Assembly (NCBI GenBank): GCA_951406725.2
Contig: OX597836.1
Span: 10,292,001-10,356,000, forward strand
Origin: Octopus vulgaris
Taxonomy: Eukaryota
Length of the DNA stretch: 64,000 nucleotides
Reading direction: 5' to 3'
How positions within the stretch are numbered: the first letter of the stretch is position 1; each line of letters starts with the position of its first letter. Below the pieces are notes generated by a model that saw nothing but the letters and a program-made list of their open reading frames with translations, ran no database searches and was not told the origin of the DNA. A program made the position numbers and the translations under genes. Shown piece by piece: positions 1-64,000 of this stretch.

Positions 1-111
1 TTCGTCAGAAAGAGGAAATGGGGAAAGGCCTGGAGAGAAGAAAAAGAGTAGTCCGAGAAAAGCAGGTGTGTGGTGACATGGCTGAAGTGATGCATGCATA
101 TATATACACGT

Positions 112-310
112 GGAGGCGCGTGGCTTAGTGGTCAGGGTGTCATCATGATCGTAAGACTGGTTTCGATTCCTGGACCGGGTTGTGTTCTTGAAGAAAACAC
201 TTCATTTCACGTTGCTCCAGTCTACTCAGCTGGCAAAAATGAGTAACGCTGCGATGGACTGGCGTCCCGTCCAGCTGGGGAACACATACGCCATGGAAAC
301 CAGGAAACCT
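112..310 (+). mobile_element. tRNA-derived SINE, family D (my label)
   Basis: Pol III A box (TGGCTTAGTGG) and B box (GTTTCGATTCC), then body TTGTGTTCTTGAAGAAAACACTTCATTTCACGTTGCTCCAGT. Related copies at about 27521-27729 (-) and 61540-61613 (-). Confidence 0.8.
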
Positions 311-380
311 TTCATTCTTTCGGGGGTGGTGGGGACAAACACAAAGACACACGCGCGCACATACACACACATATATACGC

Positions 381-835
381 ACTGGGGTCGATATAATCGA
401 CTTAATCCGTTTGTCTGTCCTTGTTTGTCCCCTCTGTGTGTAGCCCCTTGTGGGCAGTAAAGAAGTAGGTATTTCGTCTGCCGTTAAGTTCTGAGTTCAA
501 ATTCCGCCGAGGTTGACTTTGCCTTTGATCCTTTCGGGGTCGATAAATTAAGTGCCAGTTATGTGTAATCGACTTAATCCCTTTGTCTGTCCTTGTTTGT
601 CCCCTCTATGTTTAGCCCCTTGTGGGCAATAAAGAAATAAGAAATGTTAGCAAGCCGGGCGAAATGTTTAAAGGTATTTCGCCTGTCTTTATGTTGAGTT
701 CAAATTCCGCCGAGGTCGACTTTGCCTTTCATGCTTTCGGGGTCGACAAATTAAGTACCAGTTTCGTACGGAGGTCGGTCTGATCGACTGGCTCCCTCCC
801 ACAAAATTTCGGGTCTTGTGCCTAGAGTAGAACTA
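381..835 (+). mobile_element. Concatemer of SINE family B segments
   Basis: Repeated GAGTTCAAATTCCGCCGAGGTCGACTTTGCCTTTCATCCTTTCGGGGTCGATAAATTAAGTACCAG-type body and AGCCCCTTGTGGG...AAAGAAATA tail; the same sequence occurs more than 10 times in the window. Confidence 0.9.
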
Positions 836-1345
836 AATTTTATTTGTAATATAACAATGAAGCGGCGAGGTTACGCGTGTCTGCGGAATGCTCAGCCAGT
901 TGCACGTTTATTTCGCGTTCAGGCTGTTCCGTTGTTCGGATCACCTAAAAATCTGATCGTCGCAACCGACGGAGTGCCAGCTGGTAGGTCGGGAGGCCAC
1001 TTTGCTTGATGTGTAAAAGAAACATTTTATTGGGAACAGTGGATGTGTGAAGTTTGTGTGAGCATCTGTATACATACATAAATACATACATATATACAAA
1101 CATATATATACACACACAAATATGTATGTATGTATATATATATATATATATATAAGCTTACAGGCGAACCCTTTATGATGGAACGTAAATATACAAATAT
1201 ATATCTACTTTGCATTTTTGTACAGAGTTCTTCATAAGATAAATGTTTATCCATTGCATAACAAACACCGATATATGTTAAGTAATCTCAACTGTACGAT
1301 ATATAAACACACTACGTATGCATATATACATACATATACATAAAT

Positions 1346-1416
<71 letters not shown>

Positions 1417-1664
1417 TGTGTGTGTGCATATATAATGAAAATGAATTCATGCTTTAGACTTGTTTACGTTTTAATTTCTTTTAGGATTAAGTTGAATCTA
1501 TCTATCTATCTGTCTATCTGTCTGATTGGCTGGTATCAGTAGATATACGTATTTGTGTGCGTCTATCTATGTGTGTGTGTATGTGTGTGTGTGTGTGTGT
1601 GTGCACACACCTCTCTCTATTTCTATCTCTCTATTTTTCTTTACACACACACAAAGACACACAC

Positions 1665-1819
1665 ACACACATGCGCTTGTATGGTACGAAATTTGCTTCT
1701 CAACCACACGGTTCCAGGTTCAATCGAACTACCTGACATCTTGGGCAAATGTCTTCTACTAAAGTCTTGGGTCGGCTTCTTTTCAGTTTCTGGTAGGCAG
1801 AAACTGAAAAGATGCCCGT

Positions 1820-1890
<71 letters not shown>

Positions 1891-2235
1891 CCATACTGCC
1901 TTAATATATATCACTCTTTTTTTTGCGTCTTCCAAACAAACTTTTTTTCCACACACAAAGCAGATAAAAAAACGAAGTAGATATTTGTGTGTGTATGTGT
2001 GTGTGTGTCTGTGTGTGTGTGTACGTGAAGGTGTCCTCCACCACCGCTTGACAGCCGGTGTTGGGGTTTCTACGACTCCCCTAACTTCGCGATTCGGCAA
2101 AAGACACCGATAGAATAAGTACCAGGCTGTTAAAAAATAAGTACCGGGATCGATTCATTCGACTAAAAATTCTCGAAAGCGGTGCCCCTGCATGGCCGCA
2201 GTCTACTGACTGAACCAAGTAAAAGATAAAAGATA
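1665..2235 (+). mobile_element. SINE family A, diverged, with expanded internal microsatellite
   Basis: Head, CORE-like ATCTTGGGCAAATGTCTT, internal (TA)n/(TG)n, tail GCGGTGCCCCTGCATGGCCGCAGTCTACTGACTGAACCAAGTAAAAGA. Confidence 0.85.
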
Positions 2236-2837
2236 AACGAAAAGAAAGATAATTGAAACCGCGTATGCAATGAAAAACGGAAAAAAAGTCATTAGTGTTA
2301 AAGACTATTTAGTGTCAAGAGGTCAAGGGAGAGAACTCTGACGTGTAAAATTTAAAATTTAATCGAAACGAACTATGTGGAATGAGTCCAATTTTTGCCT
2401 GTAAACAGTGATAACTCTGAGCAGGTTTTAGCTTTATTAAACCGAGCAATTTATTAAGGGCAATATCAAATGACCTTAAGAAGATGTATGTGGGCTTTTT
2501 GTGAGAACTATTCAATAAATTTCAATAAATCTGGGGGTGTATAACTTGTTACTCCCTCCCCTATGTTTTGCTGCTTAAATTCACCCCACGCCACCCACTT
2601 TTTTCTTTGTTTCCTTGGTGAAGCAGTTCTGGGGTTTTATTCTCGATAATTTGATCTGTTATACTTTTAAAGGTTTTTTTCCCCCTTTCTTTTCTTCCTG
2701 CAAAAATTATGTTGATAAATTAAATAAATTACTGGTTTAAAATAATGACAGAGAAAAATTTCCCAGGGGCAATCAATCTCTGCACAAGAAATGCATAGTT
2801 AAATGTTAGCTAACATAATTTATGGAAGTGGGCCAAT

Positions 2838-2923
2838 AATGATGATGATGATGGTGGAGGTGGTAGTGGTAGTGGTGGTGATGGTGATGATGATAGCAAC
2901 AACAACAATGAACAATGATAATA

Positions 2924-2954
<31 letters not shown>

Positions 2955-2959
2955 TGATG

Positions 2960-2990
<31 letters not shown>

Positions 2991-3060
2991 TAATAATAAT
3001 AATAATGATAATAATAATAATAATGATGATAATGATAATAATAATAATAATAATGATAAT

Positions 3061-3098
<38 letters not shown>

Positions 3099-3139
3099 TA
3101 ATAATAATAACAATAATTAATAATAATAATAATAACAAT

Positions 3140-3174
<35 letters not shown>

Positions 3175-3202
3175 TAATAATAATTATAATAATAATAACA
3201 AT

Positions 3203-3237
<35 letters not shown>

Positions 3238-3265
3238 TAATAATAATTATAATAATAATAACAAT

Positions 3266-3300
<35 letters not shown>

Positions 3301-3328
3301 TAATAATAATTATAATAATAATAACAAT

Positions 3329-3363
<35 letters not shown>

Positions 3364-3409
3364 TAATAATAATTATAATAATAATAACAATATTAATAAT
3401 AATAACAAT

Positions 3410-3506
<97 letters not shown>

Positions 3507-3563
3507 GATAATAATAATAATAATAATAATAACATTATTAATAATAATAATAATAATAACAAT

Positions 3564-3598
<35 letters not shown>

Positions 3599-3644
3599 TA
3601 TTAATAATAATAATAATAATAACAATATTAATAATAATAACAAT

Positions 3645-3682
<38 letters not shown>

Positions 3683-3686
3683 TAAC
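2838..3686. repeat. About 850-bp (AAT)n microsatellite with a higher-order ~60-bp period
   Basis: AAT triplets with recurring AACAATATT, GAT and TAT interruptions; source of the poly-N/I/L pseudo-ORFs. Confidence 0.97.
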
Positions 3687-3739
3687 TTTTGAAAGTTCTA
3701 TTATTACTGGAATATATCCGGAGCTGTCAAATTAACCTC

Positions 3740-4170
3740 TTCAAGCGGTCACAAATATGCGCTGAGAATCTCTGTCCCCTATTAGCTTGGTAGGTCCTCA
3801 ATTTTATGCTGTGTCTCTCCTTACGATTTCAATGTTGTTGAAGTGATCTTCGTCCTTTATTCGAACGTGGAAATCTCCGAAAGGCAACATTTGATATTTC
3901 CTTTGATGCTGGTAACTTCCGCCGCCCGTTCGAGGACTTCGGTGTTGGTAACAAGCATATAACATTCGTGCGGATGTCGAAGAAGGTGAAGAGGCGACAA
4001 TGGTAAGAGAGGCGCTCAGTGAGTCATAGTGGTGGCGAGAGGTAACCTAGAATTTCGGAGCAGTACATATGAGCATGACCGGTGCTTCCCACTGATGAAG
4101 TCCAGTAGAATGAAATCACGTGATTTACGAAATTCTTGCGCCCATGACAGACGAATTTCGTCTGCTACGA
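3740..4170 (-). mobile_element. Decayed RTE-clade LINE fragment (region C-terminal of the RT domain)
   Basis: Minus-strand reading across frameshifts gives YCSE..VTSRHH (about 4066-4029) and VTNTEVLERAAEVTSI (3952-3905). This resembles the RTE/BovB-type motif LYGSETWVTYRHH...VTNxEVLExAEVTSIEA as I recall it. Confidence 0.7.
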
Positions 4171-4219
4171 TCTATGTGCGTGTTTTTGTGCACCAAGCGC
4201 CTATGTCAGAAGATTTCTC

Positions 4220-4500
4220 AAGGCTAATAACGCTTTAGAGTTATTAGAGTTAATAGAGTTTTGACTCTATTGAAAAGGTTGCAAGACGCAACGAAAATTT
4301 TCGGACAATAAAAATAAGAAAAAAAGTGGAAATTTTACCGGTGAGTGTGTTAAATAATGAGGCACAAAAAGAAAATGACTCTCCCCAGACACAACAGAAT
4401 ATGCTTCAACACACGAACTCATATAAAGAATCTTGCAAACCAAATCCCAAAACGAAACATATAAATTCTGTTTGCTGGTTTTATAAAACATAATATAAAT
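4220..4500 (-). repeat. Unclassified interspersed repeat
   Basis: The reverse complement GTGTCTGGGGAGAGTCAT...TAACACACTCACCGGT recurs at about 7321-7770, where a family C SINE splits it. Confidence 0.55.
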
Positions 4501-4506
4501 CATATA

Positions 4507-4932
4507 GGCGCAGGAGTGGCTGTGTGGTAAGTAGCTTGTTTACCAACTACATGGTTCCGGGTTCAGTCCCACTGCGTGGCACCTTGGGCAAGTGTCTTCT
4601 ACTATAGCCTCGGGCCGACCAAAGCCTTGTGAGTGGATTTCGTAGACGGAAACTGAAAGAAGCCCGTCGTATATATATATATATATATATATATATGCGT
4701 GTGTGTGTTTGTGTGTCTGTGTTTGTGCCCCACAACATCGCTTGACAACCGATGCTGGTGGGTTTATGTCCCCGTTACTTAGCGGTTCGGCAAAAGAGAC
4801 CGATAGAATAAGTACTGGGCTTACAAAAGAATAAGTCTCGGGGTTGCTCGATTAAAGGCGGTGCTCCAGCATGGCCGCAGTCAAATGACTGGAACAAGTA
4901 AAAGAGTAAAAGAGTAAAGAGAGTAAAGAGAG
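4507..4932 (+). mobile_element. Full-length SINE family A (tRNA head, CORE-like block, internal microsatellite, LINE-type tail)
   Basis: GGCGCAGGAGTGGCTGTGTGGTAAG (A box), GGTTCAGTCCC (B box), ACCTTGGGCAAGTG (resembles the CORE-SINE domain), tail GGCGGTGCTCCAGCATGGCCGCAGTCAAATGACTG plus (GAGTAAAA)n. Confidence 0.92.
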
Positions 4933-5130
4933 TATATGCTTTATATAAATCTTAGTTACGTAGTTACCACAGTTCCATAAGGCTAGAATTTTCTGCTGAT
5001 CGCAATGTCTACCCGTAACTGGGAACCCCATAAATCTTCTTTCACCATCCTCCTCCGGGACAACACCTTTTCCATTTTGTCTGCTGAGACTACGAGGCGG
5101 TCTGGATTACAGGAAATTGTACGTTCCACC

Positions 5131-5350
5131 TTAACCCATTTGTTATTGTATTTCTGTTGAGATGCTCTGTGTTTCTTTCAATTACTTTAAATATAACAAA
5201 ATATTTACTAAAATAACTTAGTTATCAATTAAGCTAGTGTTAGGAACATAAATTGTGACTAAGGTTTGGTGGAAGATTTCAATTCAAAACTTATGAAAAC
5301 AAGACATTTATACTCAGACCCAGAGCCGGTTTCAGCCGGGTTGGTAACGA
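5131..5350. mobile_element. piggyBac-like non-autonomous element (MITE), right end eroded
   Basis: Begins TTAA-CCC-ATTTGTTA and ends GGTAACGA, a partial inverted match. AT-rich, no ORF. Confidence 0.5.
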
Positions 5351-5751
5351 TATCAAAAATCCTGACGTGGTTTCAATTATTGATTAAAGGTGTTTCACTT
5401 CTCACATGCCACTAATGAATGCCACAACATCTCATTTCCTCTAAAATATAACGAATTTAATTCTGAATTTGTACATCCTGAATTAAAATCCGAAAATGTC
5501 TAGGCTTTTCGGTCACGCGTAAAACAGTGTTTTATATTTTAAAGTTGTGGAGGCGGTCGAGGTGGTGGAGGGTCAATGGGAAGCTATGACGTTAATGCTT
5601 TTCCCAAAAGCCTCGAATGATGTATGTGAAGTGAACTTGTGCCAACCGGGAGTCGACATCAGGCCGCTGGGAGCTTGCTTGCCTCCTTCTCTTCGAATAT
5701 CTTAAACGCACTTCTAAAAATACTTTTCTCACACACCCAGAGACGAACGGA

Positions 5752-6830
<1,079 letters not shown>

Positions 6831-6957
6831 TTTCCGTAATCTCTCCCAATTCTCACCACCACCGTTTCTACCCGTTTCATCTTTTCGTGTTTCTTATAAG
6901 GCCTTTTAATGAAAAGAACTTGAAAAACATTCTTTAACAAACAATTTATGAATAAAC

Positions 6958-7050
<93 letters not shown>

Positions 7051-7346
7051 TTCCGTAAAACGTGTGATCTGCACAATAGAGTGAGCGGGGTACATTTTAG
7101 AAAACGTTTAGAGTTACACACTTAACTGTTGCTGAATGCTTGATGTCAGCTTATGAGTACCTTATAGTGTCCGAGGTGATAAACCCGCAGTTTAAGCCCC
7201 CTTGAATAAACCGGATCGCTATTTGGACTTCGTATCATCGGTGAAGCTCTCCCTCTCTCAATTTTCTTTTGCTTCAATCCTTCTACTGATTATAGAAGTA
7301 TTGCTAGAACGAGTTTTGTTGTGTCTGGGGAGAGTCATACTGCCTT

Positions 7347-7738
7347 GGATTGGAAGCACTCCGTCGGTTACGACGATGAGGGTTCCGGTTGATCCGAAAC
7401 AACAGAACAGCCTGCTCGTGAAATTAACGTGTAAGTGGCTGAGCACTCCACAGACACGTGCACCCTTAACGTAGTTCTCGGGGATATTCAGCGTGACACA
7501 GAGAGTGACAAGGCCGGCCCCTTTGAAATACAGGTACAACAGAAACAGGAAGTAAGAGTGAGAGAAAGTTGTGGTGAAAGAGTACAGCAGGGATCACCAC
7601 CATCCCCTGCCGGAGCCTCGTGGAGCTTTAAGGTGTTTTCGCTCAATAAACACTCACAACGCTCGGTCTGGGAATCGAAACCGCGATCTTATGACCGCGA
7701 GTCCGCTGCCCTAACCACTGGGCCATTGCGCCTCCACA
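7347..7738 (-). mobile_element. Full-length SINE family C with 10-bp TSD
   Basis: Reverse complement of the 59247-59630 copy, flanked by ATACTGCCTT at 7337-7346 and 7739-7748. Confidence 0.92.
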
Positions 7739-8980
7739 ATACTGCCTTAATATCTAACACACTCACCGGTTCAATTTCCCTGAGAACTACGTTAAGGGTA
7801 CACATGTCTATGAAATACTCAGCCGCTTGCACATTGATTTTCACGAGCTGGCTGTTCTGTTGCCCGAGTCACCAGGAATCCTCGTCGTCGTAACCGACAG
7901 AGGACCAGTTAAATCTCTTCTACGATAGCTTCATGTCGACCAATGCCTTACGAGTGAATATGGTAGATGGAAACTGTACGGAAGCTTCTCGTGTGTGTGT
8001 GTGTGTGCGTGCGTGCGTGTGCGTGTAAACCACGAAAGAATGGGGGTTAAACATTTTTAATCTTATGCGCGTATCCGATGTATTGATTTTTCATAATTCT
8101 AGAATTTAATAATCCTGCATATTAATCGATCGATAATTTAACGACGAGGGTTCTGTTGAAATTGAGAAATTAACACTTAAACAGTATGTTTTTCTATCTT
8201 AGCCTTTTTCCATATCTGTTGAGTTTTAGTTCCTCACAGAACCGGTACGAAGCACTTATCCAATAAATTGTTCTTGGGAATGTCTTTCCTGCTCACAGTT
8301 TTCATCCCTGCTCTTTTCAACTTCTTACTAAACAACAGCAAAAAGCGAATGTAGAGAGAGGATAAAATCTACTGCAATCCCGGTGGAATTTGAACTTAGA
8401 ATTGTTACACCGAGCACTTGAAACGTCCGGGTCATCCGTCCCACACCGCTCTCGCTCTCCTCTCATATTTTACTACCAGTTTCAAGTAATGGATCTGTGT
8501 TGTTGGATGACACCAGATGATTGACAGAAATTATAACGTCGCTTTTTGACATTATTACCGTGTCACAGACCGAGTGACCTTTCCAATAGCCATCGCTCGG
8601 AAATTGGTAGGCTTGTTCTACTATGGTGTGTAAAGATGGGTCAACTATTCCTTAGTGTGTCACAAAGTACTCTATCTCCCTTCCTCCTTCCCCCCCTCCC
8701 TATTTTCATTCACATCTCTCTTTCTGATGATCTCTCTTTCGCCCTTTTTTGCCTCATCCTCTCTCTCCCTCTGAACCTCTCAGCAACTCCAAAGAATCAT
8801 AAGTTTTATATGGGTTTCCCTTATATGTGTCTTTGTGTGCGTATGTACTCATACATACATACGTACATGCTTACACACAAACACACACACACACATAAAT
8901 TAGTATTAATAATACTAAAGAGCATGGAGACCTAAATATTCACAAAATTTATTTTGTAGTTATATACAGCTAATTATAAT

Positions 8981-9059
8981 GGCATACACGTGTTTCCGCT
9001 GCAGCGACTACTCACTGTTGCAACCTTGCAATATTGTTGGTGACGCTTCATCAGTGTCC
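8981..9059 (-). ncRNA. Degenerate type I hammerhead ribozyme motif (Penelope-like repeat)
   Basis: Minus strand: GGACA-CTGATGA-AGCG...CGCT-GCAGCG-GAAAC-ACGT-GTA-TGCC. Stem III is palindromic (ACACGTGT); stem I is imperfect and stem II is offset. Confidence 0.55.
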
Positions 9060-9094
9060 GTACATTTGGTCAATCTCGAACAGAATTATATATA

Positions 9095-9287
9095 TTCTTT
9101 TATTCTTTTACTTGTCTCGGTCATTTGATTGCGGCCATACTGGAGCACCACCATAAAAGTTTTTTTTTAGTCGAAGAAATCGACCCCAGAACTTATTCTT
9201 TGTAAGCCTAGTACTTATTCTAACGGTCACTTTTGCCGAACCACTAAGTTACGGGGACATAAACAAACCAGCATCGGAGACACACAT

Positions 9288-9364
<77 letters not shown>

Positions 9365-9620
9365 CATACATAGATATATGTGTTATATATGTGTGTGTGC
9401 ATGCGTGTGTGGGGTTTATTTGTATTTGTATTTGTCCCCAACCACCGCTTGACAACTAGTGTTAGCGGTTCGGCAAAAAGAGAGCGATAGAATTAGTACC
9501 AGGCTTAGAAAAATAAAAGGTACTGGGATCGATTCGTTCGACTAAAAGTTCTTCAAGGCGGTGCCCCAGTATGGCCGCAGTCTAATGACTGAAAGAGCTA
9601 ACAGATAAAAGATAGAAAGG
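9095..9620. mobile_element. Two partial SINE A 3' halves in inverted orientation around a microsatellite
   Basis: About 9095-9290 (-) and 9420-9620 (+) both match the family A 3' half. Confidence 0.85.
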
Positions 9621-9911
9621 TTTCTCTCCGTCCCCTGGCTGTCCGGCTCCTGTTTTAACCCCCCCACCACCACTATCAAACGGAGACAGTGGTTTGTTTA
9701 GATCTTTCAAATCGCGGCTAATTAGAGTTGATCAGATATCAACGATCCCACTTTGAAGAGGGTTCAACGATTGTTGTCCCACACCAGGACCAGGTGGCGT
9801 GGCTGCTGCTCTGTCCATCATGATGACCATGACGAATTAAGACGTTAGACGTGCTTAACAACACTAACATCAGCGACAATACATGCGTCCAACAATAGAT
9901 TGCCGCCCACT

Positions 9912-10058
9912 ATTTATCTAGTTTCAGCTCACGAGCTGTGGCCATGCTGGGGCACCGCCATTTAAAAGAAATTGCTCCCCACCCCCCCGCCCCGGCGGGG
10001 AATCGAACCCCGGTCTCCCGCGTGACTTACCACTATACTACCGCTATACTACCGAGGA
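9912..10058 (-). pseudogene. tRNA-Asp(GTC) pseudogene fused to a LINE-type 3' tail
   Basis: Minus: TCCTCGGTAGTATAG(duplicated)TGGTAAGTCACGCGGGAGACCGGGGTTCGATTCCCCGCCGGGG matches metazoan tRNA-Asp, with the 5' anticodon stem deleted. It is followed by GGGGAGCAATTTCTTTT and AAATGGCGGTGCCCCAGCATGGCCACAGCTCGTGAGCTGAAACTAGATAAATA. Confidence 0.85.
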
Positions 10059-10629
10059 ATTCGTATCTTTTTTATTTTATTTTATTTTATTGGTTTGGTG
10101 TACAAGGTGTTGTGTTCATGGTCTTCATACACGCTTCGATACAGGTGAGGGTGTCACGGCCAACGTCCTTCCCGTGCTCCCCGATGCGGAATGGTAGCTT
10201 GTGTCGGTGATGAGCGACACCTCATCATTGCAGTCGTTGTGGCATTTGTTTTTCTTCCCATTCACCAAACTCAAAACAGTCACACTTCATCAAACTCACC
10301 TGTCTACTGTTCTCCATTCTTTTGTTGTCTACACCTATCTCATCCCACCATCTGTATCTCACTATGTCCAATCTGTTTTTAAACAACAAACTCGGCCCAG
10401 CTCCAAACCCACGTTTATTGCTGATAGTCATCCCTTCACAGTGCAACCTTCACTCCCTCCTTTTTTCAACCCCTTTTTATTCATCGTTGCTTTTTAATCT
10501 CAATCCCTCACCATCACCGGGATGAAGAGTGCAGGTGGGTAAGTCAACAAGGTAGTGAACAACCGGCCGGGAGTTCGTACCACGCTGAGCGGTCACTTAG
10601 GTCTAAGTAGGCATGGCACACGGAGTAAC

Positions 10630-10858
10630 TTTTATCCTTCAACTTGCTTCGGTCACTGGACTGCAGCCCATGCTGGGGCACCGACTTGAAAGGTTTTTAG
10701 CCGAAGGAATGGACCCCAGGGCTTATTTCTTATTATATTCTGGTATTTATTCTATCGGACCTCTTTTGTTGAACCGCTTGGTTCCGAGAGCGTTAGATCA
10801 ACTTCGATTGTCAAGTGGTGGTGGTGGTGGGGGGGAACAAGCACAAACATAGCGACAC

Positions 10859-10860
<2 letters not shown>
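10630..10860 (-). mobile_element. Partial diverged SINE A
   Basis: CCATGCTGGGGCACCG tail and TATTCTATCGG body. Confidence 0.75.
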
Positions 10861-10893
<33 letters not shown>

Positions 10894-11187
10894 TGTATAG
10901 ACATTCACACACACATACACATGCATACACGTCCGCTCTAACCCACACACTAACACATGTTTACATACATATATATATTGATAGAAATAGTAAGACATAT
11001 ATATATATATACCCTCATTTACACAAACCTACGCACACACATATATGTACATATACACATTGACTCGGACACATACATACGCATACACGTTCACACTTAT
11101 CCACATGCAAACACTGTGTACATACTTTCACATGTGTACAGCCACATTCACACACACACACACATGTCTACATACTTACACATACAA

Positions 11188-11341
11188 ACCTACTTCTTTA
11201 TTACCCACAAGGGGCTAAACATAGAGGGGACAAACAAGGACAGACATAGGCATTAAGTCGATTACATCGACCCAAGTGCGTAACTGGTACTTAATTTATC
11301 GACCCCGAAGGGATGAAAGGCAAAGTCGACCTCGGCGGAAT
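11188..11341 (-). mobile_element. 5'-truncated SINE B
   Basis: Matches the family B 3' half. Confidence 0.88.
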
Positions 11342-12083
11342 ATCCTCATTCACACAAACACAGACACTTACATGTATATATATCTATTTATCTATATATA
11401 TACATACACGCACACATTCACACACACATACATACGCGTAAACGTCTACCCTTACCCACGTACAAACACATACATTCACACGTACACAAGCCAACAGCAA
11501 TTTTATATTCGTACTCACATAACATGGCGACCTTCTTAATGCCGTTATTTTCTCATCGTTTCCCTGAGAGCCGACCTACCAGACATACACGCACCATCAC
11601 CTCTTCGCTCTTCTCTCTCTCACTATATATATATATGTATATATATACACACATATATGCATATTTATATATATATATGTGTCCTGTCTGTCTGTGCTTC
11701 TAGTGTTGCCTCTCCGGATTATAATCTGGCACGGTTTAAAGTGTGGATTTACAAACTCGGTTTCCTTTTATGCATTTTAGTTTTTTTCATAGTCCGAGAG
11801 TACAGAGGAAATCCCTGTGTTTACTAGGAGGAAACGGGCTATTTTCTTTTTTACTGTCTGTTCCTAGATGGACGCACACTCACACACACACACACACACA
11901 CACATACAGACACACGCACACACACACATAGACATGGTTTGTTAATTAAGGTATACGTTGTAAGGTAAATATACACACGCATACCACATACATGCAATGA
12001 TAAACGTACGGTGACAGTTCAGCAAACAAATATATCTTCACACAAATATAGACACAACACACGCGCACACACATGCACGCACG

Positions 12084-12160
<77 letters not shown>

Positions 12161-12276
12161 GATGCCTTCGCTCTTCCACATAATCGCTGATTATGCGTAC
12201 AAACTTACTGAGCGAACACAGACAAATGTGTAAATATATATTTACACATATACGAACTTCAGTGTGTGTGTGTGAA

Positions 12277-12597
12277 GACTTGTGGCTTAGAGGTTAGAGC
12301 GTCCGGTTCACAATCATGAGGCGCTGAGTTCTTTTCCAGGACAGGGCTGTGTGTTGTGTTCTTGAGCAAGGCGCTTTATTTCAAGTTGGTCCAGTTGACT
12401 TAGCTGTAGAAATGAATTATAACGTCGCTGTTGCCAAGCTGTATTGGCCCTTGCCTTTGCCTTTCCCTTGGATAAGATGAGTGGGGTGGAGAACGAAGGC
12501 TGGTATGGATGGGCGGCTGCTGGTCTTCCATAGACAACCTCCGCCGGACTCGGAGAGGAACTTTCTAGGTGCAATCCCATGGTCTTTCATAACGGAA
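12277..12597 (+). mobile_element. SINE family E (D-like head, different tail)
   Basis: TGGCTTAGAGGTTAG head, TTGTGTTCTTGAGCAAGGCGCTTT body, tail AACTTTCTAGGTGCAATCCC; inverse copy at about 35535-35812. Confidence 0.75.
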
Positions 12598-12818
12598 TTT
12601 GTTATTTTATTATAATTACTGGTATCCTTATATATGTGTTTGTATTTGGATATTACTGGTATCCTTATATATTAATATATTTTATATCTTATATGTAAAG
12701 CATAATATGTTATATGTATGTATATTATTGTAATTATCAGTTTAGTAAAAAAATAAATAAGTTAACATAATATAATGTCTAAAGGTTGATGAACCACCTA
12801 TTGATCCCCTCCATTTTC

Positions 12819-12923
<105 letters not shown>

Positions 12924-13102
12924 CAGATGGTAAAATATCTCTTTACCTTCACCCATTTAGTACACTAGGTAATGTAATTGCAATGCAATAAAAAAAACAC
13001 CTGTGTATTAATAATTGGGTATTCTACTGCTGTATATTGGATAGATATTATCCCTTAGTTGGTTGGATTCACAACCTCTGACTTTCTTGGAGTTATATAT
13101 AT

Positions 13103-13170
<68 letters not shown>

Positions 13171-14031
13171 TGACATAAACGCACAGTACAATATCTCCTT
13201 ATCTTGGTCTAGCTAATCGTGATCATGCAATACAAAAATATTAGCAAGATGAAGGTTTCTGCTTCCCCTTTGTGGACTGCATATCTCTAGTGGTGAAGAT
13301 AAAAGAAGTGTGTCCAAGACGTTTCGTAGGATCTCCATCACTACTTGATCCAAAAACCAAAATCCTTTCTTTTAGTTCATTGTCAGCTGTTGGTGTTTAA
13401 CCTCAGGTCAGCTCTGAACAGGTCCGTTGCCAGACTTTGGTGTTAGGCAGGGGTGCTTCGAATATTCATTGACCAGTGAGGAGTCAATGCTGTCCAGTGC
13501 AACCCCTTAGCGAAGGACACGGTCCTGATTGAGAAAGACGTACGATCAGAGACGTTTCGGATATAAGTATTCCATCGTCTTCTCAGGCATAATACTGCAT
13601 CTAGGACCTTGTTGACCAAAGAATTCCCCTTTTTTCCTTTCTTTTAAGATAATAAGAAGTACGATTTAGGGAGAGATTTAGCTGGGATATCTAACGGGGC
13701 AAAATACTTGCATAGGACCAGCTAGCCCCTAAATGAAAAAAAAAGAACTCTATAGGGATGGCTAAATTATATGTTCACAGTGTACACACACACACACACA
13801 CACACATTCATATATACACACACGCAAAACACATACGACAAGAACACAAGAACATACACACACACACATATATATATATACACACACATACACACACAAA
13901 CATAAATAGATACACACACACACACACACACAGTTTGTTTGTGAAGCCATTGCTTGTGAACTTTTTCAGTCGCTGTCGATCGATGTGTCAACAGGGTATT
14001 AACAGTTGCTATAGAAACCACCAAGGTAGCC

Positions 14032-14082
<51 letters not shown>

Positions 14083-14512
14083 ACAGGGTGCGCGTGTGTA
14101 TGTGTGTGTGTGTGTGTGATGTATCTGTTTTATTTTTATTTGTTGGCGTGGTGGGTGGAGTGGGGTGGAGTGGGGTGAGGTGGGTGGGTGTAGTGTTTGT
14201 GGGGTGGGGTGGGGTAAGGTCGGGGTTGTTAGCGGTGTTGATGTAGAGATTTACATAGAATATTTAAAGTCAATAAAGATATACTACAGCCCTGTCTGTC
14301 TGTTTGTCTGAGATTGTTAAGAAATCATAACAACAACGACAACAACAATAACAACACACACACACACACACGCAATTACATCTACACATACATACATGCA
14401 TATATATATATGTATGTATATATATATATATGTATGTATATATGTATGTATATATATATGTATGTATATATATATGTATGTATATATATATTTATATGTA
14501 CATATATATATG

Positions 14513-14556
<44 letters not shown>

Positions 14557-14610
14557 TATTTGTATATATATATACATGTATATGTGTGTACATATCTATT
14601 AATGTATATG

Positions 14611-14667
<57 letters not shown>

Positions 14668-15149
14668 TGATAATGATGGTGATGGCGATAGTGATGTTGG
14701 TGGTATGGCGGTAGTGGTGGAGGTGGTAGTGTGTGTGTGTGTGTGTGTATATACGCATGTATATATACACATATATCTGTAAATATACATGTATATATGT
14801 ATATATATGTACGCATTCGTATATGTATATGTATATACATACATATATATACACGTATGTATATGTGTATTTATGATGTTTCTGATTTCCATAAAGACCA
14901 TGTTTACCATCTTTTATGGCACACTGACATTAAATTAGACAGTTCGGTGTATATTTGTGTGTGTTGGTTTGTTTGTGTTTGTTTGTTTGTGTATGTGTGT
15001 GTGTGTGTGTGAGGTGGGCAGAAAGAGAGACAGAAAGAGAGACAGAAAAGGGGTCTCGTGTGGATGTGGATGTGCGTGAGCATTTGGTTTAATTCTTAAG
15101 GAATCCATATGGTTTGCTGATGGTTTGTGGTACAGGAAGTGGCGATGGT

Positions 15150-15730
15150 AGTGATGTAGTTTCGGCGATGGTTGAGTGTCGATGATGGAGCTAGTAGCAT
15201 CGGTAGTTGGGTGTGGTGGGGGTGGGGGTGGTAGTGGTTTTCCATTGTTATGTTGCTGGTGTTGGCGATAGTGATGTAAGTAGCGGTGGTTGTGGTGGCG
15301 TTGGTGGTTGTGGTGGCGTTGGTGGTTGTGGTGGTTGAGGTGGTGGTGATGGATGGACGTAGTCGCGACAGAAGTGTTGGTGCTGGTGGTGGTATTGGTG
15401 GTAGTAGTGGTGGTGGTTCTGGCTGAGAACTTTGTGCTGATATTGTTGATGGTGGTGTTGGTGGTAGTAGTGCTGGTGGTGGTGGTGGTGGTGGTGGTGG
15501 CGGCGGTGGTGGTTGTGGTGGTTGTGGTGGTGGTGGTGGCATTGGTGGGGGTAGCAATGGTGGTAGTTTTGGCTGAGGATTTTGTGCTGATATTGTTGAT
15601 GGTGGTGGTAGTGGTGGTGGTGGTGGTGGTAGTTGTGGTGGAAATGTTGAAAGTAGCGGTGTTGGTGGTGATAACGATGGCGATGGCGATAGTGATGATG
15701 ATGGTATGGTGGTAGTGGTGGAGGTGGTAG
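15150..15730. repeat. (GGT)n-rich low-complexity tract with a ~150-bp internal duplication
   Basis: GGCTGAG..TTTGTGCTGATATTGTTGATGGTGGT occurs at about 15421 and 15571. Confidence 0.85.
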
Positions 15731-15999
15731 CGTCAGTCAAACTTGATGTGTTTGGCAATAAATAAATGAATAAATAAATAAACAGAACAAACATGGAGTG
15801 TATTGTTGTGGTTGAGGGAGATCCACCTGAGAAACAGCCGTGCGACAAGCTTTTATAGGTTGCGGGTGGACGGGTGGGCGTGTGAAGTGAAAGATCCCCC
15901 TCGTGAACTTCTACAAACTTCATGGATGTATTTTTTATTAAATAACAATCGGTCCGACCTGGAGAGACAACACTCTAGCCATCTCTCTCTCTCTCTCCA

Positions 16000-16060
<61 letters not shown>

Positions 16061-16089
16061 TTACAAATAAGACCAAAAGGGTACGGGCG

Positions 16090-16191
<102 letters not shown>

Positions 16192-16218
16192 GTATATATG
16201 TATGTATATATATATATT

Positions 16219-16303
<85 letters not shown>

Positions 16304-16581
16304 GCAATAATAATTCTCTAAAAGGGATGTGACGGTGTCGAGCCTTTCTGGTGACGTCGATGTTCGCCTGGGGCTAAATGCAACAGTAACACCCCCACCA
16401 CCCTGCCCTGTCCCTAGCCATATTCAGATGGCTTTAGTCCCTTATGTTATATATATATGTCTGTCTATATATTTTAATCTATCCGTCTGTCTGTCTTTCT
16501 ACCTGTCTGTTTGCTGATCTGCCTGTCTATCTTATCTATCTGTATGTCTGTCTGTATGTATGTATGTATGTATGTATGTAT

Positions 16582-16955
16582 AGGCGCAGGCATGACTGTG
16601 TGGTAAGAAGCTTGCTTCTCGGGTACATGGTTCGGGGTTCAGTCCCACGTCGTGGCACCTTGGGCACGTGTCTTCTACTATAACCTTGGGCCGACCAAAG
16701 CCTTGTGAATGGACTTGGTAGACAGAAACTGAATGAAGCCCGTCGCATATATTTGCGTGCGTGTGTGTGTGTGTGTTCTGTATGTGCGTGTGCGTGTGTG
16801 TGTGTGTGCATGTGTATGTGTGTGTCTTTGCGTCTGTGTTTGTCCCTCACTTGGTAACCGGTGTTGATATGTTTACGTCTCCGTAACTTAACAGTTCGGC
16901 AAAGAGACCGATAAAATAAGTACCAGACTCGCAAAATATAAGTCCTGGCGTCAAT
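16582..16955 (+). mobile_element. SINE A, 3' end missing
   Basis: GGCGCAGG head through AAGTCCTGGCGTC. Confidence 0.88.
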
Positions 16956-17004
16956 TCATGTATGTGTGTGTGCGTGCTTCTGTGTACACACACACAATGT
17001 ACAT

Positions 17005-17236
17005 ACCTATTTCTTTACTGCCCACAAGGGGCTAAACACAGAGGGGACAAACAAGGACAGACAAACGGATTAAGTCGATTACATCGACCCCAGTGCGTAA
17101 CTGGTACTTAATTTATCGACTCTGAAAGGATGAAAGGCAAAGTCGACCTCGGCGGAATTTGAACTCAGAACGTAACGGCAGGCGAAATACCGCTAAGCTT
17201 TTCGCCCGGCGTGCTAACGATTCTGCCAGCTCGCCA
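17005..17236 (-). mobile_element. Full-length SINE B
   Basis: Reverse complement of GGCGAGCTGGCAGAATCGTTAGCACGCC...GTAAAGAAATAGG. Confidence 0.92.
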
Positions 17237-17832
17237 CCTGTACACAATATACGTACGTAATATGAAAATATACGCAACCACGGTTATATGGGTCAGCACA
17301 TTGCATGAGGGGTGTCCACAATGACCGCGTATTAACCAATTCCTTACATGATGAGTATACGCAAAAAACTGCTGTTCAAATTTCTAAGATAACGATTTCT
17401 TTTCACAATAAATTTATTTCGTAAAGAGATTTGTTAATAAATGACACTACCATAATTTTATATTTTAATTAATTTTACTAAGTGGCTTATTACTTAATTA
17501 AATTATTTTGCCAAATGCATGTTTGTGAACAATGGCGTTGTTGGTTTATAAGTTTTCTAATCGACCGATTATATTGTTTTAGTGCATTTACCACAGCGAG
17601 GGTGACAAGTTAATCTCTGTAATTTGATGTAGACACTTCGTTTGAAAAGCACCGGTTGCTCGGATTTTTTCGCTGGTGCTTGCATGCATAGATGTATGTG
17701 GGTGTGTATACAGAGAGAGAGAGGGGGGGGAATACATAAATACATACTGGCATACATGCACGCATACAAGCATACTTATATTCACACATGCATGCATACA
17801 CACACACACACACACATATATATTTCTGTGTA

Positions 17833-17870
17833 TCTTTCTGTTGAAGAGCGTAGGCTCGAAACGTAAAAGA
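17833..17870 (+). ncRNA. Degenerate minimal hammerhead-like motif
   Basis: TCTTT..TTGAAGA-GCGTAGGCTC-GAAAC-GTA-AAAGA; core C3 is replaced by T. Confidence 0.35.
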
Positions 17871-17967
17871 CTTGTTCTATTTATATTCCTGAGCGCCATA
17901 CTAATACAATTGTTTGTTTGTATTCCACCTGCCTTCGTCTTTTGTTTATTTTACATAAAGCTTCCCG

Positions 17968-18002
<35 letters not shown>

Positions 18003-18053
18003 TCCCGGTTGATTCGGGGTTAACCACAGTAAGTATACTCAATACATAGCAGA

Positions 18054-18110
<57 letters not shown>

Positions 18111-18549
18111 AGTAGATAAACAGCCTCTCTCTATGTTTACTTGTCCTGTTTTCCATTTTTCTCGTTGTTTACGTATTTCATGTTATTTGTACCGTTGGTG
18201 ATGTCCTGTACCTGTGTGTGTGTGAAATTGCAAAGATTTTTTGGGGGATAACTGACAAAGAATTAGCAACGTCCCCGTTTTGTGTGTGAACCTTCCGTTT
18301 GTTCCTTTCTTGTGTTTCTGTTCAAATTTTCGAAGCTATCTATACAAAGCAAGTGGCTAAAGTCAGTCGGGTGTGAATTTGGGGTATTTCCAGAGAAGCA
18401 CTCAACCCGAATACTGAGCGATCAACATTGTCGACATCCAAGCCATGGCTGGAAGTCTCACGACGATTATACCGTCACATGGGTTTGGCGAAGAGTAAAT
18501 AATCCAATGAACAGAAGACAAAGAAAATTCTTTAACACATCTTTAATAA

Positions 18550-18664
18550 CAATTTACACCTGTTTCCGTACCATCTCCATTTGCAACGCCTGTTTATTTT
18601 CTAAAAGAAAAAATTGCGTAATATAAGCGGTTTTAGGCATTGGAGAGGCACGTCCTCAGACTTG
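18550..18664 (-). ncRNA. Type I hammerhead ribozyme with long stem II
   Basis: Minus: CAAGT-CTGAGGA-CGTGCC-TCTCCA-ATGCCT...AGGCGT..TGGAGA-T-GGTACG-GAAAC-AGGT-GTA-AATTG. The core is intact, stem II has three stacked helices, and stem I pairs 4 of 5 bp. Confidence 0.75.
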
Positions 18665-18800
18665 CGTCAAAGGCGTGGTATTACATTGTCCGTCAATCAG
18701 ACCGTCTGTCAACAAGGTCCGATAGACATACAATGTAACAGCATGACTTTGATACAAGTCTGAGGAATTGCCTCTCCAGTGCCGAAAACCGCGTATAATA
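18617..18800. repeat. Imperfect palindrome with ~90-bp arms, centred near 18708
   Basis: TATAAGCGGTTTTAGGCATTGGAGAGGCACGTCCTCAGACTTGCGTCAAAG...TTACATTG is mirrored by CAATGTAA...CTTTGATACAAGTCTGAGGAATTGCCTCTCCAGTGCCGAAAACCGCGTATA. Confidence 0.85.
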
Positions 18801-19070
18801 CTCCATTGATACGTGTACTCTTAATGTAGTTCTCAGAGAGAGTCAGCGTGACACAGAGTGTGACAAGGCTGGCCCCTTTGAAATACAAGTACAACAAAAA
18901 CAGGAAGAAAGAGTGAGAGAAAGTTGTGGTTAAAGGGTACAGAAGGGTTCGCCACCCCTACCCCCTACCGGAGCATCGTGAACCTTGAGGTCTTTTCGCT
19001 CAATAAACACACAAAATGCCGCCAAGCATTTTCCCAAGCATGCTAACGATTCTGCCGGCTCACTGCTTTA
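18800..19070 (-). mobile_element. Partial SINE C plus SINE B head fragment
   Basis: CAGCGTGACACAGAGTGTGACAAGGCTGGCCCCTTTGAAATAC and GCTAACGATTCTGCC. Confidence 0.8.
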
Positions 19071-19109
19071 GTAACTTAAGTAATATAATATACAATTACC
19101 AGAGATGTA

Positions 19110-19172
19110 TAAATCCTTAAATCCTTAAAAATGTTTTAGCCCGAAGGCCGCGGCCATGCTGGGGCACCACCG
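19110..19172 (-). mobile_element. Isolated LINE-type 3' tail with (TTTAAGGA)n end
   Basis: Minus: GGTGGTGCCCCAGCATGGCCGCGGCCTTCGGGCTAAAACATTTTTAAGGATTTAAGGATTTA. Confidence 0.7.
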
Positions 19173-19194
19173 CTGTATGTAGAAGTTTACAACT

Positions 19195-19815
19195 AAACAT
19201 CGCATAGCCATGTTGCACATTTACAGATTTTCGCCAAGTGGTAAAATGTCCAGCTTCGAAGTCCTGTGGGGCATTTACAGTTTCGTAGTTGTGTGGTATT
19301 TTCAGGATTTCATCGCTATGTGGTACTTTGGGGTACATGTAGTCTTATATCTATATGATATATTTAAAATTTCATAGCCATGTTGTACACTTAGTATCGT
19401 AGCCATATGATACGTTTATAGTTTCATGTCCATGCGGTATATTTTTAATTGTATAGCCATGTGGTATATCTAGTGCCATATTCATGTGGTGCACTTAGGT
19501 ACATAACCATGTGGTACACGTAGGTTAATAGCCAAGTAGTACATTTAGTGTCGTTTCAATGCGGTATATTTAGCTTCATTTCCATGTGGTACAATTGAAT
19601 TTTTTTAGCCATGTGGTACATTTAATTTTATAACCATGTGGTACATTTAATTTTATAACCATGTGGTACATTTAGTTTCATAGCAGTGTGGTACATGTAG
19701 TTTTTAACCATGTCGTACATTTCATATTATAACCATGTGGTGCATTTAGATTTATAACCATGTGGTAAATGTAAATTTTTTTAGCCATGTAGTACATTAA
19801 ATTTTATAGTCCCGT
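19195..19815. repeat. 25-bp minisatellite, about 25 diverged copies
   Basis: Consensus TA(A/G)CCATGTGGTACATTTA(A/G)TTT(T/C)A; near-perfect copies at 19631-19680. Confidence 0.92.
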
Positions 19816-20829
19816 AGTCTGTCCTGCTTTTCTGTTGTTTTTTTTATCGTAAAAACAATTTACTATTTTTGCGGTGAAACAAATAAAAGTGATTTCTTTT
19901 CAAATCAAAATTGTTATAGTCACATTTTTCTTTACCCTCATTAGCATATATTTGCATATGAAAAGAAAAGCGAATCATCGAGAAAATATCACTTAATGTT
20001 TAGATATTTCTGAACTGGAACAACAGAGTGGTTCCATGAAATAAACTATTGGATTTTTGCCTTCGATTATCAACTCTGTGTTTTGTGTGTCCATTGTTCA
20101 ACAATTGCGTTTAGGTTTTATAATAGACAAACAAACAAAAGCTAGTAAGCGTATGCACAGTCTTCGGCGCATAATAAGGAATCTCGGAAAAGGTGTGGCA
20201 GAAAGAAGTGTTCTTGCAGACAATGGAATTGTAAAATAAATAAATAAATAAATAAATAGCTGAACGAATAAAACTCATTAGTAGCAATAATTTATACTAA
20301 TTAGAGAGAAATCGGTTATTGGGGAAAAATGTTCCCAAAACCAATGATTATAATAGGAGGCAGGTTGATTAATTGGGAATTTTAAAAATGGTTTTTTTAC
20401 TAAAATGAAAAAAAAAAAGGGGGTTATATTTGTAAATTGGTAAAGATGTGTTAAAGAAGGAGAAGAAAAAGAAATGAATTTTGGAAGGAAGGGGGGAAAG
20501 GAGAGGAGAGGAGAGGAGGGGTGAGAGGAAGGAAAGTGAAGGGTAGGGTGTTGGTGAATGGGTGGGTGGGTGGAATGAAAGGCTTGTTTGGAAACAAATG
20601 AAGTTTTGTTTTGTTTGTTTTTTTTGGATTTTTTTTTTGTTTCGTTTATCACGCATTATTTCTAAAGATTTCACACTTTTAACGTTGGATTTTTAATTTC
20701 ATATTCCACGATCGTTTAAAAAAAAATTCAAAAAAAAAATGTATAAAAAAACAAGCTATGAAAAAAAACCTTGTTCAATACTCATGTCCACACACACACA
20801 CATACACACACACACATGCACATACACAC

Positions 20830-21065
20830 ACACGTTCATATACATTAGGGTGTACATGTAAGGGTGTCTACACACGCACACACACACACATACATGCACA
20901 TACACACACACACACACATGCACATGCACACACACGTTCTTATACATTAGGGTGTACATGTAAGGGTGTCTACACACACACACACACACACACACACTCA
21001 CTCACACACATACACACACACGTTCTTATACATTAGGGTGTGAATGTCTCATGTAAGGTGTACAT
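20830..21065. repeat. Three-copy ~95-bp tandem repeat with (CA)n spacers
   Basis: CACGTTC(A/T)TATACATTAGGGTGT at about 20831, 20933 and 21019. Confidence 0.85.
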
Positions 21066-21499
21066 AAAGGTTGCGGGAGGGGGTGCTGGAAGAAGGGGGA
21101 AAAATTGACACCCGCTGACAAAGGGGCGGGTAACATTAATAGAAGAGAAAGGGCTCGGTGTCAACTGTGATCGTTGCTTTAGAATGCATGTGTAATTAGT
21201 AAGGTCTTTCCAACAATATTGGTCGAATGGAGGAGATATGCTTTTTTATCTGTGGAAGAATGGAAAGAGAAGAGGGGGGGAAAAAAAAGCAAAACACTAA
21301 ATGAATAAATAAATAGCAAATAAATAAAAAATAAGGAAAAGTATATAGAAAAGAAAAGGGGGCGTGAGCGGGAGGTGGGTGGGCAACTATGGAGAGCTTG
21401 AACAATATGGTGGTATAACAACAGCGGTCGTGACAATGACACCAACAACGACAGTAACAACAACAACAACAACAATAATAATAATGATAATAATAATAA

Positions 21500-21540
<41 letters not shown>

Positions 21541-21863
21541 ATAATGATAATAATAGCAGTAACAACAAGGATAAACAATGGCGGCACCAAACTCCAACAG
21601 CGGTAATATAAACAACAAAAACATCATAAAGAAAAATAGACCAACAAACACACCACCACTACCACCACTACCACCACTACCACCACCACCAACACTACCA
21701 CCAATGAAGACATCAACCACATCAATAGCAACAACATTAAATGCAATACCAACGGCTACCACCCACCCGCCAACAACAACAACAACAACGACAGCAACAA
21801 CAAATGTGTGTCATCTTTCTTAGCAACGAATCTCTCTTATGCGACTGGTGTGTCTTTTTATGT

Positions 21864-21917
<54 letters not shown>

Positions 21918-22074
21918 GTGCGCTTATAGTTGGTGCATGTGTATGCATATGTAAGTGTCTGCGTACGTCTCAGTCCACTCACACACACACATACCCGCAC
22001 CAATATACGTGTATATATGTATATGCACATATACATATATATATGCAAATATGTGTGTGTGTGTGTGTGTATGC

Positions 22075-22130
<56 letters not shown>

Positions 22131-22223
22131 ATATATGTATATAGTGTGTAAGATTGTACGTGTGCTTCGCAATCATGAGGTTGCGCTTTCGATCCCATTG
22201 CATAACCCATTTGGTGTGTAGCA

Positions 22224-22524
22224 TAGTGTTCCCAAAATATCTCCAGGCCCCAATATAACTTCCCAGAAAAATGTAGCCCCACCAGTGGTTGGAACCCCCC
22301 CCCCCCCAACTTTATTACTAATATTTTGTTACAATTATTCAAGAATCTGCCGGTTACTCTTTTATTAAGTACAGAGTACAACAAGAATGTACATTATTGA
22401 CAAAGGAAAACAAAAAGTGAATCATGTTTCTGAGAACCTTGTGCCTGGTGAATGCGGCACCACGCCCTACAGCAATTTCCCTGGCTCCACCGGTGGGGCG
22501 TATGCCCCATGTTGGGAACCACTG
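22224..22524. mobile_element. hAT-type MITE inserted in a decayed SINE
   Basis: Ends TAGTG-TTCCCAA / TTGGGAACCACTG; flanking 8-mers GTGTAGCA and CTGTAGTA match at 6 of 8 positions. Confidence 0.65.
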
Positions 22525-22939
22525 CTGTAGTAGACCAAAAGATCAAAGCTTTGGGAGTGACAAGGGGTAGACACAAACTGGGTACCATCCCGTCAGATGG
22601 ACTGCACCTGTAATTCAATGAACCACCATTGTCAGAGACTGTTATGTCACGCTGACCTTTTATTTTATTTTATTTTATTTTATTTCAATTGGGTCTGAAA
22701 GGAGGGAGCAGTGCATGTGAACTTCACTGGCCCTTCAACATCAGTGAGTTGGATGCCATTAATGTTTTGCTTTGAGATGCTGCAAGCCGCCGATTGTAGA
22801 AAAGACCTCACAGGGAGAGAGAGAGAGGAGAGGATAAAGCACAGCAATGGATTATGTGTATCTCGGTACGGCTTATTGAAAGTTGGGGTTCATATCTCGG
22901 TAGGGCTCATTGAAAATTGGGGTTTAACTGATTCGTCGG

Positions 22940-23190
22940 TTCAGGACCTGGAACATCCAAGAAGGAAGCAGATTTAAAGAGGAGCACAGAGATTCAACGA
23001 GGGTGTTAGTAGAAGGGGCTGGAAAATGCATATAAAGGGGCCTGAAGGTTCAAGGAGTGGCTCGTAGGTCCAAGGAGAAGCCCCAAGATTCGAAATGGTG
23101 ACCGGAAAATTAAAGGAGAGTTTCGAAAATCCAAAGAGTGGGTTGGGAGATCAAAGGAAGGACCTGAGAAATTCAAGGAGCGGGCTTGAG
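22940..23190. repeat. Highly degenerate 20-21-bp minisatellite
   Basis: A T(T/C)CAAGGAG-like core recurs at about 23049, 23069, 23089, 23110, 23130, 23151 and 23172. Confidence 0.65.
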
Positions 23191-23739
23191 TCAGTAGGTG
23201 TAGGTTAAAGTAGTGATGAAAGGCAAACAATTAGTCAAGGTAGGACAAGGACATTTAATTCTATCTAAATTTTAGTTACATAACGAAAGGTAAAAATAGT
23301 AAAAATAGTACAAAATGATTAAGATTGCTGTTTCTTGGATGTCCCTGCTATTGGAGTATCGTATCGAGCAAAGTCTATAAGTTGGGGACACCGACATCGG
23401 AGAAATATAGGTTAGATAGTGAAAGAAAGTTCCTTGTCAATGCTATGTATTTTGGTTCATTATGTCCAGGTAGGCAGGTCCGATTAAATCCAGTTAGATC
23501 TGCTCTTCTTTAGGTAAATCCATGACCAGAAAGAATGGTTAAGGGGTACAGCATAGTGAAAGATGGGAAAGAATTGTTATGCAGCGCTCCATATTGAGGG
23601 GAAAAGGAAAACGTATGCTAGCAGATCCAAAATTGTGCATCAGATAAAGATACATTCTAGTGAAAGAAAAGATAGATAAGTAAGAGGCATGTAGTGGATA
23701 TACATTCTATTCTACTCTAGGCACAAGGCCCGAAATTTT

Positions 23740-24392
23740 GATGGATTTGGTAGACGGAAACTGAAAGGAGGCCGTCATATATATATATATATATGTTTGT
23801 GTGTGTGTGTGTTTATGTTTGTGTGTCTGTGGTTGTCCCTCCAACATCGCTTGACAACCGATGCTGGTGTGTTTACGTCTCCGTAATTTAGCGGTTCGGT
23901 AAAAGAGAACGATTGAATAAGTACTAGGCTTACAAAGAATAAGTCCCGGGGTCGATTTGCTCGACTAAAGGTGGTGCTCCAGCATGGCTGCAGTCAAATG
24001 ACTGAAACAAGTAAAAGAGTAAAAGAGAGAGACTTTTTTTATTGTTCTAATAATATCTCACAGTTACTTGTGTTACCATAGCCCCGGGTCGACTAAAGCC
24101 TTGTGAGTGGATTTGGTAGACGGAAACTGAAAGAAGCCCGTCGTATATATGTATATATATATATATGTATGTCTGTGTGTGTATATGTTTGTGTGTCTGT
24201 GCTTGTCCCCTCCCCAACATCGCTTGATAACCGATGCTGGCGTGTTTACGTCCCCGGCAAAAGAGACCGATAGAATAAGAACTAGGCTTACAAAGAATAA
24301 GTCCTTGGGTCGATTTGCTCGACTAAGGGCGGTGCTCCAGCATGGCCGCCGTCAAATGACTGAAACAAGTAAAAGTGTAAAAGAGTAAAAGA
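23740..24392 (+). mobile_element. Two adjacent 5'-truncated SINE A copies
   Basis: About 23740-24030 and 24075-24392, each ending in the CAGCATGG...TGACTGAAACAAGTAAAAG tail. Confidence 0.9.
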
Positions 24393-24740
24393 ATATATAT
24401 ATATATATATCAGAGAAACTGTTCTCCTCCCAAGATGTACCGGATTGTGAGTGACGTCGGCCTTAGCGAGCCATCAGCGTTGAAATATTGTGTGCATGAG
24501 TGACACACATATTTTATAACCTGTTTAATTAAATAATCTCATTCAGGGGGTGTCTAGTTTGAACCTCTTGTGAAAGCAGCCCAGAGTGATGTATGTACTT
24601 GGCTTAAACTAAGACATCTTCAACTTAAAGAGAAATAAAAAAAAAAAGAAGGAAGGCGTGGGGGAGAGGAGATGGGAGTATTAATTCTCACCGCTACCAC
24701 CACAGCGTGCATATACATACACACACATACATACATACAT

Positions 24741-24806
<66 letters not shown>

Positions 24807-24961
24807 GTACACATATATACATATACGCATATACATATATATATATTCATAGAGGCGTGTACGCACATACACATCTGTATATAGATGTATATACATATTC
24901 GTTTGTCTGTCTGTGTGTTTATATACATGTATATGCATGCATATATATATGTGTGTATATG

Positions 24962-24994
<33 letters not shown>

Positions 24995-25145
24995 GTATAT
25001 TTGTATAGCCATGTACATATAGATATATATATGTATGCATGTGTGTGTGTGTATATATATGTATATTATTTATAACCATGTACATATAGATTATAAGTGT
25101 ATGTATGTATATATATGTATACACACACACACACACATATATATG

Positions 25146-25196
<51 letters not shown>

Positions 25197-25513
25197 ACAC
25201 ACACTCAAGATTGATGTCTATGTAATAATGTTAACATAAGACGGAGGGCGGCGTCGCAGTTAAAGTATTTCCTCCTATTTTTCTTATTTTCTTCTTTCTT
25301 TCTTTCTTTCTTTATTCCCTTTTTTTTTCCTTTTCTCTTTTTTTTTATTATTTCCTTTTATTTTTATTTATTTTTTTTTTGTCATTTCATACCTATCAAA
25401 AAGATGTAGGATATATTTTATTTGCCCCTTCATTGCTGCTGTTATCTAGCCGACGACTTAAGGGGAATAATTTGAGAGCCTGACCTTGTTTCGTTCATTC
25501 ATTTATTATTATT

Positions 25514-25544
<31 letters not shown>

Positions 25545-25804
25545 TTTTTTTCAGTATTAAAGGCTCCTTCTTAAAAGTTACTCTATTATAAGCAGCAAAC
25601 ACTTTATTAAATATATATAAAAAGGAGAGAACCCTCTCAGAATCTAATTTATTTATTGTTAAATGCTCTTGGTTTCTATCAGTTAACTATAAAAGCAATA
25701 TGGCCGGTCGAAGTAGATTAGCGAAGACAAGTTGTGTATCCCATTGTATTTTGACTTAAGCTCCACACATCGTTGTGTTTAGGTATCTATCGGTTAATGG
25801 TCGT

Positions 25805-26278
25805 GGTGAGCTGGCAGAAACGTTAACACGCCGGGCGAAATGCGTAGCCGTATTTCGTCTGCCGTTACGTTCTGAGTTCAAATTCCGCCGAGGTCGACTT
25901 TGCTTTTCATCCTTTCGGGGGTCCATTAAATAAGTACCAGTTACGCACTGGGAGTCGATATAATCGACTTAATCCGTTTGTCTGTCCTTGTTTGTCCCCT
26001 CTGTGTTTAACCCCTTGTGGGTAGTAAAGAAATAGGTTAATGGTCGTGGCGAGCTGGCAGAAACGTTAGCACGCCGGGCGAAATGCGTAGCCGTATTTCG
26101 TCTGCCGTTACGTTCTGAGTTCAAATTCCGCCGAGGTCGACTTTGCTTTTCATCCTTTCGGGGTCCATTAAATAAGTACCAGTTACGCACTGGGAGTCGA
26201 TATAATCGACTTAATCCCGTTTGTCTGTCCTTGTTTGTCCCCTCTGTGTTTAGCCCCTTGTGGGATAGTAAAGAAATA
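25805..26278 (+). mobile_element. Tandem pair of full-length SINE B with triplicated TSD
   Basis: GGTTAATGGTCGT at 25792-25804, 26035-26047 and 26279-26291; both copies share private variants. Confidence 0.93.
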
Positions 26279-27038
26279 GGTTAATGGTCGTTAGTTTAAG
26301 GCCGAGTGTGATGCTCAAATGAAGGCGAGAGCAAGGCCTCGTAGCTAGTAGAGCCGTTGCATTTTATTAAAGCCTCATACATCGTTGCATTTAGATATTG
26401 ACCAATCAATGGTAAATGTCAAAATTTGGCATAAGGCCAGAAAATTCGATTACATCGATCCCTGTGCTGAACTGATATATATTTTATCGACCCTGAAAGG
26501 ATGAAAGACAAAGTCGACCTTGGTGGAATTTGAGCTCAGAACGTAAAGACGGATGGTATGCTGCTAAGCAGGGCTGTTTATGAAGGCCTAGTGTATGTGT
26601 TAAATGCAGACTAGCCTGTGTCTTAATGGTTAGGTTGTTGTGCCCACAATCATAGGATCGTGTGTTCGATTCGTGGACTGGTTGACAGGTATTTCATATC
26701 CTTTGCAAGACGCTTATCCTGCGTTGCTCTTCGGACTAATTAGCTGTTAAATTAGTATAATAAATTAGACAAAATACAAGCAAAAAGAAATGACCCAGAC
26801 TGGCCAGTGCCACGTATAAATGAATAACATAGAAAAACTGAGGTATACTAAATACCATACAACATAATTTCTTGGTTAATTACAATTATCTCCGCCATTA
26901 GATGATTTAATTACCAGATGGCAAATGAAAGCGTCGTAACGTTTCTAGAGGAATTCTCGTCAATAATTTTGGAGAGTAAGGATTTCAAGGGTACCTTAGC
27001 TTAACAGGGAAGGATTTGCAGTTGTTAAAATATTGCTA

Positions 27039-27215
27039 CAGCTTTTCTCAACCACGGCCCTCAAGCGCACTTCCGGCGACCCTCAACGGTCTTCCTTTCA
27101 TAAATGTAATAATTTTTTCTTAAACTGATTTATGTTTTACTTTCTTTGGTGCGGCCCCTAGAATAAATCTAGGTTCTGGATCTGACCCGGATATTAAAAA
27201 TGTTGAGAACCCCTG
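27039..27215. mobile_element. Old hAT (Charlie-like) MITE
   Basis: TIR-like ends CAGCTTTTCTCAAC / GTTGAGAACCCCTG with internal CGGCCC motifs; no TSD retained. Confidence 0.55.
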
Positions 27216-27520
27216 ATCCCCAGACATAGTCAGACCACTAACAGGGACTTGGTAATGCAAGGGCTTTAAATTACAGGTACAATTCATCTGAAGGGCTTCT
27301 ATTCAGTTACCGTTTACCTATTTTAAGTTACAAAGGCAAGATGGACTCGCAGCTATTGTAAAAGACAGATGCCTAACATGCCTCAGGATGGGACGGAACA
27401 CGAGACACAAGACAAGACAATTCACAAATTGTCCTTCTCGCTACTCATTCAGTGTCTATGATCTATTATCACGTGGGATTATGTCGTGCTACTTGTTAGT
27501 TACGTTCTCGTGTCATGCTG

Positions 27521-27729
27521 ACTCATAAGAGCCGGGATCCCCGGTTTCCATGGCGTGTATGTTCCTTTCCTGTACGAGAAACCAGTCTGACGAAGGAGTA
27601 TTCATTTTTGCCAGCTGAGTGGACTGGAGCAAGGTGAAACGAAGTGTTTTGCTCAAGAACACAACGCGTCGCCCGGTCCAGGAATCGAAACCACAATCTT
27701 GCGATCATGAGTCAAACAGCTTAACCACT
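27521..27729 (-). mobile_element. SINE family D
   Basis: Reverse-complement match to 112-310. Confidence 0.8.
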
Positions 27730-28162
27730 CTGCATGTCATGCCATGTCGTGCTACTGCTTTTAAGTGAATTTTAGAATCGGCCCTGTTTTGAGTCCTCTT
27801 GAGAAAATTGCTCTTCCATGTTCCTTTGATGTGTGCGAGTGGAGATGGTGAAGAAAGTAATATGGTGGACGAAACTAAAAGGCATGGCTTCCCTCTCAAG
27901 CTTAAATCCTCTTCAACGCCTTTGACAGACTTCAAGTGGGAGGTGAAGATGAAGATTTGTACTCTTTTTTCTTGTCCAGTAAATGTTGACGAAACAAGAA
28001 GTGTGAAAATGATGGATTTGATGGGAATAAAGAGGCGACACTTCAGGTTCTTTTGGTCACTGGAAGAGTCAGGAGCCGAAACATTTCGTAGGTTTGAGGA
28101 TGCCCTCTTCTTCCTAAGTTGATGTTACCCACATTTGTGAGCTTTGTGTATGTGTGTGTGAG

Positions 28163-28194
<32 letters not shown>

Positions 28195-28346
28195 TGTATG
28201 TTTGTGAGTGTACATTCTTTTACTGGTTTCAGTCATTGGAGCACAACCACGCTATAGAACCATCTTCAATGGTTTAGCCGATCATATGCCCCACCAGTAC
28301 TTATTTGTAAGACTGGTGTTTCCTTTAACGATATCTGTCGTTCCCA

Positions 28347-28575
28347 GCGGTGAGCTGGCAGAATCGTTAGCACGGCGGGCGAAATGCTTAGCGGTATTTC
28401 GTCTGCCGTTACGTTCTGAGTTCAAATTCCGCCGAGGTCGACTTCCTTTCATCCTTTCGGGGTCGATAAATTAAGTACGAGTTACACACTGGGGTCGATG
28501 TAATCGACTTAATCCGTTTGTCTGTCCTTGTTTTGTCCCCTCTGTGTTTAGCCCCTCATGGGTAGTAAAGAAATA
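28347..28575 (+). mobile_element. Full-length SINE B with 17-bp TSD
   Basis: GATATCTGTCGTTCCCA at 28330-28346 and 28576-28592. Confidence 0.95.
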
Positions 28576-28617
28576 GATATCTGTCGTTCCCACGCACACA
28601 TGCTTGCGCGCACACGC

Positions 28618-28667
<50 letters not shown>

Positions 28668-29068
28668 ATACTCTCAAAAAGTACCGATCGTGTATTCGTA
28701 ATACTGGTGCGTCAGTTTCGGCAATTTCCTTTGCCTCATTCTTGCTACTGACGCGTCAGTATTAAGAATTCTCGCTGGACACTTTTCAGACAATTATGGT
28801 CCTTGTTAGTGTATATGTTTTCGTTTACAGCATTATATATTAATTTTATATATACACATCAGCGAATCGCTAAATCACCAAGTAGTTTCGATGATGAAAG
28901 CATAAATGCTGATGGCGAAGTGAATCCGGAAAGAGCCAAATATTCGAGCGATCTTAACTGGTGAGGCAACGGAGATAGACGAAACTGACGCGTCAGTATT
29001 AAGAATTCTCGACCGGTCCTCTTTCGGGTGATTGTGGTCGGTCCCTGTTCGTGTATATGTTTTCATTC
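28668..29068 (+). mobile_element. Hammerhead-bearing repeat (237-bp direct-repeat unit plus 5' inverted partial copy); Penelope pseudo-LTR or retrozyme-like
   Basis: ACTGACGCGTCAGTATTAAGAATTCTCG at 28747 and 28984; hammerhead-shaped motif at 28952-29004; inverted partial copy at about 28668-28739. Confidence 0.75.
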
Positions 29069-29971
29069 ATGTGCGTTAAGTACAGCGATAGAGCTGTTTA
29101 GCTCTTATTCCTAGCAATGTGGGTGTTTCCTAACACCTTAGTCACATATAATGACATTTATGTGTGTGTGTGTGTGTATGTGTGTGTGTTTATTTTAAGC
29201 ACTCACTTCACATGAACATACGAAAACAATACAATACTCTGGCCAAATGTCTCCTCGGACACTGACCTAGGATAACCACCACCCTCCCACACGAATACGA
29301 ACACCAATGTGAGAAATTTTATCCAGCTCAACTGGACAGGACCTGTTTCAACATTGTTTTATCCCCCCATCATCTTTTTTTTTTTATTTTGCAAAAAAAA
29401 AAAAAAAAAAAAAACAGGCGACGAAGAAGAATAAAAAAAAATATATATCATGGTGTGACTGTAAAAACTGTTTTTCACAATTTCTCTTAAACTGTTAAAC
29501 GAGAACTATAAACCTGCTGCCCCACGGATTTTTATCTTCCTCTCTCTGCGTTTACTGGAAAGAGCAACAATTGATGATCTGGGATCGTCAAAAGCCGTTT
29601 TTCTCGAAAGGTCATCTGCTAAAGACTATCTAAGAATGCATCGTTCAGCGAGTTCAAACTCCTTTACATTCTCTTCTCGGTACGGGTCACTTCACTTGAC
29701 CTTGTCGCATAGGTTGTGTTAAAGAAACGTCTTTGGACAGGTCAATAGCTGCGGAGAGCGAACAGCTTAGGGATACCTCAGCTTCTCTCTCTTTCTCTCT
29801 TTCTCTCTTCCTTCTTTCCTTTGTTTGTTTGTCTGTTTGTTTTTCCTGTGCTTTCTCTCATATATGTTTACATTTTTGTATGTATGTGTATACATATGTA
29901 TGTATATATTTTGTGTATGTATGTATGTATGTATTTATGTACGTACGTATGTATGTAGTTTTATGCGCTGG

Positions 29972-30104
<133 letters not shown>

Positions 30105-30229
30105 AATGCATAAATGCATATGCCCTTAGACATGTGTATATATGCCCTTATATATATTAACATACATGTAAATATATATATATATATGCGTATATACATA
30201 CATGCATATGTATATGTATATATATATAA

Positions 30230-30438
30230 TTCTTTTATTTGTTTCAGTCAGTTGACTGTGGCCATGTTGGAGCGCCGCCTATTAGTCGAAGAAATCGACT
30301 CCTGGACTTATTCTTTGTAAGCCTGGTCCTTATTCCATCGGTCTCTTCTACCGATCCGCAAGATTACGGGGACGTAAACACACCAACATCGGTTGCCGAG
30401 TGATAGTTGGAGGGGGACAAACACAGGCACAAACACAC

Positions 30439-30440
<2 letters not shown>
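30230..30440 (-). mobile_element. SINE A 3' half
   Basis: GTTTCAGTCAGTTGACTGTGGCCATG tail. Confidence 0.88.
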
Positions 30441-30500
<60 letters not shown>

Positions 30501-30951
30501 GTGTACACGAATACAGAAACAAATATTTTCACCATGAAAAAAATATGTCAAGGCATTCGCATGGATGTACAAAGACACGCATAAGTTTATGCAGAAATAC
30601 ATACACACACACATACATGCGCAGAAACACACGCACCCGCTCACACACATACACATACGCACACACACGCACACACATGTATATGGAGATTCAGATGGAT
30701 ATGGTTTTTAAAATGGTCACTTTTGTGATTAGCCATCAATAGGGGTGACCTTTTAGCCCTAGACTCCCTCCTTTTTTTTTTTTTAATAGCCCCACATCAC
30801 AATAAACTGACAACATTGTTACTGAAGTCACCTTTCAAATTAGGGGACAGGCTTCGTAGCGCAGTTCATTCTCCAGGTTAGAAACAGCAGCCGAATCTTC
30901 CTCCAATTATATCACACCTTTTAAACGTTTGTATATGTTATACCTTCAGAC

Positions 30952-31580
30952 CAGGGGTTCTCATTTTATAATATATGGCCCCTTTTAATTACTATTTTTT
31001 TCTGGTGAACTCCCATAGTTTAAACACTAGTTTTATAGATTTTTTGTTCGAAATTTTTATTTTGCTTTTCACGGATTAACTTGTGTTAAGTTGAACTATG
31101 TAAAACGTTAGAGGTAAAAACAAACTCTTTTACTTGTTTCCGTCATTTGACTGCGGCCATGCTGGAGCACCGCCTTTAGTCGAGCAAATCGACCCCAGGA
31201 CTTATTCTTTGTAAGCCTAGTACTTATACTCTCGGTCTCTTTTGCCGAATCGCTAAGTTACGGGGACCTAAACACACCAGCATCGGTTGTCAAGCGATGT
31301 TGGTGGGGACGACAAACACAGAGATACAAACATATACTTACACACGTATATATATATACACATATACGCGGGCTTCTTTCAGTTTCCGTCTACCAAATCC
31401 ACTCACAAGGCTTTGGTTGGCCTGAGGCTATAGTAGAAGACACTTGCCCAAGGTGTCACGCAGTGGGGCTGAACCCGGAACCATGCGGTTCGTAAGCAAG
31501 CTACTTACCACACAGCCTACGCCTATTATGGATCCCTAAGTTATTATTTTGCTTTTGTGGACCCCCTTTGATTACTATTT
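30952..31580. mobile_element. Possible hAT-like MITE remnant interrupted by a SINE A
   Basis: Left end CAGGGGTTCTCA; CCCC(C/T)TTT(A/G)ATTACTATTTT occurs on both sides of the SINE; right TIR not found. Confidence 0.35.
31125..31523 (-). mobile_element. Full-length SINE A
   Basis: Reverse-complement match to 4507-4932. Confidence 0.92.
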
Positions 31581-32464
31581 TAGGATCTCTTTCCGTTTGG
31601 CTGCCAGGTTCAATTTCTGTTCGAATTGATTTCATATTCAGTGTAATGATACACTTTTAGAGGCTAATCAATGCTATGAAAATCATTTTCGCTATAAATC
31701 AATAAACAAAGAGTTTGAAAATTTTGGGTAATTTTAGCCAATCGTAAACCGCAGACACATTCATACCTGTTTCCATAGTAACAAGCCGAACATGAGAACT
31801 CTTTTGTCGGCGAGAAAACACGTGTTGACAAATATATTGTAACCACTTGTTGACGCCGTGGTCTACTGTTTTACCCACCTGGACATTTTACCTTTCTGCT
31901 TGATTATGGCTACAAGCTTCTGTCACTTCGCATCTATGACGGGAATCGCATTAAATGCATACTGAATGCTTAAAACTACGAAAGACGTGCTGTTTACTCC
32001 TTTTCTGCCTATAGAATACAAATATTGACAACACGTGCTATTTTCAGGATGTTGACAAAATGTGCTGTCACGCGCAAAACGACAGCTTCCAAATCCTGTT
32101 TCCTGACTGGGTAAAAATAATCAAACTTTAAACTTCTATAACTTAAAAATAATTTTTTTTTCTCTGGAGAAAGTGAAATAACTCCAGCGATTCAGTTCGG
32201 AAAACTACATTAATATACCAAATTTTGGAATTTTTGTATAAACTTTAATTTTTGTATAAACTTTAATTTTTGAAACTTTGGCAGCCAAACGGAAAAGATC
32301 CCTTTTTCATTCTGGTGGACCCCAGAGCCATTTGATGTTTCAAAACTAATCTTATAGAAATTTCTTTCAAAATTCCTATTTTGTCTTTCACTCATTAACC
32401 TGTATAGGTTGGACTAATTAAAATGTTAGAGAAAGAACCTTAGCTATTTCATACCACTTTTTTT

Positions 32465-32790
32465 CCTCGCTTTTTTCAAGCCTAGCCAGGCTCATGGGCT
32501 CGGTTTCTATGGCGTATGTGTCCCTCCCCCCCAGTTGGACGGGAGGCCAGTCCATCGCAGCGTTACTCAAGAAACAGGAAGAGAGAGTGAGAGAAACTTG
32601 GGGCGAAAGAGTACAACAGGGGTTGCCACCACCCACTGCTGGAGCCTCGTAGACGAGCTTCTTTCAGTTTTCGTCTATCAAATCCACTCACAAGGCTTTG
32701 GTCGGCCCGAGGCTATAGTAGAAGACACTTGCCCAAAATGCCACGCAGTGGGACTGAACCCGGAACCATGTGGTTGGTAAACAAACTTCG
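32465..32790 (-). mobile_element. SINE with C-type middle and D-type tail, abutting a SINE A 5' half
   Basis: GTCCATCGCAGCGTTACTCA (shared with 241-260) joined to AAACAGGAAGAGAGAGTGAGAGAAA (family C); SINE A sequence from about 32652. Confidence 0.75.
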
Positions 32791-32794
32791 TACA

Positions 32795-32796
<2 letters not shown>

Positions 32797-32854
<58 letters not shown>

Positions 32855-33062
32855 GATTATCATCATCATCATCATTATTGCAATTGTTTTGTTGGTCCAT
32901 CATCATCATCATCATCATCGTCGTCGTCGTCGTCATCATCATCATTATCATCACCACAACCATCATCATCATCATCGTCATGATCATCATGATCATCAAC
33001 ATCATCATCATCGTCATGTCTTTACCGCAGCGGTTGGTGGCGAGGATGAAGACGTTGACGGC

Positions 33063-33100
<38 letters not shown>

Positions 33101-33195
33101 CGACGACGACGACGACGACGGCGATGATGATGATGATGATTATGATGATGACGGCGATGATGATGGTAATGATGGTGACGGTGATGGTGATGGTG
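32797..33195. repeat. (TAT)n, (CAT)n, (GAT)n and (GAC)n triplet tracts
   Basis: Directly visible; the CAT and GAT tracts are mutually complementary. Confidence 0.95.
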
Positions 33196-33699
33196 CTACC
33201 ATTTACTTCCATTACCGCTCTGCCCATTATTATTTCTTCATCTCGTGTCTGAGATAGATAGCACCTCCGACACCAAAGAGCTCCATTCGTCTCGCTCTAC
33301 TTCCGTTCTGCCAAACACCGCCGACGTCCGTCTCAGTTTGAAGAGGCTAATTTGATTAGGAAATAAGTATATAGGACTTGAAGAACCTCTACTTAATAAA
33401 TAGACTGGAGAAATGATCCCTGATAAAAACAGATGGATAGGGCCTCTTTTGCCTTGCTTGCATACCTCACCACCGCCGCCACCACCACCACCATCCCACA
33501 CTATTTTGTGTGTGTGCGTGTGGTTGTGTGTGCGTGTGAGTTAAACTGTTCTCCACCCTGTCCTTGTTCTGTTGAACGGTTACCTTCTCTCTCCTTCGTT
33601 CTCTTTCTCTCTCTTTTCTTTCTCTCTCTCTCCCTCTTTCTTTCTCTTCACCACCTCCCCCACACTCTCTCTTTTCATATAGACGGCTTATTTCTTTTT

Positions 33700-33744
<45 letters not shown>

Positions 33745-33771
33745 TACTCTCTCTGTCTCTCTATCCTTATC

Positions 33772-33810
<39 letters not shown>

Positions 33811-34314
33811 ATCTCTTTCTGTCTGTCTATTTCTTACATGCACCTTTCTTTCCTTCCTTCCTTCTTTCTTTCTTTCTTTCATTCTTTCTATTGTGCAGAA
33901 TTTCTAGTCCCCCCCCTTCACATCTCTTTTCACTCTCTTTTAGAACTACCTGTAAGCCCCTCCCCTTCAATCTCTATTCAATTCTTCTCGCTTCTCTTCT
34001 CATAATTCCTTACCATCCTCATTCTTTGAACCTGTCCTTTCCTTTCTCTCTCTCTCTCCTTCCCTCCTCCCTCTCTCCTTCCCTCTATCTCTTCCTCCCT
34101 CTTTCACCATCCCTCCACCTCTCTTTTCCCCCCCTTCCCCTCTATCTTTTCAATTCTTGTAAATGTGAAGAAATGACCGAGCGACTCCTCTTTGTGAATT
34201 ATTGAGTACAGGACTTTATTTAGGCGCTCGGAATCGCAAGATCTTGGGTTCGATTCTCCAACTGGGTAGTATGTTCTATCTTTTAGCAAAACACTTCGAT
34301 ATCTTTACATCTAT

Positions 34315-34790
34315 ACGCACTACATCACACCCATTTTAATCGCCGTATTGAAATGTCTCCGCCTCTACTAAGCCACACACCTCGTTACTCTCTTATCTAT
34401 GATATTTCCACCTCTATATCAAACCACATCCATTTCACATGCATAGATAACGCCCATTCCACATGCATGGTTGACGCCTATTCAACATGCACTTGATCAC
34501 GCCCACTTTAATCACTGTTCCGAAATATTTCACATCTACTTAGCCACACCCCTGGTTACCCTCCTTACTTCGATATTTACGCCTTTACATCAAACCACGC
34601 CCATTCCGCACGCACTACAACACGCCCATCTTAATCACTGTTCTGAACTGTTTTCATCCTTACTAAGCCACACCCCTGGTTACACTCTTAACTGAGATAT
34701 TTTCGCCTGTATATCAAACCACGCCCATTCCACACACACTACACCACGCCTTCCTTAATCACCGTACTGAAATGTCTCCACCTGTACTAA
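34315..34790. repeat. ~124-bp tandem repeat (3-4 copies) rich in CACGCCC/CCACACCC
   Basis: CAC(G/A)CC..TTAATC at about 34326, 34498, 34621 and 34745. Confidence 0.88.
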
Positions 34791-35534
34791 TGGGCGGGGC
34801 GGTGACGTAAGCTTATATCAATTCTTCATTTCTCTCATAATGCAAATTAATATATGAACTGTAAGGTGTACTCGTAATCTATTGTGCTAGATCTAATCAA
34901 GGATACTATCCTCCTCCTGCACCTCCTGCTCCTCCTCCTGGACCTCCTGCACCTTCTGCTCCTCCTCCCGCACCTCCTGCTCTTCCTTCTGTTCATCCTC
35001 CTGCACCTCCTTCTGCTCCTGCTCTTCCTATTCCTGCTCCTTCTTCCCTGTCTTTTTCCGCCCATCTCTTGATACCAACTCGCTTGAGATCGCCACCCGC
35101 CCGCCCCGATCTGTCATACGAACTTCATGTTTTAAGATGATCTTAAAATTAGAACCAAAAATTTTGTTACATCGCATGCATGGGAAGCAGTGTTGTGGAG
35201 CAAACAAACTTTTAAATCAGTTCAAATATGATTGGGACATATTTGACCTGCAAAAAGGCCGTTTTCACTGCAGTTTGCCGTGGAGAAAAATTTCGCTTTT
35301 GGCTACATACATACATACATACATACATACACACACACATATACACACACAAACACACACACACACATACATACATACATACATACATACATACACACAC
35401 ATATATATACACACACACACGAACACAAACACACATACATACATACATAATACATACATACATACGTATGTACATACATACATACGTACATACATACATG
35501 CATACATAGATATAAACATACAAACAAATTACCC

Positions 35535-35812
35535 TCTTCGATCATGACCAAGGGATTGCACCTAGAAAGTTCTCCGGGCACGGTTATTTATGGAAGGCCA
35601 GCAGTCGCCCATGCATACCAACCTTTCCTCTATACACCACTGATGTTATCCAAGGGAAAGGCAAAGGGGCCGATACGGCTTGGCACCAGTGACGTCACAG
35701 CTCAACTCTACAGCTAAATGAACTGGAGCAACGTGCAATAAAGTGTCTTGCTCAAGAACACAACCGAGAATGATTGTGAGCCGGACGCGCTAACCACTGA
35801 GCCATGCACCTT
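35535..35812 (-). mobile_element. SINE family E
   Basis: Reverse-complement match to 12277-12597. Confidence 0.78.
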
Positions 35813-35944
35813 CATACGCACACACATGCACGCACACACACACACATACACACACACACAAACACACACACACATACACACGCACGCAGACACACACATA
35901 CACGCACACACATACAAACATATATATATATATATATCATATCT

Positions 35945-36460
35945 TCTACAAGTCTCAGTTGTTTGACTGTGCCCATGCTGGGGCACCGCCTTGAGGAATT
36001 CTTAGTCGAATGAATTGACCCCATTACTTATTTTTTTTAAAACTGGTACTTATTCAATCGGACTCTTTTGCCGAACCGCCAGAGGATCCATGGCTTTTAC
36101 CCAGGCGGCCCGGGTTCGATTCCCGGCATGGGAACGTAAATTTTAATGGCGGTGCCCCAGCATGGCCATACATCATGAGCTGAAACTGGTTCAATTCAGT
36201 TCAATACCAACAATGGTTGTCAAACGGTGGTGTGGATGGGTAAACACACACACATACACACACACACACATACACACACACACACACACACGCACACACA
36301 CACACAAGTATACATAACGGGCTTCTTTCAGTTTCTGTCTATCAAATCTACTCACAAGGCTTTGGCCAGCCAGGCACTTATTGTAGAAGACACTTGCCCA
36401 AGGTGACATACAGTTGGACTGAACCCAGAAGCTTATGGTTTGGAAGTAAGCTTTTTACCA
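35945..36460 (-). mobile_element. SINE A interrupted by a tRNA-Glu/tail insert
   Basis: Family A sequence at about 35945-36078 and 36206-36460. Confidence 0.82.
36081..36205 (+). pseudogene. 5'-truncated tRNA-Glu pseudogene fused to a LINE-type 3' tail
   Basis: AGGATCCATGGCTTTTACCCAGGCGGCCCGGGTTCGATTCCCGGCATGGGAA matches the 3' two-thirds of metazoan tRNA-Glu(TTC). It is followed by CGTAAATTTT-AATGGCGGTGCCCCAGCATGGCCATACATCATGAGCTGAAAC and a (TTCAA/G)n end. Confidence 0.85.
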
Positions 36461-36519
36461 CATATATGTATGTATATATTTATGTTTGTATGCATGTATT
36501 TATGTGTGTATATATAAAA

Positions 36520-36790
36520 AATACAAAATGGGACAAGAACGCAAAACATCCAAATAGACGATACAAAAAACACGGACGGGTCATTCAAAGCCTTTAATCT
36601 TCAGTCAAGAACCAGATGATCCTCGCAATTTTGGCTGATTAATCTTGAGATTGCTCCAATCTGACCAGCCCCAGGGAAAAAAACTAAGCTAAGAGCATTA
36701 GATTCCTTGGAAAACGGATCGAATGTATACGAAACAAGGACGGAAAAACGGACAATGTTACACGAATATGAATACAAAAATAATACAAAA
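36520..36790. repeat. Unclassified interspersed repeat F
   Basis: GGACAAGAACG...AAGCCT..AATCTTCAGTC..GAACC...GCAATTT.GGCTGAT also at about 54750-54860 and 57888-57995; each copy is flanked by (TA)n-type tracts. Confidence 0.85.
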
Positions 36791-37278
36791 AAAAAATACG
36801 AATATAAATGTGTGTATGTATGTATTTATTTATGTATGCATGTATGTATGTATGTATATATATATTTATATATATATATGTATGTATACGTGTATACATA
36901 CACGCATATGCATAGATAACTCACAGCTGGGAATTTCTGAATCTCTTCAACTCACCTGAGATATTCCACAGGTAAAAAATAAACTCTCTTAATTAAATAA
37001 TAACTTATCGTAACAATTCTCTAATTAATTTTTAAGGGTAATTAACGCTTAGTTTTTGGAAACCCAAGGAATGCCAAAAAGCACCGTTATCTCACTCATA
37101 GGATCGAAAATATTTCGTTTTTCATTTATAAAGTGCAATCAACACCAAAGGGAACCTCATGCTCTGCGGCCATGCTGGAGCTCTACGGTTATTTAGAGTT
37201 AGTCGAAAGAAACCAACTGAGAATATATACGAGGTGGATTAGTTCCCGGATTAGTTATGGTTAATAAAAAATAGCTTA

Positions 37279-37690
37279 GGCGTAGGAGCGGCTGTGTGGT
37301 AAGTAGCTTGCTTACCAACCACTTGGTTCCGGGTTCAATCCCACTGCGTGTCTTCAACTATAGCCTCGGGCCAACCAAAGCCTTGTCTAAGTGGATTTGG
37401 TAGATGGAAACTGAAGGAAGCCCGTCGTATATATGTATATGTATGTGTGTGTATATATATATATATTGTATGTGTGCGTATATGTTTGTCTGTCTGTGTT
37501 TGTCCCCTCCCCCTCCCCAACATCGCTTGACAACCGATGGTGGTGTATTTAGGTCCCCGTAACTTAGCGGTTCGGCAAAAGAGACCGATAGAATAAGCAC
37601 CAGGCTTACTTACGAAGACTAAGCCCTGGGGCGTCGATTTGTTCGACGATAGGCGGCGCTCTAGTCAAAGGACTGAAATAAAAGCAAAAG
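37279..37690 (+). mobile_element. SINE A with small deletions
   Basis: GGCGTAGGAGCGGCTGTGTGGTAAG head. Confidence 0.9.
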
Positions 37691-38135
37691 AATGGGTATA
37701 AAGATAAAAATCGGATAAAATAAAATGTTCAAAATGAGGGGAAAATAAAGCGAAAATTCCTCGTTCTTCTCCTATTCTATGAGAGAGTAACAGCTTTTCC
37801 AAAACTCTGTTCTGTATTCTACAAGCTAACTTAATAAGGAGATTTCACGTTTCGCCAGTTTTTTTTGCCGTCTCTTTTATAGATTCGCCACCCAATAAGA
37901 ATTTACCCCGCCCTTTTTTTTTTCTTCTTTGTTTCTTTGTAGTTAAATTGTGATCCAATCTTTGCGTAAATAAAACTATTCGTTTCCTTGTTAGCAAATT
38001 AGCAACAGGTTGAAGTTTAGAAATCTGTGTAGTCGTCAATCATTTATGAAGTTAAAAAAAAAAAAATCTGCTGCTATAAGATGATTTTCAACCAATTTTG
38101 ATGTGTAAATGTAGGCAGACAGATAGTTAACCAGA

Positions 38136-38550
38136 AGGTGGCGATCTGGCAGAAACGTTAGCACGCCGGGCGAAATGCTTAGCGGTATTTCGTCTGCCGT
38201 TACGTTCTGAGTTCAAGTTCCGCCGAGGTCGACTTTGCCTTTCATCCTTTCTGGGTCGATAAATTAAGTACCAGTTACGCACTGGAGTCGATGTAATCGA
38301 CTTAATCCGTTTGTCTGTCCTTGTTTGTCCTCTCTGTGTTTAGCCCCGTGTGGGTAATAAAGAAATAAGTATTTCGTCTGCCATTACGTTCTGAGTTCAA
38401 ATTCCGCCGAGGTCGACTTTGCCTTTCATCCTTTCTGGGTCGATTAAATAAGTACCAGTTATGCACTGGTGTCGATGTAATCGACTTAATCCGTTTGTCT
38501 GTCCTTGTTTGTCCTCTCTGTGTTTAGCTCCTTGTGAGTAGTAAAGAAAT
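38136..38550 (+). mobile_element. SINE B partial dimer (monomer plus repeated body and tail) with 19-bp TSD
   Basis: AGACAGATAGTTAACCAGA at 38117-38135 and 38551-38569. Confidence 0.95.
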
Positions 38551-39020
38551 AGACAGATAGTTAACCAGATAGACAGACAAACAAGCAGACGGACGGACAG
38601 ACAAGACAGATAGACAGACAGACAGACAGTCAGACCACAGCACCTTCAAAACTAACACTTGTAATCATCTTTAAGTGTTAAGGAGAATGGGAAAACAAAA
38701 TAGAAAACCAAAACGAACAGGTGGAGTAGATTGTAAACCAGGGAGTAAGTTGATTGACTGTCTTAATAAGAGAAAGGGACCCCGAATAAAAGGAAAACGG
38801 GGAGATCTGAAGGATTTCATAGCTTAAAGGGCTTCTTGTCGTAGCACACACAGCCCATCATAGTACAGCAATGGTTTTCCTAAGACTTTTTTCTTTTTTT
38901 TTCTTTTCTTTTTTTTATTCTTGCGCTAAGCCTCTTCTACTAGAATGTTCTCGAATGTCACCGCTCTTCTTTGGAGTGTCAATCGTAGAGCGTGTTGTCA
39001 ACAAGGAGGCGGCGGTGGTC

Positions 39021-39097
39021 GGGTGGACGGGTGGCCGGGTGGACGGGTGGCCGGGTGGACGGGTGGCCGGGTGGACGGGTGGGCAGTCGGGTGGGGG
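39021..39097 (+). repeat. GGGTGG(A/C)C octamer repeat; potential G-quadruplex
   Basis: At least 10 GGG runs separated by 1-5 nt. Confidence 0.8.
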
Positions 39098-39475
39098 TGT
39101 GGATGTGGTGGAAGAAGACAGCAACGGTGCTGTAGCAACTGCGGTGCGGTGCGGTGCTGCGGTTAATGGTGGTTGTCAATGACTGCTGAAGAGCTCCAAA
39201 GATGGCGACGTCGTCGAATCTCCTTCTCTCTCTCTCTTTCTCTTCTTCTCTTTCTTTCTCTCTCTCTCTCTCTCTCTCTCCTTATTTCTTTCCTCTTTTC
39301 TTACTTGAAGCACTCACTCGCGAATATAAATCCTCTTTGAAGAATTCATTTACTGAAAAAGTATAAATACACGCACCACCCGACAGACACCAACTCCGCC
39401 ATATTCACCAACCGCTTTTCTTTAGGTCTATCTGATAGTTTACTCTCTTAACTTGCTCCTTAGTCTTCCATAATC

Positions 39476-39538
<63 letters not shown>

Positions 39539-39780
39539 GTGTCTGGGAGGGCTCCTTATTCCCACACCCACACCCATACCATTCTTATTCGCTTTTACTT
39601 AACTTCCTTTTTCTTTTACATCTCTGTATTCTGGGAACTCTCTGCCTATCTGTCTGTCTGTCTGTCTGTCTCCATCATATGTGTGTGTATGTGTGTGTGT
39701 ATGTGTATGCGTGTGTATATATAAATATTTATATGTGCGGTGTATCTGTATAACTATATATATAAACACATGCCCACGCA

Positions 39781-39848
<68 letters not shown>

Positions 39849-39964
39849 AAGTATATAATATGCATACAAGAACATATAGGTGTATATATGCATATAGTCT
39901 TGTGTTTATATTTATGATATATGTATACAGATATATAAATGTATGTGTTTGTGTATAGGTGTCT

Positions 39965-40083
39965 ATGTATGTATGTATGTATGTATGTATGTATGTATGT
40001 ATGTATGTATGTATGTATGTATGTATGTATGTATGTATGTATGTATGTATGTATGTATGTATGTATGTATATATGTATGTATG

Positions 40084-40117
<34 letters not shown>

Positions 40118-40151
40118 TGTATGTATGTATGTATATATGTATGTATGTATG

Positions 40152-40217
<66 letters not shown>

Positions 40218-40296
40218 TGTATGTATGTATGTATGTATATGTGTGTATGTATGTATGTATGTATGTATGTATGTATGTATGTATGTATGTATGTAT
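39965..40296. repeat. (TATG)n microsatellite
   Basis: Directly visible; similar tracts at 40970-41068, 44585-44890 and 51260-51472. Confidence 0.97.
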
Positions 40297-41562
40297 GTGC
40301 GTATTTATGTGTGTGTGTTTTGTGTAGTCTCTTTCCTTCTGGGCACTTTTTCGTCCCCTTCTCACACGACGTAATTCTCTTGTTTCGTCTCAAACACACA
40401 CACATACACACACGCACGCACGCACGCATGCACGCACCAACCCCCAGGTCTCAGAGCCCCACCCCCTCAATCCCCCCCCACATCATCCTTTACCCCCCAC
40501 CTCCTCTTCTACAACAGCCCACCACGCCACTCGGCATCAATCAAGCCGAAATTGATTGCAGCAAATAGGGGACGACCGGACCGCTGCCGGCCATGTTAGG
40601 AAGGTTTTTGTATCCCAAGTTCCGAGGTAACTTTATCCCGTCTGGAATGCGTTGTTGGTCTGATAGAGTCAATGATATTAGGAGGTGAGTGTAACGCTGG
40701 CTTGTCTCTATCAGCCAATGGCGATGTTCAGCCGGCTCCTACAGCCCTGTTCCCTGATAAGTGGGTTTCGCTTTTGTTTATTTATCACTAAACTTCTCTT
40801 CTCTGAACAAGTTCGTGTTTATTTGGTCAGTTGCGCGTGAAAACTTTTGAAAACAAATCTTATTACGATACCTATAAGAAAAAAAACTCTACGCATTACA
40901 CACGCATACACACCGTATCGAGAAGACATCACGTATACATACACAAACACGCACACAGAAACACGTGTGTACATACATACATACATACATACATACATAC
41001 ATACATACATACATACATACATACATACATACATACATACATACATACATACATACGTACGTACATACAGTACCTTTAAATATGCACACATAGATATATA
41101 CACACGCTAATATATGCCAACATACGTTCTCACATGTGCATGCATATATATGCACACACACACACACAGATACACTTTAAGAAATATCACATACACACAC
41201 ATACACTCATATGTGCACAGAGATTTTACACAAACAGACACGTATATGTATACATATTTAAATGTATACCATACCACACATATGTATGAATGTGTTAGAG
41301 TATATATATATATATATATATAAGTTCAGCAAAATTTAGATTCAAATGAAGATGGTACTTAATCTGTCTCCATTCAACTGAATATCCTTCCCCACCTTCT
41401 AGCAGCTCAAAATAACTTAAAGAATATTCTTCAGTCAGAAGATAAATTCTATTACCTTAAATGTTCTTAAAATTCAAATCGACATCTCTGTCTATATATC
41501 TACCCTCTTTATAATGTTATCAATTAATATGAAAATATGTATTAATGGAGAACCTCTATGAA

Positions 41563-41646
41563 TGGCTGATGATTGCTCAACATTTTCAAACTGTTGTAAT
41601 ACTTACAACACTTAATAAAATGATGTAGCGTGAAACGATCGTACCA
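41563..41646 (+). ncRNA. Type I hammerhead ribozyme with long stem II
   Basis: TGG-CTGATGA-TTGCT...TGTTGTAA-TAC-TTACAACA...AGCGT-GAAAC-GATC-GTA-CCA. Core intact, palindromic stem III (ACGATCGT), perfect 8-bp apical hairpin. Confidence 0.75.
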
Positions 41647-41698
41647 AATTACCGAAGATAATCTTGTTGCTTATTTTGATATATGTATATATATATAT

Positions 41699-42028
41699 AA
41701 CTGGTGCTTAATTTATCGACTGGTACTTAATTTATCGACCCCGAAAGGATGAAAAGCAAAGTCGACTTCGGCGGAATTTGAACTCAGAACATAGCGGCAG
41801 ACGAAATACCTACTTCTTTACTACCCACAGAGAGGACAAACAAGGACAGACACACGGATTAAGTCGATTATATCGACCCCAGTGCGTAACTGGTACTTAA
41901 TTTATCGAACCCGAAAGGATGAAAGGCAAAGTCGACCTCGGCGGAATTTGAACTCAGAACGTAACAGCAGACGAAATACAGCTACGCATTTCGCCCGGTA
42001 TGCTAACGTTTCTGCCAGCTCGCCGCCT
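41699..42028 (-). mobile_element. SINE B partial dimer
   Basis: Two B bodies joined at GACGAAATAC|CTACTTCTTTAC. Confidence 0.9.
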
Positions 42029-42193
<165 letters not shown>

Positions 42194-42626
42194 GTGTGTG
42201 TATTATATATATAAAAAAAACATACATTAACATACATTCATATGTATAGTTGGTAAGTGCACTATTACGTGCGTCAGACGCCAAAAATGCCTTTAAAGAC
42301 AATTCTAGCAATTGCTATCTGCTTCCAAATTTCGAAAGTATGTGTCTATGTAGGAAGTGTGTGGCGGTGTTAGTGGCGGTGGGGACGTTTGCACATCCAC
42401 GGCTGTCTTGGCAAAAACATTCCCCGTCAAATAAATATTGTTTTGCTTTTGTCATGAAATAGCTTTTGACAAGACCAAGGCATGTGAAAATAAACCATTA
42501 CTAAATATAACAACAGGCAAAATAACAATGGTTAACAGCAACGACGAACTGAACTGGAAGATGCAACGTAGTCGCTTAAGCAGTTGAAAATATCAGCCAA
42601 TTTTTTCTTAAGAAACCTGCCCAATA

Positions 42627-42862
42627 GGCGCAGGAGTGGCTGTGTGCATTAATGTCCTCGCCCAGCCCGCAAAGCTAACTTACTCTATGTACGGCCTTTA
42701 TGGCAAATGTTATGAAATAAAGTAGCTTGCTAACCAACCACATGGTTCCGGGTTCAGTCCCACTGCATGGCATCTTGGGCAAGTGTCTTCTGCTATAGCC
42801 CCGGGCCGACCAATGCCTTGAGAGTGGATTTGGTAGACGGAAACTGAAAGAAGCACGTCGTA

Positions 42863-42909
<47 letters not shown>

Positions 42910-43112
42910 CTGTGTTTGTCCCCCTAGCATTGCTTGACAACCGATGCTGGTGTGTTTATGTCCCCGTCACTTATCGGTTCGGCAAAAGAGACCGATAGAA
43001 TAAGTACTGGGCTTACAAAAGAATAAGTCTCGGGGTCGAGTTGCTCGATTAAAGGCGGTGCTCCAGCATGGCCGCAGTCAAATGACTGAAACAATGAAAA
43101 GAGTAAAAAGAG
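42627..43112 (+). mobile_element. SINE A with a ~70-bp insertion in its head
   Basis: Head interrupted at about 42647-42717; the rest closely matches 4507-4932. Confidence 0.9.
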
Positions 43113-43272
43113 TAATATTCTTATAAAATATCACTTTGGGTTTTATGGTATTGGGTTTCTTGCATATGAGAAAGAGATGTGTTGGTCACGAGTAGAATAC
43201 TGGTTGGTCATAAATCTATTCTATCAGGACTGACCCGGGGCTAAATAACAGCAGCAACAGCAGCAGCGGTGC

Positions 43273-43645
43273 ATGCGCAATGGCCCAGTGGTTAGGGCAG
43301 CGGACTGTTGTGCTTTTTCGCCCCAACTTTCTCTCACTCTTTCTTCCGGTTTCTTGAGTAACGTTGCGATGGAGCAACACCGGTTGTCAAGATGGCGGGG
43401 GACGAACACATGCACAAACACCCACACACACACACACACACACACACAAATACACAGACACACACACACACTCACATACACGTATACGATGGGCTTCTTT
43501 CAGTTTCCGTCTTCCAAATCTACTGCCTAGGCTTTGGTCGGTCGGAGGCTATGGGAGAAGACAGTTTCCCAAGGTACCACGCAGTGGGACTGAACCTAGA
43601 ATCAAGTGGTTGGAACCTAGAATCATGTGGTTGCCACGCCTGCGC
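43273..43645. mobile_element. Deleted SINE C-type head (+) abutting a SINE A 5' half (-)
   Basis: GCGCAATGGCCCAGTGGTTAGGGCAGCGGACT and GGGCTTCTTTCAGTTTCCGTCT. Confidence 0.8.
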
Positions 43646-44589
43646 ATATGGATTGTATTCATGATGTGATGTTGCTGTTGTTGTTGTTGTTGTTAAGCAA
43701 CAAGACGGGTAAGAGTGATTAAGGTGATGGTCTAGGGCTTAGGGGCGGGAGACCCCAGACCTCAAAGTCGCTGGAAACGGAGATCTCCAGGTCCAAATTC
43801 TTGAACGGCTGCTGCTGCTGATGATGATGGTGGTGGCGGTAGTGGTGAAATTAATGATACTAATGATGGTAACGATGATGATGATGATGATAGTGATGAT
43901 GATGGTGATGATGATGGCGGCGATGGTGATGGTGGTGGTGATGATGATGATGATGACGATGACGATGGCGATGATTATGTTGTTGATGATGATGATGATG
44001 ATGATGGTGTTAATGGTGGTGGTGTCGATCACGAGGACGAAGACGATATCGGTGATGGTGATGATGATGATGAGGCGGAGGACGAAAAGATGCTAGGTGG
44101 CGCTAGGGAAGGAATCAGTCGTCTCAGATAACGGACATTAAACAGCGTCAAATGTATTTGACAATTTGTAAAATTTATCGACGTATTTTAGCCAGAGAGG
44201 AAAAAAGACTAGTAGAGAGAGAAAGAGAGAGGGAGAGAGAGAATGTGAAAGATGGCGGTTTCATTGAATTTTAAGATAAGTAAAACACCTCACAAATACT
44301 TCCCAAACGACCTTAAAAAGAGGAGGAGAAACTAAAGGTTGAGAAGAGTAAGGAGCAAAGTTTAAAGGTGAAATCGGTTTGATGGGTTGTTTTATGATGA
44401 TTCGATCAAATCAGAAATCAGATCTTCCCTTGCTAAAGAGATCCATAGATTTCCAACAACAAAGTACCGCGACGAATCTGCCCCACCCTCAATCTGTGTG
44501 TGTGTGTGTGTACGCATGCATGGCTGCAGTTCAGTGACTGAAACACGGAAAAGATAAACGATATATAGATGGATATAGATACCTGTATG

Positions 44590-44623
<34 letters not shown>

Positions 44624-44901
44624 TGTATGTATGTATGTATGTATGTATGTATGTATGTATGCATATATGTATGTATATATGTGTGTGTGTATGTATGTAT
44701 GTATGTATGTATGTGTGTATGTATGTATGTATGTATGTGTGTATGTGTGTATGTATGTATGTGTGTATGTATGTATGTGTGTATGTATGTATGTATGTAT
44801 GTATATATGTATGCATATATGTATGTATATATGTATGCATGTATGTATGTATGTGTCTGTATATATATATGTGTGTATGTATGTATATATCTGTGCATGC
44901 A

Positions 44902-45015
<114 letters not shown>

Positions 45016-45454
45016 TGTATGTATGTGTGTGTGTGTGTAACTGAAGTGTAATCGGTGGTTACTGACGCCAAGTAAAAGACGAATAGACTCGCTTCAGTGA
45101 ACAAGATGGATATCGTCACGGTGTATTTACTTCATTCATCTCGTTAACATAAAAACGAAGATTCACGCAAAATGAAATTGCCACCGCAAATGTAGATCGA
45201 AACTGCTTCTCCTCATTTACAGTATGATATTTGTGGAAGAGGCTGCTATGTCTTTTACTTTGCTGTATTTATCTTTTATGTTTTACTTGTTTTAGTTTTG
45301 GGACTGCGGCGGCCACGCTGGAGTACCGCCTTGAAGGGGTTTAGTCGAACATATCGACCCCATTGCCGTATCACTAAGTTACAGGGACGTAAACACACCA
45401 GCACCGGTTAGCAAACGATGAAGGAGGATGAACAACGACAAACAAACGCATGCG

Positions 45455-45510
<56 letters not shown>

Positions 45511-45783
45511 GTCAGTTTTAAGACAATTAAGCAGATTTGTTCAAATTGGGTTCCGCTACAAGAGAGGGACCCATTCACACGCTGAAGCGGAGGACGCTCT
45601 GATAAATTTTTAGCATACCGTTGTGGCTAATGGTGGAGCCTCAAGCCCTCAACGCTTTTAGACTGGGTCTTGTGTACTACACGAAGCTTAAAACATCAAT
45701 CTTCAGCTTTTGTCGAGTAGAGAGCCCTACAGACAATTCTCTGTATGGGCCCCACATTTCCTAGCGCCGGTCCTGCTCACACA

Positions 45784-45814
<31 letters not shown>

Positions 45815-45821
45815 GCACGCA

Positions 45822-45901
<80 letters not shown>

Positions 45902-46619
45902 CGTGTGCGCTTTTCACACGGTTTCCGTCTATCAAATTCACTCACATGGCATTGGTCGACCCGGAGTCATAATAGAAGACATTTGCCCAAATGTTTTAAT
46001 CAATGTTGTCTTGACTGATTTTTATTGTCAAAGATTTTGACACCATAATTCTTTTCATTATTGGGTGACTTCGTTCTTCGTCAGTTATTCAATTTCAAAT
46101 AAATGCAACATTTTATTTCAAGCATTGTCGTCTTTACCGCTCATATGTCAAACATGAGCTTGTAGCAAGCTACCCGTATGTTAAATGAGTGCTGAAACGA
46201 GTTTTAAGAAGCTACACGTATATCAAATATACGCGTTTCTTCAGATCTGAGCAGAATCAGTTTTTTTTTTTCTAGGAGGAGCTCGGGAACAGTGGGTGCA
46301 GGTACAACCCTTAAAAAGTTTTTTGGGGTGGATAGGGGCAATGAGAACGCTTTGAACATCCTCCTGAAAAACTGGGTTTGCACTTCCTAAAGAAATTTAG
46401 TTCCTTCACTTTTGTAGAGAGAGACAGAAACTGACAAGTAAAAAGAAACAAGGAGCTAAGGCAAGAAAAGAACCTTATTTTACTGACTCCGAAAGAATGA
46501 AAGATAAAGCGGGATTCGAACTCAGAGGACCGCAATGGTTACTTCAAAGCAATCTACTCTCCGATGATTTAACGATTCGGCCAAAAGATTCTTATTTTAC
46601 CCACCCGGAAAGAACGAAG

Positions 46620-47290
46620 GTGAGATTTGAACTCATAAGAACCGGAATCTAATCTTCGACAATTTGAACTCATAGAGATTTGAACTCATAAAGCCGCAAT
46701 CTACTCTCCGAAAATTTAAACTCATAGAGCCACAATTTACTCTTCAACAATTTGAACTCATAGAGATTTGAACTCATAGAGCCGACAATTTGAACTCATA
46801 GAGCCGCAATCTGCTCTCCGACAATTTGAACTCATAGAGATTTGAACTCATAGAGCCACAATCTACTCTCCAACAATTTGAACTCATAGAGATTTGAACT
46901 CATAGAGTCACAATCTACTCTCCGACAATTTGAACTCATAGAGATTTGAACTCATAGAGCCACAATTTAATCTTCGACAATTTGAAATCATAGGGCCACA
47001 ATCTGCTCTCCGAGAATTTGAACTCATAGAGCCGCAATCTGCTCTCCGAGAATTTGAACTCATAGAGCCACAATTTAATCTTCGACAATTTGAAATCATA
47101 GGGCCACAATCTGCTCTCCGAGAATTTGAACTCATAGAGCCGCAATCTGCTCTCCGAGAATTTGAACTCATAGAGATTTGAACTCATAGAGCCACAATTT
47201 AATCTTCGACAATTTGAAATCATAGGGCCACAATCTACTCTTAGACAATTTGAACTCATAGAGCCGCAATCCACTCTCCGACAATTTCAC
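46620..47290. repeat. 36-bp minisatellite (with 16-bp sub-units and a 108-bp higher-order repeat) derived from the SINE B B-box region
   Basis: Unit TTTGAACTCATAGAGCCGCAATCT(A/G)CTCTCCGA(C/G)AA; flanked by decayed SINE B pieces at about 46470-46630 and 47285-47305. Confidence 0.92.
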
Positions 47291-47768
47291 GACTCAGCCA
47301 ATCGGGTGCCGCGGATATTAACATAGAAATGTTTAAATTAAACTATCAACAGTATCAATCTCGCAAATCTGCGAGGGTCTGCGGAAGCGGTAGGCCCTAC
47401 CCCCATCGCTTCATAATAGAACTAATATCCTAAGTGAACTGGAATGGCTTCGTACCGGAGTTGAAACCAGATCATTCACACACGTCTTGTCTCGTCTCGT
47501 CTCGTCTCGTCAGAACCTTATATCTTTCTTACTTTACGGCTCTCAACAGCTCTCAAAGTAAATTACTATTAATAAGAGATGTAATCTAGCTAAGAATGTA
47601 ATTTATCACTTTCGACATAAACATCAAAGTAAGATGCTTCATAACAGAAATTGTTGTAAACTTCCAAAACAGTCGTCCGACCTTACACTAATATCATTCG
47701 TATAAAATATTTGCTTGCTCTTCTTCGTTTCTCTGCCGGTTTCTCTGCCTGCATGTTTTGCTGTCTTT

Positions 47769-47803
<35 letters not shown>

Positions 47804-47924
47804 TCTCTCTCTCTCTCTCTCTCGCCTCCCTATCTCAGCCTTTTTCTCTCTTAGTTTTCTCTCTCGTCTATGTATGTATCTATCTATCTATCTGTCTATC
47901 TACCTATCTGTCTCTCACTTTCTG

Positions 47925-47955
<31 letters not shown>

Positions 47956-48126
47956 GTGTATCCATCTATCTATCTATCTATCTACCTATCTATCTGTCTA
48001 TCTGTCTGTCTGTCTGTCTATCTACATACGTATGTATGTATGTATGCTTGTATGTATGTATGTATGTATATATGTATGTATGTATCTATCTATCTATATA
48101 TCTACCTATCTGTCTCTCACTCTCTG

Positions 48127-48161
<35 letters not shown>

Positions 48162-48167
48162 CCCCCC

Positions 48168-48211
<44 letters not shown>

Positions 48212-48361
48212 CGTGTATTTATAAAATAATCTGGTTCGTCATAATGTTGATACTAATACCCAGCACACGCGCCAGCTCTCAATCGACGCAGACCTACGTA
48301 AAGCAAAATAGACGCAGAAAATGCACTTAACATTTCCAACCAATGACGTCTTACCAATTAC

Positions 48362-48411
<50 letters not shown>

Positions 48412-48560
48412 CGCACACACAAACTGCCCGAAGTGCTCGATCGAAAGTATAAAAATAGTCGGGCACAAACACACACGACCCTAAACATACACACACGCGC
48501 ACACAAATCACGTTTGCATGCATACATACATGCATACGTACGTGCAAATATATATATATG

Positions 48561-48638
<78 letters not shown>

Positions 48639-48878
48639 CATGCATAAACACATACATACAAACATACATTCATACAAATATAAGTACATACATACGTACG
48701 TACGTAAAAACGTACATACATACATACAAACATGCATTCACATATAGATACACACGTATACATACATGCATACATACACACATACATGCATACAGACATA
48801 CATACACATACATAGATGCATATATAGACAATACATACATACATACATATACAAACCCAACCCCGTTTTATAACTCCG

Positions 48879-48918
48879 ACTTCTGACGATCGCCTCACAT
48901 GACGTTGAAACGTTAACG
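48879..48918 (+). ncRNA. Weak minimal hammerhead-like motif
   Basis: TT-CTGACGA-(17 nt)-GAAAC-GTT-AA; core present, stems poor. Confidence 0.3.
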
Positions 48919-49218
48919 ACGCAGCTCTACAGGAAACCAATTCATGAATTCCCAATGAGAACTTAAAACCCACGAATATAATTATGGTGATCATCAGATG
49001 TCCCGTGTTGACAATTTCGGAGCAAAACTGCGCAATCTGAAAATTTCAATAATTATTTTAGAGGCTTTAAATACCGCCAAGGTTCTATGAGATAAATTCC
49101 CCGTCAAGTACTGGGGTCGAGGGCATTTTTTCCGATGCCGCTTTCTAGGTTCAAATACAGCTGGGGTCAGCTTCGTCTTTCATCTTTTTAGGGTCGCTAA
49201 AATAAGCACTAGTTAGAC

Positions 49219-49437
49219 CAGTGCTTTTCAAACTTTTTGCTGGAGCGGAATCCCAAGGAAACATTCCACTGGCTCGAGGAACCCCTGTGCAATAATTTAA
49301 TAGTCTTATGCACACATATCTGCACAGGAGAATTAAAAATTACTGTCGATTTTAGCATTTTTGTAACTTCTTGCGGAACCCCTGGACTGTACTGGCGGAA
49401 CCCTAAGGTTCCGCGGAACCCTGGTTGAAAACCACTG
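49219..49437. mobile_element. hAT MITE with perfect 8-bp TSD, inserted in a decayed SINE B
   Basis: TIRs CAGTGCTTTTCAA / TTGAAAACCACTG; TSD AGTTAGAC at 49211-49218 and 49438-49445; internal GGAACCC sub-repeats. Confidence 0.92.
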
Positions 49438-49933
49438 AGTTAGACCAATGCTGGGGCTGATGGAATCGATTAACCCCATGGTCTTTGAAACTAAAGGGTA
49501 GCGATGCAGCGTAATCGTTAGCGGCATTCACATTCTGAGTTCAAGTTCGACTTTGCCGGTCTCTTTCCGGGTTCGATAACATAAGTACCAGCTGAACACT
49601 GGGGTCTTCCGAAATTGAAACCAAAGTTATGCCGGGTCCTTCTAAGGAAATAAAATAACTACCACAAGGAACAGAAGCTGTCCCCTTGGTTCTATTAGCC
49701 GAAGCTTTACCGTCTCTACTACACAACCAGAATATTCTGCAATTTCTCAGTTTATATAACATTCAGTTTTAACCTCTTTGAAGTTCCAACGTTGCCATTT
49801 CAATGCCAATTTCTTTTTTCTATTTTTCTTTTTTCTATTTTTCTTTTTTCTTTTTTTTTTCTTTATACTCACTGTTTATCTTTCTTGTTCTTTCTTACTC
49901 TTTTCTCCGTACTTTCTTCATTTCCTTCATTGA

Positions 49934-49996
<63 letters not shown>

Positions 49997-50067
49997 GCCT
50001 GTATGTCCGCCTATCTGTGTACTTCTCTAGCTCTGTCTATTTGTCTGCCTGTCTGTTTGTCTCTGTT

Positions 50068-50172
<105 letters not shown>

Positions 50173-50335
50173 CTATCTATCATTTATTCATATCGTCTTA
50201 GTTTTTTTCTCTTTTTCTATCAATCTTTCATCACTGCACACTTATTGCTCTACTTTGTCACCCCTCTTCCTTCCTACTTCTCTCTCTCTCTCTCTCTCAC
50301 TCTCTCGACAAATTCGTAGCTAAAAACAAAATCTG

Positions 50336-50484
<149 letters not shown>

Positions 50485-50507
50485 ATGCAATGATAAATCT
50501 CTGAGCG

Positions 50508-50550
<43 letters not shown>

Positions 50551-50673
50551 GTGTGTGTGTGTGTGTGTGTGTGTTTGTGCCCTCAATCACATAGAAACAT
50601 AAAGCAGTGACTTAATGAAGGACCCAATCTGAAAAGCCCTCAATAGATGAAACAACGTAGGTATTCTCAATCG

Positions 50674-50711
<38 letters not shown>

Positions 50712-51474
50712 TATCTTCACAGGCAACAAGACTTCGCCTCTTCAACATTACTTTCTCTATCACTTTTCTTTCTCTTTCTCTCTCTCTCTCTCTCATTCTT
50801 TCTGCCTCTCTTTTTCTCTTACGCCACTCTATTTCTGCTTCACCACTCGTAGACAAACAGAGAATGATCTCTGTTTGTTTGGCTCTCTCTCTCTCTCTCT
50901 CCTTCTCTCTTTCTGTCTTGCCATCTATCTCACTCTTTTTTGCTCTCTCTCCTTCTCTCTCCCTCTCTAACTCTCTCTTCCCCAGGTGTTAATATATCTC
51001 CCTTTCTCATCATTTTTCTGTTATGCAGTTTTTTCTTCCATGTCTTTCTTCTTCTTCTTCTTCTTCTTCTTCTTCTTCTTCTTCTTCTTCTTCTTCTTCT
51101 TCTTCCTCCTCTTCTTCTCCTCCTTTTCATCCTCCTTCTTCTTCTCGTTCTTCTTCTCCTTCTCCTCCTTCCCCTCCTCCCCCTCATCCTCCGTCCCTCC
51201 TCCTCATCCTCCGTCTTCTTCTTCTTCTTCTTCTTCTGTGCACGAATCTATCCCGCCTACATGTATGTATGTATGTATGTATGTATGTATGTATGTATGT
51301 ATTTATGTATGTATGTATGTATGTATGTATGTATGAATGTATGTATGTATGTATGTATGTATGAATGTATGTATGTATGTATGTATGTATGTATGTATGT
51401 ATGTATGTATGTATGTATGTATGTTTGTATGTATGTATGTATGTATGTTTGTATGTACGTACGTATGTATGTAA

Positions 51475-51506
<32 letters not shown>

Positions 51507-51556
51507 GAATGTGCATACGCGCGTGTGTGCTTGTGTGTGCATACGCGTGTGTGTGC

Positions 51557-51603
<47 letters not shown>

Positions 51604-51882
51604 TGTGTGTTATGATTTGCACGTCAGCTGCCACTGCTAATGCACCGGTCAACATCGTTGGCGCAGTGTCTGCTCCCACCAAAACACACCGAACAATTGC
51701 AATACATTTGAAACTAAGACCCAATCGGTTCCATCTAATCCCTCTCAACCGATGACGAATGGTTCGCTTTTATCTCGACATGTTTATATACTCCTTGTCT
51801 GGCACTTAATGGCATTATGGCGGCGAGAAGATTGGCGGCGGTCCTTTTGTGAGTTGGCGTTCATCTCCGGCGGCGCACGGAC

Positions 51883-51940
<58 letters not shown>

Positions 51941-51972
51941 TTAAGACTTAGGTATGGTGTACATATAGACGC

Positions 51973-52017
<45 letters not shown>

Positions 52018-52029
52018 TACACACGTATA

Positions 52030-52470
52030 TACACAGTCAAACACACATACACGTATATATATATACGCAGTCAAACACACACACACACATATATATATAT
52101 ACATATACGCAGTCAAACACACACACATAGGCAAACGCATATATATACACAGGCATACACACATATACATACAGATAGGCAAACGCATCAATATATATAT
52201 ACACTGGCGAACACATACACACATGCACATACACTCACACACGCATACACGCACCCACACGTATATACACAGTCAAGAACACATACACGTATATATACAC
52301 AATCAAACATACACATACACACACACATATATATATACAGGCAAACGCATATATATATACACAGGCATACACATACACACATACAGACAGGCAAACGCAT
52401 CAATATATATACACTGACGACCATATACACACATACACATAGACTCACACACGCATACACACACACACTC
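52030..52470. repeat. Microsatellite-derived ~210-bp tandem duplication
   Basis: AGGCAAACGCATATATAT...AGGCAAACGCATCAATATA at about 52129 and 52339. Confidence 0.8.
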
Positions 52471-52757
52471 ACACCCATATAAGATATGCACACGCGCACG
52501 AATGCACATACTTGCAAAGTTTCCCATATACATATAGACACATTGTGTTCCTTTGGTGCACAAATAAAAGAATGACCGTGAGAGAGAGGGTGGGAGAGGG
52601 AAATAGAGGGGGGGAGGGAAAGAGAGAGATTGGGGAGGCAGGAGTACTCAGTACGTGGAATAAAGTTTATTTATAACGATCTTTCCGTCGCTTACCGAAC
52701 TTTTCGTCTCATGTTTCTTAATATCTACACACACACACATAGATATGTATATGTGTG

Positions 52758-52850
<93 letters not shown>

Positions 52851-52862
52851 ATGTGTGTGTGA

Positions 52863-53214
52863 GCGCAGGCGTGGCTGTATGGTGAGGAGCTTGTTTCCCA
52901 ACCACATGGTCCTGGGTTCAGTTCCACTGCGTGGCACCTTGGTCAAGTGCCTTTTACTATTGCCTCGAGCCGATCAAAGCCTTGTGAGTGGATTTGGTAG
53001 ACGGAAACTGAAAGAAGCACGTGGTATATATGTATGTGTGTGTTTGTGTGTGTGTGTGTGTCTTCTCTCCTCCCCTACGGGTATCACCTGACAACTGATG
53101 CTTGTGTGTTTATATCCCCGTAACTAAGCGGTTCGGCAAAAGAACCGAACTTTTAAGACAGTGCTCTAGCATGGCCGCAGTCAAATGACTGAAACAAGTA
53201 AAAGAATAAAAGAG
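52863..53214 (+). mobile_element. SINE A with internal deletion
   Basis: Head GCGCAGGCGTGGCTGTATGG; tail CAGTCAAATGACTGAAACAAGTAAAAGA. Confidence 0.88.
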
Positions 53215-53216
53215 TA

Positions 53217-54083
53217 TCTATATACTAATGAAAGTGAAGTTCAATCTTGCTTACTAGCTTGCAATGTTGCACAGCGAAACTGGCGCATAATGGGAAGATA
53301 CTATGAATTAAAAACCCCTGAAACGTTAATACGAACGGAATGAAACAAGTTTTATTTAGGGTTGGGGGTTATAAATACCCAAAACGGTGCATAATGGGAA
53401 AATATTCCGAATATAACTTCATCCTGAAAGGAAAAAACTTTAACCTTTCGATTAGATACAGTAACTTGACAACGAAGAATACGATTTGGTTTTTAACAGT
53501 AAATGTTTCTGTTTTCACTTCTGTTAACCCCAATATTTTAATCATTTAGAAATATTTTTAAGTGAAGGTGATTTCAAAAATGTAAGTTGTTTGTACAGTA
53601 TTTATATTTTAGCTTTCTTTAAACAGATAATATTTTGTTCTTTTAAAAAATTATTTTGAGGTGAATACCATTACGAAATTGTTTTTGGTATATCTAAAAA
53701 ATATTTTAAAGTGAAAATGACTTTAAAATACGGTAAATATTTCGTTCGTAACCTCGGTGTGAAATAATTTTTTTCCATAGGATTTTTTCGAGTGCATTCA
53801 ACGTATCTTGCCTCCAAAGATTTTGCTGCCATTTCTAGTACGCCCTGCTACCACGTAACAGCTATTTGCGATAAAGGACCCGAAATACCTGTTACGTGGT
53901 AGCAGGGCGTGCAAGAAATAGCAGCCAAATCTTTCCTTTTGTGGGTAAAGGAGCCGTTTACGCGCGATTTCGATGTCACGTGCGTTGAAAGCATGCGAAA
54001 AAAATCCACGAAGCAAAACTCCGTTGCTGGGAAACTCAGAGACTTTCTCTGTGACCCAGCGGGTCACGGGTAGTCTAGTCTAG
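53217..54083 (+). mobile_element. Non-autonomous Helitron
   Basis: Starts A|TCTATATACTAAT; 3' hairpin GTGACCC-AGC-GGGTCAC (54051-54067) lies 7-12 nt before CTAG|T (54075-54078 or 54080-54083); no TSD. Confidence 0.7.
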
Positions 54084-54637
54084 TATATATATATACACTA
54101 CAGTTGCTATCTTCCTAGTGAGACGGTTCCAAAGCTGTGTATCGGAGAGGAGAAATACATTTTCATTGCATCACTATATTGCTACACGGCTAGGTTGCAA
54201 CAGCGGTGTGTGTGTGTGTGTGTGTGTGTGTGTCGGGTATTACAAAGGAGTAAATTTAAAACTTAAAGAAAATAACAGGCTTTCATTTAGTAAATGAACC
54301 CGGTTCCGTCCCTTTAGAAAGTTTTGTGGGAGTTGTTGAGCTCAACTGAAGTAAACTTGGGTGGCACATAAAGATACAAGTAAATAAAATTGGTTTTGAT
54401 ATCTAGCGGAGCATAATGTCGTATTGTGTTCACCACACTGTTTTCAATATCACACACACAGACAGACAGGCGTACACACGTTTATTCTAGCTTCTCTCTT
54501 CCTCCCTCTCCTTCGCTGTCTGTCTCTGTCTGTGTCTCTATATTTCCGTATATACGTGTTTGTATGCATGTGTACAAATATACGTACGTACGCAAAGATT
54601 CTATTTATAGTGTATCTGTCTATCTTTCTCCATGTAC

Positions 54638-54724
<87 letters not shown>

Positions 54725-54860
54725 GAAATTAAATATAAATTACAAAATAGGACAAGAACGCAAAAACACACAAAGAGACGACGCAAAAAAACAGATGGGT
54801 CATTCGAAGCCTCTAATCTTCAGTCGGGAACCGGCTCATCTTAGCAATTTCGGCTGATTA

Positions 54861-54904
<44 letters not shown>

Positions 54905-54915
54905 ATAAATACATA

Positions 54916-54949
<34 letters not shown>

Positions 54950-55747
54950 AAAGAGAGATAGAGTGAGAGTCTATGTACTTCAGTGTTTTGCGTTTGCGCA
55001 TGTGTAGCATCAGCGTGTGTGATTTCAAACGTCCTTCCGACACCTCTGAGTTCTTGTTGATCGTCTTTGCCCGAATAAAAGCAGTGTTTGTTCAGGCGTG
55101 ATCGGAGAATCGGAGAATCGGAGAATCAATACGAGACGGCGGTAATGAACGAGAAGACTTAAATGTTGTAATTTAGTCCCCTTCACAGACTTAACAAACA
55201 CTCTGTATAATAAAAGCCTTTCAGAACAATTGCCGAACAATTAACCTTCGTTCACGCAAATATCTACAGACATTGCCCCAACATTGATACCCCACACGAA
55301 TTTCTACGAACATAACAAGATGGCGAACGCTTTGTTTTCTAGTTTGACCTGATAGGGGGCGTGAGATGCGGTTGCGTTACGTACGACGCAAAGCAAGCAA
55401 CCGCCTGAGGCGCTAAATATCTGTTGATCTGTTTGACGCCTCACAAATTCTGAACAACTTGGATAAAATTTCTTAACCCAGCTAAAAACGTGGGTTTTCA
55501 AAGAACGCGGAAAAAAAACAATTTTTAAATAGATAAATAAAAACTTGTAACAGATGGGTGCCGGTTTAGCTCGGCGCAGAAATAGCCATGTGGTTAACAA
55601 GCTCGTATTGCAGCCGCGTGAATTCGGGTTCATTCCCAGTGTACAGCACCTTAGACAAGTAGCTTCTAATATCCCCTGGGGCCGACCAATTCCTTGTAAA
55701 TGAAGTTGGTAAATGGAATCTGTGTGGAAGCCAGACTTATCTATCTC

Positions 55748-55798
<51 letters not shown>

Positions 55799-55867
55799 CT
55801 GTCTGTCTATCTGTCTGTCTGTCTGTTTGTCTGCCAGTCTGAGTGACTTTGTATATGTCGGTCTATA

Positions 55868-56459
<592 letters not shown>

Positions 56460-57439
56460 GCCTCAGCCTTTAATTCGTCCATTTTTTAGTGAATGGCAAA
56501 GGGGGTCTTTGTACGGGTATATGGCTTTTAGGCCTCACCCACTAGAACGGAGAAAATTAAATAAGGTAAAGATAAAATAAATAATAACTTCGTGAATACG
56601 GTCAGTTCTGTATACGTACCTGTAAGTTTTACGTACCTGTAAGTTTTAGGTTTCTACATATGCAAATATGAAAGCAAATAATTATGAGGCTTGACAATAA
56701 TAAATAGCACGGCACGTCGTCGCGGCTTGTAATCTCCAACGATGGACCAACTCCGAGTGCTGGCTAATCAAAACATGATAGTTTTCCTATAAAAATCATT
56801 CAGTCCTTAAATAGATTCTATAGAAAGACATGTTGTTAAACATCGTAAGATCTATAGTGTCCTATAATTGCACTGACAATCAACACAACAGGCTGGTGGG
56901 TGACATAGTTAAACCGTCTGACAAGATTCTAAAACGTCCTGACGTTCGCCCGACACAGCTCCATATTTTAACGCGCGGTGTTGTTCGATTCAAGTGAATC
57001 GGCGGATAACACCGCGCTAGTATGAAGTTGGTGAGACAATATTTACCAGCTACATTGTTCTAGAAAAAACAACTTGACATCTATCTATAATATATAATAA
57101 CTATAGTTGATAATAAATACTAGGCTGTCAATACAAGTTTTTAGTTTACCCAGCCGTATCTGCTGGGTAAAAATATATAAATAAAAACTTCTTTAAATAT
57201 GGCGCTGTTATTTTAACAAATTTGCTTTCTTCAAGAGACAGTTTCCTCTTTGTTGAGACGGTACACAATAAAACTGATGTGATATCGTGTACACTACTTG
57301 CTGTGGTACATACATCTGCATTACTATATAGTGGCTAACTCAGTGATTATCAACTAATTTTTGCTTACTTCAATTTATAAAAAAGAAGAAAAAAAAGAAA
57401 AAAACGTGCGTCATAATATGAACGTAGTTAGTAAGTGGC

Positions 57440-57543
<104 letters not shown>

Positions 57544-57606
57544 TTCAAGAACTCGTTTTAATAAATCTGTAAAAGGAAGTCAATTGAGTCGCAGGCTAAT
57601 TATGTG

Positions 57607-57663
<57 letters not shown>

Positions 57664-58842
57664 TAGAAAAAAAACACCTGTTATCAAATCAATAATGAAA
57701 AATTAAATTACACAATCTAGAAAATTACAAATAGAAAAATTAAATATAAGATAAAAAAATATAACAATGATTAAGTAATGTGCAAAATAATAAATAAAAC
57801 GTATATATATATATACATATATAAGTTTGGAATAATATTCCCTCATTATATATATATATATATATTATATGTAGAAAAATACAAACTTGGACAAGAACGT
57901 AAAGCATTAGAAGACGATACAAAAAACACGGACGGGACATTCGAAGCCTTCAATCTTCAGTCAAGAACCGGATCATCCTAGCAATTTCGGCTGATATATA
58001 TATATATATATATATATATTGCTTGTTTCACTCAATCAAATGCGGCCAAGCTGGGGCACTATTTTTTTTTCTTTTGAAGCCTGGCTCTTATTTTGACAGC
58101 TTCTTTCGATGAACCGCTAGTTATCTCGGTTGTCAAGCGGCCGTAAGGTAACTGGTACTTAATTTATCGACCCCGAAATGATGAAAGGCAAAGTCGACCT
58201 CGGCGGAATTTGAACTCAGAACGTAACGGCAGACGAAATACGGCTAACGTTTCTGCCAGCTCGCCGCCTTATGTGTGCGTATATATACATAAACATATAC
58301 GTTTCGAACATTACAAAGAACATTAAATCCAAAACTAAAAACACATGTTTTTATTTTTATGTTCATTTCTATTTTATTTGAAGCATAAATGATATGCCTG
58401 ACACCGCCAAGTGACCACTCCTCAGTGAAATATATTTTGTAATCTTTGCACCCTACAAAACTTATTGATCTCGGTAATTGCCACCAAGAAATAAGGTCTT
58501 GATGATATCATATGGGGAGGTAACGACTTAAAACCTGAATGCTATACCAATGGGAGTGATATGGAATCCCAAGGGGACAAGCATTTCCGTCCCAGTTTCA
58601 GTTTCATTCTTTATTTTCTCCTTATAAAGTATTTAGTAAGTAATTAGTAACAGAGCGAGAATGACATAATTTCTTTAAGAAATTAATAAATACCTACATA
58701 TGAACCTTAATGGCATCCACACATAGAAAAAAGGGAATAAATGAACTCCCAGTTGAATATGCATTTCCTATTTATTTCCATTTATGTTTTTTGTCCCTTC
58801 TCTTTAAACTGTATTAGGGTGTTTTATTATTAATCAAATTTG

Positions 58843-59110
58843 AAGGCGGCGAGCTGGCAGAATCGTTAGCACGCCGGGCGAAATGCTTAGCGGTATTTCG
58901 TCTGTCTTTATGTTCTGAGTTCAAATTCCGCCGTGGTCGACTTTGCCTTTCATCCTTTCGAGGTCGATAAATTAAGTACCAGTTACATACTGGAGTCGAT
59001 CTAATCGACTTGGCACCCTCCCCCCAAAATTTCGGATCTTGTGCCTAGAATAGAAAAGAATCGTTAGCACGCTGGGCGAAATGCTTAGCGGTATTTCGCT
59101 TGTCTTCACT
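58843..59110 (+). mobile_element. SINE B variant with alternative tail, plus a restarted head
   Basis: Tail CCCCCAAAATTTCGGATCTTGTGCCTAGAATAGAAA, then GAATCGTTAGCACG. Confidence 0.9.
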
Positions 59111-59246
59111 TTCCGTTCGGGAGTAGCAGTTAGGAGTACCGGTTTCGTTTTCCATACAGGCTGTGCGATTCCTTGTTTACTCATCCATGGTACGCTACAT
59201 ATTTTCTTTTAATATATTTTAATTAATGTGTTATACCGTGCAGTGT

Positions 59247-59630
59247 GGAGGCGCAATGGCCCAGTGGTTAGGGCAGCGGACTCGCGGTCATAGGATCGCG
59301 GTTTCGATTCCCAGACCGGGCGTTGTGAGTGTTTATTGAGCGAAAACACCTAAAGCTCCACGAGGCTCCGACAGGGGATGGTGGTGATCCCTGCTGTACT
59401 CTTTCACCACAACTTTCTCTCACTCTTACTTCCTGTTTCTGTTGTACCTGTATTTCAAGGGGCCGGCCTTGTCACTCTCTGTGTCACGCTGAATATCCCC
59501 GAGAACTACGTTAAGGCTACACGTGTCTGTGGAGTGCTCAGCCACTTGCACATTAATTTCACGAGCAGGCTGTTCCGTTGATTCGGATCAACCGGAACCC
59601 TCATCCTCGTAACCGACGGAGCGCTTCCAC
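59247..59630 (+). mobile_element. Full-length SINE family C
   Basis: A box TGGCCCAGTGG, B box GTTTCGATTCC; near-identical to 7347-7738 (-). Confidence 0.92.
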
Positions 59631-59876
59631 TGTATATTTACTGATTTAATTTTTAGGTATGAAAATGCTTATTTTACCACAGAAATAATTAAAATCTGAA
59701 AAAAATATAAATACCTATCGGCTGCAGAAACCCAGACAAAATACTGTTAAGCATTTCGCCCAGCGTGCTAACGTTTCTGCCAGCTCGCCACCTTGTCATT
59801 AATGTACTTCCTTCGAAAGATTGCTAAATAAATAAATAAATAAATAGATAAATATAAATACCTATAAATACCTATA

Positions 59877-60282
59877 GGCGCAGGAGTGGCTGTGTGGTAA
59901 GTAGCTTGTTTACCAACAACATGGTTCCGGGTTCAGTCCCACTGCATGGCACCTTGGGCAAGTGTCTTCTACTATAGCCTCGGGCCGACCAAAGCCTTGT
60001 GAGTGGATTTGGTAAACGGAAACTGAAAGAAGCCTGTCGTATATATGTATATATATATATGTGTGTGTTTGTGTGTCTGTGTTTGTCCCCTTAGCATTGC
60101 TTGACAACCGATGCTGGTGTGTTTATGTCCCTGTTACTTAGCGGTTCGGCAAAAGAGACCGATAGAATAAGTACTGGGCTTACAAAAGAATAAGTCCCGG
60201 GGGTCGAGTTGCTCGACTAAAGGCGGTGCTCCAGCATGGCTGCAGTCAAATGACTGAAACATGTAAAAGAGTAAAAAGAGTA
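59877..60282 (+). mobile_element. Full-length SINE A
   Basis: Near-identical to 4507-4932. Confidence 0.93.
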
Positions 60283-60914
60283 AGCGTAAAAATAACAGAG
60301 GTTTGTTTAGTTCCCGTTGCCAAAGAGGAAACGGATCTACGGACCGCTGTTAAGGACAGTGTGATGTAGAACAAGTACCGTTGACTGCATTGTGTGTTGC
60401 TGGCTATAACGGCGGCCGGTCAACACGGTTTATTTATTTCTTGAGCTCAATTGACATGACGAAAAATATTTTAAGAACAGCAGCGACATTTACCCAGTCT
60501 GTAAGCCGAGGCCCCTTAAATCCTTTTTGCTATTGAACTAATGTACTGACTTAGACAGTTTAAACAGAGGCGAAGATTCGTAACCAGACGCTCGTTGCTG
60601 GCGTTTTTCAAAGCGAACGGAAAGGATGAAATGCCAGTTCTGTTTAGAGGCTCCCGAGAAATACGAGTGTATTTGAGACTTTGGATTTATTTGTTCAAAG
60701 ATCTAAGAGCTTTTTTTTATCTTTTCTTTTCTTCTTTTTTTTTTTTTTTTTGTTTTCTTCATATTTATTTTCTTCTGTGTGGCTGACTTTTCTTGCACCG
60801 GAGAAGAAGAGGCCATTTACTGACAATAGCAAAACAAGACGGACAACAGACAACAAACATTCGTCGCCATTTCTCGGCTTCGAGATTCTCACCATCAAAC
60901 TAACTTCACTAATT

Positions 60915-61487
60915 CACTCTTTCTCTCTTTGTCGCTCACTCACTCCCTCTGCCCCCCTATCTCTCTCTCTGTCGCCCATCCTCTCTCCCTGTCGCTCACA
61001 CTCTCTCGTTGTTGCCCTCCCTCTCTCTGTGTCACTTTGTCGCTTTCTCTCTGTCGTTCCCTCTCTCTCTCTCTGTCGCACCCTCTTTGTCTCAGTCGCT
61101 CCCTCCGCCTCTCTCTCTATATCTGTTGCTTCCCCTCTCTCTCCTTCTCGCTCCCCCTCTCTCCCTGTCGCTTCCTCCTCTCTCTCCCTGCTGCTCCCCT
61201 CTGTCTCTCCCTGTCGCTCCCCCTTTCTCTCTATCTCCCTGTCGCTCCCTCTTCTCTCTCCCTCTTTCTCCCCTCTGTCTTTCCTTGTCGCTCCCTTCTC
61301 TCTCTCCCTGTCGTTCCCCCTCTCTCTTCCTGTCACTCCCCCTCTCTCTTTGTCGCTCTGTCGCTTTGTCACTTTCACTCAGTCGCTCCCTCTCTCTCAG
61401 TCATCCCCTCTCTCTCTCTGTCGCTCCCCTTCTCTCTCTGTCGCTCCCCTCTCTCTCTCTCTGTCGCTCCCCATCTCTCTCTGTCGG
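60915..61487. repeat. Pyrimidine-rich degenerate repeat, (CT)n-TGTCGCTCCC
   Basis: TGTCGC/TGTCAC/TGTTGC cores roughly every 20 bp with (CT)n spacers. Confidence 0.9.
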
Positions 61488-61994
61488 TGCAACAAACTCA
61501 AAAACACATCCCCACCCACGCATTCACAAATAGTATACACCCGATCCAGGAATTGAAACCACAATCTTACGATCATGAGTCCAACACCCTAACCACTAAA
61601 CCACGCATTTCCACGCTCTTCAGGCTTGTGGTTACCTGAATACGTTGACGTATGCATATGCGGGTACGTATGATGGGTGTTGGTCGTATGTGCGCATAAG
61701 TGTATGCTGTGCGTACGTATGTATTTATGCCCGCATGTATGTGTGATGTGTGCATGTATGTATATTTGCATGCATGTGTGTGATGGTAGATGTATGAATG
61801 CATATGTGTGTGCACGCATTTACGGCATACAGTACAATTTTGTCAGGTCTAACGTAGCATTAGGCACAGATGCTCAAAAACTTCTTCATACGAAAATAAC
61901 ACAAGCTTAGTTCAAACTGAAATTTCGCTATACGAAGGAAAGAATAATAATAATAATTATTATTATTTCAATTTTTTTTTCCACAAGCGCAGCT

Positions 61995-62455
61995 TGAGGG
62001 AGGAGATTAAGTCAATTATATCGACCCCAGTGCGTAACTGGTACTTATTTAATCGACTTCGAAAGGATGAAAGGCAAAGTCGACCTGGGCGGAATTTGAA
62101 CTCGAAACGTAAAGACCGGCGAAATACCAATTTCTTTACTACCCACAAGGGGCTAAACACAGAGAGGACAAATAAGGACAGACAAACGGGTTAAGTCGAT
62201 TATATCGACCCCAGTGCGTAACTGGTACTTATTTAACCGACTTCGAAAGGATGAAAGGCAAAGTCGACCTCGGCGGAATTTAAACTCGAAACGTAAAGAC
62301 CGGCGAACTACTGCTAAGCGTTTCGCCCGATTCGGCAAAAGGGAACGATAAAATAAGTACTAGGGTTACAAAGAATAAGTCCTGGGGTTGATTTGTTCGA
62401 CTAAAAGCAGTGCTGCAGCATCGCCGCAGTCAAATGACTTAAACAAATAAAAGAA
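61995..62455. mobile_element. SINE B partial dimer (-) joined to a SINE A tail (+)
   Basis: Junction GGCGAAATAC|CAATTTCTTTAC at about 62128; SINE A from TTCGGCAAAA at about 62331. Confidence 0.88.
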
Positions 62456-63216
62456 TATATAAATATATATATATATATATGCACACACACCAGAAGATAT
62501 TAAGTGAAATATATAAATATACAAGCGTGCACACACACACACACCAAGATGATATTTAGTACTCGACAAGATATTTCTGGAATGTTTTGTTTATTAAAAC
62601 ATATCTAAAGCTGACGCTTAAGCATTTCGTTCAAACATTAGCCGAGGCAAGGGACAGTTTGACAGCAAATTTGAAATATGTGACAAGCAGTCATTCATTT
62701 GAAGAAAGATGCGGTGTGTCGTACCTACCAAGTGCAGCATGATCAAAGCTTAAGGAGTAGCAGGTGGAGGAGGACGTGGACGTTGAACTGAACGACAAGG
62801 AGGGAGGAAGCAGGAGGCTTAAGAGAAGGAGAGGGTAAACAATCAAGGTGAGGTGAGATGATTTTGGTCGGAGCCCAGAGGCGCCTGGCTTTCAAAAAAA
62901 TGATCGCCCTCGATCGTCGATGCGTGTACAGAGCTTACATTCTCGACAACAGACGAATCAAACTGATAGAGCTATTCGGGTTGTAGTTATCTCGGACTGG
63001 TATCAAAGGCGATAGTTCAACTAGTTATCTTTAAAAATTGGCCTTTGGCTCTTAGTAAATCATTCTAATCCTGAGGTTTCTTTTGAAGAAATGCGTTTCT
63101 CAAGGGAAACCGATTACAAAAAACAAAAAAAACATTGAAAGTTCTTCGTTTGCAAATAAATAAATAAATTAATGAACAGATGAATAATAATAATAATAAT
63201 AATAATAATGATGATG

Positions 63217-63285
<69 letters not shown>

Positions 63286-63464
63286 TCGCTGTGAAAACAA
63301 CATCCATTCATGAATTTGTTTATTTAATAATTTTTTAAATACATATTTTACTACCTGTGAATTTGCGTGTCTAACCTGGGAATACATACAATGAGCTTCT
63401 CTGCCCCTAGGTGTATGGAAAACACTCGGCGAGAAATGGAAGAAAATTTGAAGAAAGAAGGAAA

Positions 63465-63521
<57 letters not shown>

Positions 63522-63574
63522 AATGACGATGATGATGATGATGATGATGATGATAATTTCTTTTATTTGCCATC

Positions 63575-63887
63575 AGAGCTTATTCTTTGCAAGCCTAGTA
63601 CTTATTCTATCGGTCTCTTTTGCCGAACTAAGTTACGGGGACGTAAACACACCAGCATCGGTTGTCAAGCGATGTTGAGGGTACAAACACAGACACACAA
63701 ACATATACACACATACATATATACGACGGGCTTCTTTCAGTTTCCGTCTATCAAATCCACTCACAAGGCTTTGGTCGGCCCGAAGCTATAGTGGAAGACA
63801 CTTGTCCAAGGTGTCACGCAGTGGGACTAAACCCGAAACTATGTGGTTGGTAAGCAAGCTACTTACCACACAGCCACTCCTACGCCT
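63575..63887 (-). mobile_element. SINE A lacking its tail
   Basis: Ends CTTACCACACAGCCACTCCTACGCC. Confidence 0.9.
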
Positions 63888-64000
63888 GATCTTTAACAAG
63901 AATGATATTGACCGCGACTTGTGAGCCAGGTAACCCATCATCTCCTACTACCAATCCCCCCCCCCCCCCACAAGAGGAATTGGTCGGTCAAGGGCTAAAA

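Follow-up and report, generated by a model that had tools for sequence, protein, structure and literature searches.

The fusion of small RNAs to the ends of non-LTR retrotransposons has been described in several vertebrates, and the closest known parallels to the units reported here are the U6-L2 chimeras of the platypus and the model put forward for the avian PittSINE family. In the platypus (U6-L2 and U6-Mon1) and the anole (U6-L1, U6-L2, U6-RTEX and U6-AnolisSINE2), a sense, U-ended RNA polymerase III (Pol III) transcript lies 5' of a short segment from a stringent LINE or from its SINE, as it does in the octopus (Doucet et al. 2015, PMC4476161). These chimeras also often have a 5'-truncated head and short target duplications, and template switching was proposed to explain them; in the available part of that report the survey concerns snRNAs only, and its CR1 case is one unresolved copy. 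The octopus units differ in including precursors of 19 tRNA isoacceptors, 5S and 7SL RNA, in having more tRNA than U6 heads, in being joined within a few nucleotides of a hairpin base, and in occurring in an invertebrate-type genome. Human U6/L1 fusions made via RtcB (Moldovan et al. 2019, PMC6789731) likewise unite a full-length U6 ending in a T-run with a 5'-truncated LINE in a single insertion. However, as far as the accessible text of that study extends, L1 junctions are scattered without a preferred site and a cyclic phosphate is needed, whereas the octopus units have a junction hot spot, precursor heads and junctions to native 5' ends.

In the passerine families TguSINE1 and PittSINE (Suh et al. 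2017, PMC5729268), a tRNA head is placed directly on a CR1 tail with a hairpin and a microsatellite, and their origin has been ascribed to a template switch to tRNA-Asp. These are amplified families from which the founding event is deduced, in contrast to the dozens of single copies with leader, trailer or intron found here. Mammalian tRNA/L1 chimeras (Law and Burns, bioRxiv 2025.02.02.635956) similarly contain a tRNA co-inserted with a LINE end, but the 21 loci reported are mostly antisense halves, for which twin priming was proposed, whereas the octopus heads are sense, whole or 5'-truncated precursors. Template switching has also been suggested as a source of SINE heads in PMC5786205, PMC4494074 and PMC4758252; U, U-L1 and 5S SINE families are tabulated in PMC13282606, and the available part of PMC3747384 does not mention octopus. 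A literature search confined to accessible article texts found no earlier account of chimeras in which pre-tRNAs are joined to a CR1 tail at a fixed point. The class of chimeric retrocopies is itself already known; what is new is the use of precursors as heads, the breadth of the heads, the fixed junction and the taxon. The manner in which a tRNA first gains a LINE tail has usually been inferred from finished SINE families, and here products of the founding type can be viewed directly.

The window, i.e. the whole stretch of 64,000 nucleotides of Octopus vulgaris DNA that was analysed (C23:10292001-10356000), contains two tRNA units of this type; whole-genome counts refer to the 2.8-Gb genome. 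The first, on the reverse strand, has as its head a rearranged pseudogene of tRNA-Asp(GTC) without CCA (9975..10058), recognised by the Rfam tRNA model RF00005 (31 bits at 9988-10058) and by alignment to an intact Asp body from locus L107; ARAGORN called no tRNA in the window, this copy included. Its damage consists of a short duplication within the D arm, a missing 5' half of the anticodon stem and a 12-nt G-rich insertion near the 3' end. It is followed by an 11-nt trailer, CAATTTCTTTT, which ends in T4, a remnant of the Pol III terminator (9964..9974, reverse strand), and then by a CR1-type LINE 3' tail of two A, hairpin 1, hairpin 2 and a short A-rich terminal repeat (9911..9963, reverse strand), identified from its identity to LINE 3' ends, its fold and covariation in hairpin 2. 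An Asp copy that keeps a genomic trailer, lacks CCA and runs directly into a tail was noted in the initial annotation, and it is present as described. No source gene for the trailer was found among 100 Asp 3' ends listed, retrieved with a pattern that tolerates no change over 17 nt and excludes ends with C at its final position. No target duplication was seen at this unit, the longest flank repeat being 3 nt, and a search of the genome with its flanks found no empty site, because the flanks are unique.

The second unit, on the forward strand, begins with a 5'-truncated head derived from tRNA-Glu(TTC) (36083..36134), which corresponds to positions 21-73 of the complete Glu-TTC head at locus L045 and lacks the first ~20 nt of the tRNA; it also has no CCA. 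The 10-nt trailer CGTAAATTTT, again ending in T4, and one A at the junction (36135..36145) lead into a CR1-type tail (36146..36205) whose sequence and fold reveal a diverged second hairpin and a different terminal repeat. The two units had been credited with the same junction and the same tail variant: the trailer-A-tail junction stands, whereas the tails are not one variant, because the second hairpin and the terminal repeat differ. According to flank matches, the Glu unit interrupts the 3' part of an opposite-strand SINE (35950..36079, reverse strand, left end approximate), which continues after 36205; both flanks are collinear with single SINE copies in 22 hit pairs, and 19-22 nt of the host are missing. 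A headless solo tail of a related tail family, recognised by sequence and fold, starts at the base of hairpin 1 (19125..19176, reverse strand, ends approximate), and this tail is also fused to U6 at two other loci (L310 and L311). With up to three mismatches allowed, a 22-mer of the tail is found 14 times in the window but never in 100 shuffles, so its presence is not due to chance. Twelve of these matches belong to SINE-type tails or other variants, and most are ends of an abundant SINE. Repeat-finder output on the window was dominated by microsatellites, low-score Rfam miRNA matches were rejected as microsatellite noise, and no long ORF of interest was seen near the units. Part of the stretch is represented in 20 sequencing runs, with no RNA run among those listed. 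A SINE and a LINE copy (window positions 53110-53200, forward strand, and L257) have lost internal sequence up to the hot spot described below.

Searching the genome for a tRNA T-loop followed within 8-36 nt by the tail gave 69 matches, against 0 for the reversed pattern used as a control, which excludes chance; the pattern does not detect heads whose T-loop differs in its letters or whose stub is shorter. With the gap widened to 37-97 nt there were seven matches, one of them the window Asp copy, and none of the seven had a longer piece of LINE in the gap. Together, 68 retrieved loci and the two window units provide 70 tRNA-like heads, six of which were miscalled by relaxed ARAGORN and reassigned by eye. 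They represent 66 events, with 19 isoacceptors and 11 amino acids: Glu-TTC (17), Asp (10), Gly-TCC (5), Ala-TGC, Leu-CAA and His (4 each), Gly-GCC and Asn (3 each), Leu-TAA, Leu-TAG, Lys-CTT and Lys-TTT (2 each), and single instances of Glu-CTC, Leu-AAG, Leu-CAG, Cys, Ser, Arg-ACG and Arg-CCT. Five further copies (L116, L117, L118, L124 and L125, on C27 and C29) are one tRNA-like stub head with common flanks, and the four duplicates among them account for the difference between 70 units and 66 events.

In all 66 events, the last T of the head is separated from the tail by 0-3 letters, namely AA (27), A (22), GA (6), CA (4), AAA (3), none (2), CGA (1) or CAA (1). The junction is thus not random in position, lying 0-3 nt before hairpin 1 in every case, and the proposal that pre-tRNAs of many isotypes with oligo-U ends are joined to a LINE tail is upheld with a fixed point of joining. 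The T-run at the junction varies from 1 to 12, with a single T in 11 of the 66 events; T4 is kept before the tail in 46 and is lacking in 20. The differing trailers, junctions and tail strings point to independent origins of the copies. This has a bearing on whether both window units could be copies of ordinary SINE families, given that tRNA-headed SINEs without a body and with a CR1 tail exist in birds (PMC5729268). The 66 events have 27 tail strings, in common with LINE subfamilies, and many trailers, and do not form one SINE family. Moreover, heads with an equal trailer can differ in junction and tail subfamily (L032/L047/L109, L033/L048 and L094/L097), and the only repeated units have common flanks and so are DNA duplications. 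The ordinary-SINE explanation is consequently largely refuted, and its probability is negligible.

The tail itself is the last ~60 nt of a CR1-type LINE and forms two hairpins with a short repeat behind them. Its identity to LINE 3' ends and the reverse transcriptase (RT) ORF upstream of it (RVT_1, PF00078, E 1.2e-30) establish it as a LINE 3' end, as had been surmised, and identify the element concerned. We take this LINE to be a CR1 on the strength of sequence motifs in its 3' 1.5 kb, rather than a tree; the best PDB matches of its RT are R2 and L1 ORF2, and the atlas names indicated no clade. The element ends in a 3' hairpin and a terminal short repeat, the arrangement without a poly(A) requirement described in PMC5729268; the repeats of the tails have units of 4-6 nt, and in hairpin 2 two of the 12 pairs are changed on both sides across the LINE and SINE variants. 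An exact 28-mer of the tail has 8,527 genome copies, against 0 for the control. Tails of the SINE type take tRNA heads in the same manner (7 of 9 matches). Asp heads are also joined to the stem base of a fourth type of tail, whose hairpin is longer (L176 and L177); in L176 they are preceded by another, partial Asp head.

The distribution of 5' ends among 71 consecutive tail copies is far from even. Thirty carry more than 20 nt of LINE sequence and another 30 begin 0-4 nt before hairpin 1, comprising 24 solo tails, two U6 heads, one tRNA head, one SINE head, one LINE with a short deletion and one unclassified; a further 10 belong to one SINE family with a tRNA-like head, joined at the same spot. 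Of the other starts, one lies at 12 nt and two, among the 30 copies with LINE sequence, at 21-100 nt, giving three in the next 95 nt. As this pattern is blind to shorter copies, a second was anchored on hairpin 2, and of the first 100 of its 3,383 rows, counted by eye, 44 start at the spot, 20 inside hairpin 1 and 36 reach into the LINE. The base of hairpin 1 is a real 5'-end peak, and a strong hot spot, of this LINE. The solo tails of ~60 nt, about a third of tail copies (24/71), often lie in (TA)n and constitute a very short mobile unit.

Heads typically have a gene-specific trailer and no CCA, often with a leader of 3-7 nt or an intron, and gene flanks are absent. Eight pairs of chimera and gene have 4-12 nt of trailer in common, with a leader match of 3-7 nt in four pairs and none in the other four, and identity upstream of the leader of 0.18-0.40; the pairs L031/L274 and L112/L304 follow the same pattern, the chimera L031 retaining an intron. 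Introns are present in 20 of the 20 full Leu-CAA genes seen. Three precisely spliced Leu-CAA copies, detected with a pattern blind to copies that have C at its final position, carry trailers and are joined to three different tails; the trailer of one (L324) is that of an intron-bearing gene. Since these spliced copies keep their trailers while all 20 genes have introns, an RNA step is demonstrated: the heads derive from RNA, not from the gene locus. The Leu cluster on C29 was rejected as an intron-less source, all 14 of its full genes having introns. The copies also record that splicing can precede 3' trimming, and they reveal the tRNA genes active in the germ line, together with the start and stop points of their transcripts.

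Classification by eye of 100 near-perfect Asp 3' ends listed gave 58 that are gene-like and 42 dispersed retrocopies. The latter comprise 18 on a tail at the hairpin base (12 of them this LINE), 11 at a SINE 5' end, eight at internal sites, three at simple repeats and two unclassified. Chimeric bodies have a mean of 1.6 changes, compared with 0.4 in genes (19 and 26 copies respectively), and 39 of the 70 heads pass default ARAGORN. As this last figure and the 42 dispersed Asp ends imply, naive tRNA gene counts are inflated, which bears out another suspicion of the initial annotation.

Tx1 elements such as Dewa, and the TRE elements of Dictyostelium, insert at real tRNA gene loci. The octopus units resemble these in that a retroelement adjoins tRNA sequence, but they are without gene flanks and can be spliced, and insertion at real tRNA genes is not what is found in most copies. 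The first of the two routes originally considered, in which a short tail element is inserted at the terminators of tRNA genes or of older tRNA retrocopies in two events, is therefore not supported, given the absent flanks and the spliced heads. Among the 100 listed Asp ends, by eye, this LINE tail follows none of the 58 that are gene-like and the SINE tail follows two, in one event; most tails are nowhere near tRNAs, and 11 of the 66 junctions have just one T. That solo tails are common (24/71) and prefer AT-rich sites does suit targeting, as does a cluster of three Asp genes at C3:23.94 Mb, and perhaps locus L168, where a piece of retroelement lies behind the terminator of a conserved gene. 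As an account of the units as a whole, targeting is very improbable.

The heads are not confined to tRNAs. Rfam searches at the junctions of 40 further loci with T4 and tail identified three U6, three 5S, one full 7SL and three tRNAs, and several more of these loci have short 3' stubs of tRNAs. Short unknown sequences that end in a T-run before the tail (L138:2500-2580, L193, L214 and L231) may be further Pol III transcripts or trailers released from tRNAs. Every head seen is in the sense orientation relative to the tail, in 70 of 70 tRNA-like units as well as in the U6, 5S and 7SL units. There are 196 U6 ends in the genome, and the first 100, sorted by eye, are joined to this LINE tail (11), two related tails (15), a SINE tail (14, of which six are one duplicated event), SINE 5' ends (30), U6 +1 (2) or internal sites (8), while 15 are gene-like and five unclassified; most listed U6 ends are thus retrocopies that inflate gene counts. 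A variant U6 array of ~1.1 kb, among the arrays at L285-L290 and L306, has a sequence that is also found in chimeras. The SINE partner of U6 extends to its tail in five of the six loci where the partner was found, and SINE partners are judged from their sequence to start probably at the true transcription start. Two units have no LINE tail: L308, composed of a tRNA-Lys precursor, a truncated U6 and a 5' part of U6, and L309, a U6-U6 tandem retrocopy. The joining of tRNAs to LINE tails is accordingly real, although its original scope was too narrow, with U6, 5S and 7SL as heads and with SINE 5' ends, internal sites and U6 as partners.

These observations constrain the order in which the parts were joined. 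Ligation might come first, with a nuclease freeing a ~60-nt tail RNA and a ligase such as RtcB joining it to U-ended Pol III RNAs before the fusion is retrotransposed. The fixed junction would suit a discrete tail RNA, sense orientation and a single insertion are predicted equally well, and RtcB acts on pre-tRNAs during splicing. However, tRNA precursors are expected to end in 3'-OH, and despite this tRNA heads (at least 65 events) exceed U6 heads on the tail (11 in the first 100 of 196); T-runs of 1-12, variable junction letters and the existence of three-part units also count against ligation. The human U6/L1 fusions supply a precedent (PMC6789731), but RtcB requires a cyclic phosphate and a 5'-OH, and the SINE 5'-end and U6 +1 junctions imply triphosphate or capped ends, which it does not accept (PMC6789731). 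Ligation is on balance rather unlikely.

The best explanation, to which we would attach a probability of roughly 0.6, is that the units are retrocopies of Pol III precursors produced by target-primed copying of the tail followed by an end-to-end jump onto a U-ended RNA. The tail, as the LINE end with its two hairpins, would be copied first. LINE copies stop at the hairpin 1 base much more frequently than at nearby sites, as the hot spot attests, leaving many solo tails; either the bound RNA may be trimmed to the hairpin base or the enzyme may be released there. An untemplated dA on the cDNA could then pair with the terminal U of a pre-tRNA, U6, 5S or 7SL RNA and synthesis continue, by analogy with R2. 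This would yield heads with a trailer, often a leader, and with or without an intron, full-length or 5'-truncated and always sense, as observed. Head and tail would interrupt the target at one point, often (TA)n, as is apparent at some loci. As LINE and SINE differ upstream, the junction is tied to the hairpin rather than to the sequence preceding it, and the SINE 5'-end junctions, the U6 +1 junctions and the three-part L308 all support end-to-end jumps.

The RT of Bombyx R2 makes continuous cDNA across separate RNAs via a one-base overhang, in serial jumps (PMC8594491, PMC8857657); its jumping depends on the addition of untemplated bases, which is greatest with dATP. The R2 reaction was observed in vitro and belongs to another clade. 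In R2 assays, high dATP gave the most tailing, yet jumping was suppressed (PMC8594491), which by analogy would count against the jump model. An A:U jump leaves no trace distinguishable from the terminator, and the additional C or T letters seen where U6 is joined may stem from read-through of U6 genes instead of untemplated addition. Jumping, the untemplated A and trimming of the tail RNA are what we infer from the sequences; the class of chimeric retrocopies to which they would give rise is real, general and well supported. Whether a template jump or ligation is responsible is directly testable, because there are single copies, a defined LINE with long open RT frames and a fixed junction.

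Evidence on insertion comes from the flanks. Both match one repeat copy in eight of 86 units, the window Glu unit included, with a gap of -4 to +22 nt; the other 78 have no usable flanks, a ninth match (L097) being uninformative. A (TA)n lies 3' of the unit in 29 of the 66 events, compared with 23 of 30 copies of the LINE and 15% of sites taken at random in the window, and at some loci the target is (TA)n with a short duplication or none. Tabulation of isotypes, junctions and target duplications, as first suggested, thus gives 19 isoacceptors and one junction, but the flank repeats of 30 full units have a mean of 6.8 nt, against 5.7 nt in shuffled pairs (3/500), and partly reflect common microsatellites. 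Alternatively, copying of the tail might be abortive and the free end of cDNA or target be patched, in host end joining, with cDNA of a U-ended RNA made by this RT again or another polymerase, without a continuous jump. The 19-22 nt target deletion at the Glu copy and the rearranged Asp head would then represent untidy 5' joining. Tailless pre-tRNA and U6 copies that adjoin (TA)n directly (three of the 100 listed Asp ends) are also in keeping with this, as they indicate that a U-ended RNA can be primed by target DNA. Repair of this kind is nevertheless unlikely, since the junctions are nearly flush and every head seen is sense, in contrast to the antisense halves of tRNAs that are ascribed to twin priming in human L1 (bioRxiv 2025.02.02.635956).

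If the units do arise by template jumping, most would be dead on arrival, because a terminator precedes the tail, while the third or so without one (20/66 lacking T4) would be putative candidates for read-through as SINEs without a body. In architecture the units are SINE-like, with a Pol III promoter head and a LINE tail, both window heads being damaged. The expectation that such units become SINEs is nonetheless not borne out: T4 is retained in 46 of 66, and among the 70 no combination of head, junction and tail is repeated with unrelated flanks, such that no pre-tRNA chimera was seen to have been amplified by retrotransposition. The hot spot is used by a SINE family of ~225 nt, in which the 5' 160 nt of another SINE are joined to the LINE tail (L012, L017, L025, L234 and L239), and which has 694 exact junction copies in the genome. 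Its parent continues into a different body, and the join is one of microhomology with no U-run.

At C3:23.94 Mb, the terminators of the three conserved Asp genes are directly followed by a SINE-type tail, from one event. These Asp bodies, with decayed flanks and a decayed SINE tail (L138:1446-1600; L139:1446-1600 and 1990-2147; C3:23.939-23.941 Mb), have 0 changes, while their upstream regions are 72-79% and their tails 83-98% identical; L168:475-700 has a perfect Asp body with decayed flanks and a decayed SINE head right after the terminator. Each may reflect insertion at a real gene or, instead, an old chimera or retrocopy that was kept as a gene. It is possible, though doubtful, that a discrete ~60-nt tail RNA stays bound to the LINE protein and serves as a ready primer-template to which the 3' end of any Pol III transcript can be joined, a standing proto-SINE factory, and that some captured pre-tRNAs, such as the three Asp bodies and L168, become working tRNA genes at new sites. 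New tRNA genes could then arise by way of a retrotransposon, and the copies would preserve, as fossils, the ends of pre-tRNAs and the order of their processing. Several tRNA genes also occur in tandem, in an array of about 37 tRNA-Asp units of 158 bp (C5:51.22-51.31 Mb), in a Leu-CAA cluster with 110-bp partial repeats (L303, C29:8.82 Mb), and in Leu-CAG units of 542 bp among the arrays at L285-L290 and L306.
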